In this document: positions 1 through 7,024 of the stretch, one piece after another
Layout of the letters: the number at the start of each line of letters is the position of its first letter
Position numbering within the stretch: position 1 is the stretch's first letter
IMG/VR virus record: IMGVR_UViG_2547132272_000021
Coordinates: 1-7,024 of that record
DNA from: a virus
Lineage: Duplodnaviria; Heunggongvirae; Uroviricota; Caudoviricetes
DNA: 7,024 nucleotides
Direction: 5' to 3' (one strand)
Program-made: the position numbers and the translations under genes
The notes under the pieces: model-generated
Databases searched by the model: none
Seen by the model: only the letters and a program-made list of their open reading frames with translations
What the model was told of the DNA's origin: nothing

Positions 1-82
1 CCATACCCACGGATTACGGGTGCTGGTCACTGCCCCTTCCAGCTTAAGCTCTCCGCTGAAATCCTCTCCCGGCGTGTTCCAG
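1..82 (-). pseudogene. Distal part of a host ORF interrupted by the insertion (exported-protein-like)
   Basis: The minus-strand frame is open from 82 to the window edge (...WNTPGEDFSGELKLEGAVTSTRNPWVW) and has no start codon of its own. It joins in frame to the 6981-7024 fragment once 83-6980 and one TCCAG copy are removed. Confidence 0.6.
78..82. repeat. Target-site duplication, left copy (TCCAG)
   Basis: TCCAG lies immediately outside the TG terminus at 83. An identical 5-mer lies immediately outside the CA terminus at 6980. The match does not extend on either side. A 5-bp duplication is the Mu transposition signature. Confidence 0.85.
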
Positions 83-87
83 TGTGA

Positions 88-109
88 TGGTTCATGATAA
101 ATACGAAAA
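88..109 (+). repeat. MuA-type transposase end-binding site, L1-like
   Basis: TGGTTCATGATAAATACGAAAA matches 18 of the 19 specified positions of TGNTTCAYTNNAARYRCGAAAR. It occupies nt 6-27 from the terminus, which is where I recall Mu L1 lying (TGTAT-TGATTCAC... in Mu, TGTGA-TGGTTCAT... here). Confidence 0.85.
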
Positions 110-215
110 GAATAATCCGGGATTAGGTTAGTAAAGACGGGAATAGATTGGAGTGAAAAATCTTTTGTATCAGCAGTTTGTTAGCGCAAAGATATGTGTT
201 GGTAAAGTTATCCCT

Positions 216-237
216 TCATTTCTGTGAAACACGAAAA
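216..237 (+). repeat. MuA-type end-binding site, L2-like (weaker first half)
   Basis: TCATTTCTGTGAAACACGAAAA matches the AARYRCGAAAR half perfectly, but the TTCAY half is degenerate, giving about 14 of 19 positions. It has the same orientation as L1. Confidence 0.6.
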
Positions 238-256
238 AATGAAAGGATTACGTGAT

Positions 257-278
257 TGTTTCACTAAAGAGGCGAAAA
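257..278 (+). repeat. MuA-type end-binding site, L3-like
   Basis: TGTTTCACTAAAGAGGCGAAAA matches 17 of 19 consensus positions and has the same orientation as L1. It starts 41 bp after the L2-like site, which resembles the L2-L3 spacing I recall for Mu attL. Confidence 0.75.
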
Positions 279-393
279 GATGGTTGATTGTATAAAGTCT
301 TCAAATATGTTCAAAACCGCTTCAATACTGCATTTGAAGCTGGTTTAAGGTGGGGCATAGGTGTCTGATAACAGAATTTACTATAAACTTTGT

Positions 394-403
394 TGATGCA
401 TCA
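394..403. promoter_or_regulatory. Perfect 10-bp palindrome TGATGCATCA (candidate operator)
   Basis: The sequence is self-complementary. It shares the TGCAT core with the 476-493 palindrome and with 505-509. Confidence 0.35.
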
Positions 404-426
404 TGAATTTAAATGTTTTTATTTAA

Positions 427-439
427 AATCAATGCGTTA
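427..439 (+). promoter_or_regulatory. IHF consensus match (WATCAANNNNTTR)
   Basis: AATCAATGCGTTA fits every specified position. It is preceded by an A/T-rich tract (405-426) and lies between the two TGCAT palindromes. Confidence 0.45.
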
Positions 440-475
440 GTGAATATTACATGATACATAGGTGTAAAGTAGCGC

Positions 476-493
476 ATTGCATATCTATGCAAT
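476..493. promoter_or_regulatory. Inverted repeat ATTGCATA-tc-TATGCAAT (candidate operator)
   Basis: It has 8-bp perfect arms and a 2-bp spacer. It lies about 25 bp upstream of the candidate promoter. Confidence 0.4.
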
Positions 494-516
494 ATGTGTC
501 GGATGTGCATAAACAC

Positions 517-545
517 TTGCCAACCAATTTTATTGTTGATAACTT
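517..545 (+). promoter_or_regulatory. Candidate sigma70 promoter of the immunity operon
   Basis: TTGCCA (517-522), a 17-bp spacer and TAACTT (540-545). Alternatives are TTGATA (536-541), 16 bp, GATAAA (558-563), or the TATAAA at 545-550. The choice between them is ambiguous. Confidence 0.35.
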
Positions 546-552
546 ATAAAAG

Positions 553-571
553 CACTCGATAAAGTCGAGTG
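553..571 (+). other. Stem-loop CACTCGA-taaag-TCGAGTG at or near the predicted 5' end of the immunity transcript
   Basis: It has a 7-bp perfect stem and a 5-nt loop, with no U-tract after it. It could be a 5' stabiliser hairpin or a palindromic operator overlapping the alternative -10. Confidence 0.3.
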
Positions 572-685
572 TCGGGCGTAGGAACCCGTGTAAGCACATG
601 GCGACACAAGACGCGCCAAGCGTCTTTTTTATTGTCGTAATATCAGCGCACCTGCATTCAGTGGCTTATGGTGCACCGTATCTAT

Positions 686-761
686 GGTGGCGCTGGTGGG
701 GCAGTCGAAAGGCTGGCCGGTTTCCTTGTGCGCCGGTATTCCTACCCCCGCCAGCGTCACC
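686..761 (+). ncRNA. P1 C4 / P4 CI-type immunity antisense RNA (about 76 nt)
   Basis: A 16-bp closing stem pairs 686-701 with 746-761 (14 Watson-Crick plus 2 G.U pairs). An inner hairpin pairs 717-720 with 733-736. Its 12-nt loop (721-732, TTTCCTTGTGCG) is complementary to 805-816 across the icd-like Shine-Dalgarno sequence. The single-stranded TTCCTAC (739-745) is complementary to GTAGGAA at 775-781 and 578-584. The size and position upstream of an Icd-like gene match the P1 C4 (77 nt) and P4 CI RNAs. Confidence 0.7.
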
Positions 762-774
762 GCCCCTTATGAGT

Positions 775-816
775 GTAGGAACTCAGGCGGTGACTCCTTA
801 AATTTGCACGAGGAGG
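775..816 (+). promoter_or_regulatory. Antisense-RNA target boxes (a2-like 775-781, b2-like 805-816) covering the icd-like RBS
   Basis: TGCACGAGGAGG (805-816) pairs with the RNA loop 721-732 through 8 Watson-Crick and 4 G.U pairs, and it contains the GAGGAGG SD (810-816). GTAGGAAC is repeated at 578-585, which is the a1-like copy. Confidence 0.6.
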
Positions 817-823
817 CTGCCAA

Positions 824-1021
824 ATGGCTACGACCCCAACCACTTTACGCTCTGAATTTACCTTTCATTTTCTGGCTGTTCGCCGTTCCGATCTGAACGA
901 CCGCCCACACCGCGAATCTATTAACGCACCTGATGAAGCAACTGCCCGTCGTATGCTGGCACGTGATTTTGTGTTGGTGTTTGCTGCCTGCATCCCTGCT
1001 AAAGGGGGTAAACATGAATAA
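824..1021 (+). CDS. icd: Host cell division inhibitor Icd-like protein (65 aa)
   Basis: The motif F.FLAVRRSDL..PH....A.DEA.ARRMLARDFVLVFAA is characteristic of Icd-like proteins of P1 and P4-type elements. A strong SD (GAGGAGG) lies 7 nt upstream of the ATG. Confidence 0.8.
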   Translation: MATTPTTLRSEFTFHFLAVRRSDLNDRPHRESINAPDEATARRMLARDFVLVFAACIPAKGGKHE

Positions 1022-1418
1022 TGTTGTCAAGTTTCCGGTGCGGAATAATAAAAAAGTTGCGAAATCGAGAGAAGATATTGCTGTAAATCTGTTTAAAGAT
1101 ATTGTTGCTGCTTTATCAAAACAGGCGCGTGACTATATTAATGATGGCGTTACCGGGATCAATGGATGCCTAGATGGTAATGGCGGATATGAAACCTTTC
1201 TATCCTCTTTGTTGCTTTATATTCGTGGCATTGACTCAAAAATTGGCCTGTTTAGTATGTCTCTTGATTCAATACATCCAATACTACATGATGCATGCAA
1301 TGACTTAACGAAAGTTATTTCCCTGACGGAGCGTTTTATTGAAAGTAGAGGCGTAATCGCAGAGGCGGCAAATGGAAAACTTACAGAAGAACAAACGCGG
1401 CAGACTTTCAAAAATTGA
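1014..1418 (+). CDS. Hypothetical protein (134 aa) in the ant/eps position of the immunity operon
   Basis: The ATG at 1014 is preceded by GGGGG (1004-1008) and overlaps the icd-like stop (ATGAATAA), which suggests translational coupling. I recognise no family for this protein. Confidence 0.6.
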   Translation: MNNVVKFPVRNNKKVAKSREDIAVNLFKDIVAALSKQARDYINDGVTGINGCLDGNGGYETFLSSLLLYIRGIDSKIGLFSMSLDSIHPILHDACNDLTKVISLTERFIESRGVIAEAANGKLTEEQTRQTFKN

Positions 1419-1734
1419 ATTGCTGCCTGAAAAGATAAAAAGGAAGCTTGATAAAATGCTTATCTCACGTAAGTATTCTCAGGCTGAAATTCTAAATATC
1501 ATAGATCAGGATATAGTAATAGCAGGGTGTTCAGAACTGGTCATATCCAAAACCGGATTGAACAGATATGCGATTAGTTTAATCAATGCTGTTTCGGTAG
1601 CCAAGAAGCATGGAGAAGTGTCTCGCCGTTATAAGCATGCCGAACTACACAGGAGACTTGATAAACTTGAATCAAAGATAGACAGATTAGGGACCAGACT
1701 TGAACGAGTGTTAGAGCTTCTCGAAAAACATTAA
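1372..1734 (+). CDS. Mu gp27 / DUF3486-like small-terminase-like DNA-binding protein (120 aa)
   Basis: The N-terminus KRGRLSKIELLPEKIKRKLDKML...SQAEIL...ISKTGLNRYA fits the R.SK+D.LP.E+R..+D..L......+..EI......+S+S.L.RY pattern of Mu-like gp27 proteins, followed by a coiled-coil C-terminus. An SD (GAGG) lies 6 nt upstream of the ATG. Confidence 0.6.
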   Translation: MENLQKNKRGRLSKIELLPEKIKRKLDKMLISRKYSQAEILNIIDQDIVIAGCSELVISKTGLNRYAISLINAVSVAKKHGEVSRRYKHAELHRRLDKLESKIDRLGTRLERVLELLEKH

Positions 1735-1741
1735 CTATCCC

Positions 1742-1767
1742 AAAGCCGCCCCGTGCGGCTTTTTTAT
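1742..1767 (+). terminator. Rho-independent terminator ending the immunity/terS-like operon
   Basis: AAAGCCGC-cccgt-GCGGCTTT gives an 8-bp stem that runs into a T6 tract, 8 nt after the stop codon. Confidence 0.85.
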
Positions 1768-1935
1768 TGTTTGGCACTCGCTGTACATATCAGCGCATAT
1801 TTCATGGAAAACGGTAAATCTATCTTCCCTAAAAATCCCGAGTAATCTCACAGCATCCAGAGCAAACGGAGATGGTTCTTTTTTGAAAAAATTATGTTTT
1901 ATCACAATCGGGGATAAACTTATTTTTGATTCCCA

Positions 1936-1970
1936 TATCCGCAATAATCGTTATCGTAACATTGCGGATA
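1936..1970. promoter_or_regulatory. 10-bp perfect inverted repeat TATCCGCAAT-N15-ATTGCGGATA (candidate regulator-binding dyad)
   Basis: It sits in the 287-bp non-coding gap (1768-2054) upstream of the Mor-like genes. It is interdigitated with CGTTATC (1949-1955) / GATAACG (1967-1973), and a tandem ATCGCGC-ATCGCGC lies at 1998-2011. Confidence 0.4.
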
Positions 1971-2054
1971 ACGTTAAGTTTGCTGCAAGCATTGGCTATC
2001 GCGCATCGCGCTCAAATGTACACAGGTATATGCAAAAGCTTAAGCGAGAAGATT

Positions 2055-2783
2055 ATGGCTAAACAAACCTTTAAAAATCTCATGTTAACGCCGCCACACA
2101 ATGATATTACAGCGATAAATAAATTCATTGTTTCTTCATGCTTTTCTCGTGATATCTGTGATGTTATGTCTTATATCGGTAAAATGGGATATGCATGTAA
2201 TTATAATGAAGTCAGTGAGCATGTGAAATTGATTGAAAAACAATTCCACGCAGTAAAACATGAACAGAGAGGCGAGTGTGAAATTGATGTTTTTTGTAAT
2301 GTCGCAGGCACCGCTCTCTTTAATGAATTTATATCTGTTTGCGGGAAACAGACGTTCTATCTTGATGCAATGAAATTTGAACCGGATTTTTTTAGTGGTG
2401 GCCCGGTTAAGCATATCCGCAAAACTGCTATTATCGCTTTATTGAGAAATGAAACAAAGATTCTTCCAGAAAGTGTGACCATGATTATGGGCGCTATTGA
2501 GGCGGCATTAAAAAAAATTGGAGTAGACCCACAAGAAGAAGTAAACAGCACGACAAAAATATTCATTGCAACAAAGGCATTTCTGGAAGTTGTAGGTGGA
2601 ATTCAGTTTTATTTACCTAAGGCCGACTCACTTAGTAGAATAATGAAAAAAGCAAATATATATGCAGATAGTTATGTTATGTCTCCTGCTGAACTAGCTA
2701 TTAAATATGGGGAGTCTGGTAAATCGATATACACAACAATAAAACATGTAGGAGCGGTTATTGGTAATCATGAGCAAAGTTAA
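2055..2783 (+). CDS. Mor/C-family transcriptional activator paralog with a roughly 130-aa N-terminal extension (242 aa; start uncertain, alternatively 2016)
   Basis: The C-terminal ~110 aa (LKKIGVDPQEE...VVGGIQFYLPKADSLSRIMKKANIY...MSPAELAIKYGESGKSIYTTIKH) aligns with Mu Mor as I recall it (LSRLGVDPAHS...LGGGQVYIPRGQALDSLIRDLRIW...VSELTTRYGVTFNTVYKAIRR). Confidence 0.65.
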   Translation: MAKQTFKNLMLTPPHNDITAINKFIVSSCFSRDICDVMSYIGKMGYACNYNEVSEHVKLIEKQFHAVKHEQRGECEIDVFCNVAGTALFNEFISVCGKQTFYLDAMKFEPDFFSGGPVKHIRKTAIIALLRNETKILPESVTMIMGAIEAALKKIGVDPQEEVNSTTKIFIATKAFLEVVGGIQFYLPKADSLSRIMKKANIYADSYVMSPAELAIKYGESGKSIYTTIKHVGAVIGNHEQS

Positions 2784-3192
2784 CATAAATAATGCACACA
2801 TATTACAAACAGGTCTGAGCCTCGGTATTGATGTAATGAGAAGTAATCTTCCTGAAGAGTTAAAACTTGTAGAACGTGCAGTTATTGAATCATGTAATGA
2901 TATTGGCTTAAATCCAGAGCATGAAATTAATGGTTTATCATTTATTGGTCGGGTCATATTAAAAATAATGGAACTACAAACCGGATGTAGTTTCATACCT
3001 GAGTATGCGATTGATTCATCCAGAATTATTTTTATTTCTAAAGTTGCTGCATATGCAGAAAAATTTGGAGCAGATAAAGCAGCCAAAGCCTACTCCATTA
3101 CAGTAGATCAGGTTACGGAAATGATGAATGAAGCAAGTATGTTTGTTTCCCAATTTGATGATTTTGGTATAGACAAGGAGAAAAGCCACTGA
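2770..3192 (+). CDS. Second Mor/C-family activator paralog (140 aa)
   Basis: LPEELKLVERAVIESCNDIGLNPEHEIN parallels LPESVTMIMGAIEAALKKIGVDPQEEVN of the upstream protein. G-C-S-F-IPE corresponds to the GG.Q.YIP motif, and the C-terminal AKAYSITVDQVTEMM is HTH-like. The gene overlaps the upstream gene by 14 nt. Confidence 0.5.
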   Translation: MSKVNINNAHILQTGLSLGIDVMRSNLPEELKLVERAVIESCNDIGLNPEHEINGLSFIGRVILKIMELQTGCSFIPEYAIDSSRIIFISKVAAYAEKFGADKAAKAYSITVDQVTEMMNEASMFVSQFDDFGIDKEKSH

Positions 3193-3246
3193 AACACGCT
3201 GTGATGTTGTTTTGTCTTATCGGCGGTGTTCTGGGTGCCCTGCACC

Positions 3247-3290
3247 TTTTTGAAGGTGCTACGGTGTTTTTGAAGGGGTTTTGAAGGGGG
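3247..3290 (+). repeat. Three direct TTTTGAAGG(G) repeats in the gap upstream of the gpI-like gene (candidate activator-dependent late promoter region)
   Basis: The copies are TTTTTGAAGG at 3247-3256, TTTTTGAAGGGG at 3267-3278 and TTTTGAAGGGGG at 3279-3290, with a degenerate TTTTGCA at 3291. The first copy lies inside the hairpin GCACCTT-tttg-AAGGTGC (3242-3259). I could not find a convincing sigma70 -35/-10 pair. Confidence 0.4.
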
Positions 3291-3300
3291 TTTTGCATCC

Positions 3301-4140
3301 ATGACAGAGGAACTAATGAATATAATCGCTTTATGCACTGATTTATCGGGTGATAAGACTCCTCCGGAATGGGTTGAGTTACTGCCAGCAGGACCGGAAA
3401 TTGAAGGGCGTGACGGAAGGAGCTGGACACTTAAAGATCCACAAAGCATTAAACAGGCGTTTTCGTGTCGCGGAATGTCACTTGTGGTCGATTATGAACA
3501 CTCTACAGAAGTGATTGCACCAAAAGGTGGCGAGGCTCCTGCCGCCGGATGGATTAATGACGTTGCTGTCCGTAATGATGGTTCTGTATGGGGAAGAGTT
3601 GAATGGACTCCACGGGCAATGAATTCCATTACATCCCGTGAATACCGATACCTTTCACCAGCGTTCCGTCATTCTCAGGATGGTGAAATACTGGAACTCG
3701 TTAGCGTGGCGTTAACGAATAAACCAAATCTGAAACTTACTGCGCTGAATACTCAGCAGACACTTAGCAAAATCGCACTGGCACTTAATATGGAGGAAGT
3801 TAATTCACTTGAAGAAGTGCTGACAGCGTTAAATAAAAGACAAGCTGAACAACATAGTCAGATTGTAAATGAATATATCGAAAAAGCTGTTTTCTGTCCG
3901 GCCCAGCGGAATATTCTTCTGTCCATGTGTTCAAGTGTTGGAGAAAATGCATTCAGGAAGTTTGCTGATATGCAGGAAAAATCGACGAGTAATTTTTTAC
4001 ACTTTGCTAGGCCTGTAAGTGTAAAAGGTAAAGAACCCCCGAGAACGCTTACTGAATCGCAACTGGCTGTTTGCCGCATTACAGGTGTAAGCGAAGAAGA
4101 CTATTTGATAGCTTTAGGAAAAGAAAATGAAAGATATTAA
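3301..4140 (+). CDS. Mu gpI-like prohead protease / scaffold (279 aa)
   Basis: PEWVELLPAGPEIEGRDGRSW...DYEHS...AGWI...VEWT..A...I....YRYLSPAF... is the Mu-like prophage I protein signature. The C-terminal third is helical and charged, which is scaffold-like. Confidence 0.85.
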   Translation: MTEELMNIIALCTDLSGDKTPPEWVELLPAGPEIEGRDGRSWTLKDPQSIKQAFSCRGMSLVVDYEHSTEVIAPKGGEAPAAGWINDVAVRNDGSVWGRVEWTPRAMNSITSREYRYLSPAFRHSQDGEILELVSVALTNKPNLKLTALNTQQTLSKIALALNMEEVNSLEEVLTALNKRQAEQHSQIVNEYIEKAVFCPAQRNILLSMCSSVGENAFRKFADMQEKSTSNFLHFARPVSVKGKEPPRTLTESQLAVCRITGVSEEDYLIALGKENERY

Positions 4141-5023
4141 TTGTGTAATTGCTGATGCTACTATCGCTTTTAACGCCAAGTTTGAATCAGGAAAAAAAGC
4201 CTACAATCCTGTACATCCAACGATTGCTTCAGAAGTAACGTCTTCATCGGCAGTTAGTGCTTATGGCTTCCTCGAAGATTTCCCGGAAATCAAAGAGTGG
4301 TTAAACGACCGACAGTTAAAATCACTGTCAACCCGTGATTATTTTCTGAAAAATAAAACGTTTGAAAGCAGCATTCAAATTAAACGTGAGGATTTTGAAG
4401 ATAATGATTATGGTAAGTATTCAATGGTTTTTGAACAGTACGGGCGCAAAGCGGCTGCATTCCCTGATAAGTTACTGTTTGAAGCTATGAAGAAAGGGCA
4501 CTTATCAGAAGGAATTGATGGGCATAACTTCTTTGCTACTGACCATCCTAATGGTGAAGGCGTTTATTCAAACCTCTATGGAAGCAATCCAGCAAAAAAT
4601 GCAGATGCAACGCCGTTATGGTACTTATTTGATGGTAGTCAGGGATTGAAACCTTTTATTTATCAGGTTCGTCGTCCAATGGCTGTAACTTCTGTTACTG
4701 ATTCCGGCGCTACCGATGTGTTTCTGAATAATCGTTTTCTGTTTGGTGTTGATGGGCGTCTTAATGTTGGATATGCAATGTGGCAATGCGCAGCGGCATC
4801 ATGGGATACGCTGAATGAAACCACATTTAATGAAGTGTACGACGGGATGTTATCCGTTAAGGGAAGTAGCGGTGAACCATTGGGAATCGTGCCTACTGTT
4901 ATTGTAGTCCCCGTATCGTTAAGAGCCGCAGCGGAAAAATTGCTGTTACGTCAGTATCTGGATAACGGGGAAGACAATCCAAATTATAAACGCGTGGAAA
5001 TTATTGTTTCACCATTTATTTGA
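4127..5023 (+). CDS. Mu gpT-like major capsid protein (298 aa)
   Basis: It is colinear with Mu T as I recall it, over segments such as YGFLEDFPEIKEWLNDRQ, FESSIQIKREDFEDN, DGHNFFATDHP, LKPFIYQ, NVGYAMWQ, VVPVSLR and NGEDNPNY. An AGGA SD lies 7 nt upstream, and the gene overlaps the gpI-like gene by 14 nt. Confidence 0.9.
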   Translation: MKDINCVIADATIAFNAKFESGKKAYNPVHPTIASEVTSSSAVSAYGFLEDFPEIKEWLNDRQLKSLSTRDYFLKNKTFESSIQIKREDFEDNDYGKYSMVFEQYGRKAAAFPDKLLFEAMKKGHLSEGIDGHNFFATDHPNGEGVYSNLYGSNPAKNADATPLWYLFDGSQGLKPFIYQVRRPMAVTSVTDSGATDVFLNNRFLFGVDGRLNVGYAMWQCAAASWDTLNETTFNEVYDGMLSVKGSSGEPLGIVPTVIVVPVSLRAAAEKLLLRQYLDNGEDNPNYKRVEIIVSPFI

Positions 5024-5029
5024 TAATTC

Positions 5030-5054
5030 GGAGGGGATTTCCCCTCCTGTTTTT
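5030..5054 (+). terminator. Rho-independent terminator/attenuator directly after the capsid gene
   Basis: GGAGGGG-attt-CCCCTCC gives a 7-bp GC-rich stem followed by TGTTTTT, 6 nt after the capsid stop codon. Confidence 0.75.
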
Positions 5055-5066
5055 ATGGGGAATATA

Positions 5067-6854
5067 ATGAGTAATAAGTTAAGCACGGAAATACTGATAA
5101 ATCTTACGGGAAATCTTACCGCTAAAGCACGACAGTACGGCGCAAATATGTCGCAGTTCGCCCGTAACCATCAGAAGGCAATGCGACTGGTCAAGGCCAC
5201 AACTGAATCCGCCACGCGTGGCCTTGATATGCTGGGTAATCGTTACACAGCGATGATTGCAGGTTTTGCAGGTAGCGCCATGATGCGTGAGTTTGCACAG
5301 GTTGATCGCCGGATGACCCGTATTGGTATTGCCGCAGAAAAGACGCGCGACGAAATGGCACAGATGCTGAATGGTATTCAGGACACCGCCATCAAATTTA
5401 AGGTTGATGACAGTGAACTGATAAGCGCGGTGGAAAAAGTTGGCACAATAACAGGCGAGATTGAGTTTGGCATCAAGAATAAGGATGTTATGGCGGCCTC
5501 CATCGCGGCTTCAGGAAGTGAAGGCGAGTTCATTGGCTCGCTGTTTTCCCTGTTTACGAAGTTTGGCATTAAGAATGAAGACGACTCACTGAAGGCCATG
5601 GACACCCTGAACCTGCTGGGGAAGGAAGGTGCCTATGAATTGAAAGACTTTGCAGAAAAATCCACCCGCGGGATGTCGCTGTATGCCGCTGCAGGTGGAC
5701 GGGGCGTAAAGGGTGTCAAGGAGTTTGGTGTTGTAATGGAATCTGCTGTGGATGCCACCGGGAACCGTGATACAGCAGCCACAACGGTGGAAAATTTCAT
5801 AAAAGATTTGCAGAACCCGAAAGTCGTCAAAACGCTTAAGCATAATGGCATTAACGTATTCGATAGCGAAGGCCATATGCGTTCACTGCCCGTTCTTCTT
5901 CAGGAGATTGCCACCCGCTCGGGAAGCAAAGGCTCGGAAATACAATCCAAACGACTGGATGAAGCCGGATTTCTTGATGACGCAAAAATGTTAATCAAAT
6001 CGGTAACGTCCGGTAAAGGCGCAGAAAACCTGCAACGCTATATGAAAGTCGTCGGTGATGGAAAAGGCATCATGAAGGATGCCGCATATGCCGCACAGGA
6101 CTTTACGTCTTCCATGCAGGCGCTGGAAACCAGCTGGAAAAAATTCTCTCATAACCAACTGGCAAAACCTGTTCAGGAACTGGCTGATGCCATTAACAGT
6201 GTCGACCAGAACACTGTCCAGAACTGGCTACAGGTTGCCAAATACATGGCGATTGCTGTGGGCGGCATTATCGCCGTGCGTAAGACGTACAAGCTCGGTA
6301 AAACCATCCACGACATCATGAATCCCAAAGAGAAAGGCAAAGGGATACCCGGCAGTATTACGGATGTTTTCGGTTCTGGCGTGATGCCAGTGTATGTGGT
6401 CAATATGGGCAGCGGTGGGATGAATGGTAATACCAGTGGTTTGCCGGATGCGCCGGATTCATCACGCAATCCCCGTGGACCAAAGACGCCAACACTGGTT
6501 ACACCACAAACGGTATCAGGATTTAATCTCCTTGACATGGCGCTATCTGCTTTCCCCAAAAATAAAGAGGAAGCTGACGCGTTAATCGCACGGGTTCAGG
6601 AAAACAACAACCGCCCGACGGTATGGACGGATATTAAGAACTGGTTTAACTCTCTGGAGAAAAAGAACATCGCCGCTCCATCTCCGTGGGATGTCCTGCA
6701 ATCCACACAGAACGCGCCATTCGTACCACAGCAATTGCAGGGAGAAATCCGTGTGGTGGTGGAAGGTGATGCACGCGTGAAAAGCGTCAGAGTGGATCAA
6801 CCTGGCGTCAGACTTAGTGCTCAGGCAGGGGTTACCAGTGTAGAACAAAGTTAA
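5067..6854 (+). CDS. Tail tape-measure-like protein (TP901/PhageMin_Tail-type core; 595 aa)
   Basis: The central region (FAQVDRRMTRIGIAAEKTRDEM...AASIAASGSEGEFIGSLFSLFTKFGI...NLLGKEGAYELKDFA...GINVFDSEGHMRSLPVLLQEIA) looks like tape-measure core repeats. The C-terminal part has a hydrophobic segment (YMAIAVGGIIAV) and a Gly-rich stretch. I chose the ATG at 5067 because GGGGA lies 6 nt upstream, whereas the TTG at 5004 would overlap the capsid gene and the terminator. Confidence 0.7.
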   Translation: MSNKLSTEILINLTGNLTAKARQYGANMSQFARNHQKAMRLVKATTESATRGLDMLGNRYTAMIAGFAGSAMMREFAQVDRRMTRIGIAAEKTRDEMAQMLNGIQDTAIKFKVDDSELISAVEKVGTITGEIEFGIKNKDVMAASIAASGSEGEFIGSLFSLFTKFGIKNEDDSLKAMDTLNLLGKEGAYELKDFAEKSTRGMSLYAAAGGRGVKGVKEFGVVMESAVDATGNRDTAATTVENFIKDLQNPKVVKTLKHNGINVFDSEGHMRSLPVLLQEIATRSGSKGSEIQSKRLDEAGFLDDAKMLIKSVTSGKGAENLQRYMKVVGDGKGIMKDAAYAAQDFTSSMQALETSWKKFSHNQLAKPVQELADAINSVDQNTVQNWLQVAKYMAIAVGGIIAVRKTYKLGKTIHDIMNPKEKGKGIPGSITDVFGSGVMPVYVVNMGSGGMNGNTSGLPDAPDSSRNPRGPKTPTLVTPQTVSGFNLLDMALSAFPKNKEEADALIARVQENNNRPTVWTDIKNWFNSLEKKNIAAPSPWDVLQSTQNAPFVPQQLQGEIRVVVEGDARVKSVRVDQPGVRLSAQAGVTSVEQS

Positions 6855-6856
6855 AT

Positions 6857-6887
6857 ATATGCTGTATATCACAAAATAGCAGCATAT
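6857..6887. repeat. Inverted repeat ATATGCTG-N15-CAGCATAT after the last gene, containing a possible degenerate third MuA-type site
   Basis: It has 8-bp perfect arms. The loop and right arm (6865-6886, TATATCACAAAATAGCAGCATA) share TCACAAAA with the R1/R2-like sites but match only about 10 of 19 consensus positions. The orientation is opposite to R1/R2. Confidence 0.25.
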
Positions 6888-6931
6888 TAATTCAATGCGT
6901 CCGATTTTTTATTCGGTGGTGTTTTGTTTTT

Positions 6932-6953
6932 TTTTCGCGCTTTTTGTGAGATG
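6932..6953 (-). repeat. MuA-type end-binding site, R2-like
   Basis: The minus strand reads CATCTCACAAAAAGCGCGAAAA, about 15 of 19 consensus positions. It directly abuts the R1-like site in the same orientation. The two 22-mers are 20/22 identical. Confidence 0.75.
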
Positions 6954-6975
6954 CTTTCGCGCTTTTTGTGAAACG
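6954..6975 (-). repeat. MuA-type end-binding site, R1-like
   Basis: The minus strand reads CGTTTCACAAAAAGCGCGAAAG, 17 of 19 consensus positions. It occupies nt 6-27 from the CA terminus, exactly mirroring the L1-like site at the other end. Confidence 0.85.
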
Positions 6976-6980
6976 CCTCA

Positions 6981-6985
6981 TCCAG
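6981..6985. repeat. Target-site duplication, right copy (TCCAG)
   Basis: It is identical to 78-82 and directly abuts the CA-3' terminus. Confidence 0.85.
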
Positions 6986-7024
6986 GCCAGTACACAGGAA
7001 GGCAGGAGGCTGGCAGCAAACAGA
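6981..7024 (-). pseudogene. Proximal part of the interrupted host ORF (signal-peptide-like segment)
   Basis: The minus-strand frame reads LFAASLLPSCVLAW. In the present state it runs on into the element end (MRRFTKSAKASHKKREKKTKHHRIKNRTH) and stops at the TGA complementary to 6892-6894. In the reconstructed empty site it continues as NTPGEDFSGELKLEG... Confidence 0.6.

Follow-up and report, generated by a model that had tools for sequence, protein, structure and literature searches.

The window analysed here, a stretch of 7,024 nucleotides, contains a complete transposable element that is probably a natural mini-Mu without a transposase and a member of a conserved family of approximately 6.5- to 6.9-kb Mu-type phage satellites. 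The element occupies positions 83–6980 (approximately 6.9 kb), begins with TG at 83–84, ends with CA at 6979–6980, and interrupts faeI, where it is flanked by a perfect 5-bp target site duplication (TSD). Between its ends lie two P4-type immunity RNAs (isrK and C4) and nine credible open reading frames (ORFs), which encode an Icd-like protein, a 134-aa protein, two gp27 N-terminal-like proteins, MorL, orf140, gpI, gpT, and a tape-measure protein (Table 1). An earlier sequence-only reading had recognized the termini and the duplication correctly and had counted eight ORFs; the ninth is a conserved 59-aa ORF. Its Mu-like assignments are backed by Pfam and PHROG profiles for gp27N, Mor, gpI, gpT, and the tape-measure protein, as is the Icd-like protein by two PHROG families. 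No gene for a transposase, MuB, integrase, TerL, portal, tail, or lysis function was found within the element. This absence, also claimed previously, extends to the minus strand because the ORFs there have no significant family match, the sole match (PF22965) falling under its cutoff.

Table 1. Features of the element and its borders (window coordinates).
Feature	Position	Strand	Evidence or remark
Left TSD copy, TCCAG	78..82	.	In faeI; uninterrupted faeI has a single TCCAG
Left terminus (TG) and L1-type MuA-binding 22-mer (88–109, TGGTTCATGATAAATACGAAAA)	83..109	+	PWM 21.5 bits; degenerate pattern
ATAATCCGGGATTAG motif, common to the Mu left end (ATTATTCGGGAT...GGGATTAG)	112..126	+	Candidate pac or host-factor site
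L2-like weak MuA-type site	216..237	+	PWM 15.2 bits
L3-like MuA-type site (TGTTTCACTAAAGAGGCGAAAA)	257..278	+	PWM 21.0 bits; degenerate pattern
Sigma-70-like promoter (TTGATA-18-TAAAGT) before RNA/immunity operon	536..565	+	Consensus match only
isrK-family RNA, seqA / a1-b1 target-type leader with own terminator	552..630	+	Rfam RF01394, 59.4 bits (gathering threshold 50), E = 3.8e-11
C4 / P4-CI-type antisense immunity RNA	680..767	+	Rfam RF01695, full-length, 77.1 bits (gathering threshold 45), E = 2.7e-14
Icd-like protein, 65 aa	824..1021	+	phrog_6928 E = 1.5e-16; phrog_1743 E = 1.7e-14
orf134, 134 aa	1014..1418	+	Start overlaps icd stop (coupled translation)
gp27N, gp27 N-terminal-like protein, 120 aa	1372..1734	+	PF11985 E = 1.9e-9 (residues 15–83 on profile positions 1–64 of 173); phrog_426 'terminase small subunit' E = 9e-14
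Intrinsic terminator, end of first operon	1742..1772	+	8-bp stem, then T run
orf59, second gp27 N-terminal-like HTH mini-protein, 59 aa	1883..2062	+	Conserved across family; weak phrog_15000 match
MorL, 242 aa: C-terminal Mor/C-family activator domain and 130-aa N-terminal extension	2055..2783	+	PF08765 E = 3.6e-8 (residues 138–241); phrog_532 'late transcriptional activator' E = 1e-12
orf140, distant Mor-domain paralog	2770..3192	+	hhalign vs MorL alignment: probability 85%, E = 6e-6, onto MorL 138–234
51-bp block with three TTTTGAAGGnG repeats, immediately before gene I	3244..3294	+	
gpI-like head protease/scaffold, 279 aa	3301..4140	+	PF10123 E = 8e-49; phrog_328 E = 1.8e-62; RefSeq start 3316
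gpT-like major head protein, 298 aa	4127..5023	+	PF10124 E = 6e-89; phrog_371 E = 2e-93
GC-rich hairpin and T run, between gpT and tape-measure genes	5030..5057	+	
Full-length tail tape-measure protein (TMP), 595 aa	5067..6854	+	phrog_973 E = 2e-106; PF10145
R2-type MuA-binding site	6932..6953	-	PWM 17.7 bits; degenerate pattern, 0 mismatches
R1-type MuA-binding site (6954–6975) and right terminus (CA 6979–6980)	6954..6980	-	PWM 21.0 bits; degenerate pattern, 0 mismatches
Right TSD copy, TCCAG	6981..6985	.	Perfect 5-bp duplication with 78–82

The element has Mu-type ends without a transposase, and it has inserted many times, with 5-bp duplications, at targets that Mu prefers. A degenerate MuA-site pattern (TYWCAYNNWAARNRCGAAAR, up to two mismatches allowed) matches at 90–109 (+), 259–278 (+), 6932–6951 (-), and 6954–6973 (-), compared with 0.14 matches expected by chance, and none of 200 shuffles gave four or more. 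A position weight matrix (PWM) derived from the six sites in the ends of an actual resident Mu prophage identifies these sites and one more, the weakest of which still exceeds the 95th percentile of the shuffle maxima (14.6 bits; mean 11.0); genuine Mu sites score 3.4–19.9 in a leave-one-out PWM. All five 22-mers face inward, the terminal ones occupy nucleotides 6–27 from either end, and further copies lie inside, as had been read from the sequence. Their arrangement is the L1...L2-L3 / R1-R2 layout of Mu, with the same R1-R2 spacing, and 20 of the first 28 nucleotides of the Mu left end are identical in the element. Neither an R3-type site nor a counterpart of the Mu transpositional enhancer/operator region was found in the element. 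In Mu, pac lies inside the left ~30–60 bp; the ATAATCCGGGATTAG motif, a candidate for such a site or for a host-factor site, is shared by the Yersinia and L014 elements and is partly present in the left end of a Salmonella element (L038). Because the ends of the element and of the resident Mu share only ~70% identity, it is an assumption that this Mu's own MuA recognizes the element.

Mobility is evident from the distribution of copies. In addition to the window copy, 15 complete near-identical copies of the E. coli-type core are present in E. coli and Salmonella, and these 16 copies occupy 16 different sites, each with its own perfect 5-bp TSD, rather than a single att-type site. Copies differing by only 0–11 nucleotides over 6.9 kb are found at different loci, and a single clone has used five insertion sites. 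The Mu target preference NYSRN fits 12 of the first 15 duplications (binomial p = 4.6e-9 vs 1/8) and 13 of 18 once two Salmonella copies and one Yersinia copy are added. Where the element is absent, the flanks are joined by a single TCCAG in uninterrupted faeI, with 121/121 nucleotides aligned in one piece at 99.2% identity; this empty site is present in 135 genomes. Independent insertions and such an empty site had both been anticipated in the sequence-only reading.

Among 5,426 complete E. coli genomes, the set in which helpers were counted, nine carry the element, eight as a full copy and one as a copy truncated by IS1, and the element occurs only alongside a Mu-type prophage. Mu c-ner-A DNA is present in all eight full-copy carriers versus 88 of the 5,426 genomes overall (Fisher p = 3e-15, uncorrected for relatedness), and in the ninth carrier the evidence for a helper is a Mu-type tape-measure/gpN/baseplate region. 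This co-occurrence represents approximately three independent lineages, namely, the RIVM-type clone, UMNF18, and STEC388. The Mu prophage of the carrier clone is complete (33.7 kb), with A, B, and the full set of virion genes, and the PWM from the resident Mu detects the element's ends, in agreement with the earlier proposal that carriers harbor a Mu-like phage with matching ends. Mobilization by a helper transposase is thus well supported by the empty site, the 16 duplicated sites, the profile matches, and the co-occurring Mu, and the proposal of a natural mini-Mu that obtains its transposase from a helper gains support from the same evidence.

Autonomous movement, in which orf134, the N-terminal half of MorL, or orf140 would be an unrecognized transposase or recombinase, is the least probable alternative. 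Three proteins or domains do lack an assigned fold or function. However, the sites at the ends are Mu-type when scored with a PWM from real Mu, the length of the duplications and the choice of targets match MuA/MuB, and Mu accompanies the element in the complete genomes. Moreover, the unassigned proteins are helical, 134–140 aa long, and without any DDE- or recombinase-like match, and Yersinia-type members, which lack orf134, still show a TSD.

The immunity RNAs precede the genes of the first operon. The isrK RNA includes a terminator hairpin (608–626) and is overlapped by a weak c4-a1b1 match (539–592); a RefSeq 'ash family protein' ORF overlaps the C4 RNA. The isrK and C4 profiles pick up relatives of P4 seqA and CI (PMC10111431). 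The same RNA pair is found in P4 and in gram-negative PICIs. The next gene is named in RefSeq as encoding a 'host cell division inhibitor Icd-like protein', and it is followed by orf134, at a place where P1 has an antirepressor. orf134 matches no Pfam, PHROG, or PADLOC family, its homologs are confined to this element in E. coli, Salmonella, and Shigella, and its AlphaFold model is helical and poor (pLDDT 53). It is also the fastest-evolving gene of the element (dN 0.129, dN/dS 0.49). The last gene encodes gp27N, which corresponds to the DNA-binding N-terminal part of the small-terminase-like Mu gp27 (193 aa; residues 1–70 are 45–46% identical) and has a coiled coil in place of the C-terminal part. 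The gp27-like assignment made earlier is therefore upheld for the N-terminal part. orf59 is 51–62% conserved in every family member, and its homolog in member L012 is 26% identical to gp27N residues 10–66.

Of the two Mor/C-like proteins previously proposed, MorL stands by its PF08765 match, with homologs at 39–43% identity in all relatives. The second, orf140 (48–56% conserved in relatives), has no Pfam match and is instead distantly paralogous to the MorL Mor domain. The 51-bp block that follows is 88% identical to a counterpart in the resident Mu prophage, which has the equivalent position upstream of gene I there. The block is unique in both sequences and is a candidate helper-responsive late control or leader element.

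Among the structural proteins, gpI is 33% identical to Mu gpI, and ~42 aa of its scaffold part are missing, by the same deletion, in all four diverged satellites. Satellite gpT sequences are 72–75% identical to one another, whereas identity falls to only 43% with either Mu type and does not exceed 44% with any INPHARED phage. The capsid gene makes up a separate clade. TMP, in contrast, follows an allele of a helper: across its full length it shares 87.6% identity with the 603-aa TMP from the Mu-type prophage of ETEC1732, compared with 47% for the TMP encoded by the RIVM clone's resident Mu.

Diverged relatives, which come from Yersinia enterocolitica as well as from metagenomes and IMG/VR contigs, keep the gene order at 39–75% protein identity, and the ends of one IMG/VR contig coincide exactly with both element termini. 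Copies from E. coli and Salmonella share 97% identity, indicating recent transfer between genera, and one Salmonella copy is 94.8% identical inside with both end modules swapped for another specificity. Mu-family homologs exist for all structural genes, and gp27, Mor, I, T, and TMP follow the order of Mu, as would be expected of a decaying Mu-like prophage from which deletion removed most of the genome, both ends surviving by chance; reductive origin is, in addition, the standard model for hitcher elements (PMC11389934). Decay is nevertheless largely refuted and very improbable. No pseudogenes were found, ORFs are intact in all variants checked, and dN/dS is 0.1–0.2 (0.11–0.18 across gp27N, MorL, orf140, gpI, gpT, and TMP; MorL 0.16, gpI 0.18, TMP 0.13). 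Furthermore, the reduced gene set is kept in several genera, near-identical copies have inserted recently and often, gpT is far closer among elements than to that of any phage, and the element contains modules that Mu lacks (isrK/C4/icd, orf134, and the MorL extension). The element probably did arise by reduction in the distant past, but what exists now is a maintained lineage.

Packaging is the step at which a further alternative, unlikely though not negligible, has to be weighed: a non-autonomous Mu transposon, that is, a gene-carrying MITE that MuA moves from place to place in a replicon and from one replicon to another and that is never packaged as a unit. Its head, scaffold, TMP, and terminase-like proteins would be dominant-negative decoys that sabotage Mu assembly, and the element would serve as an anti-Mu interference or defense cassette or be a hitcher spreading on plasmids. 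Mobilization by a Mu-type transposase is the sole step that the data show, and both the gp27-like proteins, which lack the gp27 C-terminal part, and the head protein, which shares only 43% identity with the helper's, are as compatible with poisoning as with hijacking. Interference with helpers is common among known satellites. Moreover, 116 of 139 faeI-site matches are on plasmids, so plasmids could explain cell-to-cell spread of the window copy. Complete genomes contain one element copy each, unlike the outcome of replicative transposition in a surviving cell; new sites therefore need transfer or non-replicative insertion, which would occur in Mu lysogens, where MuA is normally repressed. However, no PADLOC defense family matches the element, and a pure decoy has no need for a conserved pair of matched proteins, head and protease/scaffold, that purifying selection maintains across genera, for a Mu-like left-end motif outside the transposase sites, or for a size held at 6.5–6.9 kb in all subfamilies. 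Nor are the two roles exclusive, as P4, SaPIs, and PLE both interfere and are packaged. The satellite reading is favored by the hallmarks that the element displays, including the isrK/C4 pair, small-terminase-like DNA-binding proteins, the ~42-aa gpI deletion, and its own capsid clade; packaging and capsid remodeling are inferences.

As a satellite, the element would remain quiescent while the P4-type RNA pair holds the first operon (icd, orf134, and gp27N) shut. When a resident or co-infecting Mu goes lytic, MuA and MuB would assemble on L1/L2/L3 and R1/R2 and amplify the element by replicative transposition, as they do engineered mini-Mu. The gpI-gpT-TMP operon may be switched on by helper late regulators and the element's Mor-like pair, wiring to the helper being suggested because the control block is copied from the region upstream of Mu gene I. 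The two gp27 N-terminal-like proteins and the Mu-like left-end motif would steer the helper terminase to the element, and its diverged gpT and shortened protease/scaffold would probably make small-genome heads on the helper's portal; a head protein so diverged must fit that portal and the connectors. TerL, portal, connectors, sheath, tube, baseplate, fibers, and lysis functions would come from the helper, and in a new cell helper MuA would insert the element DNA, generating a new 5-bp duplication.

The literature searched contains no description of such an element or of a transposition-based satellite, in line with the earlier statement that no described satellite was known to be mobilized by replicative transposition. 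The element therefore appears to be the first natural phage satellite to move on its helper's transposase rather than on an integrase.

The element at window 83-6980 begins with TG at 83-84, ends with CA at 6979-6980 and is flanked on both sides by TCCAG. When the flanks are fused via a single TCCAG (121 nt), they read as intact faeI, which encodes the F4/K88 fimbrial minor subunit, in an unbroken match at 99.2% identity; this uninterrupted site is found in 135 E. coli genomes, where it is mostly plasmid-borne. The window therefore shows an insertion with a true 5-bp target duplication. The entire window is also contained exactly in the JGI metagenome contig Ga0209547_100208.

The ends of the element carry sites resembling those bound by the Mu transposase. 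A degenerate MuA-site pattern matches the element four times, compared with 0.14 matches expected by chance, and all four lie in the ends and point inward. With a PWM derived from the six end sites of the real Mu prophage resident in a carrier clone, five sites were scored at 15.2-21.5 bits (88-109, 216-237, 257-278, 6932-6953 and 6954-6975). The shuffle maxima for this PWM have a mean of 11.0 and a 95th percentile of 14.6 bits, and genuine Mu sites score 3.4-19.9 bits in a leave-one-out test. The layout is Mu-like: one site is located at nt 6-27 of each end, the second right-end site abuts the first, and a left-end pair lies 130-200 nt inward, as in Mu. These sites are termed L1, L2-like and L3-like on the left, and R1 and R2 on the right. 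The sequence-only reading had described the TG/CA termini, the perfect 5-bp duplication and the MuA-type 22-mers at nt 6-27 of both termini with further copies inside, and had named the joined flanks as a check; each of these points held. A third right-end site of the R3 type was sought in the element with the PWM and was not found. Likewise, for the internal transpositional enhancer (operator region) that Mu has about 1 kb from its left end, blastn (word size 7) of the c-ner intergenic region of the resident Mu against the element gave no similarity, although a diverged enhancer may be present. Outside the transposase sites, the left end has ATAATCCGGGATTAG in common with the Mu left end (ATTATTCGGGAT...GGGATTAG), and the same motif is found in Yersinia-type elements. 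The packaging site of Mu lies within this part of its left end, and the motif is a lead toward a Mu-type packaging site in the element.

The element has moved to many places. Fifteen further complete copies with the E. coli-type core, from E. coli and Salmonella, likewise have TG...CA termini, and with the window these make 16 copies at 16 different sites. A perfect 5-bp duplication of its own accompanies every copy (16/16), which is what had been proposed as the test of independent insertion. Besides TCCAG in the window, the E. coli duplications are GCCAG, GCGCC, ATGGA, ATGTG, CAGGC, ATCGA, GTCGG, CCCAC, GTGGG, GTGAC, GTGAA and TCCAC, the last in two copies at different loci; those in Salmonella are ATCAG and GTGTG. 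A Yersinia member has ACTAC, and the left junction of a truncated copy in strain STEC388 reads CTGAA. Mu prefers targets of the form N-Y-(G/C)-R-N. This form fits 12 of the first 15 duplications (chance 1/8, p = 4.6e-9) and 13 of 18 once two Salmonella copies and one Yersinia copy are added. The insertion reaction thus has the duplication length and the target preference of Mu. Six different loci in unrelated assemblies are occupied by copies that lie 0-11 nt apart across 6.9 kb. Within a single clone, comprising RIVM and related clinical isolates, copies 1-6 nt apart are found at five loci (puuC, ddpC, the lyxose-isomerase region, yddA and a site near acuR). The E. coli and Salmonella copies are 97% identical. 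The element is a Mu-type substrate that carries no transposase and has been inserted repeatedly and recently.

A full copy is present in eight of 5,426 complete E. coli genomes and an IS1-cut copy in one more (STEC388), and the copy number per complete genome is one. The exact window gpT protein occurs in 240 blocks of a public assembly collection, with ten places among the matches listed; in 55 of the 240, the element forms a separate 5-10-kb contig. Homologs of orf134 are found in two Salmonella enterica element copies and in Shigella boydii records. Megablast of the element gave no match among INPHARED phages and only a tape-measure fragment among PLSDB plasmids. One copy (L023:4957-11853, duplication GTGAC) lies within another prophage-like region and is flanked by SLT-domain and NUDIX genes. 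The STEC388 copy (L003:10984-16083) is cut by IS1 just past the hairpin downstream of gpT; beyond the IS1, at tRNA-Pro, is an island of the integrase type that carries an Icd-like gene of its own along with an AlpA-type regulator and DUF4222, a conventional P4-/PICI-like satellite adjoining the Mu-type one. UMNF18 and STEC388 are porcine carriers, and the ETEC strains with the closest tape-measure allele are also porcine. The porcine origin of several carriers, together with insertion in the K88 fimbrial gene faeI, points to a pig-associated reservoir.

Between its ends, the element encodes two RNAs and nine proteins, all on one strand (see table). The profiles for isrK and C4 pick up RNAs related to seqA and CI of the P4 immunity system, and also match Gram-negative PICIs (PMC10111431). 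Terminator-like hairpins at 1742-1762 and 5030-5047 close the first operon and follow gpT, respectively. The tape measure is full-length, given its 595 residues and the 603-618 aa of the tape measures read in Mu prophages.

RNAs and genes of the element (window coordinates) and related elements read at other loci
Feature	Coordinates	Strand	Description
isrK RNA	552-630	+	Above Rfam curated threshold
C4 RNA	680-767	+	Above Rfam curated threshold
icd	824-1021	+	Icd-like protein
orf134	1014-1418	+	Protein without assignment, translationally coupled to icd
gp27N	1372-1734	+	First ~70 residues of Mu small-terminase-like gp27 fused to a coiled coil
orf59	1883-2062	+	Second gp27 N-terminal-like protein
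MorL	2055-2783	+	Mor/C domain plus 130-aa extension
orf140	2770-3192	+	Distant Mor-domain paralog (hhalign E = 6e-6)
gpI	3301-4140	+	Head protease/scaffold
gpT	4127-5023	+	Major head protein
TMP	5067-6854	+	595-aa tape measure
Yersinia enterocolitica relative	L010 8520-14994		6,475 bp, TG...CA, ACTAC, between dctQ and dctP
L014 relative			IMG/VR contig, 6,691 bp; starts one base before TG, stops on CA
L027 relative	L027:183-7024		L027-type, same gene order
L028 relative	L028:1718-8532		L027-type, same gene order
L033 relative	L033:3333-10147		L027-type, same gene order
L034 relative	L034, about 362-7174		L027-type, same gene order
L012 relative			Short contig

The Mu-like assignments made from sequence alone stand, and the count of eight ORFs given with them does not, orf59 being the ninth. 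The absence of MuA/MuB, integrase, TerL, portal and lysis genes was upheld: family searches of both strands found no transposase, MuB, AAA ATPase, integrase, TerL, portal, tail or lysis protein, the tape measure excepted, and no significant family match for the minus-strand ORFs. The only virion genes are gpI, gpT and TMP; the complete set, with TerL, portal, connectors, sheath, tube, baseplate, fibres and endolysin, is not present. In a PADLOC search of the element, no defence family was found, the sole match being a chance Cas1 (E = 0.004). The fast-evolving orf134 occupies the position of the P1 antirepressor, and by this analogy its product could act on the helper repressor; its AlphaFold model, from a six-sequence alignment, has a pLDDT of 53, too poor for a fold search. 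RefSeq annotates the genes of the element singly and names the C4 region an 'ash family protein' (PF10554). The ORF so named lies over the C4 gene (window 642-896; L001:4560-4814 in another locus), and window ORF 684-896 matches Phage_ASH with E = 3e-15. Here, 'ash family' is probably the translation of a conserved RNA gene and not a real protein.

The genes of the element are under purifying constraint that a cryptic or decaying prophage would not be expected to keep. Between the window and a 95%-identical variant, dN/dS is 0.11 for orf140, 0.12 for gp27N, 0.13 for TMP, 0.16 for both MorL and gpT, 0.18 for gpI, and 0.49 for orf134 (dN 0.129), and there are zero broken ORFs in any variant. Diverged relatives share the order isrK, C4, small ORFs, orf59, MorL, orf140, gpI, gpT and TMP. 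Compared with the window proteins, they are 72-75% identical in gpT, 55-56% in gpI, 52-59% in TMP, 48-56% in orf140, 51-62% in orf59 and 39-43% in MorL, whose context order is kept even at about 40% identity. Copies of a cryptic prophage would be fixed at one location with idiosyncratic genes; the 16 sites, the order kept across genera, the intact ORFs and dN/dS values of 0.1-0.2 (0.49 for orf134) speak strongly against this. The element is a lineage, not debris.

The capsid gene of this lineage stands apart from those of phages. Satellite gpT is 43% identical to its counterparts in both E. coli Mu types and no more than 44% identical to that of any INPHARED phage, in contrast to 72-75% among satellites, which indicates an old, separate clade. 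In addition, the same ~42 residues of the scaffold part of Mu gpI are missing from all four diverged gpI proteins. A profile search of genome contigs with the MorL alignment gave no match, and a second one, with the gpT alignment of the satellites, turned up nothing but a true Mu-like prophage in Vibrio, the family being absent from the GTDB species-representative genomes. A metagenome contig (L031:6212-12901) has the same element as L014 at 100% identity with differing flanks, CCTAC and ACGAT. This mismatch reflects either several sites in the sample combined with a chimeric assembly, or a rearrangement associated with transposition.

While the cargo is conserved, the ends are not always the same. 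In Salmonella enterica GCA_013591785.1, a copy of 6,877 bp (L038:8098-14974, duplication GTGTG) is 94.8% identical to window 571-6855. Its terminal segments (~488 bp left and ~125 bp right) are unrelated DNA with the repeated motif ATGTGAACAAAAA and with termini TGTAG...CTACA. The ends of this copy had no phage match in INPHARED, and blastn of the left-end regions of both the E. coli element and the Salmonella copy against phages gave no match. The Yersinia and L014 type has ATGAGAAA/ATGAAAAA where the E. coli type has CGAAAA. The L027-type subfamily has TTTGATAC end repeats, and flanking repeats of 4 bp in all four insertions (GATT, TCCA, AACA and GGTA). In this subfamily, a Mu-right-like terminus starting TAT(A/T)GCGCACGAAAAA adjoins icd and a Mu-left-like terminus with CCGGGATTA is located after the tape measure, so that the cargo is inverted relative to the ends. 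Replacement of both ends in concert around the same cargo is expected if the ends must match the transposase of the available helper. A further candidate for an other-end variant, L013/L026 (IMG/VR 2778261544_000011), was rejected as a damaged copy with IS2 between gp27N and orf59 and a contig break. Most of its orf140 is deleted, and its differing left region has four TTATTCAAGATAA repeats followed by GATTAGTAAAGACGGGAATAG, a match to window 120-146; this region may be yet another end type.

Two regions of the element bear on its interplay with Mu-type phages. In every E. coli and Salmonella variant, TMP is 87-90% identical over its full length to the tape measure of a Mu-type prophage of porcine ETEC1732, compared with 47% to that of the RIVM resident Mu and 56-59% to those of other satellites. 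Judged by these sequences, the gene is evidently exchanged with Mu-type phages, the opposite of the behaviour of the capsid gene. The TMP alleles of E. coli Mu-type prophages differ greatly (window 5067-6854 versus L025:19980-21791 in the ETEC1732 prophage and L004:18924-20780 in the RIVM prophage); the RIVM type is ~47% identical to the element TMP or its near-allele, with nucleotide patches of 80-88% at the N-terminus, middle and C-terminus. The ETEC1732-type allele was full-length in the resident Mu of none of nine carrier genomes (65-71% query coverage). There is a low probability that an allele unlike that of the resident helper lets satellite particles enter lysogens. The second region, directly upstream of gene I, is a 51-bp block with three TTTTGAAGGnG repeats that is 88% identical to the Mu block in the same position and unique in both sequences. 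In Mu, a C-dependent late promoter, P_I, lies ahead of gene I (PMC2582627). The block is a candidate helper-responsive control site.

A potential helper is present in the carriers. The RIVM clone has a complete 33,689-bp Mu-type prophage of 53 genes between yehR and yehQ, with a 5-bp ACGAG duplication and TG...CA ends nearly identical to those of Mu. Its genes include c repressor, ner, transposase, MuB-type ATPase, gam, mor, lysis, gp27, TerL, portal, F, I, T, sheath, tube, tape measure, gpN, baseplate, fibres and com/mom. The c-ner-A DNA of this prophage occurs in 88 of the 5,426 genomes, among them all eight with the complete element, and every complete genome with the element also has a Mu-type prophage; in STEC388, with its truncated copy, the Mu-type tape-measure/gpN/baseplate region is present. 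Co-occurrence with a Mu-like prophage had been anticipated. The Fisher test (p = 3e-15) ignores relatedness, and because only about three independent lineages are involved, the association fits helper dependence but does not prove it. Sister isolates of the RIVM clone have the same prophage at the same site and are free of the element, which indicates that the prophage is older than the element insertions in that clone. The prophage of RIVM_C019217 (L005:4926 to L004:30152, 33.7 kb) appears intact and is present in at least 17 clinical isolates from several countries. The ETEC1732 prophage (L025), also intact-looking and of Mu type, lies within flhA of porcine ETEC, an insertion expected to abolish motility.

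A helper Mu can act in trans to transpose, amplify and package laboratory mini-Mu, whose insertions carry 5-bp duplications. By the same route, MuA and MuB of a resident or co-infecting helper would assemble on the ends of the element, which would be amplified during lytic growth of the helper and inserted after entry into a new cell. Mobilisation in trans by a Mu-type transposase is very likely. In the resting state, the isrK/C4 pair would silence the icd-orf134-gp27N operon, as CI does in P4, and helper late activators together with the element's own Mor-like pair would activate gpI-gpT-TMP. The gp27 N-terminal-like proteins, along with the left-end motif, would steer the helper terminase to the element, while its head protein and short scaffold would build heads fitted to a genome about one fifth the size of the helper's. 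A full satellite life cycle that includes packaging is probable; indirect evidence for packaging and transfer comes from the 97% identity of the E. coli and Salmonella copies, the near-identical copies at many sites and the IMG/VR contig L014, which stops at both termini. The Mu head is filled by a headful of ~39 kb and has T = 7; if capacity scales with T^1.5, a T = 3 shell would hold ~11 kb, a figure that is arithmetic, not measured, and small capsids are a tentative and somewhat doubtful proposal. Single copies per genome, with insertions in Mu lysogens where A is repressed, are a difficulty for this scheme, since they call for transfer and some source of MuA, or for rare nonreplicative moves. 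The negative enhancer search is a further difficulty. Plasmids could also carry the element between cells, as the window copy sits in a usually plasmid-borne gene.

Genes for an autonomous lytic cycle are missing from the element and helper-interacting modules are kept, which is the general definition of a satellite. Among known systems, engineered mini-Mu/Mud elements, which retain only the ends, are alike in their Mu-type ends, the lack of A/B and the L1...L2-L3 plus R1-R2 layout. However, the element is natural, widespread and conserved across genera, and it adds a head protein, a protease/scaffold, a tape measure, terminase-like binders, Mor-like activators and RNA immunity. With Mu itself, the element shares terminal dinucleotides, site consensus and layout, the 5-bp duplication, NYSRN targets, the 51-bp gene-I block, and homologs of gp27, Mor/C, I, T and the tape measure in the same order. 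Its ends are only ~70% identical to those of Mu, and it has no recognisable enhancer or R3 site. Also missing are c, ner, A, B, gam, lysis, TerL, portal, F, neck, sheath, tube, baseplate, fibres and com/mom. Mu-type genomes measure 33.7-37 kb and use a c repressor, whereas the element measures 6.9 kb and has P4-type RNA immunity.

P4-like satellites resemble the element in their seqA/CI-type RNA immunity and in a virion that would depend on the helper; use of the helper's late-gene control and redirection of capsid size are presumed for both. P4 has an integrase, the alpha primase/helicase, cos and Sid/Psu/Delta, none of which has a family match in the element. P4 reshapes the helper capsid protein with an external scaffold, whereas the element brings its own capsid protein and would integrate and replicate by borrowed transposition. 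SaPIs and PLE (CpmA/B, TcaP) use a satellite scaffold unlike that of the helper, to which the ~42-aa shorter scaffold part of gpI is the analogue; these satellites work on the helper capsid protein and excise by integrase, while any size redirection by the element is putative. The cf-PICIs are alike in having their own major capsid protein and head protease, with capsid clades apart from those of helpers (PMC11389934). They have an integrase and a replicon, make the entire head and packaging set themselves (portal, connectors, TerS and HNH) and borrow only tails from the helper, whereas the element lacks integrase, portal, TerL, connectors and HNH and carries a tape measure. Beyond satellites, the element is a nonautonomous transposon in the MITE sense. 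MITEs likewise lack a transposase, and their ends are served by one from another element, the helper being in the same cell (PMC11389934); they are ~300 nt, noncoding and cell-bound, in contrast to a 6.9-kb element with nine selected genes and a viral helper.

Full-text literature searches found no description of a Mu-dependent or transposition-based satellite, in agreement with the claim that no satellite mobilised by transposition had been described; neither Mu nor satellites based on a transposase appear in the SatelliteFinder survey or in a 2024 review of helper-dependent elements. We regard the element as a phage satellite that moves on a principle so far undescribed among natural satellites. 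To our knowledge, surveys and tools now in use find all their satellite families (P4-like, PICI, cf-PICI, PLE and PICMI) via integrases and att sites, and an element of this kind is therefore invisible to those tools. On balance, we lean slightly toward viewing it as the founding example of a satellite class that has no integrase or replicon, uses the helper transposase for integration, amplification and reinsertion, and brings its own capsid shell, shortened scaffold and tape measure. Members of such a class would switch helpers by concerted swaps of end modules, with the same cargo between ends of different specificity and one subfamily inverted.

The landing of the element inactivates host genes, those interrupted in the present data being faeI, puuC, ddpC, ycaN and yejO. 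Were it packaged by the headful mechanism from a Mu-type pac site, neighbouring host DNA would be taken along, which would make the element a transducing agent. The element also raises the question of what purpose a tape measure serves in a satellite, and it offers a natural system for studying this role, the setting of capsid size in Mu-like phages and the choice of MuA between competing sets of ends. If our reading holds, use of the helper transposition machinery would give satellites a third mode of parasitism on viruses, and it would link nonautonomous transposons with phage satellites, which are treated separately in reviews.

Follow-up and report, generated by a model that had tools for sequence, protein, structure and literature searches.

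A Mu-style left end on a 6,898-bp element that is probably a transposable satellite of Mu-like phages

We argue that positions 83-278 of the viral record IMGVR_UViG_2547132272_000021 are a Mu-style transposon left end (attL). The window, by which we mean the whole stretch of DNA that was analysed, is 7,024 nt long. Comparison with known left ends confirms the assignment, and binding of MuA is predicted from it. The element bounded by this end is 6,898 bp long (83-6980), with TG at 83-84 and CA at 6979-6980. It is probably a non-autonomous Mu-type transposable satellite of Mu-like phages, with 83-278 as its working left end. It lacks the genes for autonomous replication or an autonomous virion and always occurs with a Mu-type prophage, on which it presumably depends.

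The ends of the element

Matches to E. coli sequences start at 83. A position weight matrix was made solely from the six real MuA sites of phage Mu and run over both strands of the whole window. Its five best matches are L1, L2, L3, R1 and R2, and all of them point inward (Table 1). They score 15.9-23.9 bits, the next match in the window scores 10.1 bits, and Mu's own sites score 14-26 bits. Mu's own L2 reaches 13.8 bits with this matrix versus 15.9 for the L2 of the element. Matches of at least 15.9 bits arose by chance with a mean of 0.023 in 300 Markov shuffles.

The left-end sites of Mu lie at 6-27, 111-132 and 151-172 from the terminus, and those of the element at 6-27, 134-155 and 175-196. 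L1 is in the position of Mu L1, and L2 and L3 are 41 bp apart from start to start versus 40 bp in Mu. The initial annotation had given exactly these positions and a common orientation for the three sites, and all three are indeed on the plus strand. It had also read the arrangement of a terminal site, a gap and a close pair as that of Mu attL. The real Mu sequence and a matching attR support this, as do the 5-bp duplications of nine independent insertions and the keeping of the layout in distant relatives (below). The Mu left end that it gave (TGTATTGATTCACTTGAAGTACGAAAA) is identical to AF083977, and the terminus of the element is close to it (19 of 27 bases identical). The alignment that it proposed can be made: attL of Mu and that of each of three Mu-like prophages align with 83-278, and with Mu the alignment extends beyond the sites themselves. 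Site-by-site orthology with Mu was rejected. The sites have 13-18 of 22 bases in common with those of Mu, and the best partner is not always the positional counterpart.

R1 and R2 abut, are inverted relative to the left end and have positions identical to those of Mu R1 and R2. Mu also has R3, an accessory site in the opposite orientation at 56-77. No R3 was found, there being no further matrix match above 10.1 bits in the window. The transposition enhancer of Mu is an internal operator region, acting in cis, to which the N-terminal domain of MuA binds. When the non-coding stretches of the element were compared by blastn-short with the early regions (initial 1.3 kb) of Mu and three helpers, nothing significant came up as an enhancer, and such a search would miss a diverged one. 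Mu transposition needs L, R and E, the enhancer (PMC3820752).

Table 1. Features of the element and its borders (positions in the window)
Feature	Position	Strand	Description
Target-site duplication, left copy	78..82	.	TCCAG, identical to 6981-6985
attL	83..278	+	5'-TG terminus through the end of L3
L1	88..109	+	22-bp MuA-type site, TGGTTCATGATAAATACGAAAA; nt 6-27 from terminus; 20.4 bits, Mu-site matrix
CCGGGA-N15-CGGGA	117..142	+	Candidate pac signal or other left-end-specific site; directly inside L1
L2	216..237	+	MuA-type site, TCATTTCTGTGAAACACGAAAA; nt 134-155; 15.9 bits, Mu-site matrix
L3	257..278	+	MuA-type site, TGTTTCACTAAAGAGGCGAAAA; nt 175-196; 18.9 bits, Mu-site matrix
TTTGAAG-type words	299..339	.	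CTTCAAA 299-305, TTTGAAG 333-339; just inside L3
isrK-like small RNA	552..630	+	Rfam RF01394, 59.4 bits vs gathering score 50
C4 antisense RNA (P1/P4-type immunity RNA)	680..767	+	Rfam RF01695, 77.1 bits vs gathering score 45
Icd-like protein, 65 aa	824..1021	+	RefSeq annotation of identical copies; PHROG 6928, 1743
orf134, 134 aa	1014..1418	+	Fast-evolving, dN/dS 0.49; no Pfam/PHROG family match
gp27N, 120 aa	1372..1734	+	N-terminal third of Mu gp27 small terminase subunit plus short helical tail
59-aa ORF	1883..2062	+	Kept in all relatives; tblastn 51-98% identity in L008, L011, L012
Long Mor/C-family transcription activator, 242 aa	2055..2783	+	Pfam PF08765 on residues 138-241
140-aa ORF	2770..3192	+	tblastn 48-56% identity in L008, L012; dN/dS 0.14
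Central repeat array	3243..3295	+	Resembles right arm of Mu strong gyrase site
Mu gpI-type head protease/scaffold, 279 aa	3301..4140	+	Pfam PF10123, E 8e-49
Mu gpT-type major head protein, 298 aa	4127..5023	+	Pfam PF10124, E 6e-89
Tail tape measure protein, 595 aa	5067..6854	+	Pfam PF10145, PHROG 973
R2	6932..6953	-	MuA-type site, nt 28-49 from right terminus; 18.7 bits
R1	6954..6975	-	MuA-type site, nt 6-27 from right terminus; 23.9 bits, top match in the window
Right terminus and duplication	6979..6985	.	CA-3' 6979-6980; TCCAG 6981-6985

Motifs inside the left end and at the centre

The window has a single CCGGGA-N15-CGGGA motif, where 0.01 would be expected. The complete Mu genome likewise has one (31-56), as does each helper locus, and the motif always lies just inside L1. 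Among diverged copies of the element both GGGA blocks are invariant and the intervening bases vary. The pac site of Mu lies near its left end. It is plausible from the motif that the left end of the element contains a pac site as well. Headful packaging in Mu begins at the attL end (PMC2837660). The initial annotation had suggested the element's own gp27-like protein as the reader of such a signal. We keep a link between gp27 and pac as a putative one for this element and find no support for it as a general rule. The protein is the N-terminal third only, no gp27-like ORF is recognisable in the metagenome relative and a tblastn search gave none for the Yersinia relative.

The central array sits at 0.46 of the length of the element. 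It is 91% identical over 45 nt to an array in the helper (E 1e-11) that lies between the helper's head gene and protease gene, and the 20+11 nt spacing of the repeats is the same in both. It also aligns with Mu just downstream of 17879/80, where the gyrase cut site is annotated. The strong gyrase site of Mu has an essential, repeat-bearing right arm, and a central position is optimal for it (PMC10052514). By its likeness to that arm, the array may be a gyrase-site-like element that aids end pairing. It came to light in a comparison with the annotated late promoters of Mu, which gave no convincing match for a late promoter of the C-dependent kind ahead of the capsid genes.

In the helpers, words of the TTTGAAG type lie at 204/215 from the left end. 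From lineage to lineage, these words change together with the repeat unit of the central array. That the unit at the centre switches along with a motif located about 205-250 bp in from the left terminus hints at a sequence-specific link between left end and centre in Mu-type genomes.

RNAs and genes

The isrK-like RNA has a terminator-like site at 608-626. Both it and the C4 RNA are also present in relative L012. Neither Mu nor the helper prophages have a C4/P4-type RNA immunity module among their annotated features.

gp27N covers positions 1-64 of the 173 in the Pfam PF11985 profile and belongs to PHROG 426 (terminase small subunit). The helper counterpart has 193 aa, and gp27N shows 45% identity to its residues 1-70. 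The Mor/C-family activator falls in only 3 clusters among 5.8 billion proteins. The gpI-type protease is short, with 279 aa versus 320 aa in the helper and 361 aa in Mu, and is 33% identical to that of the helper. The gpT-type head protein is 43% identical to the helper's and 36% to Mu's. The tape measure has a different affinity, being 88-90% identical to a protein of an ETEC1732-type Mu-like prophage and 46% to those of the co-resident helpers.

By ORF list, Pfam and PHROG there is no transposase (A) and no B in the element. The same three sources gave no portal, large terminase or head-completion gene, and no tail gene besides the tape measure. Pfam and PHROGs gave no integrase, no alpha primase/helicase and none of Sid, Psu and Delta.

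Copies, carriers and helpers

Nine copies were found at nine different sites, each with its own perfect 5-bp duplication. The target preference of Mu is N-Y-(G/C)-R-N, and 7/9 of the duplications fit it; a count of 6/8 gave P=8.5e-5. One copy is truncated by IS1. Insertions disrupt a LysR regulator, puuC, ddpC, yiaK and flagellar genes.

All of the E. coli carriers (9/9) also hold a Mu-type prophage, versus 94 of 5,426 genomes overall. The hypergeometric P for this co-occurrence is 1e-16, or about 5e-6 when the carriers are counted as three independent lineages, which is roughly what they are. One clone shows mobility. Its 17 genomes have the helper fixed beside yehR, and 7 of them have the element, at six or more sites. 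It must be noted that the helper in UMNF18 lacks the genes between gpT and the tail sheath, so co-residence is no guarantee of a working helper. The ends of the element also differ from those of the co-resident helpers (19/27 identical at the terminus), so we assume recognition by the helper MuA from the consensus match alone. The MuA proteins of two helpers are WP_142439071.1 (RIVM_C037166 prophage) and WP_001209536.1 (UMNF18).

The element is rare and varies at the level of strains. Scans of one-genome-per-species contigs with a protein pattern and an end pattern did not find it. Among 50,697 phage records, megablast and blastn turned up nothing relevant for the window or its left end, and a Yersinia-type end gave nothing relevant among phage records either. 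The occurrence in unrelated strains and genera hints at packaging and transfer, and so does an IMG/VR contig that ends at the termini of the element: this assembly contig of 6,691 bp terminates exactly at TG and CA.

Relatives and selection

A relative in Yersinia is 6,475 bp long and has the duplication ACTAC. Both it and a metagenome relative have TG...CA termini, L1 at 6-27, L2 at 133-154 and R1/R2 at 6-27/28-49. The 22-bp site sequence in the relatives differs from that of the element (the Yersinia-type site is AATGAGAAAC) and the geometry is unchanged. The relatives retain gene order and size at roughly 40-75% protein identity, and the size stays at 6.5-6.9 kb across Escherichia, Yersinia and the metagenome. 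A pattern search of IMG/VR for a Yersinia-type helper gave five more loci with that terminus, none with Mu or satellite proteins. One of the five carries an RCC1-repeat gene.

Diverged copies of the element differ at none of the 66 positions of L1-L3 (0/66), versus 5.7% of positions element-wide. All nine ORFs are intact in a diverged copy, and dN/dS is 0.12-0.26 in eight of them and 0.49 in orf134. Purifying selection thus acts on the genes for the capsid protein, the protease and the tape measure.

Proposed mechanism and alternatives

We propose that MuA and MuB would be supplied in trans by a co-resident or infecting Mu-like phage. MuA would bind the three left-end sites (L1-L3) and the two right-end sites (R1 and R2) and pair the ends. 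It would then nick at the TG/CA termini and join the ends to a target whose strands are cut 5 bp apart, which would account for the 5-bp duplications seen. Repeated replicative transposition during lytic growth of the helper would amplify the element, and the gyrase-site-like array at the centre may help to bring the ends together. CCGGGA-N15-CGGGA beside L1 would be the likely start of headful packaging. The capsid would be redirected: heads for the element would be made from the capsid protein and short protease/scaffold that it encodes, and the other virion parts would come from the helper. The antisense-RNA module of the P4/P1 type would keep the element silent until the helper enters lytic growth. 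Counting against a satellite are the tape measure, which is unlike those of the co-resident helpers, and the absence of enhancer similarity and of R3.

One can imagine a scenario where the element is a transposon that moves on helper MuA/MuB and is not packaged. Its structural genes would then sabotage helper assembly, as an anti-Mu defence or interference, and there would be no functional pac. The DNA-binding third of a small terminase subunit, which is what gp27N is, would be expected of a dominant-negative competitor. A tape measure of another type than the co-resident helper's fits as well, as does the lack of a portal, a large terminase and a head-completion gene, and packaging of the element is itself something we infer. 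However, the element keeps, at the same place beside L1, a motif that Mu and the helpers each have only once. The size is also steady across the three sources, the capsid and protease genes are complete and under purifying selection, and spread across unrelated strains and genera requires a transfer route. We judge this scenario unlikely. A decaying deletion remnant of a Mu-like prophage, with ends that are relics without present function, is very improbable. It would make sense of an element with only a subset of Mu-like genes and of the IS1-truncated copy, but the proteins are just 33-45% identical to their helper homologues, so this is not a recent deletion derivative. Nor does decay sit well with nine intact ORFs under the dN/dS values given above, with the gene order and size kept in relatives, or with six or more sites in one clone, each with a fresh 5-bp duplication. 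The P4-type RNA immunity module, which is not annotated in Mu or the helper prophages, speaks against a remnant as well.

The ends could in principle belong to another family of DDE transposons that shares TG...CA termini, 5-bp duplications and several 22-bp sites per end, for instance a Tn7-like one, and be served by a transposase such as TnsB. One end of Tn7 has three sites with spaces between them, the other has sites packed close together, and Tn7 makes 5-bp duplications, all of which fits the element. Yet a matrix made from Mu alone gives the sites 16-24 bits, like the 14-26 bits of Mu's own, and the left end aligns with Mu attL outside the sites too. The co-occurrence is with Mu-type prophages, and the insertion sites are scattered with no fixed attachment site. 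We give a Tn7-like origin hardly any chance. That A-rich sequence merely happens to resemble the MuA consensus has nothing in its favour except the degeneracy of that consensus. Five matches were observed versus 0.02 expected, with Mu-like placement and orientation at both ends. The shuffles, the target duplications and the conservation in relatives already refute it, and we regard it as practically excluded. A satellite that transposes on Mu functions is the reading that we prefer.

We also lean, with more caution, towards a broader claim. The element would belong to a natural family of 6.5-6.9-kb transposable satellites in Enterobacterales that have neither integrase nor replicase. Its members would mimic all the cis sites that a Mu-like helper has, namely attL, attR, the motif on the pac side and the gyrase-site array at the centre, and helper MuA/MuB would therefore integrate and replicate them. 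Their heads would be made with a capsid protein of their own and a scaffold of reduced length. Lineages would have adapted the sequence of the 22-bp sites to the transposases of different helpers and left the geometry as it was. The motif link between left end and centre would be a further layer.

Implications and comparison with known systems

To our knowledge, all described satellites (P4-like, PICI, cfPICI, PLE and PICMI) encode the integrase by which they integrate, and most also have replication functions of their own. The literature searched, whose coverage leaves out most subscription journals, held no earlier description of Mu-dependent or transposable satellites. If our reading is true, transposition joins the known ways of exploiting a helper, and laboratory mini-Mu has a natural counterpart. 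The element would also be a 6.9-kb natural substrate for the cis-site needs of Mu transposition, end pairing and packaging. It is informative in having no R3, no recognisable enhancer and a longer L1-L2 spacer while keeping a gyrase-site-like array. These elements disrupt genes, and they differ between genomes of a single clinical E. coli clone, and are thus a source of very recent genome change. If they are packaged by headful, adjacent host DNA would be carried along too.

The element resembles Mu and D108-type Mu-like prophages in its TG...CA termini, in L1 at 6-27 followed by a long spacer and L2/L3 about 40 bp apart, and in R1 and R2 abutting at 6-27 and 28-49. It also shares with them 22-bp sites that end in CGAAAR, CCGGGA-N15-CGGGA beside L1, 5-bp duplications with the N-Y-S-R-N bias and a gyrase-site-like array near the midpoint. 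Unlike Mu, it has an L1-L2 spacer that is 23 bp longer, no R3 and no detectable operator/enhancer. Its ends are only about 70% identical to those of Mu, and at 6.9 kb versus 34-37 kb it encodes neither A nor B.

Laboratory mini-Mu, whose replication has been described (PMC10052514), likewise consists of two Mu ends with little between them. It needs A and B in trans and is packaged from the left end by helper functions, and both would apply to the element. In contrast, the element occurs naturally, is under selection and has been conserved across genera. It also has its own immunity RNA module, late activator, capsid, protease and tape-measure genes.

With P4 the element shares an antisense RNA immunity region of the C4/CI type, an isrK-like RNA and Icd-like/ash-type annotations. 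Both have a small genome with a dedicated transcription activator, and the dependence of P4 on a helper myovirus would have its parallel here. Unlike P4, the element has no integrase, primase/helicase, Sid, Psu or Delta. It transposes to scattered sites with 5-bp duplications instead of using a tRNA attachment site, and it has its own major capsid protein.

Capsid-forming PICIs (cfPICIs) are described as encoding their own major capsid protein and protease, with no remodelling of those of the helper (10.1101/2022.09.08.507074). The element is alike in encoding both proteins. A cfPICI has an integrase, a replication module and a full head and packaging set, and takes only tails from its helper. 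The element instead has Mu ends, and its head genes are a capsid gene, a protease/scaffold gene and a terminase fragment, to which it adds a tape measure.

Mu-type ends

The initial annotation had described the left end as a Mu-like attL. Mu's sites were located in the real genome (AF083977). They lie at nt 6-27 (L1), 111-132 (L2) and 151-172 (L3) from the left terminus, and at 6-27 (R1), 28-49 (R2) and 56-77 (R3, inverted) from the right. A weight matrix was made from these six sites alone and both strands of the entire window were scanned. The top five matches are L1, L3, L2, R1 and R2, and they score 15.9-23.9 bits. Mu's own sites score 13.8-25.6 bits, the next match in the window scores 10.1, and shuffled sequence gives 0.023 matches of such strength per window. 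The MuA-type sites are confirmed, far beyond chance. The three at the left, all on the + strand, fall exactly where they had been placed, and the Mu terminus quoted with them is letter-perfect against AF083977 (the window matches 19 of its 27 bases). L1, L2 and L3 also align with the left ends of the Mu-like prophages that reside in the same cells, which we call helpers; the L1-L2 spacer is 23 bp longer in the element.

The matrix scan of both strands of the window found no R3, and no operator-like or enhancer-like similarity was found in the element. The Mu literature counts the enhancer as a third cis site (PMC3820752). The segment belongs to the Mu-type transposon-end family, and the missing R3 and the apparent lack of a recognisable enhancer are its two main anatomical departures from Mu.

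Gene content

Neither a transposase nor a MuB-like ATPase is encoded in the 6,898-bp element. The tape measure protein shares 88-90% identity with its counterpart in the ETEC1732-type Mu-like prophage lineage but only 46% with those in the co-resident helpers. Between element copies this gene has a synonymous divergence of 0.24, several times the value for its neighbours, a hint of exchange with phages. In STEC388 (L002 10983-11700) the tape measure and all that lies to its right in the element have been replaced by an IS1. The isrK-like and C4 RNAs and a weak c4-a1b1 target match make up a P1/P4-type immunity module just inside the Mu-type left end, and the metagenome relative L012 has one too (692-894). 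The 'ash family protein' CDS of RefSeq copies (about window 642-896) overlaps the C4 RNA and may be a mis-called ORF.

Features of the element, helper loci and relatives, in window positions unless a locus is named
Feature	Position	Remark
Duplication TCCAG	78-82, 6981-6985	flanks the element on both sides
Element	83-6980	TG start, CA end
attL	83-278	first feature, left to right
L1	88-109	
CCGGGA-N15-CGGGA	117-142	directly inside L1
L2	216-237	
L3	257-278	
Non-coding stretch		AT-rich, after attL
7-mer, left end	299-339	L007 (helper) 2017-2035; equivalents in L008, L012
Immunity module	539-767	P1/P4-type
isrK-like RNA	552-630	as in P1/P4 immunity regions
C4 antisense RNA	680-767	as in P1/P4 immunity regions
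Icd-like ORF		small, after C4 RNA
orf134	1014-1418	134 aa, function unknown, follows Icd-like ORF
gp27N		120 aa, only the N-terminal third of Mu gp27 small terminase subunit
59-aa ORF		after gp27N
Mor/C-family activator		long, after 59-aa ORF
ORF without known function		between activator and protease/scaffold gene
7-mer, central array	3243-3295	L007 17805-17850; equivalents in L008, L012
Protease/scaffold		Mu gpI-type, shorter than helper's
Major capsid protein		Mu gpT-type, after protease/scaffold
Tape measure protein	5067-6854	after capsid gene
R2	6932-6953	
R1	6954-6975	
attR		last feature, right end
Helper A gene variable starts	L005 3983-4175, L006 3218-3400, L007 3092-3280	

Copies and helper prophages

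The left end was found in nine of 5,426 complete E. coli genomes, at 14 places. Eight further full-length copies were retrieved, and with the window these nine copies lie at nine different places, each with its own perfect 5-bp duplication. The places are a LysR regulator gene, puuC, between flgH and flgI, ddpC, a lyxose isomerase gene, yiaK, yddA, one intergenic site and the window's own site. Mu prefers N-Y-(G/C)-R-N as target. Seven of the nine duplications have this form, for which chance would give 1 in 8. Of the 5,426 genomes only 94 contain Mu-type transposase DNA, and all nine element carriers are among them (hypergeometric P ~1e-16, or ~5e-6 counting carriers as three independent lineages). 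One human-associated clone of 17 genomes has the same Mu-like prophage at the same site adjoining yehR. The element is in seven of them, at six or more different sites with one or two copies each, and is absent in ten. Such a spread within one clone means that it moved or arrived repeatedly, very recently, in cells with a Mu-type transposase.

The co-resident prophages are 31-34 kb, have A and B genes and their own 5-bp duplications, and their ends are almost identical to Mu's. In the helpers of the three carrier lineages, the A gene departs from the query over its first 154-192 nt only; past that it is 96.7-98.7% identical. The corresponding N-terminal part of the protein carries the enhancer and immunity specificity, with the end-binding domains behind it. 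The helpers probably differ in enhancer/immunity specificity and have the same end-binding domains. This variable start suggests that what the element relies on may be end recognition, not a matched enhancer, and the lack of enhancer-like similarity in the element is consistent with that. It must be added that the helper of UMNF18 (L006 20160-20840) no longer has the genes that lay between gpT and the tail sheath and is probably defective.

Relatives and age

Among 5.8 billion proteins the long Mor-family protein forms just three clusters, and through this rare protein four relatives were reached. The Yersinia enterocolitica relative (L008) is 6,475 bp and sits in a dctPQM operon with the duplication ACTAC. 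L012, a metagenome contig (IMG/VR, 1-6691), is exactly one element, with TG at base 2 and CA as its last base. An assembly that stopped at the element termini is expected if one element adjoins many different flanks. L010, a 2.9-kb contig, has a homologue of the long protein that is 40% identical and yielded nothing further. L011, on another IMG/VR contig, is a close E. coli-type variant (gp27N 93%, gpT 99% identical). It has an IS3-family insertion and adjoining phage lysis genes (4540-5140, 6451-7724), and the contig stops short of its right end.

The Yersinia and metagenome elements have the window's gene order at 39-74% protein identity. Both retain L1 at 6-27, L2 at 133-154, R1 at 6-27 and R2 at 28-49, but their sites end in AATGAGAAA(C/A) where those of the window end in ACGAAAA. 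Conserved site geometry with a changed recognition sequence is what would be expected if the lineages were tuned to different helper transposases. The left-end repeats of L011 differ again (TTATTCAAGATAA), and the block TAGTAAAGACGGGAATAG, 3' of L1 in the window, is kept there. Five IMG/VR loci (L020, L022-L025) carry the Yersinia-type terminus TGTTATGAG(T/C)CAC...GAATGAGAAAC (for example L022 1-4014 and L024 4330-6895). Mu and satellite proteins are absent from all five, and no Yersinia-type helper was found there. These may be other cargo on similar ends; L022 encodes an 832-aa RCC1-repeat protein inside its end.

One can imagine that the element is a recent deletion remnant of a prophage. 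However, in the diverged copy all nine ORFs are intact with dN/dS of 0.12-0.26 (orf134 excepted), and its capsid, protease and terminase-fragment proteins share only 33-45% identity with their helper counterparts, which rules this out. On the same grounds of selection and divergence the element is an old, maintained lineage. L1-L3 have no variable positions out of 66 (P ~0.02) where E. coli copies differ at 5.7% of positions, and the adjoining spacers do vary among these copies. The gene orf134 changes far more quickly than those around it (dS 0.26, dN/dS 0.49), a pattern that would suit a protein in conflict with the helper.

Candidate packaging and gyrase sites

It had also been proposed that attL may hold a packaging signal read by the gp27-like protein. 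CCGGGA-N15-CGGGA is found a single time in the window (0.01 expected), in the whole Mu genome (31-56) and in each helper locus, with position and strand constant throughout. Groenen and van de Putte in 1985 and Harel et al. in 1990 reportedly placed pac at roughly nt 30-60 of the Mu left end. Since it is single and fixed in place and strand in the element, Mu and helpers, the motif is a strong candidate for a left-end-specific signal, pac being the obvious one. Mu packaging is headful and begins at attL (PMC2837660). The proposed reader is less clear: gp27N is without the C-terminal two thirds of the small terminase and so might just as well act as a competitor. No gp27-like ORF is recognisable in the metagenome relative, and tblastn found none in the Yersinia relative. 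Elsewhere, AAATCCCGAGTAATC (window 1833-1847) is the reverse complement, at 14 of 15 bases, of the helpers' left-end nt 45-59, inside the candidate pac region; this likeness is not significant alone (E 0.3).

The strong gyrase site of Mu is found at the centre of the genome, between G and I, and central placement is optimal; its essential part is the right arm with repeated bending motifs, and the site of a related prophage can replace it (PMC10052514). The element has three repeats, TTTTTGAAGG...GTTTTTGAAGGGGTTTTGAAGGGGG, at 3243-3295, immediately upstream of its protease gene. Helpers have a near-identical array between head gene and protease gene (91% over 45 nt; E 1e-11 against the 33.7-kb helper). 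Element and helper arrays align with Mu just downstream of the annotated strong-gyrase-site cut (17879/80), and all three have repeat spacing of 20 + 11 nt. As a fraction of length the array lies at 0.49 in Mu, 0.475 in the helper, 0.46 in the element and 0.42-0.44 in the Yersinia-type elements, whose arrays are of TTTAAAC-type repeats. With this array the element thus appears to have a small version of Mu's strong gyrase site.

The 7-mer of this array recurs just inside L3, ~205-250 bp from the left terminus, and the two places change in step. The E. coli helpers and the element have TTTGAAG, and both Yersinia-type elements have TTTAAAC. In each of these last two all four occurrences are in the left-end and central clusters (~0.8 expected). 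This co-variation suggests a sequence-specific link between left end and centre. No factor that binds at both is known to us.

Proposed mechanism and comparison with known systems

The element has Mu-type ends, target duplications, recent mobility, a Mu-type prophage in all carriers and maintained genes. We propose that helper MuA would bind L1-L3 and R1-R2 and, with MuB, integrate the element and drive its replicative transposition. The antisense-RNA module would hold the element operon off in the prophage state, and the Mor-family activator would switch on the capsid operon. Packaging would begin at the left end, into heads made of the gpT and shortened scaffold that the element itself encodes. 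The helper would supply the portal, the large terminase and the tail.

No description of a satellite relying on helper-mediated transposition was found in the literature accessible to us, which omits most subscription journals. The element has the same immunity RNAs as P4 and, like cfPICIs, encodes its own capsid protein. However, it is without the integrase, replicase and complete head module that define those groups. In the way it would work it is like a laboratory mini-Mu.

Follow-up and report, generated by a model that had tools for sequence, protein, structure and literature searches.

The most important finding of this analysis is that region 552–830 of the window (the whole 7,024-nt stretch of viral DNA analysed, positions 1 to 7,024 of IMG/VR record IMGVR_UViG_2547132272_000021) is, with high probability, an IsrK/C4 RNA immunity module of the P1 immI/P4 seqA–CI–seqC type, carried by a non-autonomous Mu-type element as the first transcription unit within its left end. 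The RNA that an earlier note had flagged from the sequence alone is a genuine member of the C4/CI antisense-RNA switch family and is paired with an IsrK leader, the two constituting the known IsrK/C4 (P4 seqA/CI) immunity module. Taken alone the C4 RNA is ordinary, and a routine Rfam scan would recover it; the unusual part is its host, a Mu-ended 6.9 kb element without a transposase, which is more unusual than the earlier note had stated. IsrK–C4 immunity has already been treated as one system, consisting of seqA and the CI RNA in P4 and known also from P1, P7, N15 and lambdoid prophages (PMC3632133; PMC4825925), and C4 has been described as an RNA of 77 nt, released by RNase P, with a b' loop that blocks the ribosome-binding site (PMC5320573). 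The features of the module are listed here in order of position.

476–493, no strand: perfect palindrome ATTGCATA-TC-TATGCAAT, about 24 nt upstream of the –35 hexamer.
517–545, + strand: putative sigma-70 promoter TTGCCA-17 nt-TAACTT, picked out by eye, with a start near G552.
552–630, + strand: IsrK-family leader sRNA, equivalent to the P4 seqA region (RF01394, 59.4 bits).
552–571 and 573–588, + strand: hairpins 1 and 2 of IsrK, with a1 (GUAGGAA, 578–584) in the loop of hairpin 2.
594–601, + strand: b1 of IsrK.
608–630, + strand: intrinsic terminator of IsrK, supported by a terminator scan.
680–767, + strand: C4/CI-type antisense RNA (RF01695, fold, covariation), with b' as the loop 721–732 and a' at 739–745.
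770–785, + strand: a2 target hairpin UGAG-UGUAGGAA-CUCA, with GUAGGAA at 775–781.
786–794, + strand: GGCGGUGAC, complementary to 756–764 in the 3' strand of the C4 closing stem.
805–816, + strand: b2 target, including the icd-like SD GAGGAGG (810–816).
824–1021, + strand: Icd-like gene, 65 aa (NCBIfam phage_ICD_like NF033153, 71.8 bits against a cut-off of 25).

The covariance-model scan against Rfam, which the earlier note had proposed with the C4 and IsrK-type models, gave full-length matches above the gathering threshold for both: C4 (RF01695) at 680–767 on the + strand, with 77.1 bits against a cut-off of 45 (model positions 1–87, E = 2.7e-14), and isrK (RF01394) at 552–630 on the same strand, with 59.4 bits against a cut-off of 50. 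The Rfam c4-a1b1 model (RF03163) fell in the same place as the upstream a1/b1 with 21 bits, below its cut-off of 46.7, and the upstream element is therefore classed under isrK. The second target copy, GTAGGAA at 578–584, was correctly located in the earlier note; however, it is the loop of hairpin 2 and lies midway along an IsrK-family sRNA (552–630) that ends in a terminator of its own, and is therefore not the stray repeat that it might have seemed. With the same Rfam models, isrK was followed by C4 in each of the 11 phage loci examined (P4, the P1-like phages RCS47 and D6 and N15-like phages among them), and in Gifsy-1 the C4 match lies inside the published 'orf45', directly after isrK. Against the phage collection, megablast with the whole window gave no match, while distant blastn of the module aligned P4 at 73% identity over 573–885, as well as the P1-like phages D6, JL22 and RCS47, and Stx, N15-like and other phages. 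The proposed resemblance to the P1 immI and P4 seqA–seqB–seqC layouts is thus borne out by homology to P4 and to the P1-like phage D6.

The predicted fold of 680–767 has a minimum free energy of –48.8 kcal/mol (z = –4.4), and none of 200 shuffled sequences folded as well. The closing stem comprises 16 bp (686–701/746–761) in this structure, as described earlier, and 17 bp (685–701/746–762) as drawn by Rfam, but it encloses two hairpins rather than the one then reported, at 702–715 and 716–737, the latter bearing the 12-nt loop 721–732. That loop (UUUCCUUGUGCG) can indeed pair with 805–816 (UGCACGAGGAGG) at all 12 positions, by eight Watson–Crick and four G.U pairs and across the GAGGAGG SD, just as had been claimed; the duplex energy is –16.7 kcal/mol. 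A 12/12 site for the loop arose in 19 of 20,000 shuffles of the 100 nt downstream, and 805–816 is the sole such site on the + strand with GTAGGAA within 80 nt upstream. The heptamer pairing was equally well founded: TTCCTAC, the a' heptamer, occurs once, at 739–745, and its complement GTAGGAA has exactly two copies on the + strand of the 7-kb window (578–584 and 775–781), each in the loop of a small hairpin. The a'–a2 duplex has seven of seven pairs (–9.0 kcal/mol) and the a'–a1 duplex, in which a1 is a perfect match, has –9.3 kcal/mol, while b'–b1 (–10.1 kcal/mol) contains one internal mismatch, which makes the upstream decoy weaker than in most homologs.

These structures and pairings are conserved as such. 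Twelve C4 loci from P4, P1-like, N15-like, Stx and other phages were compared. In the alignment of the 12 sequences every one of 324 base-pair cells held a standard pair and 11 of the 27 pairs had changed on both sides, so that the covariation looked for in the closing stem is present; when the pairing partners were slid as a control, 26–49% paired. The longest contiguous run with G.U pairs allowed was tried as a measure of RNA–target pairing and replaced by duplex energies, being too noisy for G/U-rich loops, and the final comparison used duplex energies on positionally defined targets. On this basis the b' loop prefers the b2 of its own locus in all 12 cases (mean –13.6 kcal/mol with its own target against –7.0 across loci), a' ranks first against its own a2 and a1 in every locus, or is tied with loci of identical a', and b' ranks first against its own b1 in 11 of the 12. 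The stem of the a2 hairpin is invariant across loci and its loop varies together with a'. The C4 RNA of the window is thus a bona fide family member and probably functional, combining the a' of N15-like phages with a b' loop seen in none of the other loci compared.

An open reading frame at 642/684–896 runs over the C4 RNA and is labelled 'ash family protein' by RefSeq/PGAP in all copies of the element, with no RNA feature annotated in this region by RefSeq. That an Ash-family protein is what is encoded here, the RNA-like fold being incidental, would accord with the Pfam match to Phage_ASH (PF10554, 62.9 bits), with the PGAP label and with further matches to PHROG 'transcriptional repressor' families, yet we regard it as extremely improbable. 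Substitution at the three codon positions of the frame (0.255/0.306/0.309) shows no third-position excess, hence no pattern of coding conservation of the kind that the earlier note had named as evidence against an RNA; stops or indels of non-triplet length interrupt the frame in six of the 12 homologs (D6, RCS47, Kp48ST307, PY54, YDC107_1 and Kpn74), among them P1-like phages; the variation that does occur is explained by compensatory base-pair changes; and the 'cI ORF' of P4 is known to be an RNA gene (PMC3632133, PMC4825925). To judge from the sequence, the pattern fits an RNA gene translated in silico. The dismissal of this reading frame as an artefact was therefore sound in so far as it concerned Ash as a protein family, but went too far in that the frame 684–896 may itself be translated, because the Gifsy-1 orf45 is translated and coupled to the next gene (PMC4825925).

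Immediately downstream, the SD GAGGAGG (810–816) lies 7 nt before the ATG at 824 of the Icd-like gene, whose stop overlaps the beginning of the following ORF, which starts at 1014 (overlap 1014–1021), and in which four of five substitutions among the element copies are at third codon positions. Family membership, fold, pairings with the co-variation of their targets, the Icd-like gene and the element boundaries were computed in this analysis; from here on we infer processing, action in trans, polarity and the trigger. Our working model is that transcription would start near 552 from a promoter near 517–545, and that most transcripts would end at the 608–630 terminator, giving an IsrK-like RNA of about 77 nt that displays the decoys a1 and b1. 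A read-through transcript would carry C4, to be excised, probably by RNase P before G686, as an RNA of about 77 nt. Its a' and b' would then pair with a2 (775–781) and b2 (805–816) on the read-through mRNA and mask the icd-like SD; with icd untranslated, premature termination would be allowed and the translationally coupled, co-oriented downstream genes (a Mor-like activator, head protease, major head protein and tape measure) would stay silent. Titration of C4 by the IsrK-like RNA (a1/b1) or by a burst of transcription could open the operon. As the icd stop overlaps the next start and all genes to 6854 are co-oriented, the switch could silence the whole element, as the CI RNA does the left operon of P4. 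A point that counts against this model is that four of the 12 b'–b2 pairs are G.U.

The predicted mature C4 species spans about 686–762 (77 nt) and has a GGU start, the processing site having been placed by the GGW rule quoted in PMC5320573. The GGU at 686 and the 77-nt span are consistent with release by RNase P (PMC5320573). The putative promoter, which the automatic promoter scan did not list, is the positional equivalent of promoters upstream of isrK in P4 and other loci. The palindrome at 476–493 is possibly an operator or activator site, as judged by its sequence and position, and it recurs upstream of isrK in the distant Vibrio locus L018 (4164–4181).

A different use of the same parts has been described for Gifsy-1 of Salmonella (IsrK–orf45 (STnc1160)–anrP), where the isrK and C4 tandem and the pairing logic of a1/b1, a'/b' and a2/b2 are the same as in the window, with the C4 match inside orf45 after isrK, and where IsrK is likewise a terminated leader sRNA. 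There, IsrK activates translation of orf45 and anrP in trans, orf45 is translated, and the experimental evidence pointed towards a structural switch in cis in which the overlapping ORF is translated (PMC4825925). Applied to the window, this would mean that the C4-like region acts mainly in cis, within a translationally inactive read-through mRNA; that the middle of IsrK pairs with a'/b', so that the short IsrK opens the mRNA in trans; and that translation from the conserved AUG 684 drives the downstream genes. The window has the same AUGGUGG start at 684, together with a conserved alternative helix, 756–764/786–794, which would belong to the unprocessed transcript with the a2 hairpin presented; it is 98% paired over the 12 loci, with double changes in five of its nine pairs, and may govern either processing or a choice of cis conformations as reported for Gifsy-1. 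However, an icd is absent from Gifsy-1, where b2 lies over the anrP SD and the published mechanism is IsrK-dependent translational activation via orf45 (PMC4825925), whereas in the window, as in P1, the SD within b2 belongs to a distinct Icd-like gene. The ORF from 684 enters icd in another frame and does not stop until 896, so that stop–start coupling of the Gifsy-1 kind is unavailable; no SD is evident before 684; the 684 frame is not conserved among homologs; and even in Gifsy-1 a processed species of about 80 nt (STnc1160) has been detected, which is compatible with a C4-type RNA (PMC4825925). We consider such a switch unlikely in the window, though a serious contender, and one that may coexist with the release and antisense action of C4 that we prefer.

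The module is carried by a discrete element, whose boundaries and remaining features are given below.

78–82, no strand: left copy of the 5-bp target-site duplication TCCAG, from the empty-site join.
83–280, + strand: Mu-type left end starting with TG, with three MuA-site-like repeats (90–109, 218–237, 259–278).
1014–6854, + strand: co-oriented downstream genes (Pfam, PHROG, RefSeq).
From 1014, + strand: orf134, the first ORF after the Icd-like gene.
1372–1734, + strand: gp27-like gene, encoding a truncated gp27-like protein (Pfam/PHROG).
2055–2783, + strand: Mor-like gene with an N-terminal extension (Pfam/PHROG).
Between the Mor-like gene and the Mu I protease, + strand: orf140, placed by gene order.
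3301–4140, + strand: Mu I protease (Pfam/PHROG).
4127–5023, + strand: gpT major head protein (Pfam/PHROG).
5067–6854, + strand: tape measure (Pfam/PHROG).
6932–6980, – strand: Mu-type right end with terminal CA (6979–6980) and two MuA-site-like repeats (6932–6951, 6954–6973).
6981–6985, no strand: right copy of the duplication TCCAG, from the empty-site join.

When window positions 1–82 are joined to 6986–7024, the result is an uninterrupted faeI fimbrial gene as found in other E. coli records (121/121 nt, 99.2%), and because this join restores an intact faeI we define the element as 83–6980, a unit of 6,898 bp with TG...CA ends, inserted in faeI and flanked by TCCAG. Matches in E. coli genomes start at 77–83 and end at 6980–6986, and lie at different chromosomal sites with genes interrupted. 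A scan with a MuA-site consensus gave six matches where 0.83 were expected, five of them at the ends and in inverted orientation, and the left and right ends of the element resemble the L1 end and the R end, respectively, of a full Mu-like prophage. The Mu-type setting of the RNA switch was thus rightly recognized in the earlier note, but what hosts the switch is a transposase-less element of 6.9 kb rather than a Mu phage. Among the ORFs and Pfam matches in 83–6980 there was no MuA/MuB transposition gene and no c/ner-type repressor gene, A/B-type and c/ner-type genes being present in a separate Mu-like prophage; the element also has no portal, terminase, lysis or tail genes. Neither Pfam nor PHROG placed an Ant, Bro or KilA gene after the Icd-like gene, the downstream genes being of Mu type.

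Among 5426 complete E. coli genomes the element was found in nine, as 14 copies (two copies in five of the genomes), to which the faeI insertion of the window is additional. A MuA-like transposase gene is present in all nine carriers, as against 85 of the 5426 genomes overall; several carriers are clonally related, so that this co-occurrence is suggestive and not a statistical proof. Each of the eight carriers with the tape-measure gene in its element copy has at least one further tape-measure locus, of the 83–84% type. The left end of the complete Mu-like prophage carries c/ner-type genes and gave no C4 or isrK match. For the protease and head genes of the element, a search for further DNA homologs in E. 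coli found none. Klebsiella, Citrobacter, Yersinia, Serratia and Salmonella have gpT homologs of 70–79% identity, several of which lie on contigs of about 6.5–7 kb. In these relatives a core of the Mor-like gene, orf137, protease, gpT and tape measure is conserved. A gpT scan of genome contigs gave a Vibrio MAG as its sole match.

The left module of the relatives varies. The Yersinia relative has isrK and C4, and by eye TG...CA ends and an ACGGA duplication; the E. coli MuA-site consensus is absent from it, and short-word BLAST of the element ends against the related loci gave no match. A relative on a metagenome contig carries C4, and in the Vibrio locus, whose gpT is 40% identical, isrK and C4 lie just upstream of the protease and head genes. 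In all three the IsrK/C4 pairing logic is maintained with other sequences. In the Klebsiella and Citrobacter relatives the left module is another one, with neither C4 nor isrK, which indicates that the module is exchangeable and not essential to this type of element; with C4/isrK present in some relatives and absent from others, the association is recurrent but not obligatory.

Since the element lacks a transposase and most phage genes, and since the copy in STEC388 is truncated by IS1, it might be supposed that a Mu-derived fragment is decaying here and that the module survives in it as an inactive relic. This is quite improbable, given that the 14 copies in nine genomes and the faeI insertion occupy different sites with all ends and target duplications intact, that all ORFs are intact, and that the arrangement of module and capsid genes recurs in Yersinia and Vibrio. 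The module is, moreover, more conserved than the rest of the element: among four copies compared, which differ by up to about 5% overall, it is 99% identical, all four target sites are invariant, and the C4 RNA has just two changes, of the G.U-to-G–C type, that keep the base pairs.

The identity of a' (AUUCCUAC) in the window and in the N15-like phages phiKO2, PY54 and 48ST307 might suggest that the C4 RNA mainly targets other elements, in cross-immunity or interference against co-resident phages, rather than its own operon. The b' loop speaks otherwise, being unique among the 12 loci and pairing with its own b2 at –16.7 kcal/mol against –12.8 or weaker with the others, and a search of the helper-type Mu-like prophage for C4 targets found no combined a2 and b2 site; action directed chiefly at other elements is thus improbable, if slightly less so than decay.

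Comparison with characterized systems places the module close to those of P4 and P1. As in P4, the isrK match precedes the C4 match, the RNA heads the main operon of the element, an Icd-like ORF follows immediately, and the whole is a small helper-dependent element without a protein repressor, dependence being a candidate property in the case of the window. The two differ in the isrK–C4 spacer (107 nt in P4, 49 nt in the window), in the downstream genes (epsilon/alpha replication genes in P4, Mu-type head and tail genes in the window) and in mobility (an integrase in P4, Mu ends in the window); a' and b' also differ, and immunity specificity with them. The immI region of P1 and P7 (a1/b1–c4–a2/b2–icd–ant) has the same layout, its b' loop being placed over the SD of icd; the window aligns at 71–72% identity with the P1-like phages D6 and RCS47, and the predicted 77-nt RNA of the window starts with GGU like the P1 RNase P product (PMC5320573). 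Unlike P1 and P7, the window has no downstream antirepressor gene and no C1-type primary repressor to antagonise. In the icd–antA–antB secondary immunity region of N15, phiKO2 and PY54 the a'/a1/a2 heptamer is identical to that of the window (UUCCUAC/GUAGGAA) and an Icd-like gene follows, but the b' loop differs and the genes downstream are antirepressors.

The element resembles Mu and mini-Mu derivatives in its TG...CA termini, its MuA-site-like repeats (three on the left, two on the right), its 5-bp target duplication, its gp27, Mor, I and T family genes and its tape measure; unlike Mu, it is without A/B, c/ner, lysis, portal, terminase and tail genes, the RNA module replacing the early region. 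Like cfPICI and P4-like satellites it is small and has some capsid genes of its own, and a matching complete phage is present in nine of nine genomes, whereas their typical integrase, primase and packaging genes are missing and mobility is by transposition. Together, the Mu-type context and the distribution of the element suggest a satellite of Mu-like phages that is held quiescent by an RNA switch. We put forward tentatively, as a reading that is possible but falls short of probable, that the element represents an undescribed kind of satellite, a natural mini-Mu that would be transposed, and presumably packaged, by a Mu-like helper, that would rely for quiescence on IsrK/C4 alone and not on a protein repressor, and that would supply the head protease, major head protein and tape measure itself. 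Our literature search, which was of limited coverage, turned up neither a Mu-type satellite nor a Mu-type element with C4.

Considered as an RNA, the C4 of the window is one more specificity variant of a well-described immunity module, and it is a further instance of an 'Ash family protein' annotation standing where a C4 RNA has gone unannotated. The wider interest lies in the host, a Mu-ended mobile unit with capsid and tape-measure genes that is found only in genomes with Mu-like prophages. If our reading of this host is true, C4-type RNA immunity would have been adopted independently by two unrelated satellite lifestyles, that of P4, based on an integrase, and one based on transposition; and if the element is a true satellite, phage satellites would extend to the transposable phages and the element would offer a simple case of lysogeny switched by an antisense RNA alone.

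Nearly all of the window is occupied by a single mobile element of 6,898 bp (83-6980), which has Mu-type ends, a 5-bp target-site duplication and no transposase. Of the 5426 E. coli genomes, nine carry this element, in 14 copies at differing sites, and a gene resembling that for the Mu transposase, MuA, was present in all nine. We regard the element as a candidate satellite of Mu-like phages. The sequences that border it are as follows.

Flanks of the element
Window 1-82: faeI-like gene (F4/K88 fimbria minor subunit)
Window 6986-7024: faeI-like gene (F4/K88 fimbria minor subunit)

As the two flanks are parts of one faeI-like gene, a gene of a fimbrial operon is disrupted by the element here; in other strains the faeI-like gene is located mostly on plasmids.

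The tape-measure gene (5067-6854) shares 83-84 % DNA identity with its counterpart in complete Mu-like prophages. For the protease and major head genes next to it, no DNA homologue was detectable anywhere else in E. coli. The histories of these modules therefore differ. The Mor-like protein (2055-2783) has an additional N-terminal region of approximately 130 aa for which there was no family match, the gp27-like protein (1372-1734) matches only positions 1-64 of a 173-position profile, and the ORFs at 1014-1418 and 2770-3192 matched nothing in Pfam, NCBIfam or PHROGs. Two copies in the element family carry IS insertions directly 3' of the gene for gpT, the Mu-type major head protein.

IS insertions 3' of the gpT gene
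STEC388 locus L003, 10999-11696: IS1 in place of the end of the tape-measure gene
Yersinia locus L020, 7535-8971: IS between the gpT and tape-measure genes

In the C4 antisense RNA, 756-764 belongs to the 3' strand of the closing stem and can also pair with the downstream segment 786-794, in an alternative helix that is conserved and covarying; this helix encloses the a2 target hairpin and falls outside the Rfam C4 model. Upstream of the leader RNA isrK, an 18-bp palindrome, ATTGCATA-NN-TATGCAAT, is common to the E. coli element (476-493) and a very distant Vibrio locus (L018, 4164-4181), preceding the -35 of the putative isrK promoter by approximately 24 and 15 nt, respectively. The Yersinia and metagenome relatives lack it. 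The palindrome may be a regulator binding site.

An RNA of the Rfam C4 family was also located in the isrK locus of Gifsy-1 (L017, 34131-34214), within the published 'orf45', and the equivalent of the b2 target site there overlies the anrP SD. STnc1160, a processed RNA of this locus, was likened by the authors who described it to the P4 CI RNA (PMC4825925); a C4-type reading of the Gifsy-1 locus is a candidate one.

Related elements from Klebsiella (L019) and Citrobacter (L021 and L022) retain the core of Mor-like, protease, gpT and tape-measure genes and lack C4 and isrK. In the Citrobacter elements, small ORFs are accompanied by a HicB-like gene that runs in the opposite direction; the Klebsiella element has small ORFs only, none with a family match. 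The regulatory module of this element type appears to be exchangeable.

Follow-up and report, generated by a model that had tools for sequence, protein, structure and literature searches.

What does a short relative of the Mu small terminase subunit do in an element that has no large terminase of its own? The question is raised by a 120-aa gene in a 7,024-nt stretch of DNA (the window, meaning here the whole stretch that was analysed), for which an earlier note had proposed, from the letters alone, the role of a satellite TerS that redirects a helper phage. To our knowledge, known satellites redirect packaging in two ways, either with a complete TerS or with a protein that binds the TerS of the helper.

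A Mu-type element in a fimbrial gene

The element (83-6980; 6,898 bp) has inserted cleanly into a fimbrial gene of E. coli: its flanks, when joined with a single TCCAG, form intact E. coli faeH/faeI-like (F4-type fimbrial) genes (97% over 988 nt). Its boundaries carry a target-site duplication and sites related to the ends of Mu and of a Mu-like helper prophage:

78-82, left copy of the 5-bp target-site duplication TCCAG, with the same 5 bp at 6981-6985
83-110, plus strand, left terminal Mu-type end site (L1-like), TGTGATGGTTCATGATAAATACGAAAAG, aligning with nt 1-27 of Mu and helper attL
222-279, plus strand, L2-like and L3-like Mu-type end sites, aligned with Mu/helper TGAAACGCGAAAG and TTGTTTCATT..ACGAAAA
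6932-6980, minus strand, right terminal Mu-type end sites, R1-like and R2-like, TGAGGCGTTTCACAAAAAGCGCGAAAGC ATCTCACAAAAAGCGCGAAAA, to be compared with helper and Mu attR
6981-6985, right copy of the 5-bp target-site duplication TCCAG, matching 78-82

E. coli copies of the element also start at position 83. The TG-starting, MuA-site-like terminal repeats and the 5-bp target duplication are those of a Mu-type element, and 5-bp duplications were found at four different insertion sites. The copy in UMNF18 lies inside a LysR-family gene and is bounded by GCCAG, the L005 variant is bounded by CTGTA, and the STEC388 copy splits an autotransporter gene; host genes hit by such elements include fimbrial, yiaK and ycaN-type regulator genes. 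Among the nine complete E. coli genomes with the element, five contain it twice, and in RIVM_C039629 both copies have identical protein accessions. We read the target duplications and the duplicate copies as signs of recent transposition. Neither a transposase (MuA) nor an AAA ATPase (MuB) ORF was found in the window, and the element is therefore non-autonomous.

A resident helper prophage

A Mu-like helper prophage, located via the similarity of its tape measure, has attL and attR close to those of Mu, together with MuA and MuB, gp27, TerL, a portal and a full tail. The helper terminase-portal region was present in 51 of 5426 E. coli genomes, and a helper-type prophage was found in all nine E. 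coli genomes carrying the satellite (Fisher's test for co-occurrence, p = 3e-19; p about 8e-7 when only three independent lineages are counted). With no transposase, TerL or portal, with cis sites compatible with the helper and with this co-occurrence, the element corresponds to the general definition of a satellite, and by every sequence hallmark it appears to be a satellite of a Mu-like phage. We tentatively suggest that it relies on the resident Mu-like prophage for the transposase, the terminase, the portal and most of the tail genes.

The element encodes further functions of its own in its right-hand part:

2055-2783, plus strand, Mor/C-family activator homolog (242 aa, Mor domain 138-241; PF08765, 33.8 bits; PHROG 532)
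2770-3192, plus strand, 140-aa gene with no family matches, hypothetical in RefSeq copies
3244-3294, plus strand, 51-bp segment in common with the helper intergenic region 5' of gene I (88%, L006 13507-13557)
3301-4140, plus strand, Mu gpI-type head protease/scaffold (279 aa; PF10123, 167 bits)
4127-5023, plus strand, Mu gpT-type major capsid protein (298 aa; PF10124, 299 bits)
5067-6854, plus strand, tail tape measure protein (595 aa; PHROG 973)

The satellite gpI and gpT are 34% and 43% identical, respectively, to those of the helper (helper gpI, 320 aa), and the tape measure protein is 88% identical to its helper counterpart (603 aa). We considered, and found no support for, the possibility that the C-dependent P_I promoter of the helper had been copied 5' of the satellite gpI gene: the shared 51 bp lie upstream of the P_I-like segment of the helper, which is absent from the satellite. 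In the Mu record, a gyrase cut site is marked in the equivalent intergenic region (5' of gene I).

The short gp27-like protein

The gene under study (hereafter short gp27) lies in the left-hand part of the element, among the following features:

552-630, plus strand, isrK-type sRNA with a terminator hairpin (608-626) (Rfam RF01394, 59.4 bits; gathering threshold 50)
680-767, plus strand, C4-type antisense (immunity) RNA (Rfam RF01695, 77.1 bits; gathering threshold 45)
824-1021, plus strand, icd-like gene (65 aa; NCBIfam NF033153, 71.8 bits; PHROG 6928 and 1743)
1014-1418, plus strand, 134-aa gene in the slot between the icd-like and gp27-like genes, with no family matches
1372-1734, plus strand, short gp27-like gene (120 aa), encoding a gp27 N-terminal HTH-type domain and a heptad coiled-coil helix
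1742-1772, plus strand, intrinsic-terminator-like hairpin (1742-1762) plus T-run, ending the early operon

A GAGG lies 6 nt 5' of the ATG start of short gp27, and in the E. coli copies the same CDS is annotated in RefSeq as 'phage protein Gp27 family protein'. The DUF3486/gp27 homology asserted by the earlier note was confirmed by an HMM search, in which the ORF matched Pfam PF11985 (Phage_Mu_Gp27, formerly DUF3486) with 38.6 bits (E=1.9e-9), above the curated gathering cut-off of 28 bits. The match joins residues 15-83 to profile positions 1-64 of 173 only, and a second match, to PHROG 426 'terminase small subunit' (E=9e-14), covers profile positions 2-60 of 184. By comparison, the gp27 of the helper-type prophage (193 aa) scores 185 bits and covers the PF11985 profile fully (1-172), as does Mu gp27 (191 aa; 179 bits; 1-173); short gp27 thus passes the score threshold of the family but does not contain its full-length domain. 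Its shortness had also been correctly observed (120 aa against 187-194 aa in full-length family representatives, close to the roughly 180 aa given in the note), as had the lack of TerL: Pfam and PHROG profiles found no large terminase, portal or transposase among the ORFs of the whole window.

The conserved part of the protein is its N-terminus. Over residues 1-70 the protein has 45% identity with the start of the 193-aa prophage gp27, and short and helper-type gp27 share a conserved basic arm, RGRLSK, and an identical predicted recognition helix, TGLNRYAI. Nothing past residue 70 was aligned in the pairwise comparison with the prophage gp27; the remaining 50 residues have no detectable gp27 homology, and the protein is without the central helices of gp27 and without its conserved tail, '...ILGI', at the C-terminus. 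This is the reverse of the pattern that had been expected of a hijacking protein, namely a divergent DNA-binding N-terminus and a conserved C-terminus for TerL interaction. Although MAFFT placed the C-terminal helix against the 'QRLE' helix of gp27, we rejected a remnant gp27 helix after hhalign gave a homology probability of 0.6% for the C-terminal parts of short and full-length gp27. The gene upstream was rejected both as a split-off C-terminal part of gp27, to which it has no similarity, and as a constant partner of short gp27, as its slot holds non-homologous genes across the other satellites. Fold searches with short gp27 gave no informative match.

In an AF2 model of short gp27 (mean pLDDT 80), the conserved domain (about residues 9-80) is predicted to form three helices (20-32, 37-50 and 60-80), followed at the C-terminus by one long helix (85-119) with heptad 4-3-4-3 spacing of L92, L96, L99, I103, L106, L110, V113 and L117. 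This modelled four-heptad coiled coil probably makes short gp27 a dimer or small oligomer. Three extra helices predicted in a full-length gp27 representative (98-120, 127-171 and 178-189) are absent from short gp27, and by analogy with other small terminases the part of gp27 that is missing here would hold the functions of ring assembly and TerL contact. The TerS role of Mu gp27 itself is taken from its GenBank annotation ('terminase small subunit, also known as D') and from the family naming; a literature search found no experimental work on Mu gp27/terminase.

The genomic setting of short gp27 also differs from that of Mu gp27. It is the last gene 3' of isrK, the C4 antisense RNA and the icd-like gene, with a promoter-like site at isrK (536-565). 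The earlier note had the gene expressed from the immunity-controlled operon and not with the head genes, and the order of isrK, C4, icd-like gene and terminator fits this placement, expression itself being read from that order. Short gp27 has no adjoining TerL and does not lie in a late head operon, unlike gp27 in Mu, the helper and L012 (full-length gp27), where it stands directly 5' of TerL.

A double box beside the left end

A candidate binding site for a gp27-type protein was found directly 3' of the first left-end repeat of the satellite:

118-149, plus strand, pac-like double box CGGGATTAGGTTAGTAAAGACGGGAATAGATT, CGGGA-N15-YGGGA with a 20-bp offset

The same arrangement of boxes is present at nt 29-54 in seven of seven left ends, those of Mu, the helper and five satellites with at least three types of end repeat; in Mu and the helper, where the boxes span nt 32-63, there is an additional third box. 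The bases flanking the double box differ among satellite, helper and Mu, and the arrangement is the same. CGGGA-N15-YGGGA is a permissive pattern that should match by chance about 0.4 times in 7 kb, and the significance of the double box rests on its constant position. Work of 1985-1990 is reported to have mapped Mu pac to this region, at about nt 32-58 of attL; experimental studies of the site did not turn up in a literature search. The general picture of headful packaging that starts from the left end is given in the PhageTerm paper (PMC5557969).

The end repeats of the satellites are of the Mu type, of the TTCAAGATAA type (in L011) or of the GATACC type (in L003), and both the double box and short gp27 are kept in variants despite their differing end repeats, immunity regions and capsid genes. 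The presence of short gp27 therefore goes with that of the pac-like boxes and is independent of the type of transposase site, which is circumstantial evidence that the left-end boxes are its target.

Conservation and modularity

Relatives of short gp27 (113-116 aa, 25-38% identical) have the same N-domain and a C-terminal amphipathic helix, and their genes stand in the order icd-like gene, variable gene, short gp27, two genes, gpI-like gene, gpT-like gene. A scan of species-representative genomes added no further relatives, and a word-index protein search returned close relatives only; scans of viral and metagenome sequences added L011, a variant with an IS3 insertion, L012, a true Mu-like phage, and L013, which is metagenome contig Ga0209547_100208, the source of the window. 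Between closer variants, dN/dS was 0.2-0.3 for the full gene (0.05-0.26 for the C-terminal half and 0.26-0.33 for the N-terminal half), indicating that short gp27 is under purifying selection in the relatives.

Against the UMNF18 copy, the gene is a local hotspot of divergence, with 25 differences in 1400-1799 versus about 1% elsewhere, and the UMNF18 protein differs at 11 of 120 residues. For the part of the gene compared, dN/dS was near 1, from only 15 substitutions, and with counts this small we do not call positive selection. In L003 and L004, the DNA corresponding to 1388-1772 of the window (gp27-like gene plus terminator) is 87% identical, whereas the rest of their DNA is unrelated and their ends, immunity region and capsid genes differ from those of the window. 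This pattern suggests that the gp27-like gene and the terminator travel as one module. Among satellite variants with differing end repeats, short gp27 is 83-93% identical.

Possible functions of short gp27

Taken together, the sequence comparisons suggest that short gp27 probably works at the packaging signal but does not form a complete terminase subunit. We favour, tentatively, the reading that it is a functional stand-alone derivative of the Mu-type TerS (gp27, gene D) that serves as a pac-binding modulator of the helper terminase. In this scheme, short gp27 would be made early, from the RNA-controlled immunity operon and ahead of the late terminase genes of the helper, and would bind the CGGGA-N15-YGGGA double box beside the first left-end repeat as a coiled-coil oligomer. 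It would then modulate or compete with helper gp27 at pac sites, thereby biasing the initiation of packaging to the satellite, with helper gp27/gp28 gated and gp27 not replaced. We infer the DNA target, the oligomeric state and the effect on packaging. The choice of a modulator or competitor over a complete TerS follows from the lack of the presumed ring-building and TerL-contacting regions of gp27; as helper and satellite have almost identical double boxes, however, a simple competitor would mask the satellite's own site too.

We weighed three other explanations. The first is that short gp27 puts the HTH domain of gp27 to use as a transcription or DNA-architecture factor and has no direct role in packaging, for instance as a dimer that times late-gene expression or transposition from the left end or from the following site:

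1816-1847, minus strand, internal helper-pac-like sequence GATTACTCGGGATTTTTAGGGAAGATAGATTT, the best match in the window to the helper pac region

An HTH domain joined to a coiled-coil dimer is a common regulator architecture. Phage P1 carries icd-ant in the corresponding early, RNA-controlled operon, and the placement of short gp27 in such an operon suits a regulator equally well. The internal site lies between the terminator and the Mor-like gene, an interval in which no sigma-70-like promoter was found. Its score, however, is marginal (28, versus a maximum of 26 in 40 shuffles), and the sequence, present with two changes in the UMNF18 copy, is absent from the other variants that keep the gene; of all DNA features, the left-end double box alone is kept together with the gene from variant to variant. 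We consider a purely regulatory role unlikely.

The second explanation is closest to the original proposal, namely that short gp27 is the satellite's own complete TerS, which recognises the left end and recruits helper gp28, the new helix providing the TerL contact. Part of that proposal stands, in that the element has the hallmarks of a satellite and a pac-like left end; the gene is of the TerS family, is kept in an element without TerL, is conserved throughout the satellite family and co-occurs with the pac-like box. The C-terminal amphipathic-helix architecture is conserved as well, and full-length gp27 also ends in a short helix. What does not stand is the completeness of the protein, which has the HTH-type domain only: gp27 past about residue 70 is missing, '...ILGI' tail included, and the C-terminal part that replaces it has no detectable homology. 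Moreover, the DNA-binding domain is conserved and not divergent, the pac-like boxes are common to the helper, so that helper gp27 could serve the satellite, and the gene does not appear to be co-transcribed with the head genes. With the hijacking pattern reversed, direct recruitment of helper TerL, as practised by the TerS of SaPIs and PLE, is not the most economical reading; a stand-alone TerS is unlikely, and we regard the recruitment of gp28 by short gp27 as quite improbable.

The third explanation, a functionless, decaying gp27 gene in a defective Mu-like prophage, would account for the truncation relative to the family and for the UMNF18 comparison (11 of 120 residues different; dN/dS near 1, from 15 substitutions only), but is disfavoured as very improbable, given an intact ORF, a length and architecture kept in relatives down to 25-38% identity, dN/dS of 0.2-0.3 in deeper comparisons and a conserved position in a coherent element with signs of recent transposition.

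Relation to known systems

The modulator reading places short gp27 between several described types of protein. Its N-terminal roughly 70 residues are homologous to Mu gp27 (gene D, PF11985), but an unrelated coiled coil takes the place of the central helices and C-terminal tail, and the gene belongs to an early operon under small RNAs rather than to the late head operon next to TerL. As with the TerS of SaPIs and of PLE, a TerS-family gene and a packaging-signal-like site are found in a satellite without TerL. Those proteins, however, are complete TerS homologs that assemble and engage the helper TerL, whereas short gp27 consists of the DNA-binding domain only and is not a complete TerS, and its presumed DNA site, with the same arrangement of boxes in the helper, may not be satellite-specific. 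Ppi of SaPIs and Rpp of E. coli PICIs attach to the TerS protein of the helper and are not known to be homologous to TerS themselves; short gp27, by contrast, is derived from TerS and is a predicted DNA binder. It resembles them as a small satellite protein with a proposed action on the initiation of helper packaging, and by this analogy its function may be closer to that of packaging-interference factors like Ppi and Rpp.

The element as a whole resembles laboratory mini-Mu in its Mu-type ends, its 5-bp duplications and its need for MuA/B and packaging in trans, and resembles cf-PICIs in encoding its own capsid protein and protease/scaffold. Unlike mini-Mu, it is natural and conserved, with its own RNA immunity region, Mor-like activator, capsid genes and short gp27; unlike cf-PICIs, it is without an integrase, a replication module, a TerS/TerL pair and a portal. 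In the searchable literature, whose coverage is incomplete, we found no description of natural Mu-type satellites or of DUF3486 in satellites. A more far-reaching proposal, which we rate as not very likely, is that natural 'mini-Mu' satellites (with borrowed MuA/B and their own capsids) form an undescribed class, that short gp27 is their signature gene, and that the protein is a TerS-derived insulator or decoy at pac sites. If this were true, packaging signals would be pre-occupied or remodelled, leading the helper terminase to load satellite DNA into satellite capsids, a mode of hijacking distinct from both TerS replacement (SaPI/PLE) and TerS binding (Ppi/Rpp).

A conserved stand-alone TerS DNA-binding domain would constitute a third route by which packaging is redirected, and short gp27 would offer an experimental handle on the interaction between pac and TerS in Mu, on which we found little published work. 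The gene is also the marker of a family of Mu-like phage satellites that transpose, encode capsid proteins and duplicate within genomes.

Structure and copies of the satellite

The satellite holding the short gp27 gene (120 aa, matching the N-terminal part of the Mu small terminase gp27) is a transposable element of the Mu type, and within the window it encodes no transposase, terminase or portal. It sits cleanly inserted in an F4-type fimbrial gene of E. coli, and two copies of the element, at different sites, were found in five E. coli genomes. Two satellite copies (L011 and L002) bear insertion sequences (IS).

Window 83-6980: non-autonomous Mu-type transposable element, 6,898 bp, flanked by a 5-bp target duplication
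Window 78-82 and 6981-6985: the target duplication
L011 10470-11743: IS3-family element, immediately after the gp27-like gene
L002 10999-11696: IS1, in place of the tape-measure end, in the STEC388 copy

Early operon and the stretch after it

The region heading the early operon (isrK, C4 and an icd-like gene) resembles immI of P1. In RefSeq copies of the satellite, a coding sequence labeled “ash family protein” overlaps the C4 RNA, and looks like a protein call placed on an RNA gene. The slot between the icd-like gene and short gp27 is variable: its occupants are not homologous from one satellite to another, and those listed here match no family.

Window 552-630: isrK sRNA, start of early operon
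Window 680-767: C4 antisense RNA, start of early operon
Window 824-1021: icd-like gene, start of early operon
Window 1014-1418, L003 9712-10035, L008 1067-1399 and L011 9614-9976: variable-slot genes

Past the early terminator and ahead of the Mor-like gene lies the window's top match to the pac region (candidate packaging signal) of the helper, a Mu-like E. coli prophage: 27 of 32 positions are alike, with one 2-nt gap, and the score of 28 compares with a shuffle maximum of 26. This sequence is found in the copy in E. coli UMNF18, and is missing from other variants. A 59-aa open reading frame (ORF), which carries no RefSeq annotation, is unbroken and highly conserved in sequence in all copies; it weakly matches PF11985 (E=0.017) and PHROG 15000 (E=1.5e-4). 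The Mor/C-family protein is roughly double the normal size (129-140 aa in Mu), and the 137 residues that form its N-terminal part match no family.

Window 1816-1847, minus strand: helper-pac-like sequence
Window 1883-2062: 59-aa ORF, TTG start, weak match to the gp27 helix-turn-helix (HTH) region
Window 2055-2783: Mor/C-family protein, 242 aa

Possible exchange with helpers

Upstream of the satellite gpI lies a segment 88% identical to intergenic DNA that precedes the helper's gene I (L006 13507-13557); at the corresponding position, the Mu record has its gyrase cut site. The helper's P_I-like promoter segment is missing from the satellite.

Window 3244-3294: 51-bp segment with TTTTTGAAG-type repeats

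The satellite tape measure (window 5067-6854) is nearly equal in length to the helper's and 88% identical to it in protein (84% in DNA), whereas the capsid genes are only 34-43% identical. The tape measure is missing altogether from a 4.8-kb variant (L005 5298-10065). These observations suggest that the gene was captured recently from the helper.

Terminal repeats are unrelated among satellite variants whose short gp27 is 83-93% identical (L003 and L011).

L003 8400-8600 and 13380-13500: GATACC-type terminal repeats
L011 8560-8960: TTCAAGATAA-type terminal repeats

Such unrelated ends alongside so similar a short gp27 suggest that end modules are swapped to fit different transposable helpers.

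Follow-up and report, generated by a model that had tools for sequence, protein, structure and literature searches.

The DNA stretch analysed here (the window: 7,024 nt, positions 1 to 7,024 of the IMG/VR record IMGVR_UViG_2547132272_000021) raises the question of what a small Mu-related element does with a block of genes resembling those of the Mor/C activators, the model for late-gene timing in transposable phages. A sequence-only reading had placed this block in a 6.9-kb Mu-derived, satellite-like element, and this was supported: the element (positions 83-6980) is bounded by Mu-type ends, shows a target duplication of 5 bp (TCCAG) and carries no transposase. Its insertion sites are different genes in different genomes, the interrupted host genes including a LysR gene, yddA and puuC, and one genome was found to carry two copies. 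The element appears to be a non-autonomous mini-Mu satellite, apparently moved by helper transposition.

A candidate helper is co-resident with the element. A helper-type mor gene was present in 8 of 9 carriers of the element as against 33 of 5,426 E. coli genomes (Fisher 7e-18, a value that is inflated because the human isolates are clonally related). In UMNF18 the ends of the co-resident prophage are Mu-like, there is a single Mor, and Plys and PI carry AATGAAGCCGGTAAATCC boxes; by Pfam this prophage type has one Mor-family gene and no C gene, and its late promoters have one box type. Promoter boxes, gyrase site and ends are common to the element and the co-resident helper. No DNA or protein match to the block, to ORF1, to ORF2 or to the right end of the element was detected in 50,697 phage records, and a one-genome-per-species scan for the cassette family returned a single distant Mor, so that the family is rare among representative genomes. 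No natural Mu satellite was found in the literature searched.

The block was found to be a cassette of three genes (Table 1), encoding a 59-aa protein and the products of ORF1 and ORF2, in a gene order common to the Escherichia, Citrobacter, Klebsiella, Yersinia, Serratia, Pectobacterium and Salmonella copies. For all three genes dN/dS is 0.10-0.25, indicating purifying selection, with saturated synonymous divergence. The two tandem genes originally proposed are indeed adjacent, overlapping and on the + strand, with ends at 2783 and 3192, and the start-stop overlap of ORF1 and ORF2 is present in all intact elements, ORF2 being coupled to ORF1 in translation. The start first assigned to ORF1, position 1926, is wrong, since its homologs begin at the ATG at 2055 (MAKQTF.../MAEKTF...), and PGAP gives the same start. 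The gene for the 59-aa protein had been missed, though it is conserved in every family member. This ORF has a TTG start (ATG in the Salmonella copy) and a frame different from that of ORF1, and its stop codon overlaps the ORF1 ATG (ATGGCTAA). Its product shows 50-67% aa identity in all family loci (tblastn, alignment), with a dN/dS of 0.13; it matches phrog_15000 at 1.5e-4, and 6 of 8 members of its family gave weak matches to Pfam Gp27 (best 3e-4, below the cut-off). The annotation thus gains this gene and a corrected ORF1 start codon, which automated gene callers also misplace.

Table 1 Features of the cassette and its flanks, in order of position in the window.
Feature	Positions	Strand	Description
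Intrinsic terminator	1742-1762	+	Terminator scan; RNA fold -11.6 kcal/mol, z -2.15, then U-run
Candidate Mor-type activator box	1804-1819	+	ATGGA-AAACGG-TAAAT (5-6-5); positional conservation
-10-like hexamer	1843-1848	+	TAATCT, without -35; 23 nt 3' of the box
Gene for 59-aa basic protein	1883-2062	+	pI 10.2; previously unannotated; HTH like the Mu Gp27 N-terminus
ORF1	2055-2783	+	242 aa; N-domain ~1-115 (bases 2055-2400), long helix, Mor domain ~117-242
ORF2	2770-3192	+	140 aa, acidic, pI 4.9; start overlaps ORF1 end by 14 nt
Strong gyrase site homolog	3234-3290		Short dyad 3234-3246 and three direct repeats TTTGAAGG
Start of head genes, Mu I-type protease first	3316-4140	+	Pfam Mu-like_Pro, PGAP start

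By its sequence, ORF1 is a genuine Mor-domain protein. It matched Pfam PF08765 with 33.4 bits (E 4.9e-8; gathering cut-off 24.9 bits) over residues 181-284 of the 285-aa reading, the PHROG 'late transcriptional activator' at 1.4e-12, a profile of 19 classical Mor/C members with an hhalign probability of 99.5% (E 9e-23), and the helper-type Mor at 2e-9 (BLASTP, ~25% identity). The resemblance of its C-terminal part to Mu Mor (PDB 1RR7, 9L0Y) extends from the dimerisation helices through the GGxQ(F/V)Y(I/L)P linker to the HTH. The predicted structure also falls in the fold family of Mu C (PDB 9L0X; Foldseek probability 0.97), whose sequence match (E 0.43) is much weaker than that of Mor (4.5e-8). 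In the linker, GGIQFYLPKA, four of the five invariant residues are retained (G70, G71, Y75 and P77 in C numbering), and the G79 position is occupied by A in ORF1 and by G, A or S in its homologs. The Mor-type DNA-binding half of ORF1 appears to be intact. An HTH is predicted, with a recognition helix, SGKSIYTTIKH, that resembles TYKTVYQAIKR of the helper Mor; the DNA-contact positions in the HTH of C are S110, Q113, Y115, Q116 and R120, and this copy has H at R120 and M at R98, a further DNA-contacting residue of C.

Classical Mor/C proteins, ~100-150 aa long, dimerise through an acidic N-terminal half and are basic in their C-terminal half (PMC2582627), and ORF1 departs from this description. 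It is nearly twice the length of Mu Mor (~130 aa), the halves of its Mor domain carry charges of +2/+2 versus -3 to -9/+5 to +8 in Mor, C and the helper Mor, and its dimerisation half contains a 5-7-residue insertion. In place of the acidic N-terminus of Mu Mor there is a private domain. The long novel N-terminal extension of the earlier reading was thus recovered, as ~115-135 residues conserved in 22 homologs. The domain occurs in only 4 clusters among 1.84 billion representatives, all of this element family, and it matched no known fold. The idea that it repeats the Mor domain of the same protein was rejected (hhalign 0.6%), and no HMM match to any of 20 helper-type proteins pointed to fusion with GemA or another early protein of the helper. 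Neither the N-terminal (Qx[DE][LM]F) nor the C-terminal (QPDLF-like) clamp-binding motif was found in any of 22 ORF1 family members, whereas the C-terminal motif is present in 18 of 19 classical Mor/C members; the basic C-terminal tail of Mu Mor is missing as well. As clamp motifs and basic tail are both needed for full Mor/C activity, ORF1 might bind without activating.

ORF2, judged from sequence comparison, is a paralog of the ORF1 Mor domain, and only via ORF1 can it be tied to classical Mor/C. It was related to ORF1 by BLASTP (E 3e-6) and to its Mor domain by hhalign (96.5%, E 8e-10, 97 columns), both proteins share the insertion (EING.S) relative to Mor and C, and its dN/dS is about 0.1. 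Searches of Pfam, PHROG, NCBIfam, PDB sequences and PADLOC gave no matches, and the hhalign probability against the classical profile was only 6%; the best Foldseek match of the predicted structure, a model of modest confidence (pLDDT 65), was 1RR7, but with E 1.5. The proposed membership of the Mor/C family therefore stood in the HMM search for ORF1 and had no direct match behind it for ORF2. The ORF2 linker, QTGCSF-IPEY, keeps two of five invariant residues (G71 and P77), two residues are deleted where C has R98, the recognition helix is acidic (TVDQVTEMMNE), and the C-terminal half has a net charge of -4 and an acidic tail. Counterparts of the DNA-contacting C residues Y75, R98, Y115, Q116 and R120 were absent in the alignment. 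Of the clamp motif, the C-terminal form was found in 0 of 7 and a weak N-terminal form (ELF) in 1 of 7. As the linker and the R98 site are lost and the recognition helix and C-terminal half are acidic, ORF2 is unlikely to bind DNA as Mor/C do, and DNA binding has probably been lost. Hence, of the two activator paralogs first described, the tandem paralogy and the Mor domain of ORF1 held, while the label of activator is doubtful for ORF2, from which most DNA-contact and linker residues are gone. Two copies of the element lack an intact ORF2, namely L011, in which it is deleted, and L007, which retains a 62-aa remnant; since an IS insertion or a broken tape-measure gene is also present, these are taken to be decaying copies.

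Upstream of the cassette a terminator was found at the equivalent place in all family loci; it is predicted to end the upstream gp27N-like gene and to shield the cassette from leftward transcription. It is followed by the box and hexamer of a candidate promoter (1804-1848), the only match of this combination on the + strand of the window. The box is centred at ~-43.5/-44.5 relative to a predicted start near 1855, which equals the geometry of Mu Pm (PMC4390567); Mor of Mu likewise uses a 5-6-5 box near -43.5 and a -10 without -35. The position of the box block is kept in 7 of 8 family types, with one block per element (consensus AATGAAnnnnGGTwAATCC), and T, A and the final T of the hexamer are invariant across the aligned family loci. 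Plys and PI of the helper-type prophage have the same box type, AATGAAGCCGGTAAATCC, at the same spacing from -10; the counterpart at Mu Pm is AGTAAAGCCGGTTAAT. The pattern by itself is not statistically rare, with ~0.2-0.5 chance matches expected per element, and the case for the promoter rests on its conserved position and its likeness to the helper boxes. Compared with the helper box, the left half-site of the E. coli element is displaced outwards by 1 bp, and the promoter pattern is not matched in the Klebsiella-type elements (L005, L010, L012). Covariation of half-site and ORF1 recognition helix was looked at in eight elements, too few types for any inference.

Downstream of ORF2, the earlier reading had placed a head-operon promoter in 3193-3300. 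Neither a Mor box nor a -10 was found there; instead, a segment of it, upstream of gene I, is on alignment homologous to the strong gyrase site of Mu, more precisely to its right arm. The exact TTTGAAGG repeats, at 3249, 3269 and 3280, lie at ~0.46 of the element length and are spaced by 20 and 11 bp, compared with 21 and 12 bp in Mu. This segment aligns with 13505-13552 of the helper-type prophage L040 and with 9392-9437 of Mu (L008), immediately to the right of the annotated gyrase cleavage position, and the function of the gyrase site requires the repeat-bearing right arm (PMC10052514). Because of this alignment, the triple repeat was dropped as a candidate Mor/C binding site or promoter. 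In 3193-3315, the gap from ORF2 to the protease gene, no convincing terminator was detected, and a scan revealed no promoter-like site. The protease gene is followed by gpT (Pfam) and a tape-measure-like gene. As the sole candidate Mor-type promoter is upstream of the cassette, cassette and head genes look like one operon, in which the head genes are probably co-transcribed with the cassette.

The reading preferred here, which is given slightly less than an even chance, is that the three-gene cassette heads a single activator-dependent operon of the satellite and that this operon is driven by the helper Mor. On helper induction, helper Mor would fire the 1804-1848 promoter and the cassette would be expressed, and read-through across the gyrase site would give expression of the element's protease, capsid and tape-measure genes. 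ORF1 would then bind Mor boxes and sustain its own operon, and it may act at the Plys and PI boxes of the helper, with the private N-terminal domain substituting for the clamp-binding tails of classical Mor/C. ORF2, without DNA binding, would make protein contacts through its retained dimerisation half and serve as partner or modulator of ORF1 or of helper Mor. ORF1, whose recognition helix resembles that of the helper Mor, may trans-activate helper promoters in the manner of P4 Delta on P2, and the cassette is placed where the satellite could sense or rewire helper late genes.

A more specific proposal, considered rather unlikely as a whole, is that ORF1 and ORF2 form a satellite-specific, clamp-independent Mor switch: ORF1, as the DNA-binding subunit, would bring a new effector domain in place of the clamp-binding tails, a DNA-blind ORF2 would co-assemble with ORF1 or helper Mor, and the transposing satellite would thereby take over or throttle the replication-coupled late transcription of the helper. 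If true, this would be the first satellite that manipulates a Mor/C-type activator and the first natural satellite of transposable phages. A parallel is offered by satellite P4, whose Delta protein is a diverged, duplicated homolog of P2 Ogr, and whose late promoter has a helper-type box, with cross-activation both ways. The element, judged by sequence, has the same two features, a homolog of the helper activator in ORF1 and a helper-type box at its own promoter. Delta and Ogr have zinc fingers and no relation to Mor, and Delta is one fused protein, whereas the element has two separate genes, one of them degenerate. P4 also integrates by an integrase and replicates with its own primase, in contrast to the apparent helper transposition of the element.

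The alternative that survives best, although it is judged unlikely, is interference, in which ORF1 and ORF2 would be dominant-negative versions of helper Mor that damp or delay helper lysis and late expression, from which the satellite would profit. ORF1 would occupy Mor boxes, ORF2 would form dead hetero-oligomers with helper Mor, and recruitment of clamp and RNA polymerase would be poor. SaPI PtiA and PtiM, which block the helper late activator LtrC by protein contact, provide a model by analogy for such a mechanism and for a role of ORF2; the Pti proteins have no homology to LtrC, whereas ORF1, and ORF2 via ORF1, are homologous to Mor. The clamp-binding motifs are missing from both ORF1 and ORF2, as opposed to 18 of 19 classical members, and a clamp-motif mutant of Mor gives no Pm activation in vivo (PMC12867686), which counts for interference; clamp-motif mutants of C, however, are still active in vitro on un-nicked DNA and partly in vivo. 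Truncation of the basic C-terminal tail that ORF1 lacks disables Mor and C, ORF2 has retained its dimerisation half and lost its DNA-contact residues, and the helper late boxes are of the type expected for recognition by ORF1. Yet a pure competitor would silence the element's own capsid genes too, as the element operon depends on the same box type, and a conserved N-terminal domain of 115-135 aa exceeds the needs of a simple dominant negative.

It is quite improbable that the role of the cassette is mainly other than transcriptional, with its proteins acting in DNA transactions or assembly of the satellite, for example by marking the element's DNA for helper packaging or transposition or by changing capsid size, and with the Mor fold serving as a DNA or protein clamp. 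Such a role would suit the position of the cassette, which borders the gyrase-site homolog and the head genes, the lack of a known fold for the ORF1 N-domain, and the resemblance of the 59-aa protein and an upstream 120-aa protein to Mu Gp27, a likeness confined to its N-terminal HTH, the tip with which the small terminase of Mu binds DNA. However, the ORF1 Mor domain has kept promoter-reading linker and HTH features, a matching box lies at promoter distance from a -10, and profile searches found no homology to packaging or scaffold proteins.

Still less probable is the model first put forward, a miniature Mor-then-C cascade with a separate head-operon promoter in 3193-3300. Mor followed by C is the order in Mu, and the element has two family members in tandem; but the genes overlap and have one common promoter, so that ORF1 and ORF2 would be made together and not in sequence. 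A two-activator cascade is also not supported by ORF2, with its 2/5 linker, R98 deletion, missing DNA-contact residues, and acidic helix and C-terminal half, nor by the 3193-3300 region, where gyrase-site homology was found without box or -10, nor by the co-resident helper type, with its one Mor-family gene (Pfam) and one late box type. That the genes are functionless, decaying leftovers of a Mu-like prophage, as the loss of intact ORF2 from L011 and L007 might suggest, is scarcely credible in view of dN/dS values of 0.10-0.25 despite saturated synonymous divergence, of one gene order across seven genera from Escherichia to Salmonella, and of the other damage in the copies without ORF2 (IS insertion or broken tape-measure gene).

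With the helper-Mor-driven operon as the preferred reading, the cassette bears on recent work in which Mor/C proteins act as tetramers and require the replication clamp, as it provides natural variants that separate such features: a Mor domain devoid of clamp motifs with a new N-terminal domain, and a conserved paralog devoid of DNA-contact residues. Knowledge of what the pair does would reveal by what means parasites of transposable phages sense their helper and rewire it, and would put to the test which portions of the Mor fold are required to bind DNA, to oligomerise and to activate.

Last, in the G+C-rich left part of the element no tRNA or tmRNA was present, and isrK plus C4 RNA were identified instead. 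The cassette block had been described as the most A+T-rich part of the element; its GC content (0.359) is indeed below that of the whole element (0.426), but the left end (83-551) is lower still, at 0.328.

The block at 1926-3192, read from the sequence alone as two Mor/C genes, is on its coding content a cassette of three. ORF calling gave two long ORFs on the plus strand, ending at 2783 and 3192. For the first, ORF1, the earlier start at 1926 is wrong: the ATG at 2055 lies at the position used by 22 of 22 homologs (MAKQTF/MAEKTF), and PGAP annotates 242 aa; a 285-aa form (P0008) is given by some automated callers. The gene missed in the two-gene view, which is therefore wrong, encodes a 59-aa protein with 50-67% identity across every related element, a conservation exceeding that of ORF1, and has a dN/dS of ~0.13; the Salmonella copy starts with ATG. 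This protein has weak similarity to the HTH at the N-terminus of Gp27, the small terminase of Mu, with 6 of 8 members matching at a sub-threshold best E of 3e-4.

Features of the element and its cassette (positions in the window)
Feature	Position	Strand	Description
Element	83-6980		6,898 bp non-autonomous mini-Mu; Mu-like ends and 5-bp duplication TCCAG (site including duplications 78-6985)
Terminator	1742-1762		good; conserved promoter block directly 3'
5-6-5 box, predicted	1804-1819		ATGGA-AAACGG-TAAAT; family consensus AATGAAnnnnGGTwAATCC
-10-like hexamer	1843-1848		TAATCT (TAnnnT); no -35; 22-23 nt spacer from box
Small ORF	1883-2062	+	59-aa basic protein; frame differs from ORF1; stop overlaps ORF1 ATG
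ORF1	2055-2783	+	242 aa; private N-domain and Mor domain
ORF2	2770 (ATG)-3192	+	140 aa, pI 4.9
Strong gyrase site homolog, predicted	3234-3290		dyad and three TTTGAAGG repeats
Head genes	3316-6854		I-type protease, gpT capsid protein, full-length tape-measure homolog

The assignment of ORF1 to the Mor family was borne out. Its C-terminus matches Pfam PF08765 (33.4 bits against a cut-off of 24.9, E 4.9e-8), the PHROG 'late transcriptional activator' (1.4e-12), Mu Mor in PDB 1RR7 (E 4.5e-8, family profile) and, by hhalign, 19 classical Mor/C proteins (99.5%, E 9e-23). The recognition helix, SGKSIYTTIKH, is close to TYKTVYQAIKR in Mor of the helper type, the kind of Mu-like prophage co-resident with the element. 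The long extra N-terminal domain proposed earlier was likewise recovered: residues 1 to ~115-135 are conserved in Escherichia, Citrobacter, Klebsiella, Yersinia, Serratia, Pectobacterium and Salmonella, and when 1.84 billion representatives were searched exhaustively with HMMER, only four clusters matched, all of them members of the element family or its frameshifted fragments. As judged from these matches, ORF1 is a Mor/C member at the domain level and a novel variant with atypical architecture. Its N-domain carries the motifs PPHxDI and FFCDVxGT at residues 14-17 and 80-86 (window 2094-2105 and 2292-2312). P14, D17, F80 and V83 are invariant, H15, C81, D82, G85 and T86 nearly so, and the motif residues could form a metal- or ligand-binding site.

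ORF2 had no match in Pfam, PHROGs, NCBIfam, PADLOC or PDB sequences. Its relationship to the ORF1 Mor domain was disclosed by BLASTP (E 3e-6) and by profile-profile comparison, which gave 87.9% with three ORF1 sequences and 96.5% (E 8e-10, 97 columns) with 22. Both proteins share a 5-7-residue insertion (EING.S) absent from Mor, C and helper Mor, which points to origin of the pair by tandem duplication within the element lineage. The paralogy proposed from the sequence alone thus stands; the view of ORF2 as an activator of the family is doubtful. Compared with classical Mor/C alone ORF2 scored just 6% (hhalign), and Mor was the best PDB match of its predicted model, without significance. ORF2 keeps two of the five invariant linker residues that define the family (PMC2582627), has lost the tyrosine equivalent to C Y75 and has a two-residue deletion at the position of C R98; its recognition helix and tail are acidic, with a C-half net charge of -4 versus +5 to +8 in classical members. 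ORF2 is nevertheless more constrained than ORF1 (dN/dS ~0.1; dN 0.2-0.3 versus 0.33-0.59 in four divergent locus pairs), and it overlaps or abuts ORF1 in every intact element. Both copies without intact ORF2 are damaged elsewhere too, by an IS insertion or by breakage of the tape-measure gene. In the E. coli-type copy (L011, 6829-7943) ORF2 is deleted and an IS is inserted upstream of the cassette; in the Salmonella copy (L007, 8739-8927) ORF2 is reduced to a 62-aa remnant, the protease and gpT genes are fused and the tape-measure gene is broken. We read ORF2 as a functional, probably non-DNA-binding derivative of the Mor fold and not a second activator; as a degenerate paralog, it should not be classed among the Mor/C activators.

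A family-wide block leads into the cassette in the order box, spacer, hexamer, Shine-Dalgarno sequence and small ORF, from which Klebsiella-type elements deviate. Taking the start near 1855, the putative box is centred at about -43.5 to -44.5, the position published for the Mor box at Pm and for C boxes (PMC4390567, PMC2582627). Mu Pm reads AGTAAAGCCGGTTAAT-N22-TATCCT, and the late promoters Plys and PI of co-resident, helper-type prophages both read AATGAAGCCGGTAAATCC-N20-(-10), with an identical 18-bp box. A pattern scan found exactly one box with hexamer on the plus strand of each element, always upstream of the cassette; since the pattern alone is not rare by chance, the case for a promoter is built on position and conservation.

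The region 3193-3300 had been proposed as a target promoter of the two proteins. Promoter and pattern scans found no Mor box and no -10 there. The three repeats are exact, spaced by 20 and 11 bp; repeats of the TTTAAACG type recur at identical spacing in other elements, and the same repeats occur upstream of PI in helper-type prophages. Their counterparts by alignment in Mu are TTTAAAAC/TTTAAACC/TTTAACGG, starting 12 bp rightward of the gyrase cut site that is annotated between genes G and I. The Mu strong gyrase site depends for its function on its right arm, which bears repeat motifs, and it performs best at the genome centre (PMC10052514); the homolog lies at 0.46 of the element length. This alignment and the absent box and -10 speak against the region as a Mor/C target promoter. 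In the helper the repeats are followed by the PI box and -10; the element has lost both and retained the repeats, so that these abut the Shine-Dalgarno sequence of the protease gene (true start 3316). As no terminator was found between ORF2 and the protease gene, the simplest reading would be a single operon from ~1855 through the head genes.

Mor and C possess sliding-clamp-binding motifs (N-terminal Qx[D/E][L/M]F, C-terminal QPDLF), which a 2026 study found to be general in the family and whose mutation cripples activation in vivo (PMC12867686). A C-terminal Q..L[FL] was present in 18 of 19 classical proteins, 0 of 22 ORF1 homologs and 0 of 7 ORF2 homologs, and no N-terminal motif was found in the 22 ORF1 homologs scanned. 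Nor does ORF1 have the basic C-terminal tail, truncation of which disables Mor and C (cryo-EM study, bioRxiv 10.1101/2025.05.02.651988). Our main model, held at slightly less than an even chance, is that helper Mor, produced on induction, would switch on the element promoter; ORF1 would bind Mor boxes and reinforce its own operon, possibly acting also at helper Plys and PI, with its private N-domain replacing the absent clamp and tail contacts, and ORF2 would work via protein contact. Just two of the four HTH motifs enter DNA in the C-promoter complex (same cryo-EM study), so a hetero-tetramer with DNA-blind subunits is structurally conceivable, as speculation. The main rival is interference, in which clamp-less, tail-less Mor look-alikes would compete with or poison helper Mor; we consider it unlikely, though a serious contender. 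A non-transcriptional role of the cassette appears improbable beside its Mor-type box and the family matches of ORF1. The Mor-then-C cascade suggested earlier has the paralogy in its favour and the lost DNA contacts of ORF2 against it, and seems very improbable. Decay is scarcely credible beside the constraint on ORF2.

The interest of the cassette lies mostly in the apparent nature of the element and in natural variants that separate the functions of a well-studied switch. The element resembles Mu attL at its left end (TGTGATGGTTCATGATAAATACGAAAAG...) and attR at its right (...CGCGCTTTTTGTGAAACGCCTCA); ORF calling and Pfam found no transposase, repressor or integrase encoded in the window. 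The genes in which it is inserted in E. coli vary (a LysR gene, yddA, puuC, an autotransporter gene and others), and some genomes carry two copies. A literature search found no description of natural Mu satellites of this kind, and ORF1 and ORF2 had no match among 50,697 phage records. Of the 9 carrier genomes, 8 also harbour a Mu-like prophage, the likely helper, which has a single Mor gene and in which Pfam finds no C gene; its mor type occurs in only 33 of 5,426 genomes (Fisher 7e-18 for co-occurrence, several carriers being probably clonal). It was located in E. coli UMNF18 (L041, 12382-40427), where head-tail genes carry a deletion, and in ETEC1732 (L040).

The element protease, at 274 aa, is shorter than those of the helper type (320) and of Mu (361) and thus lacks part of the scaffold region, and the tape-measure gene has ~84% DNA identity to that of the helper type. 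Possession of its own protease, gpT and tape-measure genes suggests that the satellite may build capsids, possibly smaller, with some tail involvement. Between the gpT and tape-measure genes, where Mu has its terminator after gene T, a strong hairpin with a T-run behind it (5030-5047) may attenuate tape-measure expression. At the left end, isrK (552-630) and C4 antisense RNA (680-767), both from Rfam, lie upstream of ash-like and icd-like ORFs; the region 552-1021 is, by this gene content, a phage P1 immI-type RNA-controlled module, which may control the following 135-aa and gp27N-like genes. The 120-aa protein at 1372-1734 aligns with Mu Gp27 over the first 64 positions of the latter only, and continues into a coiled-coil tail. 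With the 59-aa HTH protein it makes two truncated small-terminase-like DNA-binder candidates, which could redirect packaging.

Follow-up and report, generated by a model that had tools for sequence, protein, structure and literature searches.

Positions 3301-5054 of this DNA carry two head genes of a mobile element with Mu-type ends, one for a gpI-type protease fused to a shortened scaffold and one for a gpT-type major capsid protein. We judge the odds to be about even that this interval is the head module of a satellite of Mu-like myophages, which would build its own, probably smaller, heads on the portals of a helper phage. More tentatively, we propose that such elements constitute an unrecognized and widespread group of gammaproteobacterial satellites. 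These would have no recombinase of their own, use the Mu transposase of a helper, and encode a capsid protein and a truncated protease-scaffold that form T=3 or T=4 heads on the helper portal with a headful of about 8-14 kb.

Boundaries, ends, and gene content of the element

The window is the whole stretch of 7,024 nucleotides that was analyzed. Its features are given below by coordinates and strand.

78-82, unstranded: target-site duplication TCCAG, left copy, with the identical pentamer at 6981-6985
83-6980, plus strand: whole non-autonomous Mu-type element (satellite), 6,898 bp, with termini TG...CA and flanking host genes that vary by genome
83-279, plus strand: left end with three MuA-type sites (L1 at 83-110, L2 at 223-240, L3 at 256-279), from alignment with the left ends of Mu and the co-resident helper
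552-1021, plus strand: immunity-like region with isrK RNA (552-630), C4 antisense RNA (680-767), and an Icd-like ORF (824-1021), from Rfam, PHROG, and RefSeq
1372-1734, plus strand: Gp27-N-like protein, 120 aa, resembling the N-terminal domain of small terminase (PF11985, E=2e-9; phrog_426, E=9e-14)
2055-2783, plus strand: Mor/C-family activator with a 135-aa N-terminal extension (PF08765, E=4e-8 on residues 138-241; RefSeq Mor family)
2770-3192, plus strand: conserved 140-aa protein directly upstream of gpI, with homologs in enterobacterial family members only
3247-3296, plus strand: tri-repeat (TTTTTGAAGG, TTTTTGAAGGGG, TTTTGAAGGGGG) that ends 20 nt before the gpI start
3316-4140, plus strand: gpI-type head maturation protease fused to a shortened scaffold, 274 aa, with its likely start at 3316 (PF10123, phrog_328; ORF open from 3301)
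4127-5023, plus strand: gpT-type major capsid protein, 298 aa (WP_000651911.1; PF10124, phrog_371)
5030-5054, plus strand: hairpin and T-run after gpT, a probable attenuator or RNA-stabilizing element, conserved in position in satellites and Mu
5067-6854, plus strand: tail tape-measure protein, 595 aa (PF10145; phrog_973, E=8e-107)
6931-6980, plus strand: right end with two tandem MuA-type sites (R2 at 6931-6953, R1 at 6954-6980), CTTTCGCGCTTTTTGTGAAACGCCTCA compared with TTTTCGCGTTTTTCGTGCGCCGCTTCA in Mu and the helper
6981-6985, unstranded: target-site duplication TCCAG, right copy

A sequence-only reading of this DNA had described a 6.9-kb element, and such an element was indeed delimited at 83-6980 by Mu-type ends and a 5-bp target duplication. 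A draft contig at NCBI of 6,899 nt corresponds to it to within 2 nt. The hallmarks of a Mu-type transposable element are present, namely TG...CA termini, MuA-type sites L1-L3 and R1-R2, a 5-bp duplication, and varied insertion sites. The host genes that are interrupted differ between genomes, and other copies are bordered by their own 5-bp duplications (TCCAC in E. coli L002, GTGGT in Citrobacter, and TTCAG in Photobacterium). When aligned with the left ends of Mu and the co-resident helper, sites L1-L3 match both in order and orientation. A blastn search with the satellite ends did not recover the helper ends because the likeness is limited to the short MuA-type sites and is visible in the alignment alone. 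The left end also includes a motif, CCGGGATTAG..., at about 113-150. This presumably corresponds in position to the pac site of Mu, and we take it to be a pac-like region of the element.

The ORF list and searches of Pfam and PHROG revealed no transposase domain in any ORF of the window, and hence neither MuA nor MuB. The element is therefore non-autonomous. Likewise, no integrase was found in the element with Pfam and PHROG, nor a site-specific attachment, its ends being Mu-type with duplications at varied sites. No ORF in the window is a candidate for a portal or large terminase by the ORF list, Pfam, or PHROG, and the tape-measure ORF is the only one above 300 aa. The element also has no connector or head-completion, sheath, tube, or baseplate genes, and the tape measure is its only tail gene. 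The proposed gpI-like and gpT-like head genes without a portal are thus supported by the PF10123 and PF10124 matches and the lack of a portal-candidate ORF. The further claim that these two genes alone represent the head module holds with respect to the portal and large terminase, but the element also encodes the packaging-related Gp27-N-like fragment, which is 45% identical to residues 1-71 of the small-terminase-like Gp27/DUF3486 protein of the helper.

The tape-measure protein is 87% identical to that of a Mu-like prophage (L004 type) versus 47% to that of the co-resident helper. It is a mosaic relative to the resident helper, and its central domain differs from the helper allele. Satellite tape-measure alleles match those of Mu-like prophages in E. 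coli, and other lineages have a different Pfam family. The regulatory region of the element is not Mu-like. In its immunity-like region, the isrK and C4 RNA matches exceed the Rfam gathering score, phrog_6928 and phrog_1743 match, and RefSeq annotates Ash and Icd-like proteins. The 140-aa protein directly upstream of gpI has no Pfam or PHROG match, and its AlphaFold2 model is helical, poor (pLDDT 65), and without a fold match.

The capsid and protease/scaffold genes

The gpT ORF (4127-5023), which overlaps the gpI stop by 14 nt, matches PF10124 (Mu-like_gpT) over profile positions 5-289 of 289 (E=6e-89) and phrog_371 (E=2e-93). Its product also matches solved capsid proteins of the gpT family (PDB 8rkc, E=1e-63), and this match together with the full-length profile match places it in the PF10124 family. 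The protein is colinear with phage gpT. We found no satellite-specific insertions or deletions that might have signaled a different shell geometry. The comparison with helper versions that the sequence-only reading had suggested sets both members of the pair apart: gpT is 43% identical to the helper protein and 35% to that of Mu, and the corresponding values for gpI are 34% and 25%. The best gpT identity among 50,697 phage records is 43.5%, and all relatives of at least 40% identity that were examined sit in satellite elements. In a neighbor-joining tree, the satellite gpT proteins are monophyletic and form a satellite-only clade.

The ORF at 3301-4140 matches PF10123 (Mu-like_Pro; E=8e-49) and the head maturation protease family phrog_328 (E=2e-62). 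Translation likely starts at the ATG at 3316 because this codon has a GAGGA Shine-Dalgarno sequence, RefSeq places the start there in the E. coli copies, and the N-termini of orthologs line up with it. The N-terminal protease domain has the conserved His and Ser of the PF10123 family, with H62 and S114 invariant in 50 sequences. An AlphaFold2 model (pLDDT 84) comprises the protease domain (1-134), helices (147-226), and a C-terminal helix-turn-helix (247-266). The top fold matches of this model are T4 gp21 and herpesvirus proteases, both of them weak (E~0.1).

Two features of the phage proteins, a scaffold part of about 177-225 aa and a separate gpZ, are where satellite gpI departs from the family. 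The scaffold part measures 128-144 aa in the satellite clade (n=20) versus 177-225 aa in 90 of 94 other homologs, and it is ~70 aa shorter than that of Mu and ~45 aa shorter than that of the E. coli helper. The missing segment of about 45-50 residues falls in the helical scaffold region, and the C-terminal helix-turn-helix is kept. Judging from the gene sequences, the satellites seem to make no separate scaffold product gpZ. The Shine-Dalgarno sequence and ATG of the gpZ start are present in Mu and the helper and are not conserved in satellites, and we rejected an internal gpZ-like start in satellite gpI since no Shine-Dalgarno sequence with a start codon is conserved there. The C-terminal motif of the satellite scaffold is similar to that of the helper, and the satellite scaffold could therefore act on the helper capsid protein instead.

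Downstream of gpT is a 7-bp G+C-rich hairpin at 5030-5047 (-15 kcal/mol), which is followed by TGTTTTTATGG. It does not outscore shuffles of its own 41 nt (z=-1), and therefore we rely on its conserved position: phage Mu and all satellites examined have a hairpin and T-run immediately 3' of the gpT stop, with a different sequence each time. This structure had been read as a strong terminator. Although the hairpin and T-run are present, an attenuator is more likely than a terminator because the tape-measure gene starts 20 nt past the hairpin, and the head genes are therefore not a terminal module.

The tri-repeat upstream of gpI has three exact TTTTGAAGG matches, versus 0.10 expected by chance. 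It precedes gpI in Mu, in the helpers, and in each of 10 examined satellites of the transposable (Mu-end) type, the Vibrio island not among them. In Mu, it lies 12-55 nt to the right of the annotated gyrase cut site. We rejected the tri-repeat as the C-dependent late promoter P_I, given that in Mu the repeat precedes the published P_I fragment (Mu 17965-18050; PMC4461284, Table 1). The satellite has no counterpart of the long 5' leader in which P_I lies in Mu, and Rfam revealed no RNA families within 3301-5054.

Helper prophages, related elements, and selection

The element was found in nine complete E. coli genomes at varied loci, with two copies in five of the nine. Carrier strains include E. 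coli RIVM_C036569, 54214, and UMNF18. One E. coli copy is truncated by IS1, and one Yersinia copy carries an IS. A Mu-like prophage, the candidate helper, is present in all nine carrier genomes compared to 47 of 5,426 genomes overall (Fisher p=1e-19), a statistic that is inflated by clonal relatedness because there are only about three independent lineages. In one carrier, the annotation of this prophage covers the whole gene set, MuA and MuB through Mom, although one tail-fiber gene is flagged as partial, and in another it has canonical Mu ends. Thus, the element matches a phage satellite in that particle genes are missing and a candidate helper co-occurs. Indirect signs of helper-dependent transfer are its presence in four orders and the stand-alone contigs that equal it, as in SRR25820371 and GCA_030002875.1.

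The gene order Gp27-N-like protein, Mor, gpI, gpT, and tape measure recurs in cargo-free elements of 6.3-7.4 kb in seven other genera. Family members occur in Klebsiella, Citrobacter, Yersinia, Photobacterium, Shewanella, and Aeromonas as well as in metagenome contigs, and the family spans at least four orders of Gammaproteobacteria. Across these lineages gpT identity falls to only about 44%, yet element size stays within this narrow range. Cluster-based look-ups were far more productive than a scan of one genome per species, which, with the element rare among representative genomes, turned up a single distant locus.

Both gpI and gpT are intact at all loci examined in eight genera. Along with the tape-measure gene they are under purifying selection, with pN of 0.11-0.19 versus saturated pS and an omega of 0.16-0.18 in the closest pair. 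The concern that these genes might be inactive remnants in most copies is thereby dispelled for these loci.

Proposed life cycle, head size, and known satellites

In the life cycle that we propose, helper MuA and MuB would act on the Mu-type ends, and the element would integrate and be copied by replicative transposition. Helper terminase and portal would package it by headful from the left end, and the Gp27-N-like protein may assist or redirect this process. The satellite protease/scaffold and capsid protein would assemble a shell around the helper portal, and the hairpin after gpT probably keeps expression of the capsid protein high relative to that of the tape measure. Because the scaffold part is ~50 residues shorter than in phage homologs and a separate gpZ seems absent, we infer that the procapsid is smaller and has T=3 or T=4 geometry instead of T=7. 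The 6.9-kb element would fit into such a head together with a few kb of host DNA from its flanks, and the ~37-kb helper genome would be shut out.

The shortened scaffold suggests small heads on a borrowed portal. By estimate, ~47 helical residues would span roughly 7 nm, and the radii of T=7 and T=4 shells of such dimensions differ by a similar amount. Also in favor are a family that stays at 6.3-7.4 kb without cargo genes and the shortening of the scaffold in all members. Several points count against small heads. The lack of satellite-specific indels in gpT gives no signal of another geometry, scaffold length predicts T-number only loosely, and the model assumes that the helper portal fits a capsid protein that is 43% identical to its own. 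Furthermore, 8-14 kb would equal or undercut the smallest headful known from tailed particles, and the role of the tape-measure gene falls outside the model.

Some of these points would fit satellite proteins that form heads of helper size (T=7), either by themselves or together with helper subunits, with each headful containing the 6.9-kb element and ~32 kb of adjacent host DNA. The benefit of a private shell would then be independence from the helper capsid supply or escape from defenses that target the capsid. A full-length gpT colinear with phage gpT, the like C-termini of the satellite and helper scaffolds, and the absence of any sequence feature that fixes T-number are consistent with this arrangement, as is the precedent of mini-Mu elements, which are artificial and are packaged with long host flanks in normal heads. 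We nonetheless regard it as unlikely. It leaves unexplained both the family-wide loss of ~50 scaffold residues and the narrow 6.3-7.4-kb, cargo-free size across lineages whose gpT proteins are ~44% identical, because a 39-kb headful sets no limit on element size.

We assign a lower probability still to a role in interference or defense, in which the pair would join helper head proteins during assembly and either poison them or trap them in small, dead-end shells, thereby limiting the spread of Mu-like phages, with transfer of the element only incidental. Capsid redirection by known satellites does lower the yield of the helper (PMC12409344), the scaffold C-terminal motif is common to satellite and helper, and the Gp27-N-like fragment could also block helper packaging. 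However, complete Mu-type ends and the pac-like region are kept, and the spread over at least four orders together with the tape-measure alleles matching those of Mu-like prophages in E. coli argues that the element travels horizontally in particles. Since interference does not exclude self-transfer, it is partly a sub-case of the satellite explanation that we prefer. It is very unlikely that the element is a decaying deletion derivative of a Mu-like prophage whose head genes have no present function. All of its structural genes have Mu homologs in Mu order (I, T, ..., tape measure), and IS elements have struck the E. coli and Yersinia copies noted above, but the intact ORFs, the strong purifying selection, the same minimal gene set in eight genera, the multiple recent insertions with target duplications, the regulatory region unlike that of Mu, and the absence of a close gpT from the 50,697 phage records all speak against decay.

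As a putative small-headed satellite, the element resembles several known systems in part. Like mini-Mu and Mud elements (mini-Muduction), it has Mu ends without a transposase and is proposed to depend on transposition in trans by MuA and MuB and on helper headful packaging from the left end. Mini-Mu elements differ in being artificial, having no capsid genes, and using full-size heads, whereas the satellite belongs to a natural conserved family with a capsid protein, a protease/scaffold, a tape measure, a Mor-type activator, and a non-Mu immunity region. Its gpI and gpT genes share with Mu I/Z and T the Pfam families, the order, the overlapping or adjacent arrangement, the hairpin after T, and the tri-repeat upstream of I. 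However, the Mu genes have the longer scaffold part, the internal Z start, and the P_I leader. Like P4, the element is an enterobacterial satellite of a temperate myophage with a C4/isrK/Icd-type immunity region that resembles the P4/P1 type. Head-size reduction is known for P4, whose external scaffold Sid produces T=4 heads from P2 gpN, and is hypothesized for the element. P4 builds its heads from the helper capsid protein, has a plasmid mode of replication, and integrates at a specific site, whereas the element is without an integrase or primase. No Pfam or PHROG match to Sid, Psu, delta, or the alpha primase was found in it, the immunity region being all that it shares with P4-like satellites.

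By analogy of function, the nearest counterparts are SaPI CpmB and Rcm and the Ccm protein of SaPIbov5. Ccm is a satellite-encoded homolog of a capsid protein, and CpmB and Rcm are short mimics of the internal scaffold. Both kinds of factor lead to small heads from which the helper genome is excluded (PMC12409344), the function proposed for the pair described here. These factors redirect the helper capsid protein, whereas the satellite encodes a complete capsid protein and a complete protease-scaffold fusion, and there is no sequence relationship between them. The cf-PICIs and the Streptomyces satellites MulchRoom and MiniFlayer are alike in encoding their own major capsid protein and maturation protease and in borrowing tails. 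They also encode a portal, head-tail connectors, TerL, TerS, and HNH (PMC10690885, PMC12409344), of which our element has only the 120-aa TerS-like N-terminal fragment beside its capsid protein and protease/scaffold. Moreover, cf-PICIs and MulchRoom integrate by integrase, whereas the satellite moves by transposition and is only partly autonomous for its head. The sequence-only reading was right to separate the element from P4 and cf-PICIs, given the lack of Sid and a portal, but it omitted Ccm and the scaffold mimics CpmB/Rcm as analogs.

Known satellites follow one of two designs, either altering the helper capsid protein by means of one or two small factors or bringing an entire module for head formation and packaging. 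If our interpretation is true, the element would be an intermediate design and a third route to capsid piracy, supplying shell and scaffold only and borrowing the portal. It would also be a natural satellite that depends on a helper transposase for both integration and replication. We found no description of a Mu-type satellite in the literature searched, which did not cover most subscription journals, and an earlier description is possible. A headful of 8-14 kb would be among the smallest of any tailed particle, and the lower limit of headful size for a Mu-type portal and terminase would become testable. With its clean ~50-residue deletion in one protein family, the group offers a natural experiment on scaffold length versus T-number of HK97-fold shells. 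A tape measure that differs from the allele of the resident helper would hint at a further requirement at DNA delivery. If the heads are instead full-sized, the elements would be natural engines of host-gene transduction. Detection tools keyed on integrases or MuA/MuB may overlook these 7-kb elements or call them prophage fragments, and their insertion disrupts genes of the host in pathogenic E. coli, Klebsiella, Citrobacter, and Yersinia.

Mu-type ends and probable dependence on a helper

A megablast comparison with 5,426 complete E. coli genomes recovered the window nearly whole in eight of them and found one further copy truncated by IS1. The chromosomal site and the interrupted gene differ each time, and two copies of the element are present in five of the nine carrier genomes. 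The part common to the copies spans positions 83-6980 (6,898 bp), with TG and CA as its terminal dinucleotides and TCCAG as a 5-bp direct repeat on either side. These bounds agree with the size of 6.9 kb assigned earlier from the sequence alone. Other copies have their own flanking duplications, namely TCCAC (another E. coli copy), GTGGT (a Citrobacter relative), and TTCAG (a Photobacterium relative). At the left end, three MuA-type sites align in the same order with the left ends of Mu and a resident Mu-like prophage, and the right end carries two tandem sites resembling Mu R1 and R2. The element is a non-autonomous Mu-type transposable element.

Features of the window, with matching positions elsewhere
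113-150, CCGGGA(T/A)(T/A)AG...CGGGA(T/A) motif; also in locus L009 (~5260-5300) and at the left ends of loci L013, L018, and L022
3247-3296, tri-repeat; also in Mu (NC_000929, 17891-17935) and upstream of gpI in the helper-type prophage loci L004 and L012
3301-4140, + strand, ORF for gpI, a Mu gpI-type head maturation protease (PF10123, E=8e-49; phrog_328, E=2e-62)
4127-5023, + strand, ORF for gpT, a full-length Mu gpT-type major capsid protein (PF10124, E=6e-89; phrog_371, E=2e-93)
5030-5047, hairpin followed by TGTTTTT (terminator scan, -15 kcal/mol)
5067-6854, + strand, tape-measure protein of 595 aa (PF10145; phrog_973, E=8e-107)

A CCGGGATTAG... motif is conserved at the left end of the satellites, at the position of the Mu pac site. 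This motif, at 113-150 in the window, follows the first transposase site and is present in Mu too; the terminal repeats of the satellites otherwise differ. Contigs of element size also exist. An NCBI draft contig (JAAPFD010000046.1, 6,899 nt) corresponds to the element from end to end, give or take 2 nt, an IMG/VR contig (L022, 6,691 nt) has both ends at element termini, and Logan contigs of 6.3-7.0 kb were matched to the element by size, some of them including short flanks. Assemblers yield contigs of this kind when an element is multi-copy or its flanks are heterogeneous, and one or the other is implied for those samples.

Among the window ORFs there is no candidate for a portal, a large terminase, or a transposase. 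Because it has no transposase, the element should need a resident or co-infecting helper to become established in a new cell. This need fits the co-occurrence observed in nine of nine carriers. When the tape-measure gene and gene N of a Mu-like prophage were used as a probe, 47 of the 5,426 genomes were positive, including all nine carriers (Fisher p=1e-19); many of the carriers are clonal, and together they amount to about three independent lineages. The annotation of the prophage in RIVM_C036569 lists a complete gene set, from MuA and MuB through to Com and Mom, in which one tail-fibre gene is marked as partial; in UMNF18 the prophage ends are canonical for Mu, and its duplication is GGGAA. 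Satellite and prophage are 43% identical in the capsid protein and 34% identical in the protease/scaffold.

The head genes and the gene that follows them

The genes of the window form a single long run on the + strand. The sequence-only reading had placed a capsid shell and protease/scaffold without a portal at 3301-5054, and the Pfam and PHROG matches of gpI and gpT, together with the lack of a portal-candidate ORF, bear this out. Solved capsid proteins of the gpT family also match the satellite gpT (8rkc, E=1e-63). Translation of gpI probably starts at ATG 3316, since this codon has a GAGGA Shine-Dalgarno sequence, is the RefSeq start, and aligns with the N-termini of orthologues. The 3′ end of gpI overlaps gpT by 14 nt. 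Both ORFs are intact in all copies examined. Omega values for the closest pair are 0.16 for gpT, 0.18 for gpI, and 0.13 for the tape measure; between genera, pS exceeds 0.7 (saturated) and gpT pN is 0.11-0.19. The likely catalytic residues His62 and Ser114 of gpI are invariant in a 50-sequence alignment. An AlphaFold2 model of gpI (pLDDT 84) divides into four: an N-terminal domain that is compact (1-134), a stretch of helices (147-226), a disordered linker, and a helix-turn-helix at the C-terminus (247-266). Its best fold matches, which are weak, are T4 gp21 and herpesvirus capsid proteases.

A strong terminator had been proposed to close the head genes. There is indeed a hairpin with a T-run, and phage Mu and all the related elements have one directly 3′ of the gpT stop codon, with a different sequence each time; that of the window scores no better than shuffles of its own 41 nt. 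However, it does not mark the end of the module. The tape-measure gene starts 20 nt past the hairpin, which suggests to us an attenuator or RNA-end element retained from the arrangement in Mu. In two copies, IS insertions are present just 3′ of gpT. In E. coli STEC388 (L003, 12999-13696) an IS1 truncation removes the tape-measure gene and the right end, and in a Yersinia copy (L008, 10035-11471) gpT and the tape-measure gene are kept apart by an IS that encodes a DDE transposase.

The tape measure of the satellite is 87% identical to that of one Mu-like prophage type and is a mosaic. In E. coli, the N-terminus (~60 aa), one internal block, and the C-terminus are 83-95% identical to the co-resident helper, whereas residues ~60-370 belong to a different allele, with ~20% identity to that helper and 65-98% (about 85% for the segment) to another Mu-like prophage type (L004). 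G+C content rises from ~36-44% in the part up to gpT to 47-51% in the tape-measure gene, a split that parallels the split in identity between a tape measure close to the prophage and divergent gpI and gpT. The Pfam family of the tape measure varies by lineage (PF10145 or PF20155) while the layout is constant, which suggests that this gene has been exchanged with local helpers.

A satellite family with a short scaffold

Relatives of gpT fall into a first block of 61-100% identity and a second of 40-45%, and every context examined for these relatives is a small island with one gene order: a Gp27-N-like protein (~100-120 aa), a Mor-family activator, a protein of ~120-140 aa, gpI (270-279 aa), gpT (296-305 aa), and a tape measure (411-651 aa). 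This order is kept in Klebsiella variicola, Yersinia enterocolitica, Citrobacter freundii (three insertion sites), Photobacterium damselae, Shewanella, Aeromonas, and several metagenome contigs, with element sizes of 6.3-7.4 kb and cargo genes in none. In the contexts sampled, which leave out P0021-P0027, the first true phage in the gpT list is 39% identical, with a gpT of 353 aa and a gpI of 389 aa; across 50,697 phage records, gpT identity peaks at 43.5%. A neighbour-joining tree, which addresses the comparison with helper capsids called for earlier, places satellite gpT in a clade of its own, with the E. coli helper as its sister and Mu and other phages outside. A smaller island in a Vibrio MAG (L005, ~7300-11100, between rlmM and xni) encodes a 126-aa ORF, gpI (301 aa), gpT (300 aa), and two Mor-family genes; no tape measure or Mu-type ends were identified in it, and its gpT groups with the satellite clade.

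Alignment of gpT with phage gpT is colinear, with no lineage-specific insertion or deletion, and so gives no signal of capsid size. In gpI, ~45-50 residues of the helical region of Mu and the E. coli helper are missing in all satellites, which retain the C-terminal motif L-T/S-x-x-Q-x-A-V-C-R-x-x-G-V-S-E-x-x-Y-L. Among the 120 best matches, the scaffold part, taken as everything from the conserved LTNKP motif onwards, is 128-144 aa in the satellite clade (n=20); of the 94 other homologues with the motif, 90 fall at 177-225 aa, and the remaining four look truncated. The Shine-Dalgarno sequence and ATG that start gpZ, the separate scaffold product annotated in Mu NC_000929, are present in the helper and not conserved in the satellites. 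By our estimate, ~47 helical residues would correspond to ~7 nm, similar to the difference in radius between T=7 and T=4 shells at Mu size. Scaling of capacity as T^1.5 from 39 kb would give ~17 kb for a T=4 shell, ~11 kb for T=3, and ~2 kb for T=1; P4/P2 and SaPI/80alpha reportedly suggest a T=4 capacity nearer 13 kb in practice.

We propose that helper MuA and MuB would act at the satellite ends for integration and replication, and that helper terminase and portal would package the satellite from its left end, where the CCGGGATTAG... motif is conserved, possibly with the Gp27-N-like protein assisting or redirecting. Satellite gpI and gpT would assemble a shell at the helper portal. Owing to the short scaffold, the heads would probably be smaller, large enough for the element but too small for the helper genome, and helper tails would then be joined. 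We give this reading as a whole about even odds, with the doubt concerning mostly head size and little the satellite nature of the element. Full-sized heads carrying mostly host DNA seem unlikely: a 39-kb headful would leave element size unconstrained, whereas the narrow, cargo-free range across lineages with gpT only ~44% identical fits a tight packaging limit. Mu-type replication produces no concatemers, so the route reportedly used by PICMIs, concatemers packaged into large heads, is closed to the element. A head-gene pair that mainly interferes with the helper, which is partly compatible with smaller heads on a helper portal, appears less likely still. The outcome that the earlier reading had allowed for, inactive remnants, was not seen, and given the intact ORFs and the omega values of gpT and gpI we consider decay very improbable.

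With smaller heads, the element would act on head size as do the SaPI proteins CpmB/Rcm, which are short scaffold mimics, and Ccm, a capsid homologue (PMC12409344). The claimed difference from cf-PICIs stands. Besides a capsid protein and protease, these encode portal, connectors, TerL, TerS, and HNH (PMC10690885) and use an integrase, whereas the element is without portal or large terminase. The element resembles laboratory mini-Mu elements in mobility and is not P4-like, except for an immunity region of the C4/isrK/Icd type. In the full-text literature, with most subscription journals outside the search, we found no description of a Mu-type satellite. We class the element as a phage satellite in which both the mode of mobility and the partial capsid autonomy would be new.

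Other genes and regulatory features

Upstream of the head genes, a 120-aa Gp27-N-like protein (1372-1734) is 45% identical to residues 1-71 of helper Gp27 (DUF3486, small-terminase-like) and diverges past the shared N-terminus into a predicted helical tail, making it a candidate packaging redirector or inhibitor. Rfam matches above the gathering score identify isrK (552-630) and C4 antisense RNA (680-767), followed by an Icd-like ORF; 552-1021 is a P1/P4-type immunity module within a Mu-type element. The left regulatory module is not the same in other genera, with, for example, a HicB-like gene in Citrobacter.

Enterobacterial members carry, fused to the Mor-family domain (window 2055-2783), an N-terminal extension of ~135 aa that matches no family. 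Vibrio, Shewanella, and Aeromonas members have a Mor of normal size with a small ORF of its own ahead of it. The ORF upstream of gpI in Photobacterium (L016, 7745-8113), Shewanella (L026, 8700-9071), and Aeromonas (L027, 8764-9129) is unrelated to the enterobacterial 140-aa protein. It is similar to phrog_15948 (E down to 1e-21), with weak similarity to the tail assembly chaperone family phrog_508 (E=0.003-0.17), so the tape measure may be its partner.

The tri-repeat has the consensus TTTAAAC, ~11 nt, GATTTAAAC, 3 nt, TTTTAAAC, and a variant unit particular to the helper type, TTTTGAAGG, also occurs in the E. coli satellite. The tri-repeat ends 15-30 nt before the gpI start in 10 of 10 transposable (Mu-end) satellite elements examined, the Vibrio island excepted. 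The Mu copy is placed upstream of the mapped P_I promoter fragment and 12-55 nt to the right of the strong gyrase site, counted from its annotated cut. The tri-repeat is located at 46% of the length of the element, and the gyrase site is at 49% in Mu.

Follow-up and report, generated by a model that had tools for sequence, protein, structure and literature searches.

The window analysed here, a stretch of viral DNA 7,024 nucleotides long, carries a gene for a phage tail tape-measure protein (TMP). This raises the question of why an element that appears to make no other part of a tail should have such a gene. By sequence comparison, the region 5067–6854 is a complete, selectively maintained tail tape-measure gene and is the last gene of a 6.9-kb element, probably a phage satellite. 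What is said below of its adaptive purpose we infer.

The gene starts with the ATG at 5067, which is the start used by the RefSeq copies and all relatives; the mechanical open reading frame begins with a TTG at 5004. A previous sequence-only reading took the 595-aa product for a tape-measure-like protein, and profile searches agree. PhageMin_Tail (Pfam PF10145) matches with 54.3 bits against a cut-off of 33.2, and PHROG 973, 'tail length tape measure', matches aa 1–594 with E = 1.9e-106. The profile check that had been proposed thus came out positive for PhageMin_Tail and negative for the TP901 core, as no model matched in an NCBIfam search that included the latter. The AF2 model is all helical, with block-mean pLDDT values mostly of 64–93 over aa 110–340 and lower values before. 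With its core domain, Foldseek found 136 viral matches in BFVD at E ≤ 1e-3, and the named top matches are all tape-measure or minor tail proteins; sequence and fold searches of the PDB matched no solved structure. An enzymatic or defence role found no support, there being no PADLOC match, no extra Pfam domain and fold matches to TMPs only. A complete Mu-like prophage, L003, has a TMP with 87% full-length identity to this protein.

In L003 the TMP gene is flanked by the tail chaperone on one side and the tube-initiator gene N on the other. This tube-chaperone-TMP-N context is present in prophages L003 and L092, whose homologues are 81–87% identical, and in 56 IMG/VR relatives. The satellite gene is not in a chaperone/initiator context; its neighbours are a capsid gene and a transposon end. 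Its orphan status was confirmed, since no tube, sheath, chaperone or baseplate gene was found in the window among the open reading frames or with Pfam and PHROG. The gene had also been described as richer in G+C than the rest of the element. The direction is correct, at 49.5% (GC3 52%) against 40.3% for the element without the TMP gene, 40.6% for the capsid gene and 35.5% for the Mor-like gene, but the values estimated earlier (about 58% for the TMP, 45% for the capsid and 32% for the Mor-like gene) are not; single 60-nt lines of the TMP gene vary from 33 to 62%. The TMP gene has a higher G+C content than the capsid gene in 8/8 satellites where both were measured.

The element occupies 83–6980, with TG...CA ends and a 5-bp duplication. 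Its boundary features are as follows.

78–82, no strand: left copy of the target-site duplication TCCAG, the same pentamer being found at 6981–6985
83–330, plus strand: Mu-type left end, which begins TGTGATGGTTCATGATAAATACGAAAAG and has more CGAAAA-containing repeats at about 225–245 and 260–285
6855–6980, plus strand: Mu-type right end, with 17-bp repeats TTTCGCGCTTTTTGTGA at 6933 and 6955 and the terminus ...GAAACGCCTCA
6981–6985, no strand: right copy of the target-site duplication TCCAG

The TMP stop codon at 6854 is 126 bp from the right terminus at 6980, and the gene is last in the element, as had been noted. When the flanks are joined with one TCCAG, they match an uninterrupted faeI-like fimbrial gene, with 99.2% identity over 121/121 nt. 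Judged by eye, both ends are closely similar to those of a Mu-like helper prophage, which are TGTATTGATTCACGATAAGTACGAAAAAAACCGGGAGG at the left and ...TTTCGCGTTTTTCGTGCGCCGCTTCA at the right. The same left-end sequence is found, identical, at five other insertion sites. Duplications flanking the copies are TCCAG (the window), GCCAG, TCCAC (two different sites) and CTGAG, and those in other genera are GTGGT (Citrobacter), ACGGA (Yersinia) and GTGTG (Salmonella). The Salmonella case is a near-identical element in contig L029 at a different insertion, with GTGTG and not TCCAG. One copy, L006, has no target duplication, and one genome holds two identical copies of the element.

Neither a DDE transposase (A) nor a B ATPase gene was found in 83–6980 among the open reading frames or with Pfam and PHROG, and the element is therefore considered non-autonomous. 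Pfam and PHROG also gave no integrase, replication gene, portal or terminase large subunit in the element. A tRNA- or integrase-type insertion was rejected because the window has no tRNA and no integrase and insertion sites vary. The gene content consists of an isrK/C4 RNA and icd regulatory module, a Mor-like activator, a gp27-like gene, protease, capsid and TMP. With few virion and mobility genes, the element is satellite-like, as previously supposed. All 9 E. coli genomes with the satellite (about three independent lineages) also have a Mu-like myophage prophage, and they are among the 52/5426 genomes in which the Mu-like tail module is found. Element-sized contigs (6899, 6470, 6972 and 7255 bp) and the occurrence in several genera are no more than hints that the satellite may be packaged into particles and transferred by the helper.

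The order Mor, protease, capsid, TMP, end is common to relatives in Salmonella, Klebsiella, Citrobacter, Yersinia and metagenomes. The TMP gene is last, 71–126 bp from the right end, in E. coli, Salmonella, Citrobacter, Yersinia and Logan contigs, the last being assemblies of public sequencing runs. It is also last in the Klebsiella and IMG/VR elements, for which no right end was identified. The end sequences of relatives differ; a local BLAST of the element ends against relatives gave no match, and the relatives' ends were located by eye. A megablast of the whole window against the phage collection also gave no match, and a capsid scan with one genome per species gave only a distant Vibrio phage-like locus.

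At least five genera retain the TMP slot, with capsid identity down to 70%. The sequence-only reading held that absence of the gene from most homologous elements would speak against a role; all intact relatives with a capsid identity of 70% or more carry it. It is a pseudogene in one relative, was lost to IS1 in one E. coli copy, and is not found in the most divergent relative, L024 (capsid 61% identical), which indicates that it is not essential to this lifestyle. The frame is intact and without indels in the E. coli copies (n = 8). Between satellite lineages omega is 0.05 in one comparison (5.5 non-synonymous versus 34.5 synonymous differences) and 0.13 in a second (43 versus 86), with no indels in either. 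A Salmonella satellite, L020, has the same backbone with different transposon ends and a TMP that is partly different.

The TMP gene is the distal part of what resembles a late operon.

3247–3291, plus strand: late-promoter-like motif with three TTTGAAGG repeats, upstream of the protease-capsid-TMP operon
3316–4140, plus strand: Mu gpI-type head protease/scaffold gene, first in the operon (Mu-like_Pro, E = 8e-49; PHROG 328)
4127–5023, plus strand: Mu gpT-type major capsid gene, in a satellite clade of its own (Mu-like_gpT, E = 6e-89)
5030–5056, plus strand: post-capsid hairpin GGAGGGG-ATTT-CCCCTCC and TGTTTTTAT
5067–6854, plus strand: TMP gene, 595 aa, complete, ATG start

The late-promoter-like motif shares 41/45 nt with the stretch that precedes the protease gene in the helper prophage, and TTTAAACG repeats are found in satellites of other genera and in a Kluyvera helper. 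The satellite protease is 34% identical to the helper protease. The capsid is 43% identical to that of the helper and 70–79% identical to capsids of related satellites. A terminator ahead of the TMP gene had been proposed, and the sequence is in keeping with this: the hairpin GGAGGGGATTTCCCCTCC at 5030–5047 is followed by the T-run TGTTTTT and has a fold energy of -15 kcal/mol. It is likely an attenuating terminator. All related satellites have a hairpin with a different stem sequence at the same position, and a hairpin follows the capsid gene in 3/4 helper prophages examined. In the damaged UMNF18 helper, the gene next after the capsid is a truncated sheath gene, and no strong hairpin forms there.

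Comparison with helper TMPs divides the protein into segments.

5067–5264, plus strand: aa 1–66, N-terminal segment common to helper TMPs
5265–6140, plus strand: aa 67–358, all-alpha core (PhageMin_Tail), an exchangeable allele termed class A, from AF2 and sequence comparison
6141–6416, plus strand: aa 359–450, conserved hydrophobic region with WLQVAKYMAIAVGGIIAV and GSGVMPVYVVNMGSGG
6417–6734, plus strand: aa 451–556, second variable segment
6735–6854, plus strand: aa 557–595 and the stop codon, C-terminal segment

The N-terminal 66 residues are 86–91% identical to those of E. coli helper TMPs in amino acids and only 78–81% in nucleotides; for aa 3–66 versus the co-resident helper, dS is 1.2–2.0 and omega 0.02–0.05. 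The first 15 nt of the gene are satellite-specific. The protein starts MS[NSG][KR]L.TEILIN in all satellites and MATG[SN]RLSTEIMIN in helpers. The C-terminal segment shows 97% amino acid identity to all E. coli helper TMPs (dS 0.65–0.84, omega 0.02–0.03). Relative to the co-resident helper, the protein sequence of both termini is thus kept in spite of nearly saturated synonymous sites. The hub/spike complex of Mu is plugged by the C-terminus of its TMP (PMC11915804). The hydrophobic region, with hydropathy peaks at aa 386–405 and 427–447, is 83–90% identical to that of helpers (omega 0.08–0.14) and is invariant across genera.

The remaining two segments vary. The core is 82–87% identical to that of helper L003, and its nucleotide identity to the IMG/VR helper L092 is 94.7%. 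It is only 19–21% identical to the cores of co-resident helper TMPs, a difference between satellite and co-resident allele that, with only two or three independent lineages to show it, lacks statistical significance. The co-resident prophages in UMNF18 and STEC388 look damaged, and the real helpers may be other phages. By a window-based measure, aa 451–556 are 96% identical to helpers L003 and STEC388, with 42–46% for the co-resident helper types UMNF18 and RIVM; identity to the Salmonella L020 satellite is 75–77%.

Satellite capsids form a separate clade, and satellite TMPs do not group likewise. Compared segment by segment, a satellite TMP nearly always has its nearest relative among helper TMPs and not in another satellite lineage; only three ties or near-ties (the Klebsiella, L026 and L127 satellites) depart from this. 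The suggestion that the gene is a mosaic acquisition can therefore be strengthened: the position is conserved from genus to genus, and what it contains has repeatedly been exchanged with helper phages. The helpers themselves show a related pattern. Their tail genes from N to the baseplate are 95–97% identical in nucleotides (47 genomes), and TMP core alleles are only about 40% identical. On these comparisons the helper TMP core is a hypervariable cassette in an otherwise 95–97% identical tail module, and the contrast between the conserved module and the divergent cores lends support to an arms-race locus.

What, then, might the satellite gain from the gene? A change in tail length, one of the earlier suggestions, was rejected, as the satellite TMP is in the same length class as helper TMPs: it has 595 aa, co-resident helpers have 597–618 aa and 56 helper-type TMPs have 591–679 aa. 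The related suggestion that it replaces the helper TMP fares better without the tail-length part, and is favoured by docking ends that are kept as protein despite synonymous divergence. We lean towards a working replacement TMP in helper-made tails, which would make the satellite independent of the helper's TMP allele. The transposase of a helper Mu-like myophage would move the satellite, as the ends, the duplications and the co-occurrence with such prophages suggest. During late development of the helper, the helper-like late promoter would drive the satellite protease and capsid genes and then, by read-through of the hairpin, the TMP gene. The product retains the helper N-terminus, hydrophobic middle segment and C-terminal plug, and with these it should be able to use the helper chaperone, tube initiator, hub and tube. 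Together, helper parts and satellite TMP would nucleate tails of normal length, with a core that is the satellite's own allele, presumably drawn from the pool circulating among helper phages. Particles would leave the cell with tails formed around the satellite TMP, and the satellite would then be independent of the TMP allele of any helper it meets. The most likely benefit, though this is speculation, is escape from TMP-directed exclusion or assembly-blocking systems. There are also points against replacement. As the satellite has no TMP chaperone, it would have to rely on a helper chaperone that accepts a core only 19–21% identical, and trimers that mix its TMP with that of the helper could do harm instead of good. 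The lack of the gene in L024, the small number of lineages in which satellite and co-resident alleles differ and the damaged state of two co-resident prophages also count against it.

Docking ends that fit the helper would also be expected if the extra TMP simply started more helper tails for more numerous small satellite heads, the core allele being irrelevant. This supposition takes the TMP as the lowest-copy initiating component of the tail. The position directly after the capsid gene in a late operon with a helper-like promoter fits, and only three TMP copies are needed per tail (PMC11915804, PMC10884400). It is nevertheless unlikely: the supply of hub, initiator and chaperone, none of which the satellite encodes, would run short equally fast, the hairpin ahead of the gene would lower expression and not raise it, and neither the quarter of a 6.9-kb genome spent on the gene nor the continued exchange of cores is accounted for. 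Satellites commonly interfere with their helpers, and the same conserved docking ends with a core only 19–21% identical to that of the co-resident helper could mark a weapon, a TMP that co-assembles or out-competes and so poisons tails, or sequesters the chaperone, and reduces helper yield. The TMP is a proven attack point in conflicts between Mu-like phages (PMC10884400). Yet satellite transfer needs the same tails and there is no alternative tail, the alleles are ordinary helper ones (87% identity to L003 overall, 94.7% core nucleotide identity to L092) that are clearly tail-competent in real phages, and the satellite's own capsid and protease already interfere with head assembly; such a function seems quite improbable.

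Perhaps the gene has no function and was left from the deletion or recombination that formed a mini-Mu, or hitch-hikes beside the right end. The order gp27-like, Mor, protease, capsid, TMP is that of a Mu-like genome from which the intervening genes have gone, the G+C content is distinct, and the gene is missing in one relative, a pseudogene in another and lost to IS1 in one E. coli copy. A passenger would not be expected to show purifying selection between satellite lineages and versus helpers, a frame free of indels in 8 E. coli copies or a slot kept in at least five genera with capsids diverged to 70%, and helper homology stops exactly at the ORF borders, 5082–6854. That the gene is a functionless passenger is very doubtful. 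Finally, the frequent exchange with helpers, and the Salmonella L020 satellite with its other transposon ends and partly different TMP on the same backbone, could mean that the gene is mainly a homology patch for recombination with helpers, by which ends are renewed or modules exchanged. The helper TMP gene is about 10 kb from the right end, however, and a crossover within it brings no adjacent helper end. Selection also acts on the protein and not on the nucleotide sequence, the termini being only 78–88% identical in nucleotides versus 87–100% in amino acids. We give this notion hardly any credence.

Returning to the replacement reading, we know of no satellite family that encodes a tape measure, and none was found in the literature searched. 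To our knowledge, the satellites described so far take control of heads and packaging and rely on the helper for tails. No account of this element or of satellites of Mu or other transposable phages was found either, in a literature coverage that was incomplete, and an earlier description is possible. It is conceivable, and is put forward tentatively, that this is the first satellite family in which a non-autonomous Mu-type transposon re-keys the helper tail with its own TMP allele, refreshed from the helper pool, such that particles assemble and inject where the helper TMP is blocked by exclusion or assembly inhibitors, helper lysogens included.

That a quarter of a 6.9-kb satellite genome is spent on the TMP suggests that it is a contested component. 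This view fits the TMP-targeting defences recently found in Mu-like phages, as well as the hypervariable TMP core within a conserved helper tail module. The element would extend satellites to transposable phages, with Mu-type self-copying, random disruption of host genes and exchange of a structural gene with helpers. In E. coli and Salmonella it also gives a small, naturally occurring system in which to study TMP core function, the matching between TMP, chaperone and hub, and how satellites enter cells that already hold their helper. Helper lysogens are the cells the satellite needs to reach.

Among known proteins, TMPs of Mu-like myophages (Mu gp42 and its counterparts in E. coli, Kluyvera and Klebsiella prophages) are of the same family, domain plan and length range. 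The common plan consists of an N-terminus, a PhageMin_Tail core, a hydrophobic segment and a C-terminal plug. The TMP of Klebsiella phage Kp4866-3 is 58% identical to that of the satellite; Mu gp42 itself had no detectable similarity in a search of the phage database. In Mu-like phages the TMP gene lies between the tail chaperone and N, whereas in the satellite it stands between the capsid gene and the transposon end; both its first 15 nt and the hairpin ahead of it are peculiar to satellites. Protection of Mu DNA ends is the job of protein N, which the satellite does not have.

A laboratory mini-Mu consists of two Mu ends without A and B, is mobilised and packaged in trans by a Mu helper, and inserts nearly at random with 5-bp duplications. 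The satellite is similar in its Mu ends without A/B, 5-bp duplications and varied sites. It differs in being natural and conserved, and in having its own regulatory module and Mor-like, gp27-like, protease, capsid and TMP genes. Capsid-forming PICIs (cfPICIs) have an integrase that acts at fixed sites, their own replication and a full head and packaging module, and are not known to carry a tail component. The present element has no integrase, replication gene, portal or large terminase, has variable insertion sites and Mu-type transposition, and carries one tail component; it thus falls outside the cfPICIs and PICIs. As elements that use their own capsid-building proteins and the helper's tails, cfPICIs are still the closest functional analogy for the whole element (bioRxiv 10.1101/2022.09.08.507074).

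The allele itself is best compared with systems in which the TMP decides the outcome of phage conflicts. Tab of Pseudomonas phage JBD26 is a TMP-directed assembly blocker, and swapping the TMP between Mu-like phages gives viable particles with altered sensitivity to it (PMC10884400). HK97 gp15 is cited in the same paper as a case of TMP-directed injection exclusion in a lambdoid phage. In both, the TMP allele decides sensitivity, to assembly blockers or to injection exclusion, and this is the selective reason proposed here for the satellite having an allele of its own. Tab and HK97 gp15 are inhibitors that target the TMP; the satellite instead carries the TMP itself.

The 595-aa product of the last gene in the element was confirmed as a tape-measure-like protein (TMP). 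The Pfam PhageMin_Tail search called for by the sequence-only reading is positive (54.3 bits, threshold 33.2), and PHROG 973, 'tail length tape measure protein', is matched across the whole protein (E = 1.9e-106). An AlphaFold2 model is all helical, and its core, aa 110-340 (block-mean pLDDT mostly 64-93), matches 136 viral TMP models. Searches of NCBIfam, PADLOC and the PDB gave no match. The ATG start is common to the RefSeq copies and all relatives; a mechanical open reading frame would begin at TTG 5004. The gene is an orphan, as had been proposed, with no tube, sheath, chaperone or baseplate genes within the window, and it does lie behind a terminator-like hairpin and end the element. The proposed G+C contrast holds in direction (49.5%, GC3 52%, against 40.3% for the element minus TMP, 40.6% for the capsid gene and 35.5% for the Mor-like gene), but 58%, the spot value, was an overestimate. 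G+C is higher in TMP than in the capsid gene in 8/8 satellites with both genes measured, consistent with gene flow out of G+C-richer helpers, the putative Mu-like myophage prophages.

Features of the window (strand as noted)
1-82 and 6986-7024: halves of a faeI-like gene (F4/K88 minor fimbrial subunit) flanking the element
78-82 and 6981-6985: direct 5-bp repeat TCCAG, on both sides of the element
83-6980: element, 6,898 bp, beginning TGTGATGG... and finishing ...GCCTCA; TMP is its last gene
539-592: weak a1/b1 target match
552-630: isrK-like sRNA, 59 bits
680-767: C4 antisense RNA, 77 bits
824-1021: icd-like gene, following the isrK-like and C4 RNAs
1014-1418: hypothetical gene, 134 aa, no family match
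1372-1734: gp27-like protein, 120 aa (Pfam E = 1.9e-9; PHROG 426)
2052-2783: Mor-like activator, 243 aa; Mor domain at aa 139-242 only
3247-3291: late-promoter-like motif, three TTTGAAGG repeats, upstream of the protease gene
5030-5056: hairpin with 7-bp G+C-rich stem, then TGTTTTT, between the capsid stop (5023) and the TMP start
5067-6854, plus strand: TMP gene, intact, 595 aa, ATG start with GGGG just before

Because of its ends, duplications, gene content and co-occurrence with Mu-like prophages, the element is read as a non-autonomous, Mu-type transposable satellite. Joined with a single repeat copy, the window flanks match an uninterrupted faeI-like gene (99.2% over all 121 nt), and therefore an empty site exists; the two halves show that this satellite copy disrupted the fimbrial gene. 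The faeI-like gene in E. coli is mostly plasmid-borne. Both element ends carry repeats like those at the ends of a true Mu-like prophage; this prophage has a 5-bp duplication of its own, and its ends are nearly identical to those of phage Mu. Besides the isrK-like and C4 antisense RNAs, the element carries an icd-like gene and genes for a gp27-like protein, a Mor-like activator, a head protease and a capsid protein, the last two of Mu type; transposase, integrase, portal and large terminase genes are missing, and TMP is its only tail gene. It is present in eight complete E. coli genomes, a further copy is truncated by IS1, and one genome has two identical copies. At least six different insertion sites are seen among the seven E. 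coli loci examined, and of the five full E. coli copies examined, four are flanked by a 5-bp duplication of their own. The copy between lyx and yiaK (L006, 2502 / 9397) lacks a matching 5-bp duplication, with ATGTG on the left and ACCGG on the right, as if neighbouring DNA had been rearranged or deleted once the element was in place. Literature searches on satellites of Mu or other transposable phages turned up no account of elements of this kind.

A Mu-like myophage prophage tail module is found in 52/5426 genomes, including 9/9 E. coli genomes with the element; the probability of such co-occurrence by chance is ∼1e-6, a figure of rough arithmetic in which only ∼3 independent lineages are counted. 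The co-resident 'helpers' may be defective, as two look damaged. The Mu-like prophage of UMNF18 (L009, 16648-17301) has several frameshifts and is missing both the N-terminus of the sheath and the genes for head completion, and that of STEC388 (L011, 23501-26116) has an IS66-family insertion inside the baseplate J gene.

Within the main clade TMP is a stable part of the element. Far from being absent from most homologous elements, it is kept across this clade: the order Mor, small ORF, protease, capsid, TMP, end is common to elements with capsids 70-79% identical, from Salmonella, Klebsiella variicola, Citrobacter freundii (three insertion sites), Yersinia enterocolitica and several IMG/VR and Logan contigs (the latter from public sequencing-run assemblies). 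TMP length in related satellites is 595-651 aa, and its stop codon lies 71-126 bp from the right end where that end was identified; no right end was located in the Klebsiella and IMG/VR elements. Between E. coli satellite lineages TMP displays zero indels and omega values (non-synonymous/synonymous rate ratios) of 0.05 and 0.13, and therefore the protein is under purifying selection. Losses are also found. IS1 has removed TMP from one E. coli copy, and in a decaying Salmonella copy it is a pseudogene in three pieces. The most divergent relative (L024, a Logan contig; capsid 61% identical) has no TMP and ends ∼180 bp past the capsid gene, so TMP is not indispensable. At the L024 locus (7266-8440), which is next to a Rep3 plasmid gene, the capsid has a 30-aa C-terminal extension, and a hairpin and Mu-type right end lie directly 3' of its gene.

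Two Salmonella copies may be described here. A near-identical satellite in Salmonella Brandenburg (L029, 4857-11757; duplication GTGTG; TMP 99.8% identical in amino acids to that of the window) interrupts the tape-measure gene of an unrelated prophage whose tail is P2-like, an ORF of 553 aa flanked by the gpU and tail-chaperone genes. Seen only once, this insertion may be due to chance. The Salmonella enterica copy L020 (∼4010-10880) has nearly the same backbone, and its capsid does not differ from the P0001 representative, to which the window's capsid is likewise 100% identical. Its transposon ends differ from those of the window (TGTAGAACATCAC... and ...GCGCCGCTCTACA), and its TMP, of 598 aa, is just 75-77% identical in the second variable segment. 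This suggests that ends and TMP were swapped to fit another helper.

Judged by sequence comparison, TMP is a hypervariable cassette in the Mu-like prophages. Helper genes from N to baseplate have 95-97% nucleotide identity across 47 genomes, whereas TMP cores fall into alleles just ∼40% identical, the pattern of a contested locus. Among four of these prophages (L003, L009, L010 and L011) the core, aa 67-358, has at least three alleles, 19-45% identical in amino acids, and aa 451-556 make up a second variable segment that assorts separately from it.

The satellite capsid and protease are only 43% and 34% identical to those of Mu-like prophages, and nucleotide homology to helpers is limited to the TMP ORF, 5082-6854. 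Over the full protein, satellite TMP shares 87% identity with its 603-aa counterpart in prophage L003; to TMPs of same-genome prophages it is 44-46% identical overall and mosaic, a mismatch of alleles that rests on very few independent lineages.

Identity of satellite TMP segments to the co-resident helper TMP
aa 1-66: 87-90%
aa 67-358: 19-21%
aa 359-450, hydrophobic: 85-88%
aa 451-556: 42-46%
aa 557-595: 97%

The matching ends show heavy synonymous divergence (dS 0.65-2.0) and minimal non-synonymous change (omega 0.02-0.05), and thus are not recent copies. The Mu TMP is a trimer whose C-terminus is located in the hub/spike complex (PMC11915804); with the conserved ends, this indicates that the satellite keeps exactly the part that must fit the helper. 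In its core domain the window's TMP has 94.7% nucleotide identity to L092, an IMG/VR Mu-like phage contig, indicating recent exchange. Together with the segmental mosaicism, this bears out the earlier suggestion of a mosaic acquisition. When nine satellite and 61 helper TMPs were compared, the nearest relative of satellite segments was a helper TMP in all but three comparisons (the N-termini of the Klebsiella satellite and L127 and, in L026, the second variable segment), in which another satellite's TMP ties or is slightly closer. The start MS[NSG][KR]L... is satellite-specific and kept in all satellites, as is the upstream hairpin, with differing stem sequences. Since nearest relatives are helpers while start and hairpin stay satellite-type, the slot is evidently inherited and its content repeatedly renewed from helpers.

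The 3247-3291 motif looks like late-promoter mimicry: it is identical at 41/45 positions to the region upstream of the helper protease gene, and TTTAAACG repeats are found in satellites of other genera and in a Kluyvera helper. The helper's late activator would turn on the satellite protease-capsid-TMP operon, and the post-capsid hairpin would reduce TMP output relative to capsid. A hairpin also follows the capsid gene in 3/4 helper prophages examined; in the fourth, the damaged UMNF18 prophage, a short stretch separates the capsid gene from the truncated sheath gene and folds into no strong hairpin.

On the reading with most support, the TMP made by the satellite is functional and is built into tails of normal length that the helper assembles. 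It would use the chaperone, tube initiator and hub of the helper, and the satellite would hold a core allele independent of that of its current helper. Alternatively, extra TMP might yield more tails, a dominant-negative TMP might harm the helper, or the gene might serve as a recombination handle. A functionless remnant is among these alternatives the worst fit to the conservation and selection data. For a functional TMP in helper tails, the proposed gain from an own allele is based on the contested-locus pattern and on two known systems. Tab, a prophage protein acting on Mu-like Pseudomonas phages, recognises TMP and blocks tail assembly, and a TMP swap restores plating; HK97 shows TMP-dependent injection exclusion (PMC10884400 and as cited therein). 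An own TMP allele would benefit a satellite that has to be both put together in and delivered to cells crowded with related prophages.

The Mor-like activator is longer than helper Mor proteins (243 versus 133-149 aa), and no match was found for its 130-aa N-terminal extension. The gp27-like protein, which matches just the N-terminal 64 residues of Mu gp27 (small-terminase-like), could redirect packaging to the satellite; its omega between the window and UMNF18 is ∼1.1 (12 non-synonymous versus three synonymous differences). No other gene diverges nearly as much between satellite lineages as the one at 1014-1418, with 85.9% nucleotide identity and an omega of 0.49. Positions 552-1021 form an immunity-type module that may be the satellite's own switch or exert anti-repressor control on the helper. 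This module resembles those of P1/P7 and P4-like elements, and the 1014-1418 gene occupies the position of P1's antirepressor gene.

Follow-up and report, generated by a model that had tools for sequence, protein, structure and literature searches.

The right end of a stretch from the viral record IMGVR_UViG_2547132272_000021 carries two adjacent, nearly identical 22-mers in the same orientation, which raises the question of whether they mark the end of a mobile element and, if so, whose transposase acts on them. The window analyzed here is the whole stretch from position 1 to 7,024 of that record (7,024 nt). The original prediction was an attR of the type found in phage Mu, with R1 and R2 side by side, abutting a terminal CA and a target-site duplication. 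An element of 6,898 bp (83-6980) with TG...CA termini was delimited in the window, flanked on both sides by the 5-bp duplication TCCAG:

78-82, no strand: left copy of the duplication, TCCAG, identical to 6981-6985
6976-6980, no strand: right terminus CCTCA, where 11/11 full copies stop, with flanks that differ per copy
6981-6985, no strand: right copy of the duplication, TCCAG, matching 78-82; the flanks rejoin to uninterrupted host DNA

Rebuilding the empty site from the flanks of the window copy and a single TCCAG gave the faeH/F4-fimbrial region of E. coli (988/988 nt). Besides the window copy, ten full copies were present in complete E. coli genomes, all with the same TG and CA ends. Homology continuing past 6980, or repeats belonging to a conserved host gene, had been named beforehand as outcomes that would refute the prediction. 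Neither was encountered, and the DNA beyond 6980 consists of unrelated host genes. Perfect 5-bp duplications flank 9/11 full copies at nine different sites (8/10 among the further copies), and the interrupted loci include flagellar, fimbrial, transporter, and metabolic genes. The two copies without a perfect duplication, L004 and H5, share the same placement, H5 being the copy in the sister strain 47258, for which the copy sequence was not fetched; both exceptions are attributed to a single recombinant formed by two copies in inverted orientation. The right-end strand of the element finishes in ...GAAACGCCTCA, and the CA at 6979-6980 is predicted to be the end at which cleavage and joining take place.

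The tandem repeat itself was recovered as described. The window contains two exact copies of the 17-mer TTTCGCGCTTTTTGTGA and no more (6933-6949 and 6955-6971, period 22), and the two 22-mers in the frame used earlier (6933-6954 and 6955-6976) are identical at 20/22 positions. When up to three mismatches were allowed, 0.06 matches to TTTCGCGCTTTTTGTGA were expected, and the pair was obtained in 0/200 shuffles; the array, with only two copies, was absent from the Tandem Repeats Finder output. The whole 7-kb window was also scanned with the 22-bp MuA-site consensus YGTTTCAYTNNAARYRCGAAAR, reportedly that of Craigie et al. 1984, with a mismatch limit of 3. This consensus was checked against two Mu-type prophages, whose sites showed 1-4 mismatches. 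Only four matches were found (88-109, 257-278, 6932-6953, and 6954-6975), with 0.04 expected by chance, and all four are located at the ends of the element, with none internal. The two right-end matches, 19/22 identical to each other in the MuA register, are:

6954-6975, minus strand: R1, CGTTTCACAAAAAGCGCGAAAG, one mismatch to the MuA consensus, nt 6-27 from the right terminus
6932-6953, minus strand: R2, CATCTCACAAAAAGCGCGAAAA, three mismatches to the MuA consensus, nt 28-49 from the right terminus

The stretch containing both sites reads ...TTTCGCGCTTTTTGTGAAACGCCTCA-3'. The outer site begins at nt 6 from the terminus, as had been proposed, and the adjacent R1-R2 pair in the same orientation has the register seen in the attR of the Mu-type prophages RIVM_C037166 and ETEC1732 (R1 at nt 6-27, R2 at nt 28-49). 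Compared with the co-resident Mu-type prophage that we regard as its helper (see below), the element has an R1 closer to the consensus (one mismatch vs four for the helper's own R1) and an R1 and R2 that are near-copies of each other, whereas those of the helper differ much more. The sites of the element are not copies of the helper sites; its R1 departs from the helper R1 at 7/22 positions, which leaves open a cognate transposase from another Mu-like phage.

Further sites of the same kind were located at the left end, where homology between copies begins at 83:

83-109, plus strand: left terminus and L1, with TG at 83-84 and L1 at 88-109 (TGGTTCATGATAAATACGAAAA, nt 6-27, two mismatches)
216-237, plus strand: weak L2-like site, five mismatches to the consensus, beginning 41 bp before L3
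257-278, plus strand: L3, TGTTTCACTAAAGAGGCGAAAA, two mismatches to the consensus

The register of L1 is that of L1 in the helper prophages, the L2-like site is unchanged in 8/8 aligned copies, and L3 lies at nt 175-196 of the element, vs nt 151-172 for the second strong left-end site of the helper. Just internal to L1 are GGGATT/CCGGGA motifs, at what we take to be the position of the Mu packaging site. A short-word BLAST of the left 1.3 kb of the helper against the element gave only chance-level matches, with no enhancer or operator.

The target sites point in the same direction, as 8/10 flanks fit the Y-S-R core (positions 2-4) of the CYSRG preference of Mu (binomial P = 2e-6), and a target preference of this type is a property of MuA (PMC7350765). 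Taken together, the element meets what is expected of Mu ends in its TG...CA termini, 22-bp sites, R1/R2 register, L1/L2/L3 sites, and 5-bp duplication with target preference. It shares with the attR of Mu and D108 the terminal CA, R1 at nt 6-27, R2 at nt 28-49, the 22-bp consensus, the 5-bp duplication, and the YSR bias, and with their left end an L1 at nt 6-27 and more sites about 130-200 bp inside. It differs from them in lacking an inverted R3 beside R2, the A and B genes, and a recognized enhancer or operator. The three mismatches of R2, the weak L2, the missing R3, and the lack of similarity to the helper enhancer/operator are noted as counterpoints.

Ends of another transposon family (Tn7-, Tn552-, or Tn5053-like), served by an unlinked or unrecognized transposase, could resemble this arrangement. 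The right end of Tn7 also contains several ~ 22-bp TnsB sites and is joined to a 5-bp duplication, and Tn7-type ends start with TGT. The sites of Tn7 follow another consensus, however, and the element has neither tns genes nor attTn7-type targeting. No tnsA/B/C was found beside the right end with Pfam and PHROGs, and no TnsA/B/C-, TniA/B-, or p480-like gene is present in or beside the element. In addition, its sites deviate from the MuA consensus by only 1-3 mismatches in the exact register of Mu, its flanks fit the Mu target preference, and MuA is encoded in 9/9 of the genomes that carry it (see below). We therefore regard ends of a different family as very improbable.

Between the last gene of the element and R2 lies a stretch that behaves differently from the sites:

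6857-6931, plus strand: variable spacer with an 8-bp-arm hairpin (6857-6887), a second weak hairpin, and a T-run; most variable stretch among the copies

Across copies, R2 is identical except for its last position (A or G) and R1 shows a single substitution, in the L001 copy. Both sites are almost invariant across three element sequence variants, and the adjoining spacer is where these differ most. The 8-bp arms of the inverted repeat noted earlier are indeed present (6857-6864 and 6880-6887), directly 3' of the tape-measure stop codon (6852-6854); the hairpin, on the other hand, is not conserved, and its fold does not stand out in the window (z = -1.4, vs -3.8 in the L002 clade). Similarly, the run of nine T (6927-6935) exists in the window and varies from copy to copy. 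A hairpin followed by a U-tract is convincing only in the L002 clade, and a pattern scan for a terminator-like site at the T-run and spacer detected none, so the spacer can only be called a possible operon terminator. It is conceivable that the tandem repeat itself has mainly a role outside transposition, such as terminating the tape-measure operon or acting as its regulatory tail, and resembles MuA sites by coincidence, since a T-run and hairpins lie directly upstream. Yet the repeats form no hairpin and are conserved where the hairpins and T-run vary, no terminator-like site was detected, and matches to the consensus, expected 0.04 times window-wide, also occur at the other end. This explanation is disfavored to the point that we give it almost no weight.

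An oppositely oriented R3 had also been suggested within 6857-6887, already with the remark that the match was poor, and this part of the prediction had to be given up. The candidate has more than six mismatches to the consensus, the L002-L007 clade carries mutations in its TCAC core and in one arm of the hairpin, and no plus-strand MuA site with up to six mismatches exists at 6850-6931. R3 is reported to be dispensable in Mu (PMC3145075).

To what kind of element these ends belong depends on the genes between them:

552-630, plus strand: isrK-like RNA (Rfam, 59.4 bits, above the gathering threshold)
680-767, plus strand: C4-type antisense RNA (Rfam, 77.1 bits, above the gathering threshold)
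824-1021, plus strand: Icd-like ORF, 65 aa (NCBIfam phage_ICD_like, E 3.5e-20; the RefSeq annotation concurs)
1372-1734, plus strand: truncated gp27-like protein, 120 aa (Pfam Phage_Mu_Gp27, phrog_426)
2055-2783, plus strand: Mor-family regulator with an N-terminal extension, 242 aa (Pfam Mor)
2770-3192, plus strand: orphan protein, 140 aa, directly after the Mor-like gene
3245-3295, no strand: phased repeats (TTTTTGAAGG, 10 nt, TTTTTGAAGGGG, TTTTGAAGGGGG), a copy of a helper motif
3316-4140, plus strand: gpI-like protease/scaffold (Pfam, PHROGs; 33% aa identity to the co-resident helper)
4127-5023, plus strand: gpT-like major head protein (Pfam, PHROGs; 43% aa identity to the co-resident helper)
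5067-6854, plus strand: tape measure (Pfam, PHROGs; 47% aa identity to the co-resident helper)

No transposase (MuA-type DDE) or MuB-type ATPase was recognized in any ORF with Pfam, PHROGs, or NCBIfam, nor is either listed in the RefSeq annotation of 10 copies; the element must therefore depend on a helper for its movement. Portal, large terminase, and tail genes were likewise not found in the element with Pfam and PHROGs. With transposase and MuB lacking and the virion gene set incomplete, the element does not qualify as an autonomous Mu-like virus. The isrK-C4 pair (552-767), upstream of the Icd-like ORF, has the signature of an RNA immunity module of the P1/P4 type and occupies the same relative position in relatives L011, L016, and L018. 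The gp27-like protein comprises only the N-terminal part of the Mu small-terminase-like protein and is 46% identical to residues 1-68 of the 193-aa helper protein. The gene pair of Mor-like regulator and orphan is syntenic in every relative, and the orphan has only two representative clusters among 1.84 billion proteins. Structure prediction was unusable for the Mor-like protein (pLDDT 51); for the orphan (pLDDT 65.5) the top PDB match was Mu Mor (1rr7), which was not significant (E = 1.5), and a profile of the orphan gave no significant match to the helper Mor or the neighboring ORF (possible C protein). The region 3316-6854 is a late-type operon, in which the tape measure has 595 aa vs 618 aa in the helper.

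The phased repeats at 3245-3295 have their counterpart upstream of the protease gene of the helper prophage (local alignment score 44; maximum 18 in 300 shuffles). The motif is unique in both element and helper, at 0.45 and 0.47 of their respective lengths, and in Mu the annotated gyrase cut site lies in the same slot, with phased repeats after it. We read it as a putative right arm of a strong gyrase site (see PMC10052514 for such sites), a role that is inferred. A distant search of the phage collection with the helper region upstream of gene I gave no match.

A candidate helper was found in each host. A Mu/D108-type prophage with a MuA gene is present in 9/9 element-bearing complete E. coli genomes, compared with 88/5426 overall (1.6%); as the nine genomes represent only three independent lineages, the corresponding chance expectation is (88/5426)^3 = 4e-6. 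The helper A gene is 96-98% identical to the A genes of D108 and Mu. Among 17 clonal genomes with a common Mu prophage at yehR, the element is present in seven, at no fewer than seven different sites and with 1-2 copies per genome. Judged from these genomes, the element appears to have moved within the clone while the Mu prophage remained in one place.

These observations bear on whether the element might be dead, the remnant of a Mu-like prophage with an internal deletion, in which the ends persist by inertia and R1 and R2 have gone out of use. Its recognizable structural genes are all of the Mu family and roughly in Mu order (gp27, I, T, tape measure), and IS1 has truncated one copy, that in STEC388; both points favor this reading. 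A dead element would, however, not be expected at seven or more sites in one clone, with two copies in several genomes and intact 5-bp duplications at nine sites, nor to retain R1 and R2 while the neighboring spacer drifts. With only 24-47% identity between its proteins and those of the resident prophage, a recent deletion is ruled out as its origin, and the reduced gene set, including the non-Mu isrK-C4-Icd module, is conserved in relatives at 40-75% protein identity. A dead remnant is strongly disfavored and can be given only slight credence.

We accordingly consider it probable that 6932-6980 is a functional attR of a non-autonomous Mu-type element moved by helper MuA in trans, with the reservation that recognition by MuA is inferred from the consensus and that no binding, cleavage, or transposition data exist. 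In such a scheme, two helper MuA monomers would bind R1 (6954-6975) and R2 (6932-6953), and further monomers would occupy L1, L3, and the weak L2. The complex would then nick after the terminal CA (at 6980 and at the complement of the TG at 83), and the 3' ends would be joined to target phosphates 5 bp apart, giving the 5-bp duplication. Replicative amplification during the lytic cycle of the helper is inferred and would likewise be helper-dependent. How helper MuA could act in lysogens despite a repressed prophage is unexplained and is a weak point of the scheme. For Mu itself, L1, R1, and R2 are enough for a stable synaptic complex, the enhancer can work in trans, and a mini-Mu with only L and R ends transposes once MuA and MuB are provided in trans (PMC3145075).

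The element is best read as a satellite of Mu-type phages and a natural counterpart of laboratory mini-Mu, although its packaging has not been shown. This reading rests on its own protease/scaffold, head, and tape-measure proteins, the truncated gp27-like protein, the Mor-like regulator, and the isrK-C4 switch. Two properties by which satellites are recognized are met: essential functions are missing while a specific helper co-occurs (9/9 genomes vs 1.6%), and the gene repertoire, with its retained synteny and isrK-C4 module, is conserved and distinct from that of the helper (24-47% identity). Packaging and transfer are only hinted at, by an IMG/VR viral contig that corresponds to the element end to end, a contig of the same extent in an isolate assembly, and the occurrence of the family in three genera. 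Its distribution over Escherichia, Citrobacter, and Yersinia requires transfer between cells.

Alternatively, the element may be mobilized by MuA through these ends and yet never be packaged, as a non-autonomous hitchhiker, a mini-Mu resembling a large MITE. The head, protease, and tape-measure genes would then have some other use, for example in interference with or defense against Mu-like phages, and spread between cells would be incidental. The absence of portal, large terminase, and tail genes is consistent with this, as are the movement within a clone whose Mu prophage stays in one place and the full-length tape measure, which is not an obvious need of a size-reducing satellite; after injection, moreover, integration would be impossible without a transposase. 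An unpackaged element would, on the other hand, hardly account for the N-terminal gp27-like domain, for GGGATT/CCGGGA motifs inside L1 at the presumed location of the Mu packaging site, for a head-protease pair retained across deep divergence, for a viral contig that is the element from end to end, or for a family found in three genera. We hold this alternative to be possible but rather unlikely. Our preference, held with some hesitation, is that the satellite reading applies in full, in which case the element would represent the first natural satellite family to hijack the transposase of a transposable phage. It would retain the full set of cis elements for Mu replicative transposition (attL, attR, and a central element like the strong gyrase site) without a transposase, combine a P4-type RNA and Mor-like switch with a head shell and tape measure of its own, and be amplified and spread by Mu/D108-type helpers.

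Laboratory mini-Mu(LR) and Mud elements resemble it in having Mu ends, no transposition genes, and several chromosomal copies, and they transpose with MuA and MuB from elsewhere (PMC3145075). Unlike these constructs, the element is natural, belongs to a conserved family, and has head, protease, tape-measure, and regulatory genes of its own along with an RNA immunity module. With P4-like satellites it has in common the small size, helper dependence, a C4/CI-type RNA switch with an Icd-like gene, and a regulator of the late-activator family. It differs from them in lacking integrase, primase, Sid, Psu, and Delta, in its Mu-family structural genes, and in inserting at many sites via Mu-type ends, whereas P4-like satellites use a tRNA attachment site. 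The cfPICIs similarly encode their own major capsid protein and protease rather than merely remodeling the helper capsid; in contrast to them, the element has no portal, connector, terminase set, integrase, or replication module, and its mobility relies on a hijacked transposase. To our knowledge, all described satellite families (P4-like, PICI/cfPICI, PLE, and PICMI) have their own integrase, and most their own origin. No description of such an element or of the repeat motif was found in the full-text literature that could be searched, a search for the exact repeat sequence included.

If the satellite reading is true, insertion and amplification by a borrowed transposase would be a new satellite strategy, and the engineered mini-Mu, in use for decades, would gain a natural counterpart. 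The family offers natural variants of MuA sites, namely an R1 nearer the consensus than that of Mu, a duplicated R1/R2, the lack of R3, and a Yersinia-type flavor. Together with the retention of a central strong-gyrase-site-like motif in an element of 6.9 kb, these variants bear on the tuning of transpososome assembly and end synapsis. The element also interrupts genes, moves in a clinical E. coli clone, and mediates an inversion between copies; it thereby contributes to genome variation and is not marked as mobile in current annotation.

The relatives from Citrobacter, Yersinia, and metagenomes are 40-75% identical to the element at the protein level and have the same gene order, no transposase, and the same site register. 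The conservation of the 22-bp register and of the distance to CA, which had been proposed as a check, thus extends to homologues. Elements of the family measure 6.4-6.9 kb and occur in Enterobacterales. A megablast of the whole window against the phage collection gave no match, and scans of species-representative genomes with a protein pattern and the exact R1-R2 pattern found nothing. Yersinia-type relatives have TGAGAAA or TGAAAAA in place of the CGAAA of the E. coli sites, and their end sites are of the AATGAGAAAA flavor. No helper was identified for these relatives, and IMG/VR scans with R1-R2 patterns of both flavors revealed no helper with identical ends. TG...CA termini were also seen in relatives L011, L018, L021, and L027, among which L021 and L027 have proper termini with 5-bp flanks that do not match (no perfect duplication). 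The ends of L019, L020, and L029 are unresolved; L020 is rearranged, with IS elements in it and a lone L1-like end, inverted, near position 2321.

At the right end of the transposase-less, Mu-type element, read over 6600-7024, the sequence is ...TTTTTTTTT CGCGCTTTTTGTGA GATGC TTTCGCGCTTTTTGTGA AACGCCTCA, followed by TCCAG. The window contains exactly two copies of the 17-mer TTTCGCGCTTTTTGTGA (6933-6949 and 6955-6971, period 22), where 0.06 matches with at most 3 mismatches were expected, and none of 200 shuffles contained two. The two adjacent, near-identical 22-mers of the original prediction were recovered (20/22 identical between frames 6933-6954 and 6955-6976), as were its 9-T run (6927-6935) and its 8-bp inverted arms (6857-6864 and 6880-6887), which lie directly 3' of the tape-measure stop (6852-6854). 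The two-copy array is absent from the Tandem Repeats Finder listing for the window.

The 22-bp binding consensus of MuA, the Mu-type transposase, is YGTTTCAYTNNAARYRCGAAAR. It was validated on two Mu-type prophages, whose own sites showed 1-4 mismatches. A scan of the window allowing at most 3 mismatches gave only four matches (0.04 expected), which are listed here with a weaker fifth site:

88-109, + strand: L1, 2 mismatches to the MuA consensus
216-237: weak L2-like site, 5 mismatches
257-278, + strand: L3, 2 mismatches
6932-6953, - strand: R2, 3 mismatches
6954-6975, - strand: R1, 1 mismatch

Counted from the termini, R1 occupies nt 6-27, R2 nt 28-49 and L1 nt 6-27. The proposed likeness to the R1-R2 arrangement of Mu attR is borne out by this register, which equals that of the Mu-type prophages in ETEC1732 and RIVM_C037166; their right ends read TGAAG-CGGCGCACGAAAAACGCGAAAA-CGTTTCACGATAAATGCGAAAA, then an inverted R3. 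Across three sequence variants of the element, R1-R2 differ by a single substitution and by A or G at the final base of R2, and the spacer just inside them (6890-6931) is the most variable stretch of the copy alignment. Near-invariant sites adjoining such a spacer indicate purifying selection on the sites.

The element extends from TG at 83-84 to CA at 6979-6980 (6,898 bp) and is flanked on both sides by TCCAG (78-82 and 6981-6985). When 5,426 complete E. coli genomes were searched by megablast, a full copy was found in 8, with homology starting and stopping at the terminal bases of the element. With the right end alone as query, 13 places were hit in these 8 genomes, and several of them therefore have two copies. 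Nine full copies and one truncated copy were fetched from complete genomes; H5, the full copy in strain 47258, was left out. Including the window's own copy, full copies were examined or seen at 11 of the 14 indicated places. The interrupted host locus differs from copy to copy: a LysR-family gene adjoining ycaK, ABC-transporter genes, the flgH/flgI region, yiaK, ddp, an aldehyde dehydrogenase gene and a sugar-isomerase region. Perfect 5-bp duplications were found copy by copy (GCCAG, TCCAC at two different sites, CTGAG, ACCGG, ATGGA, GCGCC and ATGTG). The exception is the copy in strain 48956 (L004), whose flank on the left is that of the ATGTG site and whose flank on the right is that of the ACCGG site (cf. 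L006 and L024, copies of RIVM_C039629), as homologous recombination between two inverted element copies would produce. A copy in the sister strain 47258 is placed identically. The mixed flanks imply an inversion of ~100 kb between inverted element copies.

The window itself lies in a metagenome contig (L017), whose flanks, joined with one TCCAG, gave an uninterrupted match to E. coli faeH/F4-fimbrial sequence (988/988 nt, 97.4% identity). The original prediction would have been refuted by conservation continuing past the end, or by repeats belonging to a host gene. Since homology among the copies stops at the terminal base and the empty site could be reconstructed from the flanks, both points were settled in its favour.

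The gene interrupted by the window's copy is of the F4 (K88) fimbrial type (faeH-like; flanks 1-82 and 6986-7024), which is mostly plasmid-borne in E. coli. An IS1 element inserted where the tape-measure gene begins truncates the STEC388 copy (L008, locus 9983-10700), which is 100% identical to window 83-5065 and no longer has a right end. Two contigs, L016 (IMG/VR, 6691 bp) and L032 (isolate assembly, 6899 bp), match the element end to end, starting 1-2 nt ahead of TG and stopping at the terminal CA; such assembly breaks at both termini imply only heterogeneous flanks in the samples concerned.

A Mu-type A gene was found in only 88 of the 5,426 complete E. coli genomes, and in all nine element-bearing genomes (UMNF18, STEC388, RIVM_C036569, RIVM_C037166, RIVM_C039629, 54214, 48956, 47258 and 1424KP). 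Taken as three independent lineages, these nine give (88/5426)^3 = 4e-6. The helper, a Mu/D108-type prophage co-resident with the element, looks complete in RIVM_C037166, with genes from repressor, ner, A and B as far as com and mom. It is flanked by the duplication ACGAG, its L1, L3, R1, R2 and R3 can be recognised, and its A gene shows 96.4% identity to D108 and 97.8% to Mu. This prophage occupies the same yehR junction in 17 genomes, 7 with the element and 10 without, and the 7 carry one or two element copies each, at no fewer than seven different sites. So many sites in a clone with one shared prophage indicate that the transposase-less element was mobile during clonal diversification, in a background supplying MuA. 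Y-S-R was found at positions 2-4 in 8 of 10 flanks (binomial P = 2e-6); the target preference of Mu, CYSRG with the core Y-S-R, is a property of MuA (PMC7350765).

A weak inverted R3, which had been suggested within the inverted repeat, was rejected, as every + strand position in 6850-6931 has more than 6 mismatches to the MuA consensus. Only the TCAC core is left in that candidate, and both this core and one arm of the surrounding hairpin are mutated in the L002 clade (L002-L007). The T-run is not the same in all copies. According to a mini-Mu review, R3 is genetically unimportant, and L1, R1 and R2 are enough for a stable synaptic complex (PMC3145075), so the missing R3 is compatible with function. 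In the L002 clade, an AU-rich hairpin of 13 bp with a U-tract behind it (z = -3.8) looks like an operon terminator. Its equivalent in the window is weak (z = -1.4), and a terminator pattern scan of the window found none.

No DDE transposase, MuB-type ATPase, integrase, portal, large terminase or tail gene was found among the ORFs of the element. The following RNAs and proteins were identified:

552-630: isrK-like RNA (Rfam 59 bits, above gathering threshold)
680-767: C4 antisense RNA (Rfam 77 bits, above gathering threshold)
824-1021: Icd-like protein
1014-1418: 134-aa orphan
1372-1734: 120-aa protein, N-terminal part of Mu gp27 only
2055-2783: 242-aa protein with C-terminal Mor domain
2770-3192: 140-aa orphan
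3316-4140: gpI-type protease/scaffold
4127-5023: gpT-type major head protein
5067-6854: tape measure

Identity to the helper was 43% for the major head protein (298 vs 300 aa), 33% for the protease/scaffold (274 vs 320 aa, the absent residues lying between the protease domain and the C-terminal region), 47% for the tape measure (595 vs 618 aa), 46% over 68 aa for the gp27 N-terminal domain (120 vs 193 aa) and 24% for the Mor domain (242 vs 136 aa). With proteins this distant from those of the co-resident prophage, the element is, judging by sequence comparison, not a recent deletion derivative of a Mu-type prophage. The tape-measure DNA (5082-6854) is 83-86% identical to the tape-measure genes of some Mu-type prophages, e.g. 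ETEC1732, against the 47% protein identity to the RIVM prophage, suggesting that this gene may have been swapped by recombination with a subset of Mu-like phages.

The isrK-like and C4 RNAs upstream of the Icd-like ORF form a P1/P4-type RNA immunity module within a Mu-ended element. An ORF called 'ash family protein' in RefSeq (642-896) overlaps the C4 RNA; it matched no NCBIfam family at E <= 0.01 and is probably a mis-call over the RNA gene. For the 140-aa orphan, 1.84 billion proteins yielded no more than two representative clusters. The structural model of the orphan is all-helical, of moderate confidence (pLDDT 65.5), with Mu Mor (1rr7) as top PDB match at E = 1.5; a role as second Mor/C-type regulator may be imagined from this model but is unsupported.

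The right end belongs to the class of Mu-type attR, but without R3. The element would behave as a trans-complemented laboratory mini-Mu does; in regulation it is similar to P4-type satellites, and it encodes a capsid of its own, as do capsid-forming PICIs. The element nevertheless falls outside these families because it has no integrase, primase or portal/terminase set. Full-text literature searches found neither a transposable-phage satellite nor a natural mini-Mu described; most subscription journals were outside the search, so a prior description is not excluded.

Homologues of the 140-aa orphan revealed relatives in Yersinia enterocolitica (L011, duplication ACTAC), Citrobacter freundii (L027, on a contig with an IncFII replication gene), metagenomes (L018, duplication GTTCT; L021) and an IMG/VR contig (L016). 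All have the order Mor-like, orphan, protease, head, tape measure, right end, and the isrK-C4 module is kept in the three tested (L011, L016, L018). The 22-bp period and the distance to CA proved to be conserved, every relative having a site with at most 7 mismatches at nt 6-27 and 28-49, against a background mean of 13.3; counts as low as this (7 or fewer) occur at only 0.35% of window positions. Site flavour shifts jointly within an element, the Yersinia type having ...AATGAGAAAA and CGAAAAATGAAAAA at L1, R2 and R1. On sequence grounds alone, this suggests adaptation to a different helper transposase; an IMG/VR scan of R1-R2 patterns found no helper for the Yersinia-type flavour. At another, rearranged locus, a solitary L1-like end (TGTATGGATTCAGGAATAATGAGAAA; L020:2296-2321, minus strand) stands upstream of a relative for which the ends were not located, with an IS1 copy ~700 bp away from this solitary end.

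Just upstream of the protease gene (3245-3295), the element carries phased repeats (CTTTTTGAAGG, 10 nt, TTTTTGAAGGGG, TTTTGAAGGGGG), of which 3268-3295 is listed by Tandem Repeats Finder. The region 3206-3300 aligned to that upstream of the helper protease gene with a score of 44 (maximum of 300 shuffles, 18), and the repeat core is near-identical in the two despite the 33% protein identity of the adjacent genes. The motif is unique in each, at 0.45 and 0.47 of the length, and the matching phased TTTTGAAGGGG repeats lie at window 3245-3295 and L022:10368-10457. In the phage Mu record AF083977, the annotated gyrase cut site (17879/17880) occupies the same G-I slot, followed by phased repeats GATTTTTTAAAACG, 8 nt, GATTTTTAAACCGG, TATTTAACGG (17879-17950 = L026:1380-1450). 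The Yersinia-type relatives have Mu's TTTAAACGG flavour there (GTTAAACGG..., GATTTAAACGGG, TTTTAAACATGG). The strong gyrase site lies near G and I in the centre of Mu, a position that is optimal, and its right arm, with repeat motifs that bend DNA, is essential (PMC10052514). We infer that the elements retain a central site resembling the strong gyrase site; this is unproven, and the repeats could be a regulatory site instead.

We propose that helper MuA would bind R1, R2, L1, L3 and the weak L2, nick both CA-3' ends and join them to the target with a 5-bp stagger, although neither binding nor strand transfer has been shown. The element might use the helper's enhancer in trans, as laboratory mini-Mu(LR) units can (PMC3145075). 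Replicative transposition, likewise not shown, would amplify the element during helper lytic growth. GGGATT/CCGGGA motifs just inside L1 are common to the element and Mu-type left ends, and the Mu packaging site presumably lies at this position. Together with the gp27-like DNA-binding domain, these motifs suggest that the element may be packaged from its left end, which has not been shown. Its own head protein and shortened scaffold could form a different shell.

In detail, the CCGGGATTAGG and ACGGGAATAG motifs just inside L1 (110-135, left-end nt 28-53) resemble CCGGGAGG, TCGGGAT and GGGATTAG of Mu-type left ends, and the GGGATT motif occurs in relatives. At the other end, R1 and R2 (6932-6975) are alike at 19/22 positions, unlike R1/R2 of Mu-type prophages or Yersinia-type relatives, and the MuA consensus is matched more closely by R1 of the element (1 mismatch) than by that of the helper (4 mismatches). 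The near-identity of the two sites could reflect recent duplication or conversion, possibly yielding a stronger competitor site.
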